Part shown: one piece after another, positions 1 to 64,000 of the stretch | Layout: each line of letters opens with the position of its first letter | Numbering within the stretch: position 1 is the first letter of the stretch | Source: an uncultured Gemmatimonadales bacterium | GTDB taxonomy: Bacteria; Gemmatimonadota; Gemmatimonadetes; Gemmatimonadales; GWC2-71-9 | Assembly (NCBI GenBank): GCA_963821525.1 | Contig: CAWGED010000019.1 | Span: 320,001-384,000, forward strand | Length of the DNA: 64,000 nt | Reading direction: 5' to 3' | Notes under the pieces: generated by a model | What the model was told of the DNA's origin: nothing | Seen by the model: the letters and a program-made list of their open reading frames with translations, nothing else | Database searches by the model: none | Program-made: the position numbers and the translations under genes

Positions 1-3000
1 CCCGAAAGCCACTGGTTCCACCTCGGCCGTCTGCTCACCAGCGTCAACGGCGCAGCGACCCTGCTGTCCTGGAGCGGCACCGCGTTCGAGTACCTGATGC
101 CGCTCCTCATTATGCGCTCGTACTCCGAAACCCTGCTCGACCAATCCTGTCGTATGGCGGTCCGGCGCCAGGTGGAGTACGGCAAGCAGCAGGGTGTGCC
201 CTGGGGCATTTCGGAATCGGGATTCAACGTGGTGGACCGCCACGGCAACTATCAGTACAAGGCATTCGGCGTTCCGGGCCTCGGCCTCAAACGCGGGCTG
301 GGAGACGAGCTGGTCGTGTCTCCCTATGCCACTGCACTCGCCGCCCTGATGGAGCCGGCGACCGCGACGCAGAACTTCCGTCGGCTGACTCGCGCGGGCG
401 GCGAAGGCGTCTACGGCTACTACGAAGCGATCGACTTCACCAACCGCCGGCTCGATCAGAGTGCGGCAGAGCTGATGACTCCCGTCCAGCGCGGGACGGT
501 GGTTCAGGCCTACCTTGCGCATCACCAGGGGATGAGCCTCGTGGCGCTGGCGAACGTGCTCCTGGACAATCCGATGGTGCGCCGCCTCCACGCCGACCCA
601 CGGGTGCAGGCGACGGCTCTGCTGCTGCAGGAGCGGATTCCCCGTCACGCGCCGCTCATGGAAGCCCGCCCGGTTGAGGAAACCCGGGTGCGGGCCCCGG
701 CAACCGCGGCCTCGCTGCGGCGTTTCCGCTCACCACACACCCGGTATCCCCACGCCCAATTCCTGTCGAACGGCTCCTACACGACGGTTGTCACCAACGC
801 CGGCGGCGGAGCGAGTTTCTGGCGTGATCGCGCCGTTACCCGGTACCGGGAGGATGCCACCTCGGATTACGGCAGTCAGTTCATCTACTTGCGTGATGTG
901 CGCAGTGGAGCGATCTGGTCCGCCGCGTACCATCCCACCGGCCGCGAGGCCGATGACTACCTCGTCACCTTCCGGGCGGAGCGAGTCATCTACCGCCGTC
1001 GCGACGATGAGATCACGACTCAACTGGACATCGCCGTCTCTACCGAGGACGACGTGGAGGTGCGCCGCCTTTCAGTGACCAATCACAGCGACCGACCGTG
1101 CGAGCTGGAGATCACGAGTTACGCCGAAATCTCGCTGAGTCCGGTGCGGGACGACCTGGCGCATCCCGCCTTCAACAAACTCTTCGTTCAAACCGAATTC
1201 ATCCCCGAATCGCGCGCCCTGCTTTGCGGCCGACGGCTGCGCTCGCCAGATGAGGCTGGCGCCTGGGCGATCCATGTCTTGAGCGTGGAGGGCCGAATCC
1301 AGGGGGCGGTGGAGTGGGAAACCGATCGCGCCCGGTTCCTGGGGCGCGGTCGCGACCCCTCACGTCCGGTGGCACTCGACGGCCGCGCCTTGTCCGGGAC
1401 TACCGGTGCCGTGCTGGATCCCATCATGAGCCTGCGCCAGCGGATTCGCCTGGCGCCCGGGGGCTTCCTGCGGCTCTCCTTCTCGACTGGCATGGCTTCG
1501 AGTCGCGAGCAGGCCCTTGCCATGGCTCAGAAGTACCAGGATCCCAGCGCCGCCGCGCGGACCTTCACCCTCGCCCACACCCAGGTACAGAGCGCCCTGC
1601 GCCACCTGGGGATTTCCAGTGACGACGCATCGCTCTTCGAACGACTCGCCTCCAGAGTTCTCTACGGCGACGGATCTCTGCGCGCACCTCCAGACCTGCT
1701 GGCGCGCAATGAGCTCGGACAGGCCGGCCTCTGGCCCCACGGAATCTCCGGCGATCTGCCGATTCTGCTGGTTCGCGTGGTGGAGGAAGACGATTTGCCG
1801 CTGGTCCGCCAGGTACTTCAGGCTCAGGAATACTGGCGGCTCAAAGGCCTTCGTGCCGACGTCGTAGTGCTGAATGAGCATCCGGCGAGCTATCTCGACG
1901 AGATGCACGTTCAGCTCACCTCCCTCCTCGACACCGGCAACTGGGCCGCGTGGAAACACAAACCGGGCGGCGCCTATCTGCTTCGGGGCGATCGGATGAC
2001 CGAGGCCGAGCGCACCCTCCTGGCCAGCGTGGCCCGCGCAATTCTGAGCGGCGATCGGGGAGAGTTGGCTAACCAGCTGGACCGACCCTACCCCGATCTG
2101 CTTTGGCAGGACCATCTCCCACCGCCACCGCCGGCGCCGGTCGTAGCGTTGCGTTGGAGCGAGACCGAAGTCCCGCCTCTCGTCTTTCCCAACGGCACTG
2201 GTGGGTTCACGGCGAATGGGCAGGAGTACGTGATCGTGCTCGAAGGGGAGGCGGAGACTCCGCAGCCCTGGGTCAATGTCATGGCCAACCCGTCTTTCGG
2301 CACCGTGGTTTCCGCTTCGGGCTCGGCCTATACCTGGGCGGAAAACAGCCGGGAGAATCGTCTTACACCGTTTGCCAACGATCCGGTCACCGACGCAACC
2401 TCGGAAGCGCTGTTCATCAGGGACGAGGAGGATGGCCGGGTCTGGTCTCCTGCTCCGGGACCACTACCACGCAATCGGGACAGTGGACGCTTCGTGATCC
2501 GGCACGCGCCCGGCGTGTCGCGCTTTACCCAGGCGGCCCAGGGCGTCATGCACGACCTGAGCGTGTTCGTGGACGCAAACGATCCGGTCAAGTTCGCGGT
2601 GCTGAATCTCTCGAACCGGAGCGGGCGCCGCCGCAAGCTCAGTGTGTTCGGCTACAACGAGTGGATCCTCGGCCCGCCGCAGCCGGGGGAAGAATTTCAC
2701 GTCGTCACCGAGCTCGACTCGGAGACCGGCGCGATCCTGGCGAGAAATCCCTACAACCAGGAATTCGCCGGTAGAGTCGCCTTTGCCTGCGTCAGCGAGC
2801 GTTTCAGCTCAGCGACGGGAGATCGGCTCTTCTTCCTCGGTCGCAACGGATCCTTCACGAGAGCCGCTGCACTGAGCAGCCCGGGGCTTCCCGGCCAGTT
2901 CGGCGCCGGGCTCGATCCCTGCGCAGCATTTCAAGTCAAGGTGGACCTGGGCCCCGGAGAAAGCCGCCGCCTCGTCTTCCTGCTGGGCCAGGGCCGCGAC

Positions 3001-4632
3001 CGGGATCATGCGCTGGAACTCATCCTGCGCCACCGCAGTGTGGCCGCGGCCGACCGGGCTCTCGCCACCGTCCAGCGATTCTGGAATGACCTGCTCGGCA
3101 CCATTCAGGTTCGCACTCCCGATGATTCCTTCGACGTGCTGATGAACCGCTGGCTGATGTACCAGAACCTCAGTTGCCGGTTCTGGGCCCGATCCGCCTT
3201 CTACCAGCCCGGCGGAGCATTCGGGTTCCGCGATCAGCTTCAGGATGCGATGGCGCTCTGCCTCGCGCGGCCCGACCTCCTGCGCGCTCATCTGCTCCGT
3301 GCGGCCTCGCGCCAGTTCCTCGAGGGAGACGTGCAACACTGGTGGCACGAGCCCTCTGGCAAGGGAACCCGCACCCGGTGTTCCGACGATCTACTGTGGC
3401 TGCCCTTCGCAACGGCGCACTACGTGAATACCACGGGCGATGAGGCAGTGCTCGACGAGGTCGTTTCGTTCCTCGAGGCGCCACCACTCGCGCCCTCCGA
3501 GGCGGAGGTCTACGGCGAGCCCAAAGTGGCCGCCGAGTCCGCTTCCCTGTTCCAGCACTGCGTGCGCGCGATAGACCGCAGCTTGACCGCCGGACGTCAC
3601 GGCTTGCCGCTGATTGGAAGCGGGGACTGGAACGACGGTATGAATCGGGTCGGCCAGGACGGGCGGGGCGAGAGCGTTTGGCTCGGCTGGTTCCTGCATA
3701 CGGTCCTGCAGCAGTTCCAGCCGTTGTGCCAGGCGCGCGATCCCTCCCTCGCGGCGCGCTATGGTGGTGAGCGAAACCGGCTCGGCCTCATGCTGGGGCA
3801 GGCGTGGGATGGAAACTGGTATCGGCGCGCCTACTACGACGACGGCTCTCCGCTCGGCTCGGCCCAGAACGATGAGTGCAGAATCGATTCAATCGCGCAG
3901 TCGTGGGCCGTGCTTTCAGGAGCCAGCACCACAATCCGGGCCGAACAGGCAATGGATGCGGTCCGAAGTTATCTGGTACAGCGCGGAGCGGGACTGGTCC
4001 TCGTTCTCACCCCGCCGTTCGATCAGTCGGCCCAGGATCCCGGTTACATCAAAGGGTACCCACCCGGGATGCGCGAGAATGGGGGCCAGTACACCCATGC
4101 CGCCATCTGGACCGTCATGGCCCTTGCCCGGCTCGGCAGCGGCGACGAAGCAGTCGAGTTGTTCCACATGGTCAACCCGATCAACCATACTCGGAATTCG
4201 GCCGGCACCGATCGTTATAAAGGAGAGCCCTACGTCACCGCCGGCGACGTCTATTCCCATCACGCACACGTAGGAAGGGCGGGCTGGACCTGGTATACCG
4301 GCTCGGCGGGATGGATGTATCGCGCCGGACTGGAGAGCATCCTCGGCCTCAAGCGGCACGGAGCGACATTCGAGCTGTCGCCCTGCATCCCCACCGTTTG
4401 GCCCGAATACTCGATCACCTGGCGCTTCGGGAAAACCCGCTACGAGATCTCGGTGATCAATCCGGAACATCGCTGTCAGGGAGTCTCCGAGGCCGAGCTG
4501 GACGGCGAACAGGTGGATCCGCGCGCCATCCCGCTGGTAGACGATGGCGGTACTCATAACGTCAGGGTCATCATCGGCGCCCCAGCCCTGACTGTCACCC
4601 GCGGCGCGGTCAGGGGAAGGGCGCGAGCCTGA
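1..4632 (+). CDS. ndvB: NdvB/cyclic beta-1,2-glucan synthase-like protein, C-terminal part (glucoamylase-like plus duplicated GH94 domains); 5' end lies outside the window
   Basis: Frame 1 is open from base 1 ([12 protein letters not shown]...[12 protein letters not shown]). Motifs [46 protein letters not shown] and WYTGSAGW are typical of GH94/NdvB. Confidence 0.85.
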
Positions 4633-4637
4633 GGCCG

Positions 4638-5497
4638 CTAATTCCCGGCGATCAGTCTGGCATGTCCGCCCGGAGAAGATTCCACCAGGAGCGTCTCGCC
4701 TCCCTGCACCGTGATCGATCCCCTACCGACAATGCTGCCCGAAGGATTCAGCTGAAACTGGTCGTCGAGGTAGAAGACGTTTACCCACAGCTCGTACTCG
4801 TAGGTTCCAGCCGGGAGCGATTGCAGCGCAACGGCCTGCGGCTGGTGCAGGTTGGACACCGCGCTTTGAATATTCCCGATTCTGAAGTGAATCTCCTGCC
4901 ACGGGACCCGGTCGGAATGCAGTGGTGCCGTTACCGTAATTCCGGCATTCGCAGCGGCTGAACTGGTCGGACCGGGGTCTGCCGTCGTGACGCTGTCGGT
5001 CCGGACGGTCTCATCCGCGCCAGGGATGCATGACAGGATCTTTGTGGCACGCTGTGAGCCGGAAGGGTGCGCCGCATCGTACCGGAAGGGCCCCATGCGG
5101 GTGAAGAAGTGGATTGCCGCCCCGACCGCAGACGGATTATCCCCGGTCAGTTTGGCTGCGGCGTAGCAGTCTGCCGCGAGCTCTTGCTCCTGCAACTTGG
5201 CGTTGAAAGACTTCCGATTTCCTGCCAGCGCGTGGGCCCGCGTGTGGCGCAGCGTGATGTGTCCGTACTCGTGCGCCATGAAGAAGGCGGAGAGCTGGGG
5301 CCCTAGACGCTGCAGGTAGTCGGGATTGTAGTAGATGATCGAACCCTTCGGATCGTAGACCGCGACGGCGACATCATGCAGCGTATCCAGCGCGATCTCG
5401 CGCACCGGTAGTGACTGGGGACCGCCTTGTGATTCCAGTTCAGTCCGACTGCTCCGACTCCCACCAGTGACACCCAGACCATCATGCCCGAGCGCAT
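4638..5497 (-). CDS. Secreted zinc metallopeptidase-like protein (M48-like, HExxH); probable frameshift near 5415
   Basis: FFMAHEYGH plus a downstream ELAADCYA motif. The signal-like N-terminus MRSGMMVWVSLVGVGAVG (ORF 5303..5497, RBS ggagga upstream) is in another frame. Confidence 0.6.
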
Positions 5498-5726
5498 ACT
5501 CCTCCGGCCAAAAAAATGAAGGCGGGATGAGCGCTCGTGTGAGCGCTACATCTCGCCTTCGGCTGGGGGAGCCTGGCAGCTCCCTCCGCCAAGGTGGCAT
5601 CTCGCTTTTTTACTTCCGAGAGCCGCCTTTTTGCTTCCGAAAACAGTATATCTGAGCTCTCCACGAATCGAAGTGACCAGTGTCACCCTGAATTAGCTGG
5701 GCGCGACGCACAATCCCTCTAAGCCC

Positions 5727-7281
5727 CTACGTTCCAGTTGCTTCCCGGTTCGCGCGACGATGAATCTCGCGAATCGTTTCAATTGTGTCGGCATCCTGCG
5801 CACTCTTGTCGGGCCGATATCCCTTGATTCTCGCGAAGCGCAGCGCGACACCTCCAGGGTATTGCGAGCTCGACTGCACATCGTTGAAGGCGACCTCCAC
5901 GACCAGCTCCGGGCCGCACGTAAACCGTGTAGTCGTCGCGCCGCACCTCGAGTTCCTGCAAACGCGTCGTCTGCCATGCCAGGATCTCGTCCGTCATTCC
6001 CTTGAAGGTCTTGCCCAACATCACGAACTCCCCGCTCGCGGCATCCCGGGCGCCAAGGTGAAGGTTGCTGAGCCAGCCGCGACGCCGGCCGTTTCCCCAC
6101 TCCGCGGCGAGAACAACCAGATCGAGCGTGTGAACCGGCTTGATCTTGAACCAGCGTTGTCCTCGTTGTCCCGCTTCATACCGCGCGTCGAGGGCCTTGG
6201 CCATTACCCCTTCGTGGCCCTGCGCCAATGCGCGATCGAGGAAGGCCTGAGCTTCCGACGGTTCCCCTGTCACCGTGCGCTGGACTAACAGTTGGGACGG
6301 CAGTGACCGGCGCAGGAATTCGTGGCGCTGCTCCTGGGTCAGGTCTAGAAGCGATTTCCCATCGAGGTACAGCAGGTCGAAGAAGAAGGGGGTAAGCGGC
6401 ACCTCGCTGCGCAGCCGATCCACCTCGAGCCGCCGCCCGAAACGGCTCATCGTCGTCTGAAAGGCATGCGGTGATCCGTCGCTCCTGAGCGCAATGACCT
6501 CCCCGTCCAGTATCAGCTCCCGCGAAGGCAATGCCCGGACCGCCTCGACAACCTCAGGTACCGCAGCCGTCACCTCGTTGAGCCGCCGCGTGTAGACCTT
6601 CACCTCGGCGCCTCCTTTGTGCACCTGGATTCGCGCCCCGTCGAGCTTGAATTCGAACGCCGCTCGGCCAAGGCGCTCCAATGCCTCGGCTGGGGCCGCG
6701 GCAGTCTCGGCGAGCATTGGCAGCACCGGCCGGAAAAGCCGGATCGCGAACTCGCCCAGCCCGCTGCCACCGGCCAGAATCGTTCGGGCTACGCTTCCCA
6801 GGTCCCCCGCCGTCATGAAGGCGCGTTGGACTTCCGCTCGGGGCAGCTCTGCGGCGCGGGCGACCGCATCCAGCACCACTCCTTCGAGCGCGCCCTGACG
6901 CAACTCGCCGAGGAGCAGACGCGCCAGAAACTGCTGCTCGACTCGGGTGGCCCGGGCCCACAGACCCCGCAGGAGCCGGGACCGTTCCTGGGCCGAGCCC
7001 TTGCCGCCGATCCGCGCGATTTCTTCCAGGGCCGAATCCACGTCGCTCACGGTGAGAGACGCCGAGTCGGCGCCAGGCGCTTCGGAAAGCGTCGCTACCG
7101 TGGCGTAGCCCACGCCGAGTCGCGGTTGACGGATGGATCCGGTGAGATAGGCGGTCCCGATCTCCACCTCGGCAGCCTCGAGCCGGCGGAGGAGTGCCGC
7201 CAGCAGCGCGACTTTATCCAGCCGTCCGCTTGTGGCGGCGACTCGGCTCGAGGTCTCGACCAGGTCGGCGAGGGTAACCAT
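5727..7281 (-). CDS. ATP-dependent DNA ligase (LigB/archaeal type); frameshift near 5905
   Basis: Motifs [33 protein letters not shown]. The C-terminal VRPELVVEV...[14 protein letters not shown] continues in another frame to a stop at 5727. Confidence 0.9.
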
Positions 7282-7400
7282 GGCAGCAGGATACCCGGGG
7301 TCCCGATGCTGCCGGAAGGCCGCAGGAGTAACGATCCCATCGCTGGCGAGAGCGGAGGCGCGGTATCACCTTGTGTGAAACGGATGAAACGAGGACCTGA

Positions 7401-8006
7401 ATGCGCTACCAGTTTCTGATCGACACCTATGCGACTGAACGGCTCAAGGTGCTCAGCGTGTGGGGCATGTTCGAGGATGGCGATCTTTCGACCCGGCCCC
7501 ATCGGGAGGACCGCCGGGGGCGCAGCGTGCTCGAACAGATGGTCCATCAGTGCATGAGCGAGAATCTCTGGTTCCGCTCCATGCTCGGGATCGACGTCGG
7601 AGCACCGCCGCTGCCCGAGCAGGAGACCCGGAGTGGATTCGTGCGACGCTATGCGGAAGATTCAGGCAAGCGACTCGACCTGCTGCGGGGCAAACCGGAT
7701 GAGTGGTGGGAGGAAGCAGCGGCCTTCTTCGAGGTTCGTCGCAGCCGGGCCTGGATCATGGTGCGGAGGATCGCACACACCGCCCATCATCGCGGCCAGC
7801 AGACCGCTCTCCTGCGCATGCTCCGCCGGGATGTGTATAGCACCTACGGGCCGACCGCCGACACCGGCGGTCTGCCGGCGAATCAAGCACCGACCATCTA
7901 CGCCTTCCCCGATGAGAGTGCGTTGCTCGCCGGAATGGATGGGGGAGACAAATCACAGTTGCCCGGCCCGGGCGCCTCGCTACCGACCGAGCGTCCCAAC
8001 CGGTAG
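7401..8006 (+). CDS. DinB family protein
   Basis: RSVLEQMVHQC and IAHTAHHRGQ give the DinB metal-binding His pattern. Confidence 0.8.
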   Translation: MRYQFLIDTYATERLKVLSVWGMFEDGDLSTRPHREDRRGRSVLEQMVHQCMSENLWFRSMLGIDVGAPPLPEQETRSGFVRRYAEDSGKRLDLLRGKPDEWWEEAAAFFEVRRSRAWIMVRRIAHTAHHRGQQTALLRMLRRDVYSTYGPTADTGGLPANQAPTIYAFPDESALLAGMDGGDKSQLPGPGASLPTERPNR

Positions 8007-8021
8007 GAGGTCGTCCTTTGG

Positions 8022-10681
8022 TCAGTCGGTGCGCAGCGTGTTCGCCGGATCGGCGTGGCTCGCCCGTGCGGCCGGGAGCCAGGAAGCGGCGAGCGCCGTA
8101 ATCACCAGCAGCAGAGGAACCGTGAGAAAGGTGAGCGGATCGGAGGGGGCAACTTCATAAAGGAGTGCTCGCATCGCCCGGGTCGCGCCGAACGCGGCAC
8201 CGATACCCAGGGTAAGTCCCACCAGAACCAGTCTCAGTCCGTGGCGCACGATCAGCCACTGCACATGAGTCGCCCGCGCGCCGAGCGCGATTCGGATCCC
8301 CATCTCCCTGGTGCGCCGCCGGGCGACTTGGGCGATCACGCCGTACACTCCGACTATCGCCAGAGCCAGGCCCACCGAAGCAAACGCGAGGAGCAGCGTC
8401 ATGAAGAATCGCTGGCTCGCGACGGAGCGGGACCAGAGCGCCTCCATCGGATCGATCGAAACGATCGCGAGTTCGGGGTCCAGCTCGCGCACCAGCTGGC
8501 GCACCGAGGTACCGAGGGTGGCCGGAGGCACCGAACTCCGCAGCATCAGCGTCATGTACTCGTTAGGTGTCTGCGCGAACGGGGTGAACACTTCGATGCG
8601 GGGCTCGATTGCGAGGCTCGCCTGGCGCTCGCTACCCACGACCCCGACGATGGTGTACCAGACCGAAGTGGAATCCGGAATGCGGTCGAAGGAGATCCGC
8701 TGGCCCACCGGATCCTGATCCTTGAAGTACTGCCGGGCCAGGGTCTCGTTGATCACCACAACCGGGGGCGAGTCTTCCCGGTCCGCATCGCTGAATACTC
8801 TCCCCGATCGCAGCGGGATGCGCATGACGCGGAAATAGCCCGGTCGCGGCCGTCCGGTGTACGACCTCCGTGCCATACTCATCGGCGGGGCGGCCGGCGA
8901 TGTGAAAGTCGCTGGTCCAGCCGGTGCCAGTGAGTGCCGGAGTGACCACCGTCGCTGCCTCTGTTACTCCGGGCAGGCTCCGCGCCCTTCCCTGCAATTC
9001 ATCAAAGAAGCTGATGATCTTGGTCGAGGTATCGTACTTGGCTGGTGGGAGATTGATCGCGACGGCCAGGACTCCCTTCGGATCAAAACCGGGGTCAACC
9101 TGCTGCAGCCGCCAGAAACTGCGGACCAGAAGACCCGCTCCCGTGGTGAGCAACAATGCCAAAGCGATCTCGGCCACCACCAGGGCATTGGCCCAGCGAC
9201 GAATCCGGCTGCCTTCGCTCGCGAGTCGACCGCCTTCCTTCAGTACATCAGCGGGAGCGCGGCGCCCCCGCCAGATCGCCGGGGCGACGCCAAACAGCAG
9301 CCCGCTGGCCGTCGTGACCGCGACCACGTAGCCGACCACACTCCAGTCGATAGCAACGTCCCCCACCGGTAGCATGCCGGCGGGTTGCAATGCCGAGAGT
9401 GCACCGGTCCCGAGCCAGCCCAGTACCAATCCCGCGAGCCCGCCGAGAGCGGACAACACCAGGCTCTCGGTGAGCGACTGCTGGACTAGTCGGCCCCGCC
9501 CCGCGCCGAGGGCCAGCCTGAGCGCCGCTTCCCTTTCTCGCCCCAGGGCCTGGACCAGCAGCAGGTTCCCCACGTTGGCGCACGCGATGAGAAGGAGCAG
9601 CAGCACCGAGCCAAGCAGCACCCATAGCGGCTGGCGGACCTTGCCGACCAGGAAATCGTGCAAAGGCGTCATGTCGGCGCCCATGACCCGGTTGGTCTCC
9701 GGATATTCCACTTGGAGCTGGCGGACCACGCCCTGGAATTGGGCGTCAGCCTGCTGCTGCGAGACACCGGGCTTGAGTCGCGCCACGACCCGGATCCAGT
9801 GGGCCCGCCTGAAGTGGATCTGAGAGCGTTCGCTGGCCTGCCATGCGACCGGGGTCCAGAGATCGGCGTCCGGCGAAGGGAAGGCAAACCCCTTGGGCAT
9901 GATCCCGACGATCTCGGTGGCGACACCGTTCAGATGAACGATGCGCCCGATGATGGCGCGATCTCCGGCGAACTGCCGTTGCCAGAAACCGTAGCTGATC
10001 ACCGCGACGTTGGAGCTCGAAGCCCAGGTCTCCTCTGGCCGAAAGACCCGCCCGACGGCGGCCGGCACTTCCAGCACCGAGAAGAAGTTGCCGGTGACGT
10101 TCGCCCGGGATACGAGAACGGGGTCGTCGCCAACGCTCAGCGTCTGCCGGCTCGGCCTGTCGATCATACGCGGCAACGTCGGCAAAGGCCGGCACCCGCG
10201 CCTGCCAGTCGAGATAGTTGGCCGGCGCGGCAACCTGCTGATGCCATCCTTTCTCGGGATTGTCCTCCGCCAGCATCATCAGCTGATCCGGCGAAGGGAA
10301 CGGAAGCGGACGGAGAATGACCCGGTTCACGACCGAGAAGATCGCCGTGTTGGCGCCGATGCCCAGGGCAAGAGTCAGGATCGCTGTCGCGGCGAGAAGC
10401 GGATTGCGACGAAAGGTCCGCATGGCGAAACGCGTATCGGCCACCACATCCTCGAGCCACCTCACTCCACGGCCGTCGCGGTGAGCTTCCTTGATCGCGT
10501 CGATTCCTCCGAAGGCGATGAGTGCCTCGCGCCGGGCCTGATCTGCCGGCATGCCGCCGCGAATGTTCTTCGCGGTCTCCATCTCCAGATGGAGCTGGAT
10601 CTCGTCGTCCAAATCCCTCTCGGTGGATTCCCGCTGAAAGAGCGCCTTCCACCAGCGCGCGATCGGCTTGAGCGGTTTCAT
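8022..10681 (-). CDS. Duplicated orphan ABC permease (ADOP, MacB-PCD/FtsX repeats); frameshifts near 10170 and 8855
   Basis: Three overlapping ORFs together give LDDEIQLHLE, TLALGIGANTAIFS, LLIACANVGNLLL, RLALGAGRGRL and REMGIRIALGA. The ATG overlaps the PadR stop. Confidence 0.85.
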
Positions 10682-11013
10682 CAGCTGGTCCCTAACACCC
10701 ACTCGACCGCGGACACGTAACGGCGCCAGCTCTCGGTCTCCGTACCCAGCGCCGTTCGCCCGTCGTCAGTCAGCCGGTAATAGCGCGCCTTCCGATTGTT
10801 CTCTGTGGAACCCCACTCGCTCTCGATCCATCCCTTTTGCTCCAGCCGCTGCAGCGCGGGATAAAGCGAGCCCTGGTTCACGTCGAGCACACCGCGGGTA
10901 AACTGCTCGATGCGCTGGCTGATGCCCCAGCCATGCATCGGTTGCAGTGTCAGGGTCTTGAGAATCAGAAGGTCGAGCGTGCCGCGTAGGATGTCGCTGG
11001 AAGGCGTGGCCAC
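10681..11013 (-). CDS. PadR family transcriptional regulator (ADOP-associated type)
   Basis: LRGTLDLLILKTL, HGWGI, GSLYPALQRLE, ENNRKARYY. Confidence 0.9.
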   Translation of the reverse strand: MATPSSDILRGTLDLLILKTLTLQPMHGWGISQRIEQFTRGVLDVNQGSLYPALQRLEQKGWIESEWGSTENNRKARYYRLTDDGRTALGTETESWRRYVSAVEWVLGTS

Positions 11014-11036
11014 CGGAGGAACCTCGTGCTGTCGAT

Positions 11037-11069
11037 TTCCGACAGAACGTCGTTTCCCTTCTGTCGGAA
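11037..11069. promoter_or_regulatory. Putative PadR operator (inverted repeat)
   Basis: TTCCGACAGAA-N11-TTCTGTCGGAA immediately upstream of the PadR start. Confidence 0.55.
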
Positions 11070-11147
11070 GTCAAGAGGAGAGCCGCCCGCCAAACGTCGA
11101 GTGAGCCCCGGATTGACCAAATTGCGCCATATATGTATACTACAGGC

Positions 11148-11588
11148 ATGAACAATAAACCTGTGGTCACCGAGATAAACGTTGATGAGGCCCTGCTCTT
11201 TCAAATAATGGATGCCGCCGAGGCCCTGGAGCGGCGCTTGGATAGCGCGTTGGGTAAGGTAGGCCTGTCGGGCGCCAAGGCGAGTGTACTCCATGCCTTG
11301 GGACAGGGAGACGAAACGCTCACTCTGAGCCAGCTGGCGGATGAGAACTGCTGCGTGAGGTCCAACATCACCCAACTCGTGGACCGGCTGGAGGCTGACG
11401 GCCTGGTTCGAAGGGTCAACGATCCAGATGATCGGCGAATCAAACGGGCGGCTTTGACCGTAGCAGGCAAGAAAGCGTACGAGGACGCCATAAAAGTCAT
11501 CGAAATTCAAGAGCGTTCTGTTCAAAACTTGCTCACTGCTGGAGAAGTCGAGGTGCTGGGCCGAGCGTTGAAAAAGCTGATGGATTAA
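11148..11588 (+). CDS. MarR family transcriptional regulator
   Basis: LSQLADENCCVRSNITQLVDRLEADGLVRR...DDRRIKRAALT winged helix. Confidence 0.9.
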   Translation: MNNKPVVTEINVDEALLFQIMDAAEALERRLDSALGKVGLSGAKASVLHALGQGDETLTLSQLADENCCVRSNITQLVDRLEADGLVRRVNDPDDRRIKRAALTVAGKKAYEDAIKVIEIQERSVQNLLTAGEVEVLGRALKKLMD

Positions 11589-11823
11589 GGAGTTACCTTT
11601 TTTTTGGATTAGTAGTTCAGGGCTAGATTATATAGCTAAGTATTATCCAGTTACGCTGTTGTTACGTCGAGGCGGGTTTTTGCGCCTCATGGCAGGGGTG
11701 ATCCAGTCACTGCGCATTATGTCGAGAAGGGCAACTCTGGAACGACTAGAAGGTGGTAGGATCAGAAATGTGCTATATGCGTGCAGGGGCGACCGTAAGA
11801 GTCATACGCTGAGGAGAGGACCC

Positions 11824-12948
11824 ATGAGTCGTAGTTTCCACAATTCCGCCGGCTTGTCCGGACCCGCAGTTCTGCTGGCCGTGGTGCTGTTGACTGGAAC
11901 CGGCCTCGCGGCCTGGAAGAGCGCCTCGATCCGGAAATCCAACGAGGCGTCCTCTCACCAGCCGGAGCCAATCGAGGCGGTGACCACCGCCGTGGCCGTG
12001 GAGCGACAGTATCGCCAGAGCACGACCTCGATCGGGACGGTACTTGCCCTGCGCTCCATCACGTTGAGCAACGAGCTCGCCGGCACCGTGCGGCGGGTCA
12101 ATCTGACCCCCGGTCAAGTCGTTGAGGAAGGCACCGTGCTGGTGGGTCTCGACGTCTCCGTGGAGGAGGCGGACCTGCAGGCCCAGCAGGCCCGGGCCGC
12201 TCTCGCGGAGACCACACTCGAGCGCCTGAAGCGGTTGCAGCAGGCTAAAGCCACTTCGCAGGAAGAGGTGGACCAGGCGAGTGCTGCGCAGGATGTCGCG
12301 TTGGCGGAGACCGCCCGTATCAAGGCCGTCATTGCCCGGAAGACCATCCGCGCACCCTTCCGCGCCCGGATCGGCATCTCGGACGTGCACACCGGCCAGT
12401 ATTTGGCCGAGGGCACCGAGCTCACGACCCTGCAAGGTGTCGAGACTGCGGCGAACGTGGATTTCACCGTGGCCCAAAGCGTCGCGGCCGCCCTTCACCA
12501 GGGTGATCTCGTTGCCGTAGTCGCCCCTCAGGATTCGACACGGCTACCGGCGAGAATCACGGCGATCGACTCACGAGTCGATCCCACGACCCGCAATGCG
12601 CTGGTGCGCGCGAAGCTGACCTCGCGAGCCCCTGCGCCTGGTGCCTCGGTACGAGTCGAGATTCCGGTGGGTCCCTCCGGCAAAGCCGTGGGCATCCCGG
12701 TCAGTGCCCTGCGCAAGGGACCCGGCGGCGATCACGTGTTCGTGATTGCTCCGGACTCGACGGGAAAGCCGCGGGCCCACGAGCGCCCGGTAGTAGCCGG
12801 CGCAACGGCGGGCGACGAGATCCTGATCGTCTCCGGCCTCAAGCCGGATGAAGTGGTGGCAACCTCGGGATCCTTCAAGCTGCGCGAGGGCGTGCTGGTC
12901 GCCGCTCCTGCGGCCGATTCAGCCTCCAACTCGAACGTGAAGCCGTAA
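11824..12948 (+). CDS. RND efflux periplasmic adaptor (MFP)
   Basis: RBS gaggagagga before the ATG; N-terminal TM; IRAPFRARIG lipoyl-like motif; precedes the RND permease. Confidence 0.9.
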   Translation: MSRSFHNSAGLSGPAVLLAVVLLTGTGLAAWKSASIRKSNEASSHQPEPIEAVTTAVAVERQYRQSTTSIGTVLALRSITLSNELAGTVRRVNLTPGQVVEEGTVLVGLDVSVEEADLQAQQARAALAETTLERLKRLQQAKATSQEEVDQASAAQDVALAETARIKAVIARKTIRAPFRARIGISDVHTGQYLAEGTELTTLQGVETAANVDFTVAQSVAAALHQGDLVAVVAPQDSTRLPARITAIDSRVDPTTRNALVRAKLTSRAPAPGASVRVEIPVGPSGKAVGIPVSALRKGPGGDHVFVIAPDSTGKPRAHERPVVAGATAGDEILIVSGLKPDEVVATSGSFKLREGVLVAAPAADSASNSNVKP

Positions 12949-12984
12949 GCACTCCGCCACGAACTACGGGACACGAGAACTCCG

Positions 12985-15900
12985 ATGCGTTCCTTTACCG
13001 ACATCTTCATCAAGCATCCCGTCCTGGCGGTGGTGGTCAACCTGGTCATCCTGCTGGTGGGGTACCGGTCCATCACCTCACTGCCGGTACAGCAGTACCC
13101 GAAAATCGAAAGCTCCCAGGTACTGATCACCACGGTGTACTACGGTGCCAGCGCCGAGACTATTCGCGGCTTCCTGACTACCCCGATCGAGCGCGCCGTC
13201 TCGGCGATCAGCGGAGTCGACTACGTCGAATCCACCAGCCGGGCCGGAGTCAGCAGCATCACGATCCATTTGAAGCTGAACCACAACAGCACCGCGGCGC
13301 TGGCCGAGGTCACCGCCCGTCTGCAACAGGTTCGCTCGGAGCTTCCGGCTGAGGCTGAGCCGCCCGTGGTGGAAGTCCAGCGGGCTGATCGACCCTACGC
13401 CTCGTTCTACCTCAGCTTTACCTCGAGCGAGCGGGACATCCCCGCCCTCACCGATTGGCTGACCCGCAACATGCAACCCCAGCTCTCGACGCTGTCGGGT
13501 GTGCAGCGGATTGATGTGGTGGGTGGACGTCCGATTGCCATGCGGATCTGGATCGATCCGGACCGCCTGGCCGCACTCAATCTCGCTCCCGGCGACGTGC
13601 AGGCGGCGTTGCAGCGCAACAATTTCCTCGCGGCGGTAGGCCAGACCAAGAACGATCTGGTTCAGGTCAACCTGCTCGCGAACACCGACCTGCGCTCTCC
13701 TGAAGAGTTCAAGAACCTGATCGTCGCCGACCGGAACGGCGCCGTGGTGCGGCTCTCGGACGTGGCCAAGGTCGAGCTGGGCGCGGAGGAAGCCGACTTC
13801 ATCACCAAGTTCAACGAAAAGGAGGCGGTGTACCTGGGGGTGTGGCCGGTCATCGGGGTGAACGAGATCGAGGTCGCCCATCGGCTGCACTCCGAAATGG
13901 AAAAGATCCGGCCGACGCTGCCCAAGGACATCGACATGCAGCTGGCGTACGACGCCACGGTGTTCATGGAGGATGCGCTCCAGGAGATCACCAAGACCCT
14001 GATGGAGACCATCCTCATCGTCGCCGTCGTGGTGTTCCTCTTCATGGGCTCGATACGCACTGCGATTGTGCCGCTGGTGGCCATCCCGATTTCGCTGGTC
14101 GGTGCGGCGATAGTGATGTACGCCGCCGGGTTCAGCCTGAATCTCCTCACCATACTGGCGATCGTGCTGTCGGTGGGTCTCGTGGTAGACGATGCGATTG
14201 TCGTGGTCGAAAACGTCGAACGCCACGTCCGAGAGGGAAGAACCCGGATCGACGCGGCCCTGATCGGCGCGCGGGAACTGGTCGGCCCGATCATCGCCAT
14301 GACCATCACCCTGGCCGCGGTGTATGCCCCGATCGGTTTCCAGGGCGGGCTGACCGGGTCACTGTTCCTGGAATTCGCCATCACGCTCGCCGCGGCGGTC
14401 GTGGTGTCGGGCATCGTCGCGGTTACCCTGTCGCCGATGATGAGCTCGCGCCTGGTGCACGAGCATGGCAAAGAGGGCCGGTTGACCAGGTTGGTGAACC
14501 GAGGCTTCGACGCGGTGCGCCGCCGCTATGAGAAACTGCTGGACGGTGCGCTGACCATGCGGGGGGCGATCGTCGTGGCGTCACTGCTCGTCACGATCGG
14601 CGCCTGGCCGCTCTACCAGTTCTCGCGGCGGGAATTGGCTCCGGTGGAAGACCAGAGTCATATCAGCCTGTTCATGCAGGCTTCGCCGGACGCTTCTCTT
14701 CAGGCGGCCAACAAGGCGTCGCTCCAGGTCGTCAAGGCGATCAACAGCTTCCCCGAGGCGAAGTTCATGTGGTCGCTGACCGCCAACTGGGGCGGATTCG
14801 GGGGAATGGTCGCGAAGAACTGGAAGCAGCGGAAGCAGACCACCGAGCAGCTGTACGGGCAGGTGTACGGTGCTGTGTCTCAGGTTCCGGGCCTGCAGGT
14901 GTTCCCCCGTCTCGATCCGCCGCTGCCCACGCCCGGGCAATACGACGTCGAGATGATCCTGGCGAGCGACGCTCCGCCCGAGCAAATGCTGCAGACCGTC
15001 GGTCAGGTTCTCGGAGCCGGGTGGCAAAGCGGAAAATTCCTCTATGTCGATACCGACTTGAAGATCGATCTTCCGGAAGCGCGGGTCGTGATTGATCGCG
15101 ACCAGGTGGCCGACCTGGGCTTGGACCTGGCCAGTGTGGGACGAGAGCTGGGCACCCTGCTGGGTGGCGGCTACGTCAACCGCTTCAACTATTTCGATCG
15201 CAGTTACAAGGTGATTCCCCAGATCGGTGAGGAAGGGCGGACCACGGTAGGACCGCTGCTGGATCTCAAGATCAAGACACCGAGCGGCCAGCTGGTCCCG
15301 GTCTCGACCTTCACCCACATTGAATCGAGTATCGCGCCACGGACCCTGAACCGGTTCCAGCAACGCAACTCGGTGCGGATTTTCGGAGGGGTAAAGCCGG
15401 GGATCACCAAGGAAGAGGGACTCCGGGTGCTGGAAAATGCCGCAAGGGCCGCGGCCGGGCCGGGCGTGGGGCTGGACTATGCCGGTGAGTCGCGGCAGAT
15501 CCGGCTCGAGGGATCGTCGCTCACCGTGACGCTCGGGTTCGCGGTGATCCTGATCTACCTGGTGCTCGCTGCCCAGTTCCTGAGCTTCCGCGATCCCCTG
15601 ATCGTACTGGTGGGATCGGTGCCGCTCGCTATCTCGGGCGCGCTGATCTTCAGTTTCCTCGATCTCACGACGATCAACATCTATTCCCAGGTCGGGCTGA
15701 TCACGCTGGTGGGCCTGATCGCAAAGAACGGAATTCTGATCGTGCAGTTCGCGAATAGACTCCAGACTCACGGCGTGCCCAAGATGGAAGCGATTCGTGA
15801 GGCTTCACTGACGCGGCTCCGCCCGGTGTTGATGACATCGGCGGCGACCGTCTTCGGGCATTTCCCGCTGGTCCTGGCGACGGGCCCAGGCTCGGCGGCC

Positions 15901-16077
15901 CGGAATAGCATCGGTATCGTCCTGGTTACCGGCATGACCCTGGGCACGATCTTCACCCTGTTCGTGGTCCCGGTGTTCTACGCGCTCATCGCGGAGCAGC
16001 ATCAGCCCAGTGAAATCGACGAGAGCGAAGCCCTGTCCTTCGGGCCGCCGGCGGTGGAGGAAGTGGCTCATGCGTAA
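12985..16077 (+). CDS. RND efflux permease (AcrB/MexI-like)
   Basis: 1030 aa; FIKHPVLA, GLVVDDAIVVVENV, KNGILIV, RLRPVLMT. Confidence 0.95.
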   Translation: MRSFTDIFIKHPVLAVVVNLVILLVGYRSITSLPVQQYPKIESSQVLITTVYYGASAETIRGFLTTPIERAVSAISGVDYVESTSRAGVSSITIHLKLNHNSTAALAEVTARLQQVRSELPAEAEPPVVEVQRADRPYASFYLSFTSSERDIPALTDWLTRNMQPQLSTLSGVQRIDVVGGRPIAMRIWIDPDRLAALNLAPGDVQAALQRNNFLAAVGQTKNDLVQVNLLANTDLRSPEEFKNLIVADRNGAVVRLSDVAKVELGAEEADFITKFNEKEAVYLGVWPVIGVNEIEVAHRLHSEMEKIRPTLPKDIDMQLAYDATVFMEDALQEITKTLMETILIVAVVVFLFMGSIRTAIVPLVAIPISLVGAAIVMYAAGFSLNLLTILAIVLSVGLVVDDAIVVVENVERHVREGRTRIDAALIGARELVGPIIAMTITLAAVYAPIGFQGGLTGSLFLEFAITLAAAVVVSGIVAVTLSPMMSSRLVHEHGKEGRLTRLVNRGFDAVRRRYEKLLDGALTMRGAIVVASLLVTIGAWPLYQFSRRELAPVEDQSHISLFMQASPDASLQAANKASLQVVKAINSFPEAKFMWSLTANWGGFGGMVAKNWKQRKQTTEQLYGQVYGAVSQVPGLQVFPRLDPPLPTPGQYDVEMILASDAPPEQMLQTVGQVLGAGWQSGKFLYVDTDLKIDLPEARVVIDRDQVADLGLDLASVGRELGTLLGGGYVNRFNYFDRSYKVIPQIGEEGRTTVGPLLDLKIKTPSGQLVPVSTFTHIESSIAPRTLNRFQQRNSVRIFGGVKPGITKEEGLRVLENAARAAAGPGVGLDYAGESRQIRLEGSSLTVTLGFAVILIYLVLAAQFLSFRDPLIVLVGSVPLAISGALIFSFLDLTTINIYSQVGLITLVGLIAKNGILIVQFANRLQTHGVPKMEAIREASLTRLRPVLMTSAATVFGHFPLVLATGPGSAARNSIGIVLVTGMTLGTIFTLFVVPVFYALIAEQHQPSEIDESEALSFGPPAVEEVAHA

Positions 16078-17515
16078 CTCAGTGCTGCTGGGGATCATCG
16101 CGCTCACCGCGTGCGCCTCGAGCCCAGCTTACCAGGCGCCGTCGGTTCAGGTTCCGTCGACGTACCGGGAGACGACGGTCCATCAGGATAGTTCTGTCGC
16201 GATGGTCCCCTCGGTCAGCGACAGTGCGGGGGCGCAGGATGCCGCGGATTGGCATGAGCTGGGCGACACCACACTGACCCGGCTCGTGCACGAAGTGCTG
16301 AACGCGAATCTCGACATTCGTACCGCCGAGGCGCGCGTGAGGGGCGCTCGGGCTGTTCGGACGAGCGCACTGCTCGAACTCACTCCCAGCGTAAATCTCG
16401 GCGGGGGCTACACGCGGCAGCGCCTGTCGAGCGCGAGCTTCCCGGGTACCTCGGGACCCTTCCCCGATCAGGACGTCTGGGATGCCGGGTTCGACGCTTC
16501 GTGGGAGTTCGACCTGTTCGGACGGCTGCGCCGCAATATCTCGGCGCAGGGCGCGTTCGCCGAGGCTTCGAGTGAAGATCTGCGGAATGTCCGGGTCTTT
16601 CTTACGGCAGAGCTCGCTCGTTCCTACTTCGAGCTACGCGGCGCGCAGGAGCGGTTGGCGGTCGCGCGCAGCAACGCGGAAAACCAGAAACGCACTCTTG
16701 AGGTCACTCAAGAGCGGCTCGATAATGGCCGGGGTACCGGGTTCGATACCGAACGAGCCAAGGCTCAGTTGGGGTCCACGCTGGCCTCGATCCCGACTTT
16801 CGAAGCACAAGTCGCCGCGGCCCAGTACCGGATCGGCGTCCTGGTTGGCCGTCCGCCCGCAGTCGTGGCAGCAGAGCTGGATGTGATAGTGGATCTTCCC
16901 GAGCTGCCGGACACCGTGCCGCTCGCGGCGCCCGACTCACTGATTCGGCGGCGGCCCGATGTTGGCGCGGCAGAACGGCAGTTGGCCGGTCAGCAGGCGC
17001 TGGTTGGAGCGGCCAAGGCGGAGTATTTCCCGCGCATCGTCGTCGGGGGCGGCGCCGGCTATACCTCATCCACCTTCGAAGATTTGACCGGATCGAACAC
17101 GTTCCGCTACGCGGTCGGTCCCGTCATTTCGCTGCCGCTCAATTGGGGCCGGATCAAAGCCAACGTGGACGTGACGAAGGCCCAGGCGGACGAGGCCAAG
17201 GCGCAGTACGCCCAGACGGTGCTTCTGGCCCAGCAGGATGTCGAAACCGCCCTGTCCCGCTACCGCACCTCGCGGAGCAGGGTTGAACGGCTGCGGGAAG
17301 CCGCTGTTGCGAGTGCCGCGGCAGCGGAGCTGGCACGGCTCCGATTCTCCGAGGGAGTCACCGACTTTCTCCAGGTGCTCGATGCCGAGCGCACGCAGCT
17401 GGGAGCAGAGGATGACCTGGCTCAGGGGCGGACCGATGCCGCAACGTCGTACGCGGCGCTATACAAGGCGCTGGGTGGAAGCTGGCCCTTCGCCGAGGAG
17501 ACAACCAACCAGTAG
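16070..17515 (+). CDS. Outer membrane efflux lipoprotein (OprM/NodT family)
   Basis: Lipobox LTAC; ASWEFDLFGRLRR, RRRPDV, LYKALGG; overlaps the permease stop. Confidence 0.9.
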   Translation: MRNSVLLGIIALTACASSPAYQAPSVQVPSTYRETTVHQDSSVAMVPSVSDSAGAQDAADWHELGDTTLTRLVHEVLNANLDIRTAEARVRGARAVRTSALLELTPSVNLGGGYTRQRLSSASFPGTSGPFPDQDVWDAGFDASWEFDLFGRLRRNISAQGAFAEASSEDLRNVRVFLTAELARSYFELRGAQERLAVARSNAENQKRTLEVTQERLDNGRGTGFDTERAKAQLGSTLASIPTFEAQVAAAQYRIGVLVGRPPAVVAAELDVIVDLPELPDTVPLAAPDSLIRRRPDVGAAERQLAGQQALVGAAKAEYFPRIVVGGGAGYTSSTFEDLTGSNTFRYAVGPVISLPLNWGRIKANVDVTKAQADEAKAQYAQTVLLAQQDVETALSRYRTSRSRVERLREAAVASAAAAELARLRFSEGVTDFLQVLDAERTQLGAEDDLAQGRTDAATSYAALYKALGGSWPFAEETTNQ

Positions 17516-18330
17516 TTAGGATCCTGATTTCCCCGGCATGGTCCCCGGCGGCGGGGCGAGCGGAGCGTAGCGGCTCCGAACGTAGTGTGCGGCGCGGTCA
17601 CTCAGATAGGCACACACCGCCGCCGAGAGGATCGGCAGCCCCAGGACCAGAAGTCGGTATATCTCACCGCTAACCACGTGGGTTCCTCCCCCTCCGATCC
17701 CCACGGAGCGCAGCGTCGATTTCCATTGCGAATCGGTATAAGTGTTGGCAACCCACCACCCCGCAGCGAGGCCCGCGAGGGCCGGCAGACGGGGGAAGAG
17801 CCGATCGTGCAATTGTCGCTTCAGTGCCCGGCCTAACAACTTCCCCTCATCAACAAGTCGGCCTTTCCAGGCAACGGGTACTGCCTCGGGCTCTACCGCC
17901 GAGGTCCGAGGCTCGGCTGCCACCACCTTCTCCGATCGTTTGCCGGCCGCTGCTCCCAGCTCCTCGTAGAACGGACGCAAGTCCGAGTTACAACGATGGC
18001 GCTGGTTTCGGAGAATCGCTCGGCTGCACATCCCGCGTAGGATGACGAGCGGACGCATACTGCGTGAGACAGTGGCGTAGTCCGCTCGGTCGGTCTCGAG
18101 CGAGTGCGCGATCGCCTCGTCCAACGCATCTATGCTTCCGCGAAGCCGCCGAACGGTCTCCGGCAGCTGCCCGACCCCAGGCCGAGCATCTCGTTCGAGG
18201 AATGCGGCGAGCGCCTCGCCCGCGCGGGCCCGCTCGTCCCGTTCTCGTCGCTCAGCGGCGCGGAGGCGGATGCCATGAAGCATGTCGTCGAGGCGGGCGA
18301 GGATCACAACCGAGGTCTCCGAAGCGAGTG
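17516..18330 (-). CDS. Hypothetical protein with C-terminal membrane segments (start uncertain)
   Basis: Long ORF with a helical N-terminal part and two hydrophobic segments (LPALAGLAAGWWVA, LLVLGLPILSAAVCAY). No family recognised. Confidence 0.5.
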
Positions 18331-18444
18331 TCCCCCTAAGATTTGCAAGAGGCGTGCACGAGCGGGACGGCGGCCTCTCGGAGGTGGCCGGGGAGGAAGT
18401 CGCGAGGCGATCTTGCAAACTCAGCCAAACCACTGCACTGTGAA

Positions 18445-18608
18445 GGTGGGCGGAGATCCACGCCCAACCTCTTCGACCCTCCCCCAGCGAGGGTCTTCGT
18501 GAGGCAAAGGGGGGCACACTCCCGGATCGCATCGCCAGACCTTTGCGTCGCCTCGGGGCGCCGCTGCTGGGGGGCATGCGTCTCAGGCCTGACCAAAGGA
18601 CTGTTCCG
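18445..18608 (+). ncRNA. Candidate structured cis-regulatory leader RNA (pseudoknot plus RBS switch)
   Basis: Hairpins GGGCG/CGCCC and GACCCTC/GAGGGTC; loop CCCCAGC complementary to GCTGGGG (18566-72); CCTTTGCGTC pairs with either 18501-10 or the RBS region 18591-99. Confidence 0.5.
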
Positions 18609-19319
18609 ATGACGACCAACAAGGATTTCAAACGCCTGGTTCGCGGGCGGATGCAGAAGACGGGCGAGTCCTACACCGCCGCCCGGGCCAACCTCCTGAA
18701 GCACTCACCCACTCCTACTCCCAAGCAGGCTCCCGCGGCGATCGACTACGCCGGTCTTGCCGGTATGAGCGACGCCACGATCAAGGCCAGGACCGGGTGT
18801 ACCTGGGAGCGCTGGGTCTGGGCCCTCGACCGCGTGGATGCTCACCTCTGGCCCCACCGGGAGATCGTCGGGTACGTGCAGGAGAAGTACAAGGTCCCCG
18901 ACTGGTGGACTCAGGCGGTCACGGTGGGTTACGAGCGGATCAAGGGTCTTCGAGTGAAAGGCCAGCGGCGGGACGGCCATTTCGAGGCTAGCAAGAGCAA
19001 GGTATTCGGAGTCTCAAGGTCCTCGCTCTACCGGGCATTCCATGACGGGCGCACCCGCGCCCGGTGGCTACCCGACGTTGACCTCAAGATCCGGACGGCC
19101 ACCCGCGAGAAATCCATGCGAATCACCTGGCCGGACCAGACGCTTGTGGAGCTCAACTTCATGTCCAAGGGCGCTCGGAAGAGCCAGGTGGCGATCCAGC
19201 ACTCGAGATTGCCGGACAAGGCCGCGGCATCGAATATGAAGGAGTTCTGGGCCGCGAAGCTCGCCGCTCTACAGGACGTGCTGGGCGCGGCGCCACTGAC
19301 TCGATCAAGGCCGGCCTGA
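18609..19319 (+). CDS. Protein with short basic N-terminal KTGESYTAAR module, a DUF4287-like middle domain and an SRPBCC-like C-terminal domain
   Basis: MTTNKDFKRLVRGRMQKTGESYTAARANLL; SDATIKARTGCTWERW...WWTQAVTVGYERIKG; SKSKVF...LYRAF...KEFWAAKL. Confidence 0.75.
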   Translation: MTTNKDFKRLVRGRMQKTGESYTAARANLLKHSPTPTPKQAPAAIDYAGLAGMSDATIKARTGCTWERWVWALDRVDAHLWPHREIVGYVQEKYKVPDWWTQAVTVGYERIKGLRVKGQRRDGHFEASKSKVFGVSRSSLYRAFHDGRTRARWLPDVDLKIRTATREKSMRITWPDQTLVELNFMSKGARKSQVAIQHSRLPDKAAASNMKEFWAAKLAALQDVLGAAPLTRSRPA

Positions 19320-20430
19320 TGCATTTGCTCTGGTGGATTCTCGGTACCTTCGTCTTGCTCTATCTGGTGCAGAGCATCTACCTCGGCGTCGTATTGAAGT
19401 GGGAAGACGAACGGACGGCCGGCCTCGGGTACTATGGCCGGCCGCCCGCCGAGCGGGAGGGATTCAAGCGCCAGCTCCGGCTGCATGCCGTGCTGCTGGC
19501 GCCTATCCTCTGGCTCAACGGCCGTCTCGCCAAGATGGATTTCCGACGGGCCAGCATGAGCTACAAGGGTGTGGCGGGTCCGGCGGGAAGTTGTACGCCG
19601 GAGACCTTCGCGCGGGCCGAGCAGTATCAGCCTTGCCCCGAAGACATCTTCGTCGTCACCCAGATGAAGTGCGGGACTACGTGGATGCAACACGTGGTCT
19701 ATGAAGTGTTGAACCGCGGCAATGGAAACCTGGTCGCCAGCGGCACCGAGATCTACGCGGTTTCTCCCTGGATCGAGGGCCGCCGCAGCGTTCCATCGAC
19801 CAGGCACCGCTCATCGGCGCCGAGCGGCCTTCCCGAATCATCAAGACCCATCTCCCCGGTCAACTCTGTCCCGCGTCGGCCCAGGCCCGCTACATCTACG
19901 TCGCGCGGCATCCAGTCTCCTGCTTCGCGAGTTGCGTGGACTTCGTCGCGACCAATGTGGGCAGGATGGCGCCGCCCCCGGCGGCTTTCGAGGAGTGGTA
20001 TTGCTCCCCGGAGCTCATGTGGTGGGGCACCTGGACCGACCATGTTCGGGGCTGGTGGGACCGGAGCCAGAAAGACGGCAATGTGTTGTTCTTATACTTC
20101 GAGGACCTGAAGCGTGACCTGCCTGGCATCGTGCGACAGGTAGCCGGGTTCCTCGGTGTGAAGCCGCTCACCGATCAGGAGCTTCAGCAGGTGGTAGAGA
20201 AGTGCGGCTTCGCGTACATGCAGGAGCACAAGAACAATTTCGAGATGCAGCCGCCTCACGTGATGCAGACCAATGCCGACCTGTTCGTGCGCGGCACGGC
20301 CGACCGGCACAAGGACGTCGCCCCCGAAGTACGAAAGCGGCTCGGTGCCTGGGCGGCCCAGCAGCTCGACGGGAGCGCCTTTCCGCTCCGTAAGGCTTAT
20401 CCCGACGTGATCGGAGAGGCTGGCAGGTAG
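19319..20430 (+). CDS. PAPS-dependent sulfotransferase with N-terminal membrane anchor; frameshift near 19797
   Basis: 5'PSB-like EDIFVVTQMKCGTTWMQ, IIKTHLP, 3'PB-like YVARHPVSCFAS, LFLYFEDLKRDL. TGATG overlap with the upstream gene. Confidence 0.8.
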
Positions 20431-20469
20431 GGACAAGCGGCATCAGCCCCATCGCCCAAGGAGGGGACA

Positions 20470-21010
20470 ATGGTGCGGGGCAGAACTCATTCTCTGGAAT
20501 CCAATGCTGGAAGATCAGGGCAAGCTTGCCGGCGAGTTGCGACAGATCCTGCTCCGGAATCCGTCGCTCTGGCCCCCAACTGACCTCATCGCGGCGACCA
20601 GGGGAGTCGCGGCAGCAGTCCAGGTAGATGGCGGCCTCGGACTGTGGGCTTCCGATCCGGCGACGGCGACCAACAAGCCCTATCGCACCCTCCGCGCCGA
20701 CAGCAAGCCGGTGTATGAGAGTCCCGACCCGGCCCAGGCGGCAGCCGTCGCGGCCGCCCTCAACGAAGTCACCTGGAATCAGGTGAAGAAGGCCACCAAA
20801 TTCGACATCGACCACCTGGCGTTCCTGGCCGACCTCACCGATTCACGTTCTCTCGGCTGGCTGCCATCAGGAGCCGCGGCCGACATCCGCCGAATCGCCG
20901 ACGACGTCGCCCCTCAAATCGACAAGATTCTCGAAGGGCAGGCCAGCCTTCGCCAGCGGGCGCTGCCCGCTAACCTGCGGCGGGCAGCAGACCGAATCGA
21001 AGCGCGCTAG
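20470..21010 (+). CDS. Hypothetical protein; probable frameshift just after the start
   Basis: RBS ggagggg plus ATG at 20470 joins ORF 20504..21010 if one G of the cgggg run is removed; coding-like codon usage. Confidence 0.55.
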
Positions 21011-21076
21011 CGCATCCAAACGGCAATCCAGACCGGATCCTGATGGATCCGGCCAGGACGCCTCGATTAAAGCTGA

Positions 21077-21611
21077 TCAGGTGGTGTAACCCAACTTCTT
21101 CTGCAGGTTCTGCGCGGCGACCAGGTGACCCTGGAACGCCGGTGCTGCCTTTTCAATGAAGGCCTTCAAGCTCCGGATTCTTGGTGGCCGGCAACAGGGT
21201 CTTGGTCACGTAATCGATGACTCCCTGGTGGTACTTGATCTCCTGCGCCAGCCAATCCCTGTCGAAATCAGCTCCGGACTTCGCCTTGAGGGCGCTGACC
21301 ACTTTGTCGTGCTCCTGATCGCCCTTGTTTTCAGCAGGAAGCACCGGATTCACCCCAATCTTCTTCGCCAGGTCTTCTGCCTGATCCTTCAGCCCCTTAT
21401 GGGCATCGGAGAACATCTTGCCCATCTCCTTCACTTCCTTGTTGCTGGATTTCTCAGCCGCCAGGTTGCCAGTGTCGACGTCCTTCTGGTTGGCCTTCAT
21501 GAAGATTGCGACCACGTTGGCATCATTGAGCTTGGCCTCTTCCTGAGCGGGGAGGCCTGGGGCTGCGAGAACCAGCGCGCCGAGACCGGCGGCGATTGCG
21601 AGCTTCAACAT
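21077..21611 (-). CDS. DUF4142 domain secreted protein (ferritin-like fold); frameshift near 21168
   Basis: Signal peptide MLKLAIAAGLGALVLAAP; LNDANVVAI, SGADFDRDW, YHQGVI; C-terminal AFQGHLVAAQNLQKKLG in the shifted frame. Confidence 0.8.
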
Positions 21612-21690
21612 GTTGACTCCGGGATGATGGTAGATGTTCTGGCCTTGGCAGGCCGTCAGCGAATACCAGCGAACCCTAAGGCTTTCGAAG

Positions 21691-21720
21691 CAATAAATCA
21701 AGTATTATATTGATTTATTG
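21691..21720. promoter_or_regulatory. AT-rich operator palindrome between divergent DUF4142 and HTH regulator genes
   Basis: CAATAAATCAA-GTATTATA-TTGATTTATTG, perfect 11-bp arms. Confidence 0.6.
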
Positions 21721-21757
21721 TAATATTCGTCACATAAGTGGGCCTGAGGAGGAGCCG

Positions 21758-22456
21758 ATGCCGACACGGCACTGGGACCGGAGCTTCCTGGAAAGCAGTC
21801 AGGGAAGGATCATCGCCCTGCTCCGGCAGGGCAGCCGCACCATCGAGGAACTCTCCACCGCCCTCGGCCTGACCGGAAACGCGGTGCGAAGCCACATCGC
21901 AGCGCTGGAGCGGAACGGCTTCGTAGTGCCGGCCGAGCAGCGACGGACCAGCCGCAAGCCGGCCCAGGTCTACGCTATCCGGCCCGAGGCAGAGCAGCGC
22001 CTCTCCAAGGCTTACGCGCCGGTACTGGCAGGGCTTCTGCAGATACTCGCTCGCAAGATGGACCCAGCCGATTTGCGAAGCCTGATGCGCGAGGTTGGAG
22101 AGCAGCTCGCCGACGGCCACCCCGCCTCGAAAGCCGACCGACTTGCAGGCGCTCGTGCGGCTGCCATGGTCCTGAATGACCTCGGTGGCGCGGTCGAGGT
22201 AGAACAGCACAACGGTGAGCTGCGGCTCAGAGGAGATGGCTGCCCACTCGCCGAGGCGGTCCGGGTCCATCCCGAGGCCTGTCGCGCGGTAGAGGCTCTG
22301 GTGAGCCGAGTGGTCGGGGCTTCGGTTACCGAGCAGTGTGACCATGGCGACCGGCCGCGGTGCAACTTCGCATTGAAGACCTCGCCAAGCGAGCGCCGTC
22401 ACCCAATCAGGATCAAACGCGAGCGATGGCGGCGAATGCAGGCCGATTGGCGCTGA
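21758..22456 (+). CDS. Winged HTH transcriptional regulator (ArsR-like HTH with C-terminal Cys sensor motifs)
   Basis: TIEELSTALGLTGNAVRSHIAALER; C-terminal GCPL...EAC...QC...RPRCNF; RBS gaggagg. Confidence 0.8.
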   Translation: MPTRHWDRSFLESSQGRIIALLRQGSRTIEELSTALGLTGNAVRSHIAALERNGFVVPAEQRRTSRKPAQVYAIRPEAEQRLSKAYAPVLAGLLQILARKMDPADLRSLMREVGEQLADGHPASKADRLAGARAAAMVLNDLGGAVEVEQHNGELRLRGDGCPLAEAVRVHPEACRAVEALVSRVVGASVTEQCDHGDRPRCNFALKTSPSERRHPIRIKRERWRRMQADWR

Positions 22457-22926
22457 CTGCCATTGGGGATGACCCTCCCGCCCTGCCACGTCTGGGGTCG
22501 TTGGAACTCGACCGGACTCGTGCGCTCACCCGTGGACCCGCAGGATCACTCCTAGGACTGATGCATCGCCGAAGGGCTGGACCAACAGCTGGCGCTGGCA
22601 CCGGATGACACGCGACTACCGGGGCCCGGTTGAAGCGCTGCTCAAGGGGGACCGGCTCCCGGCTCCCTGGACGGCTCCAGGCAAGCCCATGGGTAGCGGG
22701 AATCGAGGCACAGTACGGCAGCGCAGGAGACGTGGCGGATTCGCCACGACAGCCCCCCTCCACCGGCCCATCTCCGATGCGGTGAGGTTCGGTTAACTCA
22801 GCCCCAAGGCCAAGCGGCGATTCGACTAAGCCGGATGCGCCAATCCGTCGGCCTTCGACTTGCGCCTGTCCCACAGCAATCGTCCGTCATATTTCAGCCG
22901 TCTCCCCAGTACCCCAAGAGTGAACA

Positions 22927-23772
22927 TGATGCTCGTACCTCAGCTCTCCCGCGCTCCGCTGGCTTGCTCTTCGAGTCCGTCGGCCGGGCTCATGGCGGCC
23001 TGCAGCGAGGCGAACGGGCCGGGAAATGACCCGACTACTCCGGCAAACTCACAACCTCGTCGCGAGACCGATACCGGCCACGAGGCCGATGGACAGCGCA
23101 AAGCTCAAGGTCTGCAAGTTCGGAAGTGCGGGGACCTTTACCGTCACTATTGATGGAGTTGCTTCCCAGTGAGCCTGGCAGGATGGAGAGTGCGCAAGTG
23201 GCGGGCCAACATGTCCGCTCGGGCAGGCCGGAACCACTCAATTCACCGTTGCGGAGAACGCCGATCCCGCGACCGTGTTTCGATTCGCTGGAAGTGTTTT
23301 CCAGGACTGTTGCTAACAAGACCACGATTGTCTATCAGCTCAGCGCCTTTACCCCTTCGTTTTCGGACAATCTTCAATGGTGACGTGGGGAGACTGGTGG
23401 AGTTCTTCAACCACCCCGCTCCGCCGCCCCCGCCGCCGGGATGCACGTTCACCCTCGGGTTCTGGAAGAACCACACCAGCGCCTGGCCGTCCGGCTACGA
23501 TCCGAACGACTCATTCTTCCTGAGCGGGACGACCTGGCTCGGCGCTCTGTCACGCCGCCGAAGGGCAATGCGTACTACATCCTGTCGCAGCAGTACATCG
23601 CGGCGGTCCTCAATGGCGCCAGCGGCGCCAGCGTGCCGGCGAACGTCCAGACCGCCATCGACGGTGCGACGGCATACTTCGCAGCCAACGCTCCGACTCC
23701 GGCGCCGAGCGGCTCCGTCCGGACCCAGCTCATCGCCTGGGCAGACCCGCTGGACAGCTATAACAAGGCTTG
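22927..23772 (+). CDS. Secreted/lipoprotein hypothetical with CTxTxGFWKNH domain; several frameshifts
   Basis: Fragments LMAACSEANGPG, PPPPPPGCTFTLGFWKNH and GNAYYILSQQYIAAVLNGASGA occur in successive frames; a terminator follows. Confidence 0.55.
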
Positions 23773-23836
23773 ATCGGCCCCGGCCACTGCGGTACCACCG
23801 GGCCCATCTGATCGCGGGTCGTAGGCCTAGCAGTCA

Positions 23837-23870
23837 GGACGGGGCCCAAACGGGCCCCGTTCGCTTTTTC
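23837..23870 (+). terminator. Rho-independent terminator
   Basis: ACGGGGCCC-AAAC-GGGCCCCGT followed by cgcttttt. Confidence 0.7.
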
Positions 23871-24019
23871 GGCCCCAGATCCACATCCGCTCGAATCCGA
23901 ATAAGCTTCAGGGCGCCTGAGGCTCGGGCTAGAGGCGCCTCGCCCGCGATGTCGATTTGGGCCCTCCCCCAACGACTAATTGACGTGCCGAGCCGTTTCA
24001 CCTCGATTGGGAGGAAGCC

Positions 24020-24376
24020 ATGAAGTACCTGTGCCTGATCTATTCCGATGAGACCCAGTGGCAGAAACTGCCTAAGGCCGAGACCGACAAGCTGATGGGG
24101 GAGTTCTTCAACTTCACCGACGGCATCAAGGCCAGTGGCCACTACCTGGGCAGCAACCGCCTGCAGCCGACTCCTGCCGCTACCACGGTGCGGATCCGCG
24201 ACGGGAAGATGTCTACAACCGATGGGCCGTTTGCGGAAACCAGGGAACAACTCGGAGGCTATTATCTGGTCGAGGCCCCGGATCTGAACGATGCCATCCG
24301 GATTGCCTCGAAAATCCCCGCCGCGAGGTACGGGAGTATCGAGGTCCGCCCCGTTTGGGAGGTCGTTCGGCCCTAG
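24020..24376 (+). CDS. YciI/DGPF family protein
   Basis: MKYLCLIY, TTDGPFAETREQLGGYY, IEVRPV. Confidence 0.9.
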   Translation: MKYLCLIYSDETQWQKLPKAETDKLMGEFFNFTDGIKASGHYLGSNRLQPTPAATTVRIRDGKMSTTDGPFAETREQLGGYYLVEAPDLNDAIRIASKIPAARYGSIEVRPVWEVVRP

Positions 24377-24394
24377 CCGGAGAGAGCAGGTGGA

Positions 24395-25648
24395 ATGAGC
24401 GAGGTCATTGCCGAACCGATTCGCGCCGTGGTGGAGACGGTCTATCGTTCCGACTCACGGCGCGTCCTCGCCACTCTGATCCGCCTGCTCGGGGACTTCG
24501 ATCTTGCGGAAGAAGCGCTCCATGACGCCTTCGCCGCGGCGGTCGAGCGCTGGCCCCATGACGGGGTGCCGGCCAATCCCCGAGCCTGGCTGGTTTCGAC
24601 CGGGCGGTTCAAGGCGATCGATGGCCTTCGGCGGAGGTCCCGCTTCGACGCGGCACTCGTGGAGCTGGCGGACCGGTTGGGCGCCGCCAGTGAGCCAGAC
24701 ATGATTCCAGACGAAGAGAGCATCGAGGACGATCGGCTCCGGCTGATCTTCACCTGTTGTCACCCCGCTTTGCCTCCCGATTCCCAACTGGCCCTGACGC
24801 TACGAGAAGTCTGCGGACTCACCACGGAAGCCATCGCGCGCGCCTTCCTGACCAAGGCTCCGACCGTGGCACAACGGATCGTCCGCGCCAAGGCAAAGAT
24901 CCGGGACGCCGGGATACCATATCAGGTCCCCTCGCGAGCCGATCTCCCCGAACGTCTGGCCTTGGTACTGCACGTGGTCTACCTCGTCTTCAACGAGGGG
25001 TACGCTCCGTCGTCGGGTGAGTCGTTGACTCGGGACGACCTCTCCGAAGAGGCGATCAGGCTGGGACGGCTCCTGGTGGAGCTGCTGCCTGAGCCGGAGG
25101 TGATGGGATTGTTGGCGCTGATGCTGCTGCATGAATCCCGGCGGGCCGCGCGGAGCACACCATCGGGGGACGTGGTCCTGCTGGATGAACAGGATCGCTC
25201 GCTGTGGGACCGCGAGAGGATGGCAGAGGGGACCGCGCTGGTTGAGCAGGCGCTCTCCTCCCGACGCTTCGGGCCCTACACCCTGCAAGCGGCCATCGCA
25301 GCGGTCCACGCCGAAGCAGTCCGCGCGGCCGATACCGATTGGGCGCAGATCATCGGCCTCTACGATCTCCTCCTCGAGTCGGAGCGGTCTCCGGTCATCG
25401 AACTGAACCGGGCCGCGGCGGTCGCGATGCGAGATGGGCCGGCGGCCGGGCTCGACCTGATCGACGACATCCTGCATCGCGGGGAGCTCAAGGACTATCA
25501 CCTCGCGCATTCGGCACGAGCCGATCTCTGCCGGCGGCTGGGAAGAAATCAGGAAGCCGGCGACTCGTACCGCCGGGCTCTCGAGCTGGCCCGTCTGGAT
25601 CCAGAGCGCCGGTTTCTGGAACGGCGCCTGAGCGAGCTATCTCACTAA
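24395..25648 (+). CDS. ECF sigma factor with C-terminal TPR-like extension (ECF42-type)
   Basis: DDRLRLIFTCCHPAL, YLVFNEGY, GPYTLQAAIAAVHA; paired with a DGPF gene. Confidence 0.9.
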   Translation: MSEVIAEPIRAVVETVYRSDSRRVLATLIRLLGDFDLAEEALHDAFAAAVERWPHDGVPANPRAWLVSTGRFKAIDGLRRRSRFDAALVELADRLGAASEPDMIPDEESIEDDRLRLIFTCCHPALPPDSQLALTLREVCGLTTEAIARAFLTKAPTVAQRIVRAKAKIRDAGIPYQVPSRADLPERLALVLHVVYLVFNEGYAPSSGESLTRDDLSEEAIRLGRLLVELLPEPEVMGLLALMLLHESRRAARSTPSGDVVLLDEQDRSLWDRERMAEGTALVEQALSSRRFGPYTLQAAIAAVHAEAVRAADTDWAQIIGLYDLLLESERSPVIELNRAAAVAMRDGPAAGLDLIDDILHRGELKDYHLAHSARADLCRRLGRNQEAGDSYRRALELARLDPERRFLERRLSELSH

Positions 25649-25663
25649 GGATCGGAGACTGAC

Positions 25664-26511
25664 ATGGCCGCCGGCGATCTCGTGGGACGCAGCTTTTTCG
25701 TCACCGGCGCCAGCTCGGGTATCGGCCGCTCCATGGCCGAGGCCCTGGCAGCCCGGGGGGCGAGCGTCGTACTCGCTGCCCGGTCGGAGGAGCGCACGCG
25801 ACCGGTGCTCGAGGGCATCCGTCGCCAGTTCCCCTCCAGCGACGTTCAGTCGTTGCAGATGGATCTGGCGGATCTCGACTCGGTGCGCCGCGCCGCAGGC
25901 GGATACCTCGGATCGGGAAAGCCGATCGATGTCCTGGTGAACAACGCTGGGATCGCCGGGACCAACGGGCTCAGTCGGCAGGGCTTCGATCTCACCTACG
26001 CGACGAACCACATCGGTCCTTTCCTCTGACCAACCTGCTGCTGCCGCGAATCCGTGAGGCGTCACAGGGGCGCATCGTCAACGTGGCCAGCTCGGCTCAC
26101 TTCTCAGCGAAGCAGATGGATTGGAGTATGCTCGACCGCCGAACGACGCCTCGGCGGAGTGGATTCCCCGATTATGCCCTGACCAAGCTGATGAATGTGC
26201 TGCACGCGAAGGAGCTGGCGCGGCGGTTGAGTGGAACCGCGGTGACGACCTACGCGGTCCATCCCGGAGCCGTCGCCACCAACATCTGGCGCGCTCTCCC
26301 GGGGCCGGTGCAGTGGTTCATCAAGCTGTTCATGCTGTCCAACGAACAGGGCGCCGTCCCCCTGCTCTACTGCGCTACCGCGCCCGAGCTCGCGAGCCAG
26401 ACCGGCCGCTATTATGACCGGTCTCGCGAGATCCCTCCCAGCCCGCTGGCCGCCGACGACAACCTGGCCCGGGAGCTGTGGATCAGAACGGAAGCCATCG
26501 TCGGATCCTGA
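25664..26511 (+). CDS. SDR family oxidoreductase (retinol dehydrogenase-like); frameshift near 26025
   Basis: VTGASSGIG, LVNNAG, TNHIGPFL, then VNVASSAH, YALTK, HPGAVAT. Confidence 0.85.
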
Positions 26512-26546
26512 GTTCCCCTTGGGGTGGTTCCCCCACTCCCCTTGCA

Positions 26547-26580
26547 CTTCTACAAGAGATTGCATATTCTCTTGTAGAAG
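26547..26580. promoter_or_regulatory. Putative PadR operator (inverted repeat)
   Basis: CTTCTACAAGAGA-TTGCATAT-TCTCTTGTAGAAG, 14 nt before the PadR ATG. Confidence 0.6.
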
Positions 26581-26594
26581 CCATAGGGGAAGCC

Positions 26595-26927
26595 ATGCCT
26601 GAAGAACGTCTCGACCTGCCGCAGGGCACGCTCGATCTCCTGATCCTGAAGGCGCTGTCGCTGGGGCCCCAGCACGGCTGGGCCATCTCGGAGCGTCTGC
26701 ACCAGGTCTCTCGCGCGACGCTCCAGGTGCCCCAGGGATCGCTCTATCCCGCGCTGCACCGGTTGGAGCGGCGAGGATGGATCTCCGCCCGCTGGGACAC
26801 CTCCGACAACAACCGCAAGGCGAAGTACTACGAGCTCACCAGGAGCGGCCAGCGGCAGCTGGAGGACGAGGCCGAGGATTGGCGTCGCCTGAACGCGGCG
26901 GTGGAACTCGTACTTGCGATGCGCTGA
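26595..26927 (+). CDS. PadR family transcriptional regulator
   Basis: QGTLDLLILKAL, HGWAI, GSLYPALHRLE, NNRKAKYY. Confidence 0.9.
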   Translation: MPEERLDLPQGTLDLLILKALSLGPQHGWAISERLHQVSRATLQVPQGSLYPALHRLERRGWISARWDTSDNNRKAKYYELTRSGQRQLEDEAEDWRRLNAAVELVLAMR

Positions 26928-26930
26928 GCG

Positions 26931-29636
26931 ATGATCTCCGAGCTGCTGAGCGACCTGAAGTACCGGCTCCGCGCCCTGTTCCGGCGGGGTGAGATGGAGC
27001 ACGAGCTGGACGACGAGATGCGATTCCACATCGAGCGCGAGGCCGAGAAGTACCGGGCCGCCGGAATGTCCGCCGAGGAGGCGCGCCGTCGAGCCCATGT
27101 CGCATTCGGCGGTGTCGAGTTGGCAAAGGAAGAGAGCCGTGACGCGCGGGGACTCTCGGTGTTGGAGGTGATTCAGCAGGATCTCCGGTACGCCATCCGC
27201 TCACTGCGACGGAACCCGATATTCACGGCAGGCGTGATCGTGACCCTGGCCCTCGGCATCGGGGCCAACACCGCGATGTTCGGGGTGGTAGACCGCCTGC
27301 TCTTCCGCAACCCGCCGATGCTTCGGGAGCCGGAGCAGGTTCACCGGGTCTACCTGGCCTACCTCGACCGGGGTACCGAGAAGATTCCCAACACGACCGA
27401 GTACACCCGGTATCTCGACCTGCGACGCTGGACCTCGGACTTTTCGGAGCTCGCTGCCATCAGCACCCGGCAGCTTGCGGTGGGAACCGGTACCGACGCA
27501 CGGGAGCGCGAAGTCGCGACGAACTCGGCCACTCTGTTCGACTTCTTCGACGCCAAGCCGGTGCTGGGTCGTTTCTTCACCGCACAGGAGGACACCGTCC
27601 CGGTCGGAGCCACCGTGGCGGTACTCAGCTACGGTTTCTGGCAGACCAACTACGGCGGACGGAGCGACGTACTGGGGCAGCAGATCGAGATCGGCGCTGT
27701 GCACTACACGATCATCGGAGTAGCGCCCCGCGACTTTATCGGGATCACCGATGAGAGCCCACCCGCCGTGTTCGTCCCGATCACCGCGTACGCCGGAACG
27801 TTCCGCGCGGGTCCCCAACTGACCAACTACTACACGCGATACAACTGGGGCTGGCTCCAAGTCGTGGCACGCCGCAAGCCCGGGGTCACCGTGGAACAGG
27901 CATCCGCGGACCTCTCGAAGGCCTATCTGCAGAGCTGGAACACCGAGCGCAGCCTGAGTCCTGCTCTTACCGCCCCAGAGATCGCTCACCCGCGGGCTAT
28001 CGCCGGACCGTTGCTCACCGAGCGCGGGCCCAACCAGAGCAAACTTGCCAAGGTCGCCACATGGGTGAGCGGAGTGACTGTCATCGTGCTCCTCATCGCC
28101 TGCGCCAACGTCGCGAACCTGTTGCTGGCCCGCGCGATCCGCCGGCGGCGGGAAGTCGCCGTGCGATTGGCACTCGGCGTGAGCCGGGCCAGGCTGATCA
28201 GGCAGTTGTTGACGGAGACCCTCCTGCTCGCGATTTCCGGCGGCGTGGTCGGTCTGATGGTTGGGTACTGGGGAGGCGCCCTGCTCCGGAAGCTGGTGTT
28301 GCCCGACCAGGGAGCCGGCCACACCCTGACCGACAGCAGGACGCTTTGGTTCGCGTTGGCGGTCAGTCTGGCCGCCGGGACAATCACCGGGCTCGCGCCG
28401 ATACTGCAGGCCCGGCGCACCGACCTGGCCGATTCCCTCAAGGCGGGCGTGCGAGAGGGCACGCATCGGCGCTCTCGGGCGCGGACTTCGTTGCTCCTCC
28501 TGCAGGCAGTGCTCTCGGTGGTCTTGCTGATCGGTGCCGGTTTGTTCGTGCGGAGCCTGCGAAACGTGCACGACCTGCGCCTTGGGTACGATGTGGATCC
28601 GGTGCTCTACGTCGGTTTCAACCGGCGCGGCGTCCAGATGTCCGACCCCGATGCAACCGCGCTGCGGCAACGCCTGGTCGAGCGGACTCGGGGGCTGCCG
28701 GGGGTGCAAAGTGCCGCCCTTGGGCTCACCGTCCCGTTCTGGGATACCTGGGCGGAGAATCTGTTTGTGGCGGGCATCGATTCGGTGGACCGGCTCGGCG
28801 AGTTCACGCTCCAGGCCGTCTCACCCGAGTACTTCTCCACCGTCGGTACCAGAGTTCTTCGAGGTCGGGGCATCACTCCGGAGGATCGGGCGGAGGGGCC
28901 GAAGGTCGTCGTCGTGACCCAGGCTATGGCCGCCAAGCTCTGGCCGGGCCAGGAAGCACTGGGACAATGCATTCGGAGGGACTCCGACACCATGCCATGC
29001 ATGACGGTGGTGGGCATCTCGGAGAACATCCATCAGAACAGCCTCACCGACGACCCGGGTCTGCACTATTTCCTCCCGATAACGCAGTTCCACCCCGAGG
29101 CGGCGACGATCTTCGCCCGGATGAAGGGTGACGCCGAGGAACAGGCAGAAAGTATCCGTCGCCAATTGCAGGCGTTGATGCCGGGAGACAGTTACCTGAC
29201 CGTTACCCCGATGAGCGAGATCATCGCCCCGAACGTGCGCTCGTGGGAACTTGGAGCCACCATGTTCCTCGCCTTCGGTGGCCTGGCCCTTGTTCTTGCC
29301 GCGATCGGCCTCTACAGCGTCATCGCCTACGACGTGGCACAGCGGACCCACGAGCTGGGGGTGCGGATAGCCTTGGGAGCCGGTGTCTCCGATGTCGTTC
29401 GGGTCGTAGTGGCAGACGGGCTGCGTTTCATTCTGATCGGCATTCTGCTCGGCAGCGGGCTGGCCTTATGGGCCGGTCGCTGGATCGAACCCCTTCTCTA
29501 CGCCGTCTCCCCGCGCGATCCAGTGATCTTCGGCGTCGTGGCCGGCGCGCTGCTTCTAGCCGCAGGCCTAGCCTCTCTCCTCCCTGCCCTCCGGGCCACC
29601 CGAGTCGACCCCACCGTAGCGCTCCGGACCGAGTAA
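26931..29636 (+). CDS. Duplicated orphan ABC permease (ADOP), intact
   Basis: 901 aa; ELDDEMRFHIE, LALGIGANTAMF, LLIACANVANLLL, RTHELGVRIALGA, VDPTVALRTE. Confidence 0.9.
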   Translation: MISELLSDLKYRLRALFRRGEMEHELDDEMRFHIEREAEKYRAAGMSAEEARRRAHVAFGGVELAKEESRDARGLSVLEVIQQDLRYAIRSLRRNPIFTAGVIVTLALGIGANTAMFGVVDRLLFRNPPMLREPEQVHRVYLAYLDRGTEKIPNTTEYTRYLDLRRWTSDFSELAAISTRQLAVGTGTDAREREVATNSATLFDFFDAKPVLGRFFTAQEDTVPVGATVAVLSYGFWQTNYGGRSDVLGQQIEIGAVHYTIIGVAPRDFIGITDESPPAVFVPITAYAGTFRAGPQLTNYYTRYNWGWLQVVARRKPGVTVEQASADLSKAYLQSWNTERSLSPALTAPEIAHPRAIAGPLLTERGPNQSKLAKVATWVSGVTVIVLLIACANVANLLLARAIRRRREVAVRLALGVSRARLIRQLLTETLLLAISGGVVGLMVGYWGGALLRKLVLPDQGAGHTLTDSRTLWFALAVSLAAGTITGLAPILQARRTDLADSLKAGVREGTHRRSRARTSLLLLQAVLSVVLLIGAGLFVRSLRNVHDLRLGYDVDPVLYVGFNRRGVQMSDPDATALRQRLVERTRGLPGVQSAALGLTVPFWDTWAENLFVAGIDSVDRLGEFTLQAVSPEYFSTVGTRVLRGRGITPEDRAEGPKVVVVTQAMAAKLWPGQEALGQCIRRDSDTMPCMTVVGISENIHQNSLTDDPGLHYFLPITQFHPEAATIFARMKGDAEEQAESIRRQLQALMPGDSYLTVTPMSEIIAPNVRSWELGATMFLAFGGLALVLAAIGLYSVIAYDVAQRTHELGVRIALGAGVSDVVRVVVADGLRFILIGILLGSGLALWAGRWIEPLLYAVSPRDPVIFGVVAGALLLAAGLASLLPALRATRVDPTVALRTE

Positions 29637-29789
29637 CCTTCCTGTAAGAGCGTCCCGTCAGTCACACCCACGCTGGGCCACGGCTCACGGGGTTGACTGA
29701 AATGTTTGATTACTATCGATAGCCCTCGCCGCATCCATCGGCGAGCGATCAGACAACACGCGCTTGAAGGTGAGGAAGGTTCAGAACCC

Positions 29790-30706
29790 ATGTCGATACG
29801 TCCGGTTCAGCGAGTCGCCAAATCCAGGCCCACGATGGAAGGAGCGGGAGTGAAGCTCCGGCGTGCCTTCGGATTCGGCGATACCACCGAATTCGACCCG
29901 TTTCTGTTGTTCGACGATTTCCGCAACGAGCGGCCCGAGGACTATCTCGCGGGCTTTCCCTGGCATCCGCATCGCGGCATCGAGACCATCACCTACGTGC
30001 TCAAGGGGACGGTCGCCCATGGCGACAGCCTGGGGAACAAGGGGACTCTCGGCGCGGGTGACGTGCAGTGGATGACGGCGGGGAGCGGGATCCTGCACCA
30101 GGAGATGCCGCGAGGCGACGAGGCGGGACGGATGCACGGGTTCCAGCTCTGGGCCAACCTGCCCTCGTCGCTCAAGATGACACCCCCTCGCTATCAGGAC
30201 GTCCAGGGCAAGGACGTGCCCGAGGTCATCGACGATGACGGCACCATCGTGCGAGTGGTCGTGGGAGATTTTTGGGGGAAGGCGGGACCGGTGGAAGGGA
30301 TCGCCGCGGACCCGCGCTACCTCGATGTGTATGTTCCGCCCAACCTCCGTAAGACGCTGCCCGTGCGTCTGGGCCAGCATGCCTTCGCCTACGTCTTCGA
30401 AGGAGCGGCACGTTCCAAGACGCTTCGAAGCCGCAGCCGGTGCCGACCGACCGCGTCGCGGATCCCCTTCACCCCGCTACCCCCGCGGCCGCGCAGGACG
30501 CGGACAACCGCTCGCTGGTTCTCTTCGGCAGCGGCGATGAGGTGACAGTCCAGGCCGGCGAGACGGGCATCCGGTTCCTGCTGGTCTCGGGCAAACCGCT
30601 CGAGGAGCCGGTGGCATGGTACGGCCCCATCGTGATGAACACGGAGAAGGAGCTGGAGCAGGCAGTGAAGGAATTGCGCGAAGGAACTTTCATCAAACCT
30701 AGATAA
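29790..30706 (+). CDS. Pirin family protein; frameshift near 30408
   Basis: MEGAGV, DPFLLFD, FPWHPHRGIETITY, QWMTAGSGILHQE, then EPVAWYGPIVMNT. Confidence 0.9.
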
Positions 30707-30797
30707 TTGCAGATTGCAGATTGCAGATTGAAGATTGAAAATGCAGATGATCTCACCGGTCAACTCAATCTTCAATCTGAAATCTTCAATCTGAAAT
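30706..30797. repeat. Inverted heptamer tandem-repeat element (ATTG[C/A]AG)n ... (TCAATCT/GAAATCT)n
   Basis: ATTGCAG x3, ATTGAAG, ATTGAAA, a spacer, then reverse-complement units. Confidence 0.85.
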
Positions 30798-30812
30798 GAT
30801 TGGGAGGTTCAC

Positions 30813-31169
30813 ATGGCATACGTCGACGGTTTCGTCATTGCGTTGCCCCGAAGAAAGCTCCCTGTATACCGGCGAATCTCCCGACAGGCCGGTAAGGTGT
30901 GGAAGCAGCACGGCGCGCTGGAGTACCGGGAGTGCGCCGGCGATGACCTGCAGATGAAGATGGGAATGCCGTTCCCGAGGCTGGCGCGAGTCAAGCCAGG
31001 GGAGACGGTGGTGTTTTCCTGGATTCTCTACCGGAACCGGCGTCATCGGGATCGGGTCAACGCCAAGGTCATGAAGGACCCCCGCATGGAGCGCATGATG
31101 AAGCTCCCGATGCCATTCGATATGAAACGGATGGCGTACGGCGGATTCAAGGTTATTGTGGATATGTGA
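30813..31169 (+). CDS. DUF1428 family protein
   Basis: MAYVDGFV, HGALEYRECAGDD, ETVVFSWI, MPFDMKRMAYGGF. Confidence 0.9.
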   Translation: MAYVDGFVIALPRRKLPVYRRISRQAGKVWKQHGALEYRECAGDDLQMKMGMPFPRLARVKPGETVVFSWILYRNRRHRDRVNAKVMKDPRMERMMKLPMPFDMKRMAYGGFKVIVDM

Positions 31170-31198
31170 CGCCCAGGATGGAGCTGGGACGAGGGAGG

Positions 31199-31231
31199 AA
31201 GCCTCGCCGCAGTCTCGGGCGGGGCTTTCTT
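31199..31231 (+). terminator. Probable Rho-independent terminator
   Basis: AAGCCTCGCC...GGCGGGGCTT followed by tctt. Confidence 0.5.
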
Positions 31232-31277
31232 GTCGATAGCAGCACGGATGTGTCGCGTCCAGACGGAAGGAGGAAGG

Positions 31278-31748
31278 ATGGCTACCTACGCTGAACCTGC
31301 CTTCGAGAGACGCAGCTCGATCCGGCGGAGAACCGAAGCGGTCACCGACCGATGGTCGCTCATGCCTCCGCTCGGCCGGGCATTGCTCTCTGCGATTTTC
31401 ATCATTTATGGATTCCCCCACTTTAGCGCTCAAACGATCGGGTATGCCGCACACCATGGAGTTCCAGCGGCCGGCATTCTGGTTCCCTTCTCCGGCGTCA
31501 TGGCTATCGTCGGTGGAGTCAGCATTCTGGTCGGCTACCATGCCAAGGTGGGCGCCTGGCTGTTGATCATCTTCCTGCTGGTCGTGACACCGGTGATGCA
31601 CAATTTCTGGAGCGCCACCGATCCCGGCACCCGAGCCCTGCAACAGGGCATGTTCATGAAGAACCTGGCCATGATGGGTGGTGCCATCCTGGTCGCGTAT
31701 TTCGGCGCCGGACCCTGGAGCGTGGATTGGAGTGTGAGGAGAACGTAG
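31278..31748 (+). CDS. DoxX family membrane protein
   Basis: LGRALLSAIF, HNFW, FMKNLAMMGG, GAGPWSVD. Confidence 0.9.
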   Translation: MATYAEPAFERRSSIRRRTEAVTDRWSLMPPLGRALLSAIFIIYGFPHFSAQTIGYAAHHGVPAAGILVPFSGVMAIVGGVSILVGYHAKVGAWLLIIFLLVVTPVMHNFWSATDPGTRALQQGMFMKNLAMMGGAILVAYFGAGPWSVDWSVRRT

Positions 31749-31759
31749 TGGGAGGGTCG

Positions 31760-31878
31760 ATTGAAGATTGAAGATTTCAGATTGAAGATTGAAAAGCCAG
31801 CAATACTCAATCGTCAGTCTGATATCTTCAATCTTCGGCCTTGACCAATCTTCAATCTGAAATCTTCAATCTTCAATC
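31760..31878. repeat. Inverted heptamer tandem-repeat element (ATTGAAG)n ... (CTTCAAT)n
   Basis: Five ATT[G/T][A/C]A[G/A] units followed by two reverse-oriented arrays, between convergent genes. Confidence 0.85.
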
Positions 31879-31887
31879 ACCAGAACT

Positions 31888-32478
31888 TCAGGTCATACCC
31901 GAGCCGCTCGATTGCTCGGCCGGTATGTGGGTCAAGATTGCCTTCACCGCCGTTTTCAGGTTCTCATCGTAGCGTTCCTGGTCTTCCGGCACCGCGGCTA
32001 CCGCGTGACCCCGCCAGAGCACCGCGTTGCTCTTGGCGTCCCGGAGCTCGATGATGACCGCGCCATATTCCCACTCGGCCGGGCTGGCGTCCTCGGCTCC
32101 CGGTCCCCAATCACGCCACCAACTCGGCCGCCACAGATAGTCGAAATCCCAATCGGTCACATCGTCACGATCCGGCACCGCCAGATAGAAGGCGACGACC
32201 GCGTCCGGATTCGCGTCGGAGACGGAGTAGCCGGCATGTTTCAAGCCTGAGACGAGCTCGCGACGAATGGTCTGGCTGGCTGCCGCGTCGTTCAGCAGCG
32301 GATTCACCTCGAATGGTGACAGGCCTCCCAGAAATTCGGCGGACCGCTTAACACTTACCGTCCGCATTACAGTGTGACTCTCCCCGACGCCGGTCATTGT
32401 GTGCACCTGGACACTGTGTCCGTGCACCGGGAGGGACAACGCGGCGGCGGTGAGTGCTGCGAGTGCGTGGGTCGACAT
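31888..32478 (-). CDS. DUF4136 domain secreted protein
   Basis: Signal peptide; GYSVSDANPD, GAVIIELRDAKSNAVLWRG, AVKAIL. Confidence 0.7.
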   Translation of the reverse strand: MSTHALAALTAAALSLPVHGHSVQVHTMTGVGESHTVMRTVSVKRSAEFLGGLSPFEVNPLLNDAAASQTIRRELVSGLKHAGYSVSDANPDAVVAFYLAVPDRDDVTDWDFDYLWRPSWWRDWGPGAEDASPAEWEYGAVIIELRDAKSNAVLWRGHAVAAVPEDQERYDENLKTAVKAILTHIPAEQSSGSGMT

Positions 32479-32660
32479 AAATTCGCCCGTAATGAAGTCA
32501 GCCTTGTATCCGGTGAGCCGGTCGTCACGGCTGCGGTGATCGACTGCTGCACAATCGCGACTCGACTCGATCGTGCGCCTAGTAGTACGCTGTCTGGAGA
32601 GAGTTCGTTGCAGGGTTTCGGTGAGACAAGCTGTCGCGACCTGCGGAAGGGACATGATCG

Positions 32661-33848
32661 ATGCCGGCACTGTCAGTCGTACAGCGCATTGAACGATACA
32701 ACGCGGGTCGCGAGCCCGAACGGCTGGCTTTGAAGTACGAGGCGATGCGCAAGGATGCCTTCGCGTTCATGCGCGGAACCTGCCACCTCTTCCACGAGGA
32801 CTGGCATCGCGAGCCGGTACTCGACCGGACACCACTGGCCTGGATCACCGGCGATCTCCACCTGGAGAACCTCGGGAGTTACAAGGGAGACAATCGTCTC
32901 GCCTACTTCGACCTCAATGATTTCGATGAGGCTACCCTGGCGCCGGTGGCCCACGATCTTGCCCGCTTCCTCACGAGCGTCTTCGTCGGAGCGAAGTGTC
33001 TGGGTCTCAAGCAGCGCGAGGCACAGGAACTCGCGAGCGACTTTCTCGGTTCCTATACCACCGCACTGCACGACGGCAAGGCCCGATGGGTCGAGCGGCA
33101 GACCGCGAACGGCATGGTGCAGGCCCTGCTGGAAGAGGCAACCATGCTCACTCGCAAGCGCCTTCTCTCGATCCGAACCAAAATGGCGGGAGCCTCACGT
33201 CGTCTTCGTCTCGGCCGGCGTGCCCTTCCGGTCTCCGCTTCCGACCGGAAGAAGGTGATCCGAATCATTCGGCAGTTCGCGAAGCACCAGTCCAATCCCC
33301 AGTTCTATGACGTGATGGACGTGGCCCGACGAGTCGCCGGCAGCGCCAGTCTCGGGCTCGAGCGCTATGTGCTGCTGGTACGGGGCCGGGGTCTCCCGGA
33401 CAAGCTTGCGCTCCTCGATCTCAAACAGGCAATTCCTTCCAGCCTGGTGACGAGGGCCGGTTCCCGAGCCGAGTGGTCGAGCGAAGCCACCCGGATCACC
33501 TCTATTCAGCGCTGGGCTCAAGCGGTCTCGCCGGCACTGCTGCATCCGGTGCGATCGGGCGGGCGGTCTTACGTTCTCCGTGAGTTGCAGCCGACCCAGA
33601 ACCGGCTGAGCCTGGAGTCGTGGAACCGGACTCGCGCCGAACTGGAAGGCCTTATGATTACGCTCGGCCAGGTCGTCGCCTGGAGCCATCTCCGAAGCGG
33701 CGGCCGAAAGGGCTCGGCCATCGCCGACCAATGGATGGCCTTCGCCGCGGAGAAGCGGTGGCGCCCCGCGCTGCTCGCCTACGCGTCGAGCTACAGCCGC
33801 CAGGTCGAGCGTGACTGGAGGGAATTCGTGGAGGCAACGACGCCGTGA
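32661..33848 (+). CDS. DUF2252 family protein (kinase-like fold)
   Basis: FAFMRGT, GDLHLENLG, FDLNDFDE, RVAGSASLG, AWSHLRSGGR. Confidence 0.85.
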   Translation: MPALSVVQRIERYNAGREPERLALKYEAMRKDAFAFMRGTCHLFHEDWHREPVLDRTPLAWITGDLHLENLGSYKGDNRLAYFDLNDFDEATLAPVAHDLARFLTSVFVGAKCLGLKQREAQELASDFLGSYTTALHDGKARWVERQTANGMVQALLEEATMLTRKRLLSIRTKMAGASRRLRLGRRALPVSASDRKKVIRIIRQFAKHQSNPQFYDVMDVARRVAGSASLGLERYVLLVRGRGLPDKLALLDLKQAIPSSLVTRAGSRAEWSSEATRITSIQRWAQAVSPALLHPVRSGGRSYVLRELQPTQNRLSLESWNRTRAELEGLMITLGQVVAWSHLRSGGRKGSAIADQWMAFAAEKRWRPALLAYASSYSRQVERDWREFVEATTP

Positions 33849-35488
33849 CCGCCGGAGAGACCGCGTCTCCGGCCCACTCCACCTCGGCCTGGGCACCACT
33901 CGCCTTTCGCATCTACCGGCTGATCTGGCTGGCGGTACTGGCCAGCAACATCGGCACCTGGATGCAGACGGTCGGCGCCCAGTGGCTCCTCGTCAGCCTG
34001 CCCAACGCCGCCACACTCGTGGCACTGGTTCAGACCGCAGATACACTACCCGATCTCCTGCTCGCGCTTCCCGGTGGCGCGCTGGCCGACATCTTCGACC
34101 GGCGCCGGTTCCTGATCGTCCTCCAGGTCCTTCAGATCATCGCCGGCATCGGGCTCACCTGGCTGACGTTCGCCGACCAGATGACACCGCCGTTGCTCCT
34201 CGGCTTCACCTTCCTCCTAGGTGCCGGGTCGGCGCTACAGACGCCAGCCTACGAGGCGCTCATTCCCGAGCTGGTTCCCCGGAGCGAGCTGCATGCGGCG
34301 GTGGCACTGGGCAGCGTCAATGTGAACCTCGCGCGCGCCGTCGGCCCCGCATTCGCGGGTTTGCTCATCGCGAGGCTGGGCGTGGGGGCGGTGTTTGCCC
34401 TCAATACCCTCACCTTCGTGTTTCTCCCCATCGTGCTGCTCCTGTGGCGCCCGCCCGCAGACGCAACCGCTCCCTCTCCCGAGCGATTCGTCGCCGCCCT
34501 CCGGGCAGGAGGCCGCTACGTCCGCTACTCGCCGGTAACTCAGCGGATCCTGCTCCGCTTGGGTCTCTTCGTGTTCCCGGCCACGGTTCTCTGGGCGCTC
34601 CTGCCGCTCATCGCGAGCCACCGGCTTGGAATGGGAGCCGATGGCTATGGGCTCCTCCTCGCTGCGCTCGGCGCGGGTGCGGTTGCCGGTGCATTCTTGC
34701 TGCCTTGGCTCCGCAGAAGGCTTCCGCCTAATGGGCTGCTCGCAGCCGCATGCGTGGTGTACGCCTGGGCGACGCTGCTCCTGGTCGCGATCCCTCACCC
34801 CGTCGTCGCCTTCCTTGTACTGCTCCCTGCGGGAGCCGCCTGGATCGTGGTGCTCGCATGGAGCAACGCCGAGATCCAGCTCTTTCTGCCGGTGTGGGTC
34901 AGGGCTCGCGGGCTGGCGACATATCAGATGGTGCTGTTCGGCTCGCAGGCAGTGGGTGCCCTCGCCTGGGGGCTGATGGCCGAACGTATCGGGCTGGTCC
35001 CAGCGTTCCTCATCGCAGCGGTCGTGCTGCTCCTCGGCACCGCCACCATCCTGTTCTGGCCGATGTACGATCTCTCCCGCCTCCCCACCGACCCATCAGA
35101 GAGGTGGGAGGAGCCGAGTCTGGTGCGGCATTACGAGCACGAGGAGGGACCGATCGTTGTGACCACCGCCTACACTGTGACTCCAGAGAATGAGGAGGCG
35201 TTCCTCAAGGCGATGGTTGCGGTGCGCCTCTCCCGGCTCCGCACCGGCGCCATCAGCTGGGAGCTCTACCGGGAGGGAGAGACGGCTCAGCGGTTCATCG
35301 AGCTTTTCACCGTGACCACCTGGGGCGAGCACCTGCAACAACATGGCGGACGGCAAACCGCTGCGGACACCGCCATTGACCGGCGGGCCCGCGAGCTGGC
35401 GAGTTCCAAACCGGTGACGCGGCACTTCTTCCCGGCGGAGCTGGTGGGGGACGACTGGGGATGGGTGGAGAGGGGACGGAAGACGTAG
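33845..35488 (+). CDS. MFS transporter (MFS_3 type with C-terminal soluble domain)
   Basis: SNIGTWMQTVGAQW, GGALADIFDRRR, NLARAVGPA, WGEHLQQH. Confidence 0.9.
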   Translation: MTAGETASPAHSTSAWAPLAFRIYRLIWLAVLASNIGTWMQTVGAQWLLVSLPNAATLVALVQTADTLPDLLLALPGGALADIFDRRRFLIVLQVLQIIAGIGLTWLTFADQMTPPLLLGFTFLLGAGSALQTPAYEALIPELVPRSELHAAVALGSVNVNLARAVGPAFAGLLIARLGVGAVFALNTLTFVFLPIVLLLWRPPADATAPSPERFVAALRAGGRYVRYSPVTQRILLRLGLFVFPATVLWALLPLIASHRLGMGADGYGLLLAALGAGAVAGAFLLPWLRRRLPPNGLLAAACVVYAWATLLLVAIPHPVVAFLVLLPAGAAWIVVLAWSNAEIQLFLPVWVRARGLATYQMVLFGSQAVGALAWGLMAERIGLVPAFLIAAVVLLLGTATILFWPMYDLSRLPTDPSERWEEPSLVRHYEHEEGPIVVTTAYTVTPENEEAFLKAMVAVRLSRLRTGAISWELYREGETAQRFIELFTVTTWGEHLQQHGGRQTAADTAIDRRARELASSKPVTRHFFPAELVGDDWGWVERGRKT

Positions 35489-35531
35489 GGCGGAGTACAT
35501 CCGAAATCGTTGCCTCACTCTGGAGCTGCTC

Positions 35532-36882
35532 ATGAACCGCTCGCTCATCTGGGCGCCGTGCGTGCCGGCACTCGTCCTCGCCTGTCAGCCGCAGACTGTT
35601 CCCGTTCCCCAAACCGATCCGACCCCGCCGACCGCGCTCTGGCTCCAGGCCAATCCGCCCGCGGCACCGCTCGCCAACGTAACCCTCGGCGGGACGCCGC
35701 TGACTGCCGAGGTGGGCGATTCTGGCGTGGTGCAGCTGACCGCTAATGGAAGCGATCCCGAGGGCCTCCATGCGATCCGGCTCTGGATGACGGTCAAACG
35801 CGCGCGCCCCGGTCAGGTCGAAGGCCCGGGTCTCGCCGGGGCACCGGTTGCGGAACAGAGCACGCCAGCCACTGCCGGAGGCACCGCGACGACCTCGCTA
35901 TCGGTGTCGTACGGGTTGTCGCCCTCGACCGAGATCGGCGCCTTCGACGACCTGTGGGTTGACCTCTGGGCCGAGGCGGAGAATTTCGGCGGTGGCATCG
36001 TGAAGACGGCCGTGCTCACCCTGCATCTCCGGTGGGAAGGGCTTCGCCTCCATGTCATCGCCCTCAGCGACGATGACGGAAGTAATGCGTCCACGGTCAG
36101 CGCCACCGATTTCGTGCAGGCGCTCGACAGTCTCAATCGGGTGTATCGGGGGACTCGCATCCGGTTCCGCTACAATCCGGCCACCGACTACCAGATGATG
36201 CAGTCTACCGCGCTCAACCAGAACCTGATGTTCGGCGATGCGACCGGGCGCGCGTCCGGCAACGCGATCGCCCTTACGATGCCGACCGCGATTCCGATCT
36301 TTCTGCGTATGGCCGGTGGTGGCAATGGCAACGCGGCGCCCCCTCCGGGACTGACCGGGATCCCGCCCGGGATTGATCCAGGGGGAGTGGTACAGAACTA
36401 TGTGGCGCTTCCAAACCAGCCTCGATTGGGTCAATTTCATCGCCGCCCACGAAATCGGTCACTACCTGGGTCTCTATCACACTTTCCCGGGCTGGGGCGG
36501 TCCAAGCTGGGCGAATGAGCAGGCGGTGATCGACTGGATGACGACGCACGACGGCACCATCGCCGCCTTCGACGGAGACCTGTTGCCCGATACGCCCCCC
36601 GATCCGGAACAGGCACTGTTTGCGCTCAAGGGCGGGCCTACCTACACCGCAGATCATGGTCACGCTTTCTACTGCGACCAGACCACGGTCGATGCGTCGG
36701 GAACCGTAGCCGGCGCAGCCCAGACGGTGCACTTCGCGCCCGACATGCTGAACGTCATGAGTTACTACTCCCCATGCCCCGCCGGGACCCCGAACTTCGG
36801 CCAACGGCACTTCACCAGGGAGCAGGTGGCCCGGATACATAAGGCGCTGACCGATCCGGCTCGGTCGCAGCTGGTGCAGTAA
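35532..36882 (+). CDS. Lipoprotein zinc metalloprotease (metzincin, M43/pappalysin-like); frameshift near 36420
   Basis: Lipobox VLAC; HEIGHYLGLYHTF, DTPPDP, Met-turn NVMSYY, FTREQVARI. Confidence 0.75.
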
Positions 36883-36921
36883 AGTGGTGAGTGGAGGCTT
36901 AGGGCCGACGGCTGTCGCCTC

Positions 36922-36955
36922 ACGGCTAAACGCTAACAGCTAACCGCTAACAGCT
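36922..36955. repeat. Heptamer tandem repeat (GCTAACN)
   Basis: gctaaac gctaaca gctaacc gctaaca gct. Confidence 0.7.
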
Positions 36956-36958
36956 CGA

Positions 36959-37702
36959 GTGAAAATCGCCACCTGGAACGTCAACGGCATCCGGGCTCGC
37001 GCTACCCAGCTGCAGGAGTGGCTGGAGCAGGAGCGGCCGGACGTGGTATGCCTGCAGGAGCTCAAAGCTGAGTTGTCGCAGATCCCCGAGGTGTGCCGGC
37101 ACCCGGACTATCACGCATACTGGCACACACTCAAAGGGTATTCGGGCGTATCACTGCAGGTTCGTAAGGAGTTGTGCCCCACCGATCCGGTCTACAGTCA
37201 TCCCCCTTTCGACATGGAATCACGGATCGTGCAGGTGGACCACGGCGACCTCGTCATCGCCTCGATTTACGTGCCGAATGGCGGGAAGGACTACGCCTCC
37301 AAGCTGAGCTTCCTGACCCAGCTTACCGACTGGACCCGGCGCCTGATGGCCGAGGGACGCGAAGTCTTGTTGTGTGGGGATATGAACATCGCGCGGACCG
37401 ATCTCGACGTGCACCCGCGGGAGCGGAAGCTAAACGCGGTGGGTCAGCGGCCGGATGAGCGCACTTTGTTCGAGGGACTATTCGGCACTGGCCTGGTGGA
37501 TCTCGGACGAACCTTCGATCCGGAAAATCCTGGTCTCTTCACCTGGTGGGCGCCGTGGCGCAACCTACGGGCGCGCAATATCGGCTGGCGATTGGATTAC
37601 CTGCTGGCCTCTCCGACGCTCGCATCACGCACGACGACCTGCCTGGTCAGGGCGGAAGTCGGGACCAGTGATCATGCGCCGGTGGTGATGACAACTAGTT
37701 AA
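36959..37702 (+). CDS. xth: Exodeoxyribonuclease III
   Basis: KIATWNVNGIRAR, CLQELK, YVPNG, GDMNIA, FTWW, GWRLDY, SDHAPV. Confidence 0.95.
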   Translation: MKIATWNVNGIRARATQLQEWLEQERPDVVCLQELKAELSQIPEVCRHPDYHAYWHTLKGYSGVSLQVRKELCPTDPVYSHPPFDMESRIVQVDHGDLVIASIYVPNGGKDYASKLSFLTQLTDWTRRLMAEGREVLLCGDMNIARTDLDVHPRERKLNAVGQRPDERTLFEGLFGTGLVDLGRTFDPENPGLFTWWAPWRNLRARNIGWRLDYLLASPTLASRTTTCLVRAEVGTSDHAPVVMTTS

Positions 37703-37773
37703 TAGTACCGAGTACCGGGTGGCTGAGGGGACCAGACGCCCTGCATCAGGCGCCTGGTCCCATGTTGCTCCTG

Positions 37774-39234
37774 CTAAGTGGTTCCAGCCATCTGCGCCGC
37801 CTTGCTGCGAACCAGCGCGTAATTCAGGGCCGGCAGTCCATTCCAGTGAGCCGCCTTGCCGGCGTAGTCGCGTGCCTTCCCCGTGTCGCCCTTGCCCTGA
37901 TAGGCCATCGCCAGTCGATAGAGGTTGTAGGGGTCCTGGAGATTCGACTGCTGCAGTTCAGTGATCGCCGCGTCGTATTGCTTCCCCGCGAGGGCGATCC
38001 TGCCGGCCAACTCATGGGTCAGATTGTTCTGAAACCGGTTCCCATTGCCGGCCGAGCCCTTGGCGAAGGCCTCGGACTCGGTCCGAGCGGTCGCCAGATC
38101 GCCCTTGGCGATCGCCACGCCGGCGACGTTGGCGTGGTGAAACAGTGTCGTCACCCCTTTGACCGCTGGTGAGAGTGCCGAGCTCTCGGTGATGTGGAGC
38201 GCCTTGTCGTACGCGGTCAGGGCCTCATCGTTTCTGCCCATCGCCAGCAACAGGTTGCCCTTGAAGTTCATGTCTGCGGTCATCGCGCCGGCATCTCCCG
38301 CCTTTTCCGCGATTGCAAACTCCCGCTCGGCCTGCTGAATGGCCTGGTCCAGTTTCCCCTGGTCGGTGTAGACCACCGCCTGAACGAAGACCGCCTGGCG
38401 ACGCTCGCCATCATTGCGGGCGTTGGCGTACAGGTCGCCGAGGCGACTGGTCGCCACGTCGGGCTTGCCGAGGTAGAGCGCATTGATGGCGGTACCGATC
38501 CGGGCCGAGATGAAATGGGGATCGAGGGCCAGGGCCTTCTGGTACTGGGTAACCGATTCGTCGAACCGGCCCATCTTCATGAGCAGTTCGGCATAGGAAT
38601 CGTAAGGGTTCGGGTCGTTGGGGATGAGTTCCGCGTACTTCTTGAAAGCCTGCTCCGCCTCGGGATAGCTGCCCACGGTCTTGTACGCATAGCCAAGGTT
38701 GTTGTAGACCGGAGGGAATGATGGTGCGATGGCGGTCGTGGCCTTGAAGGTCTCGATGGCCTTGGCGTCATCCTGCTGGCCCTGATAGAAGACGCCCAGG
38801 GCGAACCGAGCTCGCTCATCATTCGGGAACAAGGTGACGTTTCGCTCCAGACACTCTTTCGACTTGGCGGCATTCCCAACCGCGCCGGCCTCGGCTGCCT
38901 GGATCGCCAGCCGTTCTCCTTCGGAGGCCTTCTCGGCCAGCGCGATGGCCCGGTCCAGATGGAGCCGGAACTCCTTCGCGGTGCCGGAAACATTGGCGCG
39001 GGCCAGCTCTGCGGAGGCAAAGTTCGGGTCGAGCTCCAGCGCCTTGTCGAAGTGAGCGATGGCGTCGGTAGCCTGGAGATTGTCTGCCAGTTCACGGCCG
39101 GTGAGGAATTCCTTCTTCGCAGCTTCGGAGCTGGTTGTGATGGGGATCTTGTCTCCGCCGGGGTCGGCTCGGGTCGCCGGCTGCGCCAGCAAGACGATCA
39201 GCGGGAAAAGCCCTAAGAGCGTTGCTTGTTTCAT
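37774..39234 (-). CDS. Secreted tetratricopeptide repeat protein
   Basis: Signal peptide; IPITTSSEAA; TPR motifs YNNLGYAY, PNPYDSYAELLMKMG. Confidence 0.85.
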   Translation of the reverse strand: MKQATLLGLFPLIVLLAQPATRADPGGDKIPITTSSEAAKKEFLTGRELADNLQATDAIAHFDKALELDPNFASAELARANVSGTAKEFRLHLDRAIALAEKASEGERLAIQAAEAGAVGNAAKSKECLERNVTLFPNDERARFALGVFYQGQQDDAKAIETFKATTAIAPSFPPVYNNLGYAYKTVGSYPEAEQAFKKYAELIPNDPNPYDSYAELLMKMGRFDESVTQYQKALALDPHFISARIGTAINALYLGKPDVATSRLGDLYANARNDGERRQAVFVQAVVYTDQGKLDQAIQQAEREFAIAEKAGDAGAMTADMNFKGNLLLAMGRNDEALTAYDKALHITESSALSPAVKGVTTLFHHANVAGVAIAKGDLATARTESEAFAKGSAGNGNRFQNNLTHELAGRIALAGKQYDAAITELQQSNLQDPYNLYRLAMAYQGKGDTGKARDYAGKAAHWNGLPALNYALVRSKAAQMAGTT

Positions 39235-39411
39235 TGCGCGACTCCTCGGTGGATGATGCAGAATGGAAGGAACCGCTTGGCGGAGAGCCAGCGATGGATC
39301 TTCCTACGAGGAGTGCGAGCGAACGGTGTCGGCGCTGCGCGCCAGGTCGGTATTGATGTCGTACTCGGCGAGTTGTGCTGCTGTTGTTTCGATGACGTTG
39401 GTGTAGCCCGA

Positions 39412-40032
39412 CTACTCCGGCCACAACTTGAATGCCCCGCTGGCCGCATCGTACGCCTCCACGCGGCCGGTGTGGATCTCGTAATACCAGCCATGAATTC
39501 CGAGCGTCCCGTTCTTGAAGCGCTCCTCCACGGCCGGATGGGTGTGGAGGTGCGCCATTTGCTCGACCACGTTGAGTCGGGACAGGATCTCCAGGCGCTC
39601 GGACTCAGCCAGCCCCGCGTGATCCCGGCCCAACCGCTCCAGAGCCGGACCGGCGAAGGTCAGCCATCGCGCAGTAGCGGGAATCGCCGCCAGAGTCTCC
39701 GAATGGAGCAAACCATTCATGGCCCCGCAGGTGGAGTGGCCGCAAACGATGATGTCGCGCACGCCGAGGACCGCCACCGAATATTCGATGCTGGCGGAAA
39801 CCCCCACCCGATCCGAGTCATCATAGACCGGAACGATATTGCCGGGAGTCCGTTCCACAAAGATTTCTCCCGGTGCGCTGTCGGTCAGCAGCGACGGGTC
39901 AATCCGGGAGTCTCCGCAGGTGAGAAACAAGGCATCCGGTTTCTGCTTTTCTGCCAGCTCTTCGTAGAGCGCCCGGTTGGCAGGGAAAATTTCGGTACGA
40001 AAGCGCCGCACTCCATCCTGGATACGGTGCAC
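39412..40032 (-). CDS. Beta-class carbonic anhydrase
   Basis: TCGDSRI, GEIFVERTPGNIV, IEYSV, CGHSTCGAM, HGWYYEIHTG. Confidence 0.9.
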   Translation of the reverse strand: MHRIQDGVRRFRTEIFPANRALYEELAEKQKPDALFLTCGDSRIDPSLLTDSAPGEIFVERTPGNIVPVYDDSDRVGVSASIEYSVAVLGVRDIIVCGHSTCGAMNGLLHSETLAAIPATARWLTFAGPALERLGRDHAGLAESERLEILSRLNVVEQMAHLHTHPAVEERFKNGTLGIHGWYYEIHTGRVEAYDAASGAFKLWPE

Positions 40033-40194
40033 AGTGGGTTCCTCGAGTGGGTGGCGAGTGCCGCCGAGCACTGGCATACGATGGGATCAAGAAGCCGTGA
40101 GCCTGCCCACGGCTAATCTGCTCGACCCAACACCGCCCGCAAGGCGGCTTGGAGCGCGAGTGTCCGCCTTTCTCGTCCTCTGCCTCGGGCGAAT

Positions 40195-40404
40195 TCAACC
40201 CCTGACCCTCGGGGTGCACCCCAACAGCCTGAATCGGCCCAGCATCCGTTCCAGCGGGCAGAATCCGGTCAGGCTGGACTGGAACAGGTTGAACCCTACG
40301 AAGGCGGTAAACAGCAGCCAGTAGGGACTTACCCACCACCCGAGGGCAAGGGAGCCCAGAATGAATGTGCCGGCAATTCGGCGAATGACCATCTCGTTGC
40401 ACAT
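40195..40404 (-). CDS. DUF2892 (YgaP-like) small membrane protein
   Basis: IRRIAG, FVGFNLFQSSLTGFCPL. Confidence 0.9.
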   Translation of the reverse strand: MCNEMVIRRIAGTFILGSLALGWWVSPYWLLFTAFVGFNLFQSSLTGFCPLERMLGRFRLLGCTPRVRG

Positions 40405-40429
40405 ACGAATCTCTCCAGGTTGAAGAACC

Positions 40430-43400
40430 CTACGACTCGCGCCGCCGCAGCTCCCAGTACAAGAGGGGCACGACCACCATCGTGAGCAGCGTCGCCACGA
40501 TGGCGCCGCTCATGAGCGCCACGGCCAGTCCCTGAAAAATCGGATCCAGCACCATGACCAGTCCCCCGACGACCACCGCGGCCGCAGTGAGGGCAATGGG
40601 CCGGAAGCGTACCGCGCCCGCCTCGATCACGGCCTGGCGCAGCGGCACGCCGCGTTCCTCCGCCAGGCGAATGAAGTCGACCAGCAGGATCGAGTTGCGA
40701 ACGATGATTCCGGCCAGGGCGATCATTCCGATCATACTGGTTGCCGTGAAGAAGGCCCCGGTCAGCGCATGCCCCGGCAGGATGCCGATCAGGGTGAGCG
40801 GAATCGGAGCCATGATGACCAGCGGGATGCTGAACGATTCGAACCACCAGACCACCAGCACATAGATCAGGAGCAGGACCGCCGCGAAGGCGAGGCCAAG
40901 GTCGCGGAAGACCTCGATGGTGATCTGCCACTCGCCATCCCACTTGATCGCAGTCTCGTCCAGCCGGTCGGGTTGCACCGCGTTGTAGCGCCGGATCTGC
41001 GTGCCCGCCACCCGGATCGTGTCCAGGGCGCGGTTCATGGCGAGGATCGCGTAGACCGGACTCTCGATGCTTCCCGCCACATCGCCGGTCACGTAGATCA
41101 CCGGGCGGAGGTCGCGGCGGTATCGCGCCGGATCCCGGAGTGTCGAGTCGATCGCGACGAACCGCGCGAGCGGCTCGGGACCAGTCGCCGTCGGAACCGG
41201 GATCGCGAGCAGGGCCTCTGCCGTCGACCGCCGGGCTAAGCGGCAGTCGGGGGACGATCGCGATTCCCTCGCGCGCCGTGCCTGAGGCGATGCGGCCGGC
41301 GGGACTGCCCGACTCGGCGAGATAGACTGTCTGCACGATCTGGTCGACGCTCACCCCCGCCGCCGCGGCCCGCGCCCGATCGATCCGGAATGCGAGTCGG
41401 GCCTGGGGCGACTCGACCGTCCAGTCGACATCGACCACGCCGGGCGTAGTCTCGAACACCTGCTTCACCCGCGTGGCGGCGGCGAGGCGCGCGCTGTCCG
41501 TGCCGGCGTATACCTCCGCGACCAGCGTGGACAGCACCGGCGGACCTGGGGGGATCTCCGCGATCTTGGCGCTTGCCTGGTAGCGCCGGGCGATTGAATC
41601 GATCGCCGGTCGCACCGCGACCGCGATGGCATGGCTCTGCCTGGAACGCTCGGCCTTGCCCACCAGATTCACCTGTACGTCGGCGACGTTGGGGCCGCGA
41701 CGCATGAAGTAATGCCGCACCAGCCCGTTGAAGTTGAAAGGCGCTGCGGTGCCCGCGTACACCTGGGTGTTGCGCACCTCTGGTACCGTGCGCAGGTAGG
41801 CCGACACCTCCGCGCCGAGTGCGGCGCTGCTCTCCAGCGTAGTCCCTTCCGGTGGGTCCAGAATTACCTGGAATTCCGACTTGTTGTCGAACGGCAGCAT
41901 CTTGACCTGCACCACCCGCGCGCCCACCAGCCCCATGGACAGGAGGAGCAGGACTACGACACCGCCATAGAACAGCCTCCGGCGACGCGGCCGGTCCATG
42001 AGGCCGCTCATGAGCCGGGTGTAGAACCGGCTGAAACGGGTGCCCGAAGTCTCCCCCACCTTTTCCGGCATCCCTTGACTCGGCTTGACGTGGCCCTTGA
42101 GCAGCCGGTACGCGAGATAGGGGGTGATGACGAACGCCACCGCGAGGCTCGCCAGCATGGCGACGCTGGCGCCGACCGGAATCGGACGCATGTAGGGACC
42201 CATGAGTCCGCGCACGAACGCCATTGGCAGGATCGCGGCGATCACCGTGAAGGTCGCGAGGATGGTCGGGTTCCCGACCTCGTCCACTCCTTCCACCGCC
42301 GCCTCGGCCGGATCCTTCCCACCCATCGCGATATGCCGGTAGATGTTCTCCACGACCACGATGGCATCATCGACCAGGATGCCGATCGAGAAAATCAGCG
42401 CGAACAGGGTGATGCGGTTGAGCGTATAGCCCAGCGCGTAGTAGCTGAACAGGGTAAGCGCGAGGGTCACCGGCACCGCGACCAGTACCACGACCGCCTC
42501 ACGCCATCCCAGGAAGAGCCCGATCAGGAGTGTCACGGAGATCGTCGCGATCCCGAGGTGCTGGATGAGTTCGCTGGCCTTCTCCCGCGCGGTCTCGCCG
42601 TAATTCCTGGTCTCGGCCACGGTCACATCGCCGGGCAGGAGCCGGCTCCGCGCCTGCTCCACCCGCTCCAGCACCCGGCGGGCGACGTCGGTCGCGTTGG
42701 CGCCCTTTCGCTTGGCGATGCTGATCGTGACCGCGCTGGCGGTACCGGAGTCCGGGGTGGCGTAGGTGACGTAATCAGAACGCTCGCCGAATTCCTCCCG
42801 CACCATCGCGACATTGCGGACATACACTGCGGAGCCGCCCCGCGAGCTCACCACGACGCCCGCTACCTCGGCCGCGTCGGCCAGAGCGGCGCCGATCTGC
42901 ACCCGGTAGACCAAGCCGGCGCTCGTCAACTCGCCCGCCTCGAGTCTCGCATTGGCGCCCTTGAGTGCCAGGGCAACCTCGCCCGGAGTCACGCCGGCGG
43001 CAGCCAGCCGAGCCGGATCGAGATCCACCCGGATCTGCCGGGGCTGGCCCCCGATCACCGAGGTCTCCGCGACGTCGGGCACCGTGCGGATCTCGTCCTC
43101 GAGCTGAGTCGCCATCTGCCGCAGCTGGTCGGAGCCGTACCGGCTGGAGGCAATGGTCAGCGTGAGGATCGGCACATCATCGATCGAGTGCGGTTTCACC
43201 AGCGGCGGCAGCGCACCCGGCGGCATCCGGTCCCAGTCTGCAAACAGCTTCGCGTGGACCCGGGTCACGCTGCGCTCCTGGTCTTCACCCACTTTGAAGC
43301 GCACCGTGACGAGGGTGTAGCCCTCGCCGGCCATGGAGTACACATGCTCGACCGCCGGGATCTCCCACATCCGCTGTTCGATCGGCCTGGTGAGGAGGAG

Positions 43401-43589
43401 GTCGACCTCGGCAGGTGTCGCGCCCGGCAGCGCCGCGATGACATCGATCATCGGTACCGAGATCTGGGGCTCTTCCTCGCGCGGTGTTGCCAGGATGCCC
43501 AGCAACCCTACCGCCAGCGACGCCACCGTCACCAGTGGAGTGAGCTTCGAGTTCAGGAATCGGCTGGCGAGCCGGCCGGCGAAACCCAT
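40430..43589 (-). CDS. RND efflux permease; frameshift near 41235
   Basis: TPREEEPQI, GILVDDAIVVVENI, KMLPFDNKSE, then WDGEWQIT, IIVRNSILLVDF, RFRPIALT. Confidence 0.9.
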
Positions 43590-43591
43590 GG

Positions 43592-44620
43592 TCAGCGGCT
43601 CCCGATGAGGATGACGTCGCCGGGCCTGAGTCCCGAGAGAACCTCGATCATGCTGGAGGTCCCAATAACCGAATCCATGGCCTTCACCCAGCGCAGTTCG
43701 CTCCCGGCATCCGTCTTCAGCCGAACGCCGGTGAGGTCTCCTTCGCGAACCAGGGCGCTGACCGGGATCAGAATAGCGCTCCGATTTCCAGTGGGGACCC
43801 GAATAGTCGCGGCGCTGCCGGGGAGGAATTCACCGCTCGGGTTTGGCACGATCGCATTCAGCGTATAGACCGCTCCGTTGGGAGCCGGCACCGTGCCTTC
43901 GAGAACGGCACGCGCCGGTCGACCCTCGATGCTGGCGTCGAGCGGTGCCTCCGGGCGGAGCGCCGCGCTAACCCGCGGAGGCAGCGTTACGCTGATGCGG
44001 AGCCTCGAGGCATCCTGGACTTCGAGGATGGGCGCGCCAGGAGCCACGAAGGCCCCAGGATCGACAAACCGCCGCGTCACCACGCCACTGAATGGGGCAC
44101 GGATCTCGGCATACGCCCCGACCGCATCCAGTTCGGCCCGGGAGGCGTGCGCCGTTTGCAGCCCCGCTTCAGCCCGCGCCAGGCCGGTTTCGACCTGTTC
44201 GAGCTGGTAGCGCGTCGCGGCGCTGTCGGCATACAGGGCCCGGAACCGCTCAGCCTGGGTTCGCGCGTCCTGGTACGAGGCCTCAGCTGCGGCGATCCCT
44301 GCGTCGACCTGAGCGCGCCGCGCCTCCAAGTCGCGGGCATCGATCCGCGCAAGCGGCTGGCCACTCCGCACCCGGTCGCCCTCTCGAACCAGAACTTCGG
44401 TCACGCTCCCCATCAGCTTGGTGCTTAGGGTAGCACGCGTGATCGGCTCCGCCATTCCGGCTGCCTCGAAGCTCGCCGAGATTGTGGTGTCTCGGACAGT
44501 GAAGGTTGGGGTGTCGGACATCGCCGGGGTCGCCGGTGGCGTCGCATCACCCGCTTCGCCGCTGCCACAGCCGGCCATCATGAGAGCCAGCCATGTCACC
44601 CCGCTCAGGATCGGTTTCAT
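43592..44620 (-). CDS. RND efflux periplasmic adaptor lipoprotein
   Basis: Lipobox MAGC; VLVREGDRV, IRAPFSGVV. Confidence 0.85.
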   Translation of the reverse strand: MKPILSGVTWLALMMAGCGSGEAGDATPPATPAMSDTPTFTVRDTTISASFEAAGMAEPITRATLSTKLMGSVTEVLVREGDRVRSGQPLARIDARDLEARRAQVDAGIAAAEASYQDARTQAERFRALYADSAATRYQLEQVETGLARAEAGLQTAHASRAELDAVGAYAEIRAPFSGVVTRRFVDPGAFVAPGAPILEVQDASRLRISVTLPPRVSAALRPEAPLDASIEGRPARAVLEGTVPAPNGAVYTLNAIVPNPSGEFLPGSAATIRVPTGNRSAILIPVSALVREGDLTGVRLKTDAGSELRWVKAMDSVIGTSSMIEVLSGLRPGDVILIGSR

Positions 44621-44630
44621 CGTCGTCACC

Positions 44631-45990
44631 TTAACTCTCGAGGTCCTGCAGGGGCGACAGGTCGAGCCCCTGCGCCTTCCGCACTTCCGCCAACGCAATG
44701 AGCACGTCATATCGCGCGGCGACGTCTCGGAGCTGGGAGTCGGTGTCAATCGCCGCCGCATCGAAGAGCTCGGTCACTGTCGCGAGGCCACCGTCGTACT
44801 TCCGGCTCACGATGCGATGGGCCTCCCGGGCCTGAGCGCCGGCAACCTGGGCGATCTCCAGACGAGACAGGGCTACCGCCAGCCCGGCTGTGGCGCGTTC
44901 CAGCTCCAGCGCCGCCTGCGCCTCAGCCGCCTCCCTCCGGGAGCCGGCCGCCATCGCGTTGCCGTCTGCCACCCGCCCCTCCGAGAGTTCCCGGGCGCCG
45001 CTGAACGGCGACCAGCTGAGCATGATGCCGACTGTCCAGGCACTCTTTCCTCCAAACGGCGTCTCGGCCGTGTTCCACTCGAGGCGGCCAAACGAGTTGA
45101 GGCGGGGCAGGTACAGCGCCCTGGCCCGACGGCGGTCGGCGGCCATCGCAGCCGATTCGTGCCCGGCGGCCACCACATCTGCCCGAGCCGTCGGCGGCCG
45201 AAGTGTCCGGCGCCTCCCCCACGACGGCGCTGACGCGTTCCGCGCTCGGCAGTGAATCCGGCAGAGTGAAGGCCGTGTCTCCCGGTTCGCCCATCAGCAT
45301 TGCCAGGCCGAGCTTCGCGACCCGAGCCTCGCTCCGGGCGCCGATCAACGCCGCCTCTACTTCGCCGGCCTTTACCGAGGCGAGCAGGGCATCGGATCGG
45401 GTCACCATGCCGCGCTCCTCCAGCGACTCCGCTTCCCGCTGGTGCGATCGGGCCGCGACCAGTGCCGCTTCGAGGGTGCGCACCCGTTCGGTGGCCAGTA
45501 CCGCGCCCCAGTAGCCGCGGGCTACCTCTACCGCGGTGACGGTCCGGGTCCAGAGTTCCGCTGAGCGGGCCGCTTCGCGGGCCTCGACCGCGGCCTGCCG
45601 CCCCCGCCAAGCGTCGGCATTGAGCAGCGGCAGCTCGACTACAACGCCGGTCATCATGTTGCCGGTGGCGGGCGGGTCGTTGAGGACGGCGGGAGCGAAG
45701 GACGCCGGCGTAACGGCCCGCTGGCGGAGGGTGAACCCGAACGCGCCGAGGGGGTCGGTGGTACGGGCATACCCGCCTTCGAACCGGGCGGTCGGGAGAA
45801 TCCCTTCCAGGGGTGCGAGCGCAGCGCCGCTTCGGGCCTTCGACTCTCCTGCCGCGGCACGGTTGGCATAGGCCCCACTGTCGGCACGTTCCAGAGCCTG
45901 CCGAAGGGTCAGCGGGGCCTGGGCGCCGAGCGGCCGGACCGCGAGGGCGGCGCCGGAAAGAGCGAGAAGAAGAAGAGCCAGGTAGCGCAT
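44631..45990 (-). CDS. TolC family outer membrane protein; frameshift near 45200
   Basis: Signal peptide, PLTLRQAL, VTRSDALLA, then LYLPRLN, KYDGGLAT. Confidence 0.8.
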
Positions 45991-46044
45991 CGAACAGGGC
46001 CGGGAGCGGGCCACCTCGGTCTGGGGTCTTGCTTGAATGGTCAT

Positions 46045-46060
46045 ATGACTATATAGTCAT
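46045..46060. promoter_or_regulatory. Putative ArsR/SmtB operator
   Basis: Perfect palindrome ATGACTATATAGTCAT between divergent tolC and arsR; related tattgttatatggtcat at ~46118-46134. Confidence 0.65.
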
Positions 46061-46156
46061 GCGTAACCGAAGTCAAGCAGCCGGAGCGCCGCCGTGGCGC
46101 CGGGCTCCACTCTACTCTATTGTTATATGGTCATCTGCCCAGGAAACGCCGATCCA

Positions 46157-46483
46157 ATGGCCAGGAAGCCCCTGTCCACCGAGCAGTTGGGATTCATCGC
46201 CCACCGGTTTAAGGCGCTCTCCGAGCCCTCCCGGCTGGAGATCCTGAACACCTTGCGGGAGGGTGAGCGGACGGTCTCGGAAATTCTGGAGACCACCGGC
46301 CTGGGCCAAGCCAACGTCTCCAAGCACCTCCAGCTCCTGCACGCGTCCGGCTTCGTCGATCGGCGGAAGGACGGCGCCAGCACCTACTACCGGCTGGCGG
46401 ACGGAGACGTGCTCCGACTCTGCGAATTGATGTGCGGGAGACTGGAGGCGGAAGCCCGGGTGAAGAAGAGGCTATTCGCCTGA
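46157..46483 (+). CDS. ArsR/SmtB family regulator
   Basis: RFKALSEPSRLEIL, QANVSKHL, C-terminal LCELMC. Confidence 0.9.
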   Translation: MARKPLSTEQLGFIAHRFKALSEPSRLEILNTLREGERTVSEILETTGLGQANVSKHLQLLHASGFVDRRKDGASTYYRLADGDVLRLCELMCGRLEAEARVKKRLFA

Positions 46484-46658
46484 GGGCGCGAATCAGCTTC
46501 CCCGCAGCGAGCTCCTCCTCAAGGATCCAGATCCCGTTTAGGTAAGATCTTCCCCCTTCGCGACGCTAACCCCCGTAACCAATTCGGGGGCAGCGATCGA
46601 CCGGCCCCAGCCAGCTCCGGGGCCGCTGCCTCCCTGAGGTTCAAGAGGAGGTAACCCG

Positions 46659-47582
46659 ATGTCGCAAGTGAAGAATGCGGCGCCCGCCCGGATGAAACCG
46701 GCTGCTCCGATGCCCTCGGTCCGTCAGGTCTCCTACGGGACACTGAACGTGGACGGACTGTCCATCGCCTACCGGGAGGCCGGACGCCCTGGTAGTCCCA
46801 AGCTGGTGCTCCTGCACGGCTTCCCGGCGAGTTCGCATCAGTACCGCGACCTGGTTCCTGCCCTGGCCGACCGGTTCCACGTCATTGCTCCGGACTATCC
46901 GGGCTTCGGAGCTGAGCGACCGGCCCGATCCGCAAACCTGGGCGTATACCTTCGACCATTTGTCGGAAGTGATCGAGCGATTCCTCCAGCTCAAGGGCTT
47001 CTCGCGCTACGGACTCTACGTGCAGGACTACGGCGGGCCGGTCGGGTTCCGGATCGTCACCCGAAATCCGGACGCGCTGGAGTGGCTGATCATCCAGAAC
47101 TCCAATGCGCTACGAGGTAGGCTTCACCGCCGCATGGGACGGGTTGCGCGGCGCGCTGTGGAAGAACCAGACGCCCGAGACCGAGGCACCGCTCCACGGC
47201 TTTCTCACGCCCGAGACGATCAAGACGATCTATCTCCACGGCGCGGAGCGACCGGAGCTGATCAGCCCGGATAACTGGGAATCGGATTCCGCCTTCATGC
47301 AACGGCAGCACGCGGTGCGGACTCAATCTCGATCTGTTCTACGACTATCGCACCAACGTCCCGCTCTACCCGGCGTGGCAGCGCTTGCTCCGGGAGCGTC
47401 AGCCTCAGACCCTGATCTTCTGGGGCCAGTCCGACATCTTCTTCACCCCGGAAGGCGGCGATGCCTATCTCGCCGATCTGCCGAACGCCGAGCTACACCG
47501 GCTCGCCGCAGGGCACTTCGCGGTGGAGGACCACCTGGACTACATCGCAACCCAAATGAAGAGGTTCCACGCAGCGCTGTGA
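46659..47582 (+). CDS. Alpha/beta fold hydrolase; about three frameshifts
   Basis: [47 protein letters not shown] spread over overlapping ORFs. Confidence 0.85.
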
Positions 47583-47632
47583 TGCCAGGTGCCGGACTGG
47601 CGGTCGAATCCCGGGGCCGCCATTATCGACGC

Positions 47633-48256
47633 ATGGCCTTGAAGCAAGAAGATCGGGATTCAGCGGAGTGGCTCCGCGGCTTGAACGCCGAGGGGCCAGC
47701 TCGCGAAGAGGCGGTAACACGCCTTCACGCGTTGCTCCTCCGGGTTGCCAGATCAGAGGCCGCCCGGCGGAGCGCCGGCCTGCCGGAGCGAGGGCGGGAG
47801 GAAGTGGACGACCTGTGTCACCAGGCCGCGAGCGACGCGGCGATGGTGATCCTCCGAAAGCTTCCGGAATTCCGTGGCGACTCTCGGTTTACCACCTGGG
47901 CCTGCAAGTTCGCGCTCTTCGAGATCTCGACCCGGCTCCGCCGCCATGCCTGGCGGCACCGGCGCATCGACCCCGACGAGCAGGTCTGGGAGCGGCTGGC
48001 GGACTCGGCGCCACCGACCCAGGCACGACTGGAGCACGCCGAGACGCTTGAGTGCCTCAAGCGCGCCATCCGGGACGACCTGACCGACCGGCAACGGCTG
48101 GTCTTCCAGGCCGCCGTGCTCGAAGAAGTGCCGATCGACGTTCTTGCCGAGCGACTGGACAGTACCCGGGGGGCGATCTACAAGATCCTGTACGACTCGC
48201 GCGCGAGGCTCAGGCAGGCAATCGCTCGAAGCGAAGGCCAGGAGGAGCGGGTATGA
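47633..48256 (+). CDS. ECF sigma-70 factor
   Basis: FRGDSRFTTWA, LTDRQRLVF, GAIYKILYDSRARLR. Confidence 0.85.
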   Translation: MALKQEDRDSAEWLRGLNAEGPAREEAVTRLHALLLRVARSEAARRSAGLPERGREEVDDLCHQAASDAAMVILRKLPEFRGDSRFTTWACKFALFEISTRLRRHAWRHRRIDPDEQVWERLADSAPPTQARLEHAETLECLKRAIRDDLTDRQRLVFQAAVLEEVPIDVLAERLDSTRGAIYKILYDSRARLRQAIARSEGQEERV

Positions 48257-48474
48257 GCCGTGACCCACTCGAAGGATTGCTGGGCCACACCGGCCGCGAT
48301 CCCGGCTGCGAAGCAGCATTTGAGGAGTTCGACCGCTACTGCGATGCTGCCCTGCGCGGTGAGGACGTGGAGCGCGGGTTCCCCGAGTTCATGAACCACG
48401 TGCGGAATTGCGCGGCGTGCAGAGAGGACGCCGAGGGACTCCTCGCCGCGCTCAGAGGCATGATGGAGGAGTAG
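48253..48474 (+). CDS. Small soluble zinc-finger anti-sigma-like protein
   Basis: 73 aa, C...HVRNCAAC (HxxxCxxC); ATGA overlap with the sigma gene; no TM segment. Confidence 0.8.
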   Translation: MSRDPLEGLLGHTGRDPGCEAAFEEFDRYCDAALRGEDVERGFPEFMNHVRNCAACREDAEGLLAALRGMMEE

Positions 48475-48489
48475 GGCCCCTCAGAAGCA

Positions 48490-48558
48490 AACGCAGAGGC
48501 GCAAAGAACGCAGAGAAAAGCCCTTGAAGATCCTCTGCGTTCTCCGCGTCTCAGCGTT
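48490..48558. repeat. REP-like palindromic element built from CGCAGAG units
   Basis: AACGCAGAG GCGCAAAG AACGCAGAG ... CTCTGCGTT CTCCGCGT CTCAGCGTT. Confidence 0.7.
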
Positions 48559-48597
48559 TCGTCTTTTTCGGGATTGGCCATCGATAGCCTGCACTGT

Positions 48598-50401
48598 CTA
48601 GAATCCCCGGCGGATGCTCCCCCATCACGCCCAGCTGCTTCTCCAGCGCCACCCCTACCCTGCCAAGCGTTCCCTCATCAAACAGCCGACCGATCAGGGT
48701 AATCCCATGCGGCACTCGCCGGGGCGGGTTGAACTTGGGCAACGGATTGGCGGGATCGGGCGCCCAATCGCTGCGGGCCTCGGAGATCTGGACGAATCCG
48801 GTTCGCATGGTGAGCGAGGGATGGCCCGTGTTGTTCGAGATCACCAGCATTTCATCCCGCAGGGACGGAACGACGAGGAGATCCACCTCGGCCATCAGCC
48901 GCGCCATCTCCATCGCCACCTTGCGCCGCAACCGGTCGGCCTGCACGAAGTCAACGGCCGAGAGGAAGCGGGCCTCGCGGAACAGATTGGGCCACGCGTC
49001 GGGCACCTGGACCTTGAGCTGATCGGCTTGACCACTGAGCGTCAGCTCCTCGAACGCCGCGGCCGCCTCGGCGAAGAGAACCAGATTGAGCGAATCGTAA
49101 GGCCAGTCGGGGAGAGAGACTTCGGTCGGGACCATTCCGAGTTTCCGGAACTCGTCGAGGGATGCCCGGTCCACATCGGTGGCCGGACTCTCTTTCATCC
49201 ATGAGTCTATGTAACCGACCTTGAGTCCCTTCACCGAGGCGCTGGCATCGAAGTCGAGTTTGCTGGGGACACTGGCGACGTCACCGGCATCGGGGCCAGC
49301 TGATCGCCTGAAGCACGAGCAGAGTGTCTTCCACGCTCCGAGTCATCGGCCCGAGCTTGTCCAGCGACCAGCAGAGCGTCATCGCTCCGGTCCTTGCGCA
49401 CCCGCCCGTAGGTGGGCCGGAGACCGTTGATGCCGCAGCGCATGGTCGGACTCACGATGCTCCCGCCGGTCTCGCTCCCGATGGAGAACCCGACCAGGCC
49501 GGCCGCGGTCGCGGCACCGGGTCCCGCGCTCGACCCCGACGCGCCCTCTTCAAGCACCCAGGGATTCATCGTCTGTCCCCCGAACCAGATGTCGTTGAGG
49601 GCGAGAGCGCCCAGGCTCAGCTTCGCGATTAGCACCCCGCCGGCCGCGTTGAGCCGGGCCACGACCGCAGAGTCCGCGGTGGGGACCCGATTCCTGAACG
49701 GCTCCGCGCCCCAGGTCGTCACTATGCCGGCGGTATCGAGCAGGTCTTTGACGCCGTAGGGAATTCCGTGCAGCGGTCCGCGGTACTTTCCCGCGGCAAT
49801 TTCCTTGTCCGCCTGGCGCGCCGCAGCGAGCGCTCCTTCCTTGTTCAGCGTGATGATGGCGCGAAGCTTGGGATCGAACTTCTCGATCCGGGCGAGATAG
49901 ATCCCCGTCAGCCGTTCGGACGTCAGCTTCTTCGACTGGATCCAGCGAGAGAGTGCGGTGACCGGCGCAAAGGCAATGTCGGCGTCGCTCTGACGGAAGC
50001 GGGCCTGGATCTACGCTGCTCCGAACGAACCGGTCCTGCTTGGGACCAATCGCGATTCCGGGTAGTGCCGGATCCCAGCGCGTCGCCGGCGAGAGCGTCG
50101 GCTCGAGCGCGAGCTTCCGCGGTCCGGTCCGCCGCTCCAGCTGGGCGGCCATCGACCGGCGCCAACTCTTGGCCGCCATATTCCGCTGCTCCGGCGTCAT
50201 CGTCACCTGCATCAGCTTCTCCGCCTCGGCGAATGTCCCGGCGTTGACTTCGGGTCCGGTTTCCGGCGCCGTTCCGAAGGTCGGCGGTGCTCCCGGAGTC
50301 GTCGGCGTTGAGGCGGCAGGCGTCTGCTCCTTCTTGCTGCAGCCGGCGATAGCGCCGAGGATGATCGGCGCCTGGATCAGGAATTGGCGGCGAGTGTTCA
50401 C
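48598..50401 (-). CDS. Amidase signature family enzyme with Tat/lipoprotein signal; several frameshifts
   Basis: NTRRQFL...IAGC; GPLHGIPYGVKDL, GASGSSAG, GSETGGSIVSP, SNNTGHPS, GRLFDEG. Confidence 0.85.
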
Positions 50402-50436
50402 GGGCTCTCCGAGCGGAGGGGCGACGTTGCATAGCA

Positions 50437-50556
50437 CCAGTACCGAGTACCGAGTACCGAGTACCGAGGACCGGGGTCTTGCTTATGGCTTACGGCTTAT
50501 GGCTCATGGCTGACAGCTAACAGCTAACGGCTGACGGCTGACGGCTGACGGCTGAC
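50437..50556. repeat. Composite heptamer array (AGTACCG)n followed by GCTTATG>GCTAACA>GCTGACG units
   Basis: Tandem 7-nt units directly visible. Confidence 0.85.
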
Positions 50557-51150
50557 TCAGTGCGGCTTGAACCCGTACTTGGCGAGCTCATCCGCCGACA
50601 TCTGGATCACGTCGATGTGCAGGGTGATCGGGGTGAGCGGCTGGTCGGTCGAATCCTTCGGCACCGACACGATCTTTTCGACCACATCCATTCCCTTGAA
50701 CACCTGCCCATAGACCGTGTAGTTGCCGTCCAGTCGCTTGAGGCCGTCCTTGTTGGCCACGATGTAGAACTGGCACCCTGCCGAGAGTTTCTCCGGGTTG
50801 TCATCACGACCCGCACCTACCGCCCCATAGACATGACGCAGGCTGTCGTTGAACTCCGGCGCCAGGTTGTACGGCGATCCCTTGAACCCTGCCGGGGTGT
50901 CGGGACAGCCGCCCTGGGCCACGAAGTTCTTGATCACCCGATTGAACGTCAGGGAATCCCAGTAGTGCGCACTCGCCAGCTTGATGAAGCTGTCGCGGTG
51001 GTGGGGCGTCTCGGGATATAGATAGAAGAGGATCTCGCCTAGCGGGGTCTGGATCCGGCCGACCGGATGGGGCGGGGCGGACTGGGCGGTCAAGGCGGAC
51101 GGGGCGGACAGAGACGCGAGAGCAATAATCGTCAGGACGAATCGACGCAT
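50557..51150 (-). CDS. Secreted cyclophilin-type peptidyl-prolyl isomerase
   Basis: TPHHRDSF, FNRVIKNFVAQGG, SAGCQFYIV, LDGNYTVYGQVFKG. Confidence 0.9.
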   Translation of the reverse strand: MRRFVLTIIALASLSAPSALTAQSAPPHPVGRIQTPLGEILFYLYPETPHHRDSFIKLASAHYWDSLTFNRVIKNFVAQGGCPDTPAGFKGSPYNLAPEFNDSLRHVYGAVGAGRDDNPEKLSAGCQFYIVANKDGLKRLDGNYTVYGQVFKGMDVVEKIVSVPKDSTDQPLTPITLHIDVIQMSADELAKYGFKPH

Positions 51151-51236
51151 CGGGTTCCTCGAGGACAGGGGGAGCTCTCCGAGTGGTCAGAAGGTCCACC
51201 CACGAAGGACAGATGGCAAGCGTGACCCGCGAAGAG

Positions 51237-51268
51237 AAAAGCCCCCCGGTCGATTGACCGGGGGGCTT
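51237..51268 (-). terminator. Rho-independent terminator
   Basis: AAGCCCCCCGGTC-GATT-GACCGGGGGGCTT with a U-tract on the minus strand. Confidence 0.75.
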
Positions 51269-51295
51269 ACGAACCTGAGGCTGAACGTGCGGGTC

Positions 51296-51995
51296 CTACC
51301 AGGCCACTGCGTACCGTGAGAAGTGGTCCAGATCGGTGTAAAGCGCCTTGAGTCCCTTCTTGTCCAGGGTGGCCTTGATCTCGAGAATCTGGTCCCCTTG
51401 GTCGCTCAGGTATACGATGAACAGTTTCAGCCAGCTTGTCGGCTGCAAACAGCGGTCGTAACTGAGCTTGAGCTCGGCCGGCTTGTCGAAGTGAAGTCCT
51501 TCCGGCTGCAGCTCGACTTCGATCAGGTCGGAGACCGGGGCTACCGCGCTGATTACCACCTCATGGTCGAGCGCCCCCTTGGGGATCTTGAGCTCGTGGG
51601 GGCCGACCTTGACCGAGCCGCCGTCGGGGCCGATAAGCTCAACATCGCTGGTGTACTCCTGCGGCTCGCACCGAAGCAATTCCAGCACGTCACCCTGCTT
51701 CCGGCGAGTCTCCCACGCCTTCTTGAACAGCTTCCACTCCTCCCTGGCAGCCTTGAACTCTTCCCGGTGGAGTTCGCGTTCGGCCTTGAGGCTGTCCCTG
51801 GTGTGCTCGAGGAGGTCGTGCAGGCGCTCGTGCTCGGCATGACGATCGTCGCCAAGGGAGTTGGCGCTCGCCTCTATCAAGAGCACGGAGTTGTCCCGAG
51901 ACGCGCTGGTCGGCGACGTCGAGGCCCGTGCAGCTCAAGATGAGGATCAGGACCGCGCTGAAAGCTGGCGTCCAGACCCAGCGGCTTCGTCCCAT
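51296..51995 (-). CDS. Lipoprotein with coiled segment and ZU5-like C-terminal domain; frameshift near 51920
   Basis: Lipobox ILSC with RBS ggaggt; IGPDGGSVKVGPHELKIPKGAL, LQPEGLHFDKPAELKLSY, DHFSRYAVAW. Confidence 0.65.
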
Positions 51996-52912
51996 TTGAA
52001 TACCTCCTAATGAGTCCGGCAAGATCTTGGCGCGCCGGATTGGACGTGCCTGATCTGCCTCAACTGAGCGCTATGGCTCTCCTCACACAGGAGGGGGCAA
52101 TGGGCATACCCAAGAGGGCTGCAATCGCATTGATTTTATACACCACAAGGCGAATGCCGATCGGCGGAGACATAAGCAACACCATTGCTAATAAGCCATT
52201 TAACGTATCCACTGGATAGGACTTGCAGTGCAGAATCTGGCTTGCAAACGTACAATATGACAACAGCGATACTGGAGTCTGACACCCTCTTTCCGGGGGT
52301 GAACCCGAAGCGGCGTCGCCCCACTGTGGCTCATCCGCTACGCAGCGAACTAGGTCAGTAGTAGGGTGGATCACTAATTCTCGGTGACTGGGGTCACAAA
52401 GAGGTGTTGGCCGTGGTTGCGGGGGGCGGCCGAGAGAGGTCGGGACGAGACGCGGGGTGAAGACACAGGACTAGGCCAGGTGAAATCGGATTCGGCGTGC
52501 TCCGCAAAAGGTCAGAGAGCGTGCCGCCGGCGTGGCGGCGCCATGGTGTTCGACTCGCCGGGATCTGCGAGACCGGAATCTGCGACCTCAGAATTGAGCG
52601 CGGACTCGCTGAATGAAATCCGATTCACCTCCGCCCCTACCACGAGGTACCGCCATCCACATGCTCGAGGATGCCGTAGCCTACCCGCCTGCCCCAAGAA
52701 TGACCGATAGCAAGCGCGGACCTGCGACAAATTGACCATCAGGTGCTGCATGGCGAGAGGTGCTGTAATGCTTCGATAAGCTGCGCTGGTAGTGGTCGAG
52801 TGCCCGCACCGTTGCCTTGTCAGGCATGTCGGTCTCGCGGGTTCCTAGCATGAAGTGTCGGTGTTACGACCGACTCACATGAAATCCGCGAGCCCCGTCA
52901 CGACAACACTCG

Positions 52913-54727
52913 GTGGCTACTCCGTCGCAGGTCTCTTCTTTCGGCCGTGTGGTGATCATCAAACCGATCCGCGATTCGTTCCGCAACCTGGTGATGCACG
53001 GGCGGCGGCGGCTCGCGGCAGGCTCGTCCTGGGTCCATCTCACCTGGCGGCGTGACGAGGATCCGGCGCCCGCCGAACCGTCTCACTTCGAATGGGTCTG
53101 CGCATCCGTTGCCCTGCTGCTCGGGCTTCTGCTGCGGTTGGTCTACGTCATCCGCCAGCCGGTCAATTCCGATGAACCCCAGCACCTGCATGTGGCCTGG
53201 GGCTGGGCCCATGGCCTGATGGAATACCGCGATGTGTATGACAACCACACGCCTCTGTTTCACGTTCTGATGGCGCCACTGGTGTGGATCGTAGGCGACC
53301 GCCCGGAGCTCTTCATGTGGGCTCGGCTGGCAATGATCCCGCTGTGGGCGTTTGACGTTAGTCGCGACGTATCTCGCCGGCCGTTCGCTCTATGGCCGCC
53401 GGGTGGGCCTTTGGGCAATGGTCCTCGCGGGACTCTTGCCGCCGATGTTCGTCAAGAGCGTCGAATTCCGCACTGACGATCTGTGGGCCATGTGCTGGAT
53501 GTGGACAATCGCCGTGCTGGTGGCCGGCACCTTCACGCCCGCGCGCGGGTTCTGGAGCGGCCTTCTCATCGGGCTATGTGCGGGCGTGTCCATAAAGACC
53601 GGGCTCCTGGTGACCGCGCTGGGATGGGGCCGCTCTCGCGAGCGTCGCACTGCCATTGAGCCCAGCGAGCCATTCCCAACGCGCCCGGTACCTCTCCTCG
53701 GTCGCCTCGATGGCGGTGGGGATGACCCTCGTCCCCCTCGGTATCATCCTGTGGTTCAAGGCACACGGGGCCCTGCAACCGATGCTCAACGGGACGATCT
53801 GGTTCAACATGGAGCCGAATACCACGCAGAGGCCTTATCGAGATGTTCGGCATGGTGCCTGCGCTGCTCACTCTGCTGTGGCTCGACTCCCGCATGAAAC
53901 GATGGGCTCCTGCTTCTCCGCTCGCCGGGCGTCGCAGGGTCTTGTTCTTGACGGTAGGTGTTTTCTTGATTCTCGAGCTGACGGTCTGGCCCGTCGACCG
54001 CTGGCAGGATTTTCTCCCGGTCTGGCCCATGCTCACGATCCTCTTCGTCGCGGCAGCGGAGGGGATGGGCCGGGTGCAACCCGCGAAGTGGAGCGGATTG
54101 CGGATTGCGGCCCTGCCCCGTTTCCCCCTGATGGCCGGGTTAGAACTCGCAGTACTGCTCCTGGTACTCCCCCACAGCACTGCCCTGGCGCACCAGGTCA
54201 AGACGTGGCACGCCGTGCTCCGCCTGACCCGTGCCGGCGATTACGTGATGGATGAAAAGGGCGAGCTGCTGTTTCGCCGCCGGGCATACTACTACGAGCT
54301 CGAAACCATCACGCGCGCCCGCATCGCGCAGCATCTGCTTCCCGACGACATCCCCCAGAGCCTGGTGCGGACCAACACGCTGGTTGTGGGACCTGACCTG
54401 CGGCATTTCCCGCCGCGCGATCGCGCATTCATCGAGGCCAACTACATCTCGGTCGGTCCCCTCCGGGTCGCCGGACAAATCCTCAGCCCTTCGACCAGCA
54501 ACGGTTCCGACCCAGCGAATCGAGCCATCAGCTTCGAGATCAGGATTCCTGCGTGGTACAGCATCGTAGACAGCTCGGGACCCGCCCAAGGCTCGCTCGA
54601 TGACGTCCCCCTCTCTGGGCCGCGCTTCCTCGGCGTGGGCAGCCACACCTATCAGCCTGCCTACGACAATGTCCGCACCGCGTTGGTCCTCGCCAAGGCC
54701 ATCGATCTGGGCTTCCGGCCGTTCTGA
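52913..54727 (+). CDS. GT-C superfamily (ArnT/PMT-like) membrane glycosyltransferase; frameshifts, start uncertain
   Basis: TM followed by NSDEPQHLHVAW, YRDVYDNHTPLF, EFRTDD; many TM segments and a soluble C-terminal domain. Confidence 0.65.
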
Positions 54728-54781
54728 ATCGCTCCGCTCCACCTGTAGGCCCTGGCCAAATGTGAGCGGCGGTTGGATTCG

Positions 54782-54893
54782 GCCATAAGCCATAAGCCAT
54801 AAGCCATAAGCGCCCAGGTAATCCGGAGCTTATGGCTTATGGCTTACGGCTGACGGCTGACGGCTAACGGCTGACGGCTGACGGCTGACGGCT
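54782..54893. repeat. Inverted/composite heptamer array (GCCATAA)4 ... (GCTTATG)>(GCTGACG)n
   Basis: Visible tandem units between convergent genes. Confidence 0.85.
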
Positions 54894-54896
54894 CCC

Positions 54897-56111
54897 TCAA
54901 TACCCGAGCGATACCGGCCCGCCCAGCCAACCGGAAGCGTCCACGGTCCCGCTATTGCCCGACGGGCCAGACGGGTCGCCCCACCAATTGCCGGTCGCGT
55001 CCACCGACCCGTTTGCCAGGTTCATGATGCCGATACCATTGCCGGTGATGTTGCACCCGTTGATGCTCACCGATCCTGCATCGCTCAACACATATATCCC
55101 AGCAGTGCTGTTGGCGATCTCGCACGCCGTGAGCACCGCGCTGGCTCCTTCTATCTGTATGCCGATAGTGTTGGTCACTCGGGCGGAGAAGTCCAGCACC
55201 GCCGACGGTGCCAAGGCGCTGCCGATCTTCGCGCCGAACGAGCCGGGCTGACCGCCGATGTTGGAGATGTTGGTGGTATGCACGAACGATCCTGGAGCGA
55301 TGATCCGCACACCGAGGCCGGTCATCTCGGTGATCGTGGAGTTGTCAATCTGCAGAACGTGCCCGGCACTGAGGCCGATCGCGCCGAGCGATCCGTGGTC
55401 CAACACGGCGTTGCTGATGGTACTCGGCTGACCGGGAGCGCCGTCGAACCGGAGGCTGCCCCAGGGCTGGGCCAGGTCCATTGCGGTGAAGGTCGTCCCG
55501 GTTGCCGACAGCCGCCCACCGAGGTCGAACACGATACTCTGCAGCGGGCCGAGGCAGACCGTGGTCCCGGCCGCGATCGTCAGCAATCCGTTCTGTGGGG
55601 TATTGGCCCCGTTTGGCAGTACAATCGCACCTCCGGAGCTGGTCCAACTTGTCGACCCTACCAATCCACCGTTGACGTATGTCCCGGGAACGCACGCCGG
55701 GTTTTTCACGGCCACCGAAACGATGTCCACTTTGAGTGTCTTGGAGCTGCCGGGCTCGGTGTACTCCGCCTTCAGGCCTTGGACTCCGATTGAGGAACCC
55801 AAGGTCCAGTTTACTGTCCCGATTCCGGTGTTAGAGGTCTGACTGGTCGCTGGCACATTCCCGCCGCCGCCGGTGACGGTCCAGTCGATAGTCTGGTTGT
55901 TGATGTCGGTGGCGCCGGTCAGCTCCACCTGGACCTGCACCACGCCACTGGTGAGACCGGCCTGCTTGTCCTTGCCGGCCACCACGGTCAACGTCGCCGT
56001 CGAGGGGCCAGTACCCCCGCCACCCCCACCGCCACTGCTGGCGCACCGGACTCCGCCGATCACAACGAGGGCGATCGAGATCGCCCGGCCAACGAGCTGT
56101 CGAGGACGCAT
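54897..56111 (-). CDS. Secreted lipoprotein with Ig-like domain and parallel beta-helix repeats
   Basis: Signal ending in C, Gly linker, WTVTGGGG...WTLG Ig motif, WGSLRF, DATGNWWGDPSGP. Confidence 0.7.
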   Translation of the reverse strand: MRPRQLVGRAISIALVVIGGVRCASSGGGGGGGTGPSTATLTVVAGKDKQAGLTSGVVQVQVELTGATDINNQTIDWTVTGGGGNVPATSQTSNTGIGTVNWTLGSSIGVQGLKAEYTEPGSSKTLKVDIVSVAVKNPACVPGTYVNGGLVGSTSWTSSGGAIVLPNGANTPQNGLLTIAAGTTVCLGPLQSIVFDLGGRLSATGTTFTAMDLAQPWGSLRFDGAPGQPSTISNAVLDHGSLGAIGLSAGHVLQIDNSTITEMTGLGVRIIAPGSFVHTTNISNIGGQPGSFGAKIGSALAPSAVLDFSARVTNTIGIQIEGASAVLTACEIANSTAGIYVLSDAGSVSINGCNITGNGIGIMNLANGSVDATGNWWGDPSGPSGNSGTVDASGWLGGPVSLGY

Positions 56112-56225
56112 GGGGAGGCTCCCTATTCCCGGGTGTGCCATAGATACGCGGGCACGGCTCAGGATTCTCACTCAGGCGCCAGGACCGGCAGCTCCAAGCT
56201 TCAGGAGCCCCCTAGTCCTCCCATC

Positions 56226-57442
56226 CTACAAATACGACCACCACCATCCCCGCCCGCCCTGTTTCTTGATTCCGAACCAGCGGCAGAACGGGTAGAGTCC
56301 CACCACCACTGCGATCCAGACCAGGTAGATCACCGGCAACCCGAAGCCGTAGGTGCTGGGTAGCTGGCGGTAGATCTTGGCCATCTCGCCCACCGAGTAT
56401 CCCTGAACTGCGCCTCCGGCGATCGCTGCAAGGTGGATGACGTACAGATGAGCCACATAGTAGAAGAGCGGGACCTGGCCGAAGACCCGGAGCCACTCCG
56501 CGACCGGGCCCCGCAACCGCTCCAGGAAAGCCAACCCCACCAGCGCGGGTCCCAGGGTGATCAGCAGGAACTGAAGCGACGCGGGATACTTGGTCACGTT
56601 GATGAACGAGAACAGCGTCATCAGGCCGTTGCGTTGCGGGCTCCACGGGGCGGGATCGCCGTAGACATTGAGCGTCCTGAGCACCAGGAATCCCGCGATC
56701 ATCGCGAGTCCCAGGCGGACCAGAGTCCGGCGCCGCTGATCACCCGGCAGGTCCAGCACGGGACCGAGGAGGTAGCCGAGCGCCATCACGCCGATCCAGG
56801 GCAGCAGGGGATAGGTCACGAACACGGGCAGCCCAGGGAGCTGGCCCTGGACATGGAGCACGGTCCACAGCGTCGCGAGGCTCCCCTGCATCCTGCGGCG
56901 TGATGCCATCCAGCAGGTTATGTCCGGCGACGATGGCGACCGCAATCGCCAGGATCGTCGAGCGGGGAAGGTAGACCAGCCCGGCCAGAGCGATCATCGA
57001 GACTCCGATCGCCCAGATCACCTGGGCCCGCAAGCCGAGCTCGAAGCGGAAATTGAGGTACCAGGCGAATGACACCAGGGTGAACTCGAGCAGCACCAGC
57101 CAGAGCCCACGCTTGAGCAGGAAGCCGGCGAGTTCACCCCGGCTCCGCCGACGGCCCGCGAGCCAGGCGCTGGTCCCCGCGAGCAGCACGAAGGTGGGGG
57201 CGCAGAAATGGGTGACCCAGCGGGTAAGGAACAGCGCAGCTGTGGTCTGGGTCAGATCCGTCGCATCGAATCTCGCCGACGTGAAATAGTCCCGGACATG
57301 ATCCAGGGTCATGACGACGATGACCAGGCCACGCAGCATGTCCACCGAGGTCAGACGTTTGCTGCCGGCGCCGGGCGTAGAGGGACGCGCCGATGAAGTC
57401 GACGGACGTGGGGCAATCGCGGCGGTGTTCACGGTCTTCCAT
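56226..57442 (-). CDS. DUF1624/HGSNAT-like acyltransferase membrane protein; frameshift near 56885
   Basis: RLTSVDMLRGLVIVVMTLDHVRD, RWVTHFCAPTF, YPLLPWIGVM, TKYPASL, GQVPLFYY. Confidence 0.85.
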
Positions 57443-57548
57443 GTTAGGGACCGGTTCGTGATGGAGCTATTTCGCCGCCGCGAACTTATCGGTAGGAATT
57501 CGGCCTACACGCTTAGAGGTCTTGCCTCCTTACCCGGCGAGGGCAAAG

Positions 57549-57589
57549 AAAAAGCTCCACAACGAGTGTCGTTGCGGAGCTTCGTTTTC
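57549..57589 (-). terminator. Terminator downstream of tRNA-Pro
   Basis: AAGCTCC-ACAACGA...TCGTTG-CGGAGCTT hairpin flanked by A/T runs. Confidence 0.6.
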
Positions 57590-57594
57590 AACCA

Positions 57595-57668
57595 TCGGGA
57601 CGGCGGGATTCGAACCCGCGACCCCCTGAACCCCATTCAGGTGCGCTACCGGGCTGCGCTACGTCCCG
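57595..57668 (-). tRNA. tRNA-Pro(GGG), no encoded CCA
   Basis: CGGGACGTAGCGCAGCCCGGTAGCGCACCTGAATGGGGTTCAGGGGGTCGCGGGTTCGAATCCCGCCGTCCCGA folds as a cloverleaf. Confidence 0.95.
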
Positions 57669-57762
57669 TCAACAAATACGTCTCTCTGTTTCTGTCCCCC
57701 TCAAAGCTACCGGGCGCGCGAAGCCGTCCCAGCGCAGCGAGGGACCGGCGAACAAATCAAGA

Positions 57763-57890
57763 GGGTTCGACCCGACCCGACCGAGCGATAGCGAGGGAGG
57801 TCAACCCCATTCAGAGCCTGTCCCGAGCATCGCGAGGGATGCGCTACCGGGCTGCGCGGAGCCTGTCCCGAGCGCAGCGAGGGATCCCGT
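57763..57890 (-). pseudogene. Decayed tRNA-Pro(GGG) copy interrupted by palindromic insertions
   Basis: Blocks AACCCCATTCAG, TGCGCTACCGGGCTGCGC and TCCCGT match the tRNA in order, separated by AGCCTGTCCCGAGC...GCGAGGGA units. Confidence 0.75.
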
Positions 57891-58120
57891 GACTACAACT
57901 ACCAGCTAACGGTCTCTGCTTCCCTCGAAGCGGACCGGCGGACGGGCGGAGCCGACCACCCGATCGAACGACGAACCAATCTGAATCTTCAATCTGCAGT
58001 CGCCGACCTGCTCACCCGTCTCAGCGGGCCGGTAAGCTAGTCCGGCACTCCAGCGCGGGGAAGCCCTCGGAATCCGCGCCAGTCGAATATCTTCCATAAG
58101 CCCTGCGAGGGTTCGCCCTT

Positions 58121-58519
58121 ATGTCTCGATTCCTGCTTCGCCTCACCGCTTCTCTGACCCTGGTCGCCGCCTGCAGCTCGGGCACTCCGCCGAAAACGCC
58201 CGACCCCGCCGTGGGCAGTATCAGCGCCACCGCATCGGTAGACTCATCCACCGCCGATACGTCGGGCGCAGTTGTCAGGGTGGACAACCGCGCCTTTGAC
58301 GACATGGCGATCTACGTGGTTTACGCCTCGCAGCGCATCCGACTCGGCGTCGCGACGGGGAATAGCGTCACCGACCTGCGCGTCCTTCCCTTCATCGTGG
58401 CCACCGGTCCGGTCTCGGTTCGGTTCGCGGCCGATCCAATAGGAGGGACCACTCCCATTCTGACCGAACCCATCACGGTCCAGCGAGGAGACATGGTGTC
58501 CCTGCTGATTCCCAGATAG
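58121..58519 (+). CDS. Hypothetical lipoprotein
   Basis: Lipobox VAAC; VRVDNRAFDDMAIYV...RLGV...FAADPIGG. Confidence 0.75.
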   Translation: MSRFLLRLTASLTLVAACSSGTPPKTPDPAVGSISATASVDSSTADTSGAVVRVDNRAFDDMAIYVVYASQRIRLGVATGNSVTDLRVLPFIVATGPVSVRFAADPIGGTTPILTEPITVQRGDMVSLLIPR

Positions 58520-58552
58520 TCGGCCGAAGTCCCGAGAAGGGCGTAGGGCATC

Positions 58553-58630
58553 ACTCAATCCCCACATCCAAACATCCCTCACATCCCTACATCCCTCAAT
58601 CCCTCAATCCCTCAATCCCTCAAATCCCCC
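58553..58630. repeat. 8-9-nt tandem repeat (ATCCCTCA)n
   Basis: atccctcaatccctcaatccctcaatccctca and degenerate units. Confidence 0.8.
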
Positions 58631-58844
58631 CACCCATCCCCGCCTCTCCTCCATCCTGCACCGACGCGTTCAACGCCACCGCGAGCGCCGCGTCTCCGGA
58701 GATCAGGTCCTTCCAGGTCAGCTCACGGCCTTTGCGCTTTCCTTTGATGGTGAGCAGCAGGCCCTGGGGAGAAATCGTCAGCACGTAGGCCTGGCCATCA
58801 ATATCGATCTCGCGCTTGAGAGCCTTTTCGAGTTTGGTCATCAT
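58620..58844 (-). CDS. Small conserved-looking hypothetical protein
   Basis: MTKLEKALKREIDIDGQAYVLTISPQGLLLTIKGKRKGRELTWKDLISGDAALAVALNAS; coding-like composition. Confidence 0.7.
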   Translation of the reverse strand: MMTKLEKALKREIDIDGQAYVLTISPQGLLLTIKGKRKGRELTWKDLISGDAALAVALNASVQDGGEAGMGGGI

Positions 58845-59393
58845 CGTGGTCCCGATAGGGGAAGCATTGGTGACGGACCCCGGAAAAGTGGGGCGGTCAC
58901 CCGGCGCCGACAAGACTGCCTTTAGGCCATACGGCCCTTAAAGCCATGGGCCATAAGCCACAAGCTCGAGGCTGGGCCGGTCGGACCGCGCCGGAGGCAA
59001 CTTGACGGCCTGCTGTGGATGGAAGTGGGAATTCGTGAGACGGTCGCGAGTCGTGGTTCGTGAGTCCTGGGTCGCGGGACCCATGACTCATGACACTCGC
59101 CGATCAGAGATTGCTTTTGACGCTAACAGAGTGGCGCGCGGCCAGCCCCGGGTTGAACCACAGAGCGCACCCTTCGAACGACCTGCGATCCCGGAGAAAA
59201 CTCTCCGAGGCCAGCCTCGCGGGCGCAGCAGGAAGCAGGTCGCGGGCCAAGCTCGGACTAATGGTTAAGTTATTCTAATGATTAGACTTACAAATAATTC
59301 AACAGTGTCGAATCAAATCCTCGTCGCGGCGTCTTACCTGCAGCGTGGGCGGGATGAGCATGGGCGGGATGGCGGAAAGGCGGTAAGGCGGGA

Positions 59394-59475
59394 GGGCGGT
59401 CGGGGCGGTCAGGGCGGACGGGGCGGACGGGGCGGACGGGGCGGACGGGGCGGACGGCGGCGGACGGGGCGGAGC
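59394..59475. repeat. 9-nt tandem repeat (GGGGCGGAC)n
   Basis: About eight near-identical G-rich units. Confidence 0.85.
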
Positions 59476-59557
59476 GATGGTAGCAAAATGCGCCCTGTGA
59501 TACCTCGTCGCCGCCTGTCGCCAAGGAGCCGTCCATTGTAGACTCCTCCCGCGCCAA

Positions 59558-59630
59558 TCCTGTTCCCTGTTCCCCGTTCCCTGTTCCCGCTTTTCACCGT
59601 TCACCCGTCTCCCTTCTCCCGTCTCCCAAA
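59558..59630. repeat. Pyrimidine-rich heptamer array (CCTGTTC/CCCGTCT)
   Basis: cctgttccctgttccccgttccctgttccc...cccgtctcccttctcccgtctccc. Confidence 0.75.
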
Positions 59631-59636
59631 GACCCC

Positions 59637-61592
59637 ATGCAACGTCGCACCTTCCTGCGGCATACCGGCGAAGCTGCTATGGCGTTCGGCATTCTGCGCC
59701 ATCTCCCGGCCTGCACCGGCACCGGAGCAGCCGGCGCCAGCAAGGCCGACCACGGGTTCCTTTCCCTCAGGGACCGCTATTTCCTGAAGGCGCTCGAGCT
59801 GAATCCGGTGACGGCCACCTATCTCGGCGGGGATGGCTACGACCCGTCGCTCGCGAAGATCAACAGTCGGCTTCGCGACTACCGGCCGCCGGCGCTGGGT
59901 GACGAACGGACCTTCTACCTCGGCATAAGCAAGGAGCTCGAGGCAATCGACGCGACCAAGCTGACCTCGGCGAGCCGGGTAGATCACCAGGTGATGACGG
60001 CCCAGCTCCGCTTCATGCTCCACCAGCTGGAAGACCTGAAGCAGTATCAGCGGGCGATCGACACCTACGTGGCCGAGCCGTTCCGTGGCGTGGACTGGCA
60101 GATCCAGGGGATGTCGGGTGGCGCGGAGGGAAGTCCAGAGCTTGGCACGGAGGACGAATGGGGACTGGTGGTCGAGCGAGTCCGCGCGATCCCTCCCTAT
60201 CTCGAGGTAGCAAAGGCCAATCTCGAGGCCGGGAAGGCAGCGGGGAATCTTCCCGATCACCGCATGGTGGAGCGCGACGGCGTCAACGGTTCGAAGGCCA
60301 ACGCCGAGTATTTCCGTACCACGCTTCAGACTACGGCCAAGAACTTCCTCGGGAGCCGGCCCTTCGCTGGCTCGACCCTGGGTGATCTCGAGTCTTCCGG
60401 CCGACAGGCAGCCGATGCGTGGGAAGACTTCGCTGCGTTCCTGCTCAAGACCTACGATCCTCAGGATGTCACCGACCACTTCAGTGCAGGTGAGAAGGAA
60501 TACCAGTGGCGCCTCGAGAATGTCCTCCAGGAAAAGCGCACCGCGGCGCAACTCTGGGACTACGGGCTCGAGCAGACGACTCTCTACGAGAACAAGATCT
60601 TCGAAGTCGCTCAGGAAGTAGCCAAGGAAGCTGGGCTTTCGCTTCCCTTCGGAACCGACGCGGAGAAGCGCGACGGCATCCGGGCGGCAATGGAGTACCT
60701 CTCCAAAGACTCACCGCGTAACGACGACGAGCTGCTTCAGTGGTACATCGACGCCGGCAAGCGGGCGGTAGAGTACGGGAGGGAACACCGGCTGTTCGAC
60801 ATCCCGCAGGACTACCGGCTCGATGTCACCCCGACTCCGCCGGTTCTCCGCAGCACGATTGACGCGGCCTATTATCCGGCGCCTCCATTCAAGAAGACCG
60901 GCGTGGGCCGCTTCTATCTCACTCCGACCGGCAATGATCCCGCGGCGCTCAAGCTCAACAATCGCGCGTCCGTCGCCGACACCGCAGTGCACGAAGGCTT
61001 CCCGGGCCACGACTGGCACTACAAGTACATGAACCAGCACGCGGCCGAGATTTCCAATGTCCGTTGGTTCACTCCGGGCGCGGTCGAGGATTCCTCCGCG
61101 ATGTGGCTTGACTCCCAGTCAACCGAAGGATGGGCCTTGTACAGCGAGGAGCTGATGGCCGAGCCGGCGGAAGGACGTCCTCACGGCTTTTACACAGCGG
61201 CGGAGCATCTCTACGAGCTGCAGGGGCAGCTGCTGCGCGCGGTGCGGGTCCGGGTGGACACCGGTCTGCACACCGGCCGCATGACCTTCGCCGATGCCGT
61301 GGACTTCTTCACCGAGCACGTGTCGTTCTATCCGAAGGCGGCAGCCGCGGCCGCGCGCGATGCGAAGGCGAAAGCCATCGTTGAGGGAGCGACACGGGCC
61401 ATCTACCGCTACTCCAAGTGGCCCACCCAGGCCATCACCTACAACCTGGGCAAGAATGCGATCCTCGCTTTGCGTGAGCAGGTGCGCCAAAAAGAAGGAG
61501 ACAAGTTCTCCGCCCGGGAATTCCACGAGCGCTTCATGCGCCAGGGCCCCGTCCCCGTGGGATACATGGCTGATGAAGTGCTGAAGGGGTAG
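59637..61592 (+). CDS. DUF885 family protein (metallopeptidase-like) with Tat signal
   Basis: MQRRTFL; PVTATYLG, HEGFPGHDW, EGWALYSE, RVRVDTGLH, PTQAITYNLG. Confidence 0.9.
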   Translation: MQRRTFLRHTGEAAMAFGILRHLPACTGTGAAGASKADHGFLSLRDRYFLKALELNPVTATYLGGDGYDPSLAKINSRLRDYRPPALGDERTFYLGISKELEAIDATKLTSASRVDHQVMTAQLRFMLHQLEDLKQYQRAIDTYVAEPFRGVDWQIQGMSGGAEGSPELGTEDEWGLVVERVRAIPPYLEVAKANLEAGKAAGNLPDHRMVERDGVNGSKANAEYFRTTLQTTAKNFLGSRPFAGSTLGDLESSGRQAADAWEDFAAFLLKTYDPQDVTDHFSAGEKEYQWRLENVLQEKRTAAQLWDYGLEQTTLYENKIFEVAQEVAKEAGLSLPFGTDAEKRDGIRAAMEYLSKDSPRNDDELLQWYIDAGKRAVEYGREHRLFDIPQDYRLDVTPTPPVLRSTIDAAYYPAPPFKKTGVGRFYLTPTGNDPAALKLNNRASVADTAVHEGFPGHDWHYKYMNQHAAEISNVRWFTPGAVEDSSAMWLDSQSTEGWALYSEELMAEPAEGRPHGFYTAAEHLYELQGQLLRAVRVRVDTGLHTGRMTFADAVDFFTEHVSFYPKAAAAAARDAKAKAIVEGATRAIYRYSKWPTQAITYNLGKNAILALREQVRQKEGDKFSAREFHERFMRQGPVPVGYMADEVLKG

Positions 61593-61739
61593 CAGGCCAG
61601 TGCATCACTCTTGTACAGTGCTGGGAAACACCGTCAAATAACGCGAAAGGAACAAAACACCGACGTGTGGCATCACTCATGCTTTCTTGGGAAAGCGTGG
61701 GGAAGCGGGGTGGATGGGAGCACCCGCGAGGAGGACAGG

Positions 61740-61985
61740 ATGCCGTACGCGTTTGACGGGGAAGATCGCTCGAATCAGGAGCCTTGGGAAACCACGGAAG
61801 CGTGGCGAGGGGACATGCATCTCCCCGACGAGACTTCATGGCTCGGCGAGGCGACGTCGGATGGGAATATCGAGAAGGAAGAAGTGGAGGAACACAGCGG
61901 CTGGCGCGGGCATCAGCATTTCGCCGACTGGCCCGAAGAACTGGCGGGCCCGGAGTACTGGCTGTACAAGCGGATGGCCGAGTAA
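61740..61985 (+). CDS. Small acidic, Trp-rich hypothetical protein
   Basis: RBS gaggagg, 81 aa ORF, terminator immediately downstream. Confidence 0.6.
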   Translation: MPYAFDGEDRSNQEPWETTEAWRGDMHLPDETSWLGEATSDGNIEKEEVEEHSGWRGHQHFADWPEELAGPEYWLYKRMAE

Positions 61986-62007
61986 ACACTGAAAAGTCAG
62001 AAAACAC

Positions 62008-62047
62008 AAACCCCGCGGTCCGGAACCGGACGGCGGGGTTTTTCTTT
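62008..62047. terminator. Bidirectional Rho-independent terminator
   Basis: AAACCCCGC...GCGGGGTTTTT between the convergent small ORF and the tRNAs. Confidence 0.75.
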
Positions 62048-62055
62048 GTGGGTAG

Positions 62056-62127
62056 AGCCACTGGTCGGAATTGAACCGACGACCGCTCGATTACGAATCG
62101 AGAGCTCTACCGCTGAGCTACAGTGGC
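62056..62127 (-). tRNA. tRNA-Thr(CGT), no encoded CCA
   Basis: GCCACTGTAGCTCAGCGGTAGAGCTCTCGATTCGTAATCGAGCGGTCGTCGGTTCAATTCCGACCAGTGGCT. Confidence 0.95.
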
Positions 62128-62137
62128 GGAAGACGCA

Positions 62138-62219
62138 TGCCCTGGCGCGGATTCGAACCGCGACGCCTTTCGGCACTACCCCCTCAAGATAGCGTGTCTA
62201 CCAGTTTCACCACCAGGGC
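62138..62219 (-). tRNA. tRNA-Leu(GAG), no encoded CCA
   Basis: GCCCTGGTGGTGAAACTGGTAGACACGCTATCTTGAGGGGGTAGTGCCGAAAGGCGTCGCGGTTCGAATCCGCGCCAGGGCA, with a long variable arm. Confidence 0.95.
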
Positions 62220-62284
62220 GCGGGGCCAATCTTAGTGAGCGATCAGAGCAGACGCAACCCGATCCACCGCCCGCGCAACCTGCG

Positions 62285-63890
62285 CTATTTCACGTCGCTG
62301 AAGTAGGGGCTGCCGCTGATTGGGGTGCCGTCGAACGTGATATCGAGGCGGTCAGTACCCTTGGAAAACGGCAGGTACTGCGCCGAATAAGTCCCGTCGT
62401 TGTTATCCACGATCGTTGGGGTCGCGCTGTTGGTACCGGTCACTCGGATCAGGAAACGGCTGGCAAAGCCTCCGGTCTTGATGTCGTTGCCGAAAGCATC
62501 CCGGGTGTCGATCTCAATATCGGTGAAGCGGAGCCGCCTGCCCTTGGGGACGTTGGCGTCGGTAGTGGCGGGCGCCGGTATCCCGGAACCACCGTGATAT
62601 CTACTTCGTCGTCCAGCTGCACCGGCCCACCGATGCACCGACTCTCTTGGTTTCGGCAACCGTGGAAGAAAGGCTGCCGGTAGTCTGCCCGTTCGCATCG
62701 GTGACCTGAGTCGGCTGGGTCACCGTGTTACCGGAACCGCTCGCGGTAAGCGTGACGTTGAGACCCTGAACGGGCAGCCGGTCGAGTCTCGGATGGTGAC
62801 GGTGATGACCGAGCTACCGGTGCCCGCCGTGATCGTAAGCGGATTCGCGGAGATGGACGAGAGCGAGGCACTGGGTCCACGCTGCACCAGCCTGATGCTG
62901 TGGGATGTGGTGGTCAGATATCCCGGCGCGGCGAAGAGCAGGACGTAGTCGCCCGGTCGGTCCAAAGAGTGAGAGGTCGGAATAGACCGCGCGCCCCGCG
63001 CGCATCGGTAGTCACCGTCGTATGGCCATTGATCGTACCGCCGCCGCTCGCGACCGCCGCCGTTACCCGAACTCCCGAGATGGCCTGCGGCGCACCCAGT
63101 CCGGATCGGTCAGCTGAACCACTGGCTGCCGGGGGAATGGAATGTTGTGACGCGCTGTATCAGACGGCTGGGTCGTTACCTTGAGGATCGGGGGTGCGCC
63201 AGGAGTGGCCGTCGCCTTGAAGTCGATGGTGACGCCGGGGACAGGATCCAGCGTCGCGACCAGGCTCTGCTGGCCCGCTCCACCACCCAGGGTCCAAGCC
63301 GTCTCCGCTAGACCCGTGCTGTTCGACACCGAGCTGGTCGGGTCGACTCCGCCGGCTCCCGGATTCCAGACGACTGTGATGCCAGATACCGGATTGCCGT
63401 ACTTGTCCGTGACCTTGACGGCAAGCATGTCGGGCAGAAGCTGGCCGGTCTCGCCAACCTGTCCATCTCCCCCGGCGCGTACCAGCGCCTTGGCCGCGGC
63501 GGGAAGTGCGGTCGCGGTGAATACTGCGGGGTGGGAGATCCCGGTCGAATCGCCGACCCCGATTTGTACGGTCTGCGTACCCGACTGAGTTCCGAGAACC
63601 CACCGGAAAGCGAGCCGCCCCCCATCATCGGTCCGGGGGGCGGCAGCCTCTACCAATCCGCCATTGAGCAGATTGGTCCCTATAGGCTGCCCTGTAACCG
63701 GACGGCCTTGGAAGTCTGTGACCTTGATGATCAGGGAATCCTGGACGGTATCGCCGACGATGGCCTGCTGCGCCTGCCCCGAGACGACCGCAACCAATGC
63801 AGGATCCCCCTGCCGAGGCAGGACGAGGTCTTGTCCGCAGCCTGAGGTGAGGAGGATAAGGAAAGCAGGAAGCGCAGTGCGACGATCCAT
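62285..63890 (-). CDS. Lipoprotein with tandem bacterial Ig-like (Big_1) and filamin-like domains; several frameshifts
   Basis: Lipobox TSGC; VKVTDKYGNPVSG, WTLG, VTTQPS, DAFGN, DNNDGTYSAQY, ISGSPY. Confidence 0.75.
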
Positions 63891-64000
63891 GCTGACCGGT
63901 CCTGCCACGCTACAACACATTACTGGTAAACGGACTGCCGCTGATCTGGCCACCGTCGAGGGTTATGGTGATCGTATCAGCCCCGGCTTGAGCCGGCAAG

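Follow-up and report, generated by a model that had tools for sequence, protein, structure and literature searches.

The window analysed here, a 64-kb stretch from an uncultured Gemmatimonadales bacterium, carries a 5′ leader of ~165 nt (18447-18611) between a divergent hypothetical frame and a gene for a 236-aa protein on the plus strand (18609-19319). Its nearest relatives, identified by protein query, are Gemmatimonadales genomes. The encoded protein consists of an Arg/Lys-rich N-terminal module of about 30-31 residues (18609-18701, plus strand), a linker, a helical DUF4287-like domain and a C-terminal AHSA1/SRPBCC fold. A sulfotransferase gene (19319-20430) overlaps the stop codon of this gene by one base. 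It is split by a frameshift near 19795 and forms one frame of 369-370 aa in L001-L003; the split is either an assembly error or a recent pseudogene. Elsewhere in the window, three tRNA genes lie on the minus strand (57595-57668 and 62056-62219).

The leader, all features of which are on the plus strand, is preceded by a sigma-70-like promoter (18413-18441) composed of a -35 element TTGCAA (18413-18), a spacer of 17 nt and a -10 element CACTGT (18436-41), as the original prediction had proposed, with a predicted transcription start at 18447-18449. The pattern is kept in homologues: TTG-N-16-18-NANNNT is found 5-10 nt ahead of the first helix, P1, in 76 of 84, compared with 159 of 5000 random windows. 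All words listed in that prediction are in place, and those checked include the strands of its P1, GGTGGGCG (18445-52) and CGCCCAACC (18461-69), as well as CCTTTGCGTC (18540-49), GAGGCAAAGG (18501-10), GACCAAAGG (18591-99) and the ATG at 18609.

Of the four close relatives compared, three lose homology to the window at 17516 and regain it at 18448; ~930 bp including the promoter differ, while the leader is retained from its first helix. These three (L001, L003 and L010) have other upstream sequence with its own promoter, a terminator-plus-promoter situated between an RND efflux operon and the leader where the window has 17517-18447. The ~930 bp of the window, with the divergent frame, are shared with L002. 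Metatranscriptome contigs from two studies, which cannot show transcript ends, continue from the leader into the gene, and no terminator was found between the two. In three of four runs the contigs start at 18460-64, a weak hint of a 5′ leader, since neither the strand nor the start of a transcript can be read from contigs. Word shares in sequencing runs are small and say nothing about habitat. No further copy of the leader was found in the same genome.

Covariation and architecture of the leader

The protein query returned 32 loci, 30 of which include the N-terminal residues; the leader is present in all 30, 16 of these being training rows of the RNA model. The N-terminal module, searched with a profile of 33 columns (A1), matches 80 metagenome loci, six viral loci and 37 plasmid records, 12 of which were taken up. 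Pairing was evaluated on two alignments. A2 is structure-blind and holds 63 rows chosen from 100 non-redundant leaders, excluding 29 close Gemmatimonadota-type rows and eight others, mostly the most divergent (L137, L150, L152, L154-L158). A3 is model-fitted and holds 87 distinct rows; the fit leans to nested helices, but neither pseudoknot is part of the model.

On A2, 92.3% of cells are paired, against 41-55% in slid controls, and two-sided changes occur in 38 of 50 pairs, a result that none of 500 shuffles equalled on any of the five measures. On A3, two-sided changes occur in 40 of 50 pairs. Alignment rows are related rather than independent, and the changes recur across phyla. The check on homologues that the original prediction called for has thus returned a conserved, covarying structure. 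Taken alone, the folding energy of 18430-18625 departs only modestly from that of shuffled sequences (z -1.90; 8 of 200 shuffles); the beyond-chance evidence is the covariation together with the promoter pattern at a fixed distance. Three unpublished genomes contribute to the data set, namely G252 (two of the 22 module genes described below, L173 and L199), G087 (one of nine pairs of RNA and module, also A3 row L135) and G018 (A3 row L040); the conclusions hold without them.

The 5′ core begins with the P1 hairpin (18449-52/18461-64), which is nearly invariant, with 99% of cells paired and two-sided changes in one of four pairs (A2). Its GGCG/CGCC core is conserved as predicted. The proposed GGT/AACC extension was rejected: 18445-47 vary while AAC is fixed, and 18468-71 pair instead with 18501-04. 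The P1 loop holds the 5′ strand of pseudoknot 1, GATCC (18455-59), which pairs with GGATC (18524-28) and shows two-sided changes in five of five pairs, with 95.5% paired (A2). A conserved AA, unpaired in the model, follows at 18466-18467 (83/85 and 85/85 rows). P2 (18468-18504) comprises P2a (18468-71/18501-04; two-sided 2/4 on A2) and P2b (18475-81/18489-95), the GACCCTC/GAGGGTC stem with loop CCCCAGC that had been singled out from the window and now shows two-sided changes at all seven pairs (A2). The unpaired junction CAAA (18505-18508) is invariant, at 85/85 rows in all four positions, and leads into the P3 hairpin (18509-13/18519-23), where two-sided changes affect 2/5 pairs with 94.9% paired on A2 and 3/5 with 99.5% on A3.

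The 3′ half of the leader is a long irregular hairpin (P4-P6, 18540-18599), in which the anti-Shine-Dalgarno strand 18540-49 pairs with 18591-99, across the Shine-Dalgarno AAAGGA (18595-18600). This pairing, part of the original prediction, has two-sided changes in nine of nine pairs (P4a/b, A2), so the Shine-Dalgarno covaries with its partner. P4c adds 5/5 and P6 (18562-65/18573-76) 4/4 on A2, and the stem 18540-54/18584-99 reaches 14/14. The basis for P5 (18555-61/18578-84) is energy folding only. In the full-length nested ensemble the hairpin has a probability of 1.0. Since P6 turns GCTGGGG into a 7-nt hairpin loop at the tip, the 7-bp pseudoknot that had been predicted is a loop-loop kiss (18482-88/18566-72), complementary at 7/7 positions and joining the P2 loop to the tip of the hairpin that hides the Shine-Dalgarno. 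The kiss is 97% paired, with two-sided changes in 3/7 pairs on A2 and 4/7 on A3. Other matched kiss words are CCCCGGC/GCCGGGG, CCCCCGC/GCGGGGG, CTCACGC/GCGTGAG, CCCACGC/GCGTGGG, CCCACAT/ATGTGGG and CCTGCGC/GCGCAGG. Pseudoknot 1, P3 and the presentation of GCTGGGG as a hairpin loop are additions to the earlier model. This is a real, intricately folded mRNA leader that covers the ribosome landing site.

The N-terminal module and its distribution

In the AlphaFold model of the 236-aa protein, two helices come first, a linker predicted with low confidence follows, and the chain ends in a helical domain and then the AHSA1/SRPBCC domain. The module itself forms a clear-cut pair of helices in the prediction (residues 3-18 and 22-31; pLDDT 91-95); its homodimer prediction scores 0.02. 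At E<=0.001 it is found in 3048 protein clusters at 50% identity. At the loci examined it is always at the extreme N-terminus, ahead of a variable linker. The bodies behind it include nitrilase, BtrH_N with DUF4872, FtsK, DUF4287-like/AHSA1 and others without an assigned family; Pfam found no DUF1835 in L147. Its invariant Arg, Tyr and Thr residues are encoded by several codons, which indicates that selection acts on the protein. RNA structure extending into the coding sequence was rejected as the cause of peptide conservation because synonymous codons vary. Synonymous heterozygosity is somewhat lower in the module (0.40) than downstream (0.52-0.55), and a mild constraint is possible. The module matches no family, RNA-binding families included; a PDB sequence search and the Atlas gave no match to it, nor did GenBank phages. 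In fold comparisons UBA, EF-Ts and ANTAR helices come out level as its nearest counterparts, all at Z <5 (best Z 4.7), which is a lead only.

RNA and module are closely linked. Across 151 Gemmatimonadota genomes, the RNA model and the module profile mark the same 20, and all 22 module genes have the leader, one of them partial. All 20 RNA matches in Gemmatimonadota end at the start of the module; in G216 only the 3′ half remains and the module is cut after ~14 residues. The two module genes that bring the total to 22 have divergent leaders (46 bits). In 151 genomes from the phylum of G061, a Vicinamibacteria record that we take to belong to Acidobacteriota, nine of 11 RNA matches precede a module, the other two being a 5′ remnant and a probable chance match, and a tenth module gene is preceded by a leader that scores weakly (27.8 bits). 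A search of 151 genomes from the class of G062 (Alphaproteobacteria) gave no matches, though rhizobial plasmids carry the cassette. The cassette is also found on plasmids and viral contigs, and cultured carriers include Rhizobium, Sinorhizobium and Streptomyces plasmids. At seven loci the protein match starts after the module; six of these lack an RNA match, and at the remaining one, L043, a different frame encodes the module. These body-only loci, together with the variety of bodies, indicate that the leader is linked to the module and not to the body.

The suggestion in the original prediction that similar leaders precede genes with the same N-terminal peptide in Actinobacteria proved sound, as they were found in Actinomycetota. 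These leaders are divergent, and RNA model R1 scores them poorly (2/14 at E<0.01). A strict stem-and-kiss detector recovers one of eight new actinobacterial loci against a background of 86/1500, and a looser position-anchored test, designed after viewing those sequences, recovers six of eight against 105/3000.

Several variants of the cassette were observed. G230 holds a second cassette (L198:1434-1602) with different kiss words and a different protein body, and G156 also has two cassettes. Decayed copies include L178 (G216), with the 3′ half of the leader and a truncated module, and L187 (G117), with the 5′ half and no module gene. Module-like peptides without this leader are found at L144, L145, L192 and L194. 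Two of these are Streptomyces plasmid genes that share a different short conserved upstream element (L192:830-900, L194:820-880). The other two are on viral contigs and encode small proteins (L144:1498-1899, L145:1495-1671), one of only 59 aa, which may be a trans-acting mimic.

Proposed switching and mode of control

In the original prediction, the anti-Shine-Dalgarno strand alternated between the ribosome binding site and an upstream strand at 18501-10. This upstream helix is not conserved, with two-sided changes in 2/9 pairs on A2 (396/500 shuffles) and 1/9 on A3 (277/500). Six of the seven two-sided cells on A2 are in one column and appear to come from nitrilase-type rows shifted by one base. 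The strand 18501-10 is occupied by P2a, the invariant CAAA junction and P3. Changes in the anti-Shine-Dalgarno strand are followed by the Shine-Dalgarno and not by 18505-08, and the helix was therefore rejected as a conserved element. At position 18544 (A3), the Shine-Dalgarno partner has 21 two-sided changes, while the upstream partner remains A and 26 rows are unpairable. In nested folding of the window sequence the helix can form transiently (0.38 at transcript end 18550).

A better rival state is a candidate hairpin at 18545-18564, an extension of the previously noted CGCC-TCGG-GGCG hairpin that is mutually exclusive with P4b/c, P5 and P6. As an ON state it is moderately supported. Measured against shuffled sequences, the 5′ arm of the long hairpin folds on itself more stably than chance (mean z -1.07, vs +0.18 for the 3′ arm; 78 sequences). 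With dinucleotide shuffles the value is -0.74, with p of 0.004 for 39 representatives, 0.046 for 22 and 0.30 for 12 deep clusters. Fixed-column covariation of the hairpin is weak, failing on A2 (364/500 shuffles) and mixed on A3 (score 3/500, pairs 314/500), since the register of the hairpin shifts from row to row. In nested folding its probability is 0.54-0.97 at transcript ends 18578-18600, and it gives way at full length to the hairpin that buries the Shine-Dalgarno (1.0), to which it yields earlier if the kiss strands are held out. Constrained energies, from folding runs that ignore pseudoknots, are -76.8 kcal/mol for the OFF fold, -64.4 for the local hairpin and -66.7 for the rival helix.

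From these data we infer that the leader acts as a switch, probably a self-regulating one. The cassette would constitute a portable translational control made of promoter, folded leader and small basic N-terminal module. In the OFF fold, which covariation shows, the compact 5′ core (P1, P2, P3 and pseudoknot 1) kisses the tip of the long hairpin that buries the Shine-Dalgarno. During transcription the local hairpin 18545-64 may hold the 5′ arm, leaving the Shine-Dalgarno briefly free and giving ribosomes a kinetic window for loading. Once the protein is complete, its module would then bind the core or the kiss, possibly at the conserved AA and CAAA, and speed the OFF fold. In this way each cassette could cap the level of whatever body is fused behind the module.

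Autogenous translational repression through putative binding by the module has about an even chance of being correct, and the direction of control, repression or activation, is a guess. This reading is favoured over its rivals because nothing else tracks the RNA as closely as the basic peptide encoded immediately after it, irrespective of the body. Weighing against it, the module matches no RNA-binding family (best Z 4.7), the ON hairpin fails A2 covariation and loses its energy signal at 12 deep clusters, and module-like peptides occur without the leader (L144, L145, L192 and L194).

The invariant junction nucleotides of the doubly knotted core would also suit a riboswitch, in which the core would bind a small molecule or an ion that secures both the kiss and the Shine-Dalgarno hairpin, and the module would play a part of its own linked to the same signal. 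A kiss between core and expression hairpin is likewise described for cobalamin riboswitches in the accessible part of PMC9600662. The downstream bodies share no common pathway, while the module is nearly always present, and no Rfam riboswitch model scores, which makes a riboswitch unlikely. Alternatively, the leader or a processed form of it might assemble with the module into a ribonucleoprotein that holds the enzyme off until stress cleaves or displaces the RNA. Such a structural role would account for a stable kiss and for more structure than simple operators need, and it agrees with the presence of the cassette on plasmids and viral contigs and with the second copy in G230, which has different kiss words. 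It is distinctly unlikely, given that the covarying Shine-Dalgarno pairing points to translation control in cis and that no terminator precedes the gene, with metatranscriptome contigs of two studies, whose ends are not visible, running from leader to gene.

The extreme N-terminal position of the module, the variable linker behind it and its many basic residues could reflect a nascent peptide that stalls the ribosome or refolds the leader in cis rather than a free RNA-binding domain. This is very improbable for a unit predicted to form two good helices (pLDDT 91-95), and a ribosome on codons 1-30 is already downstream of the Shine-Dalgarno to be controlled. Least probable of all is an RNA element, whether self-cleaving, catalytic in some other way or selfish, that carries the cassette to further genes, as the double pseudoknot, patchy distribution (20/151 genomes) and sharp 5′ homology edge at P1 are met by the lack of any scoring ribozyme model, a single copy in the genome and no adjoining mobility gene within the window.

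The cassette may represent a new class of portable RNA-peptide units, a tentative generalization held at somewhat less than even confidence. In such units an RNA-binding helical hairpin of 31 residues would travel with the doubly knotted leader that is its cognate, the two becoming attached to unrelated genes in at least four phyla, and interchangeable kissing words of 7 nt would allow several copies within one cell to fold, and to be regulated, without interfering with one another. They would serve as a plug-in for protein-level homeostasis or as a stress-released switch. The leader constitutes an uncatalogued, well-covarying bacterial RNA family tied to a module of about 3000 clusters. If the module binds it, one peptide and one 165-nt RNA form a minimal pair that is movable before any protein and might serve as a small feedback device; should the leader prove to be a riboswitch, its ligand would be a new one.

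Comparison with known systems

At the gathering threshold, Rfam 15 identifies only three tRNAs in the 64-kb window. Around the leader the best E is 2.7, eight divergent loci give no matches, and none of the ribozyme covariance models matches the leader. The nearest candidate, sot2652, was rejected as a chance-level score (11.5 bits vs 61 needed). That the leader is not a named riboswitch, as originally supposed, is borne out by the absence of any Rfam family at threshold.

The kiss recalls ColE1, where RNA I and RNA II pair through complementary loops of 7 nt that are bound by Rop, a small helical-hairpin protein. The leader resembles this system in its 7-nt complementary loops and in the predicted helical hairpin of the module. 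Unlike in ColE1, both loops are in one mRNA leader, and PDB and fold comparisons gave no sequence or fold match to Rop.

Among fold comparisons, chains of EutV, NasR, AmiR and Rv1626, which we take to be ANTAR-bearing, rank 8-24 for the module model (Z 3.8-4.2), tied with UBA and below significance. The Pfam ANTAR family matches 0 of 19 module members, and a fold Z of about 4 is not specific. ANTAR proteins are described, in the part of the source available, as a small helical RNA-binding unit acting on a leader that overlaps the ribosome binding site (PMC8164766). Their RNAs are dual hairpins with A1/G4 hexaloops, whereas the covarying loops of the leader have 8, 7, 5 and 7 nt.

No description of the leader motif was found in the literature, although the supplements of PMC5737381, PMC11109978 and bioRxiv 10.64898/2026.10.21.760802 and the COMPASS database may hold it. 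Two COMPASS clusters, #630,527 and #566,452, are covarying uncharacterised leaders in the portion of that preprint seen (bioRxiv 10.64898/2026.10.21.760802). They are alike in preceding mixed enzymes or a protein with a YndB-like (AHSA1) domain. As far as the partial descriptions go, #630,527 lists glyoxalase, flavin monooxygenase and NmrA, none of which is behind this leader, and #566,452 has its YndB-like domain at the N-terminus rather than, as here, at the C-terminus; the clusters were compared by description and may be identical to the leader.

Cobalamin riboswitches, according to an excerpt of PMC9600662, form an L5-L13 kissing loop between a 5′ core loop and a loop of the expression platform. 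The leader has the same kind of contact in an analogous architecture. It differs from them in its core, in the downstream genes, which are not corrinoid genes, and in the lack of a cobalamin match in Rfam.

Autogenous leaders offer a further parallel. The text available from PMC11109978 defines autogenous 'protein binding candidates' by a structured 5′ UTR over the ribosome binding site and a product that is a plausible RNA binder; ribosomal-protein leaders such as rpsF/S6:S18, the subject of PMC3895269, are of this kind. The present leader is structured, overlaps the ribosome binding site and co-occurs with one protein unit encoded directly downstream. In contrast to those systems, its partner is a 31-aa module on unrelated bodies and not a ribosomal or known nucleic-acid-binding protein, and no Rfam leader model scores. 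The leader belongs to no catalogued family, and its mode of action would resemble that of a ribosomal-protein operator combined with a kiss of the cobalamin type.
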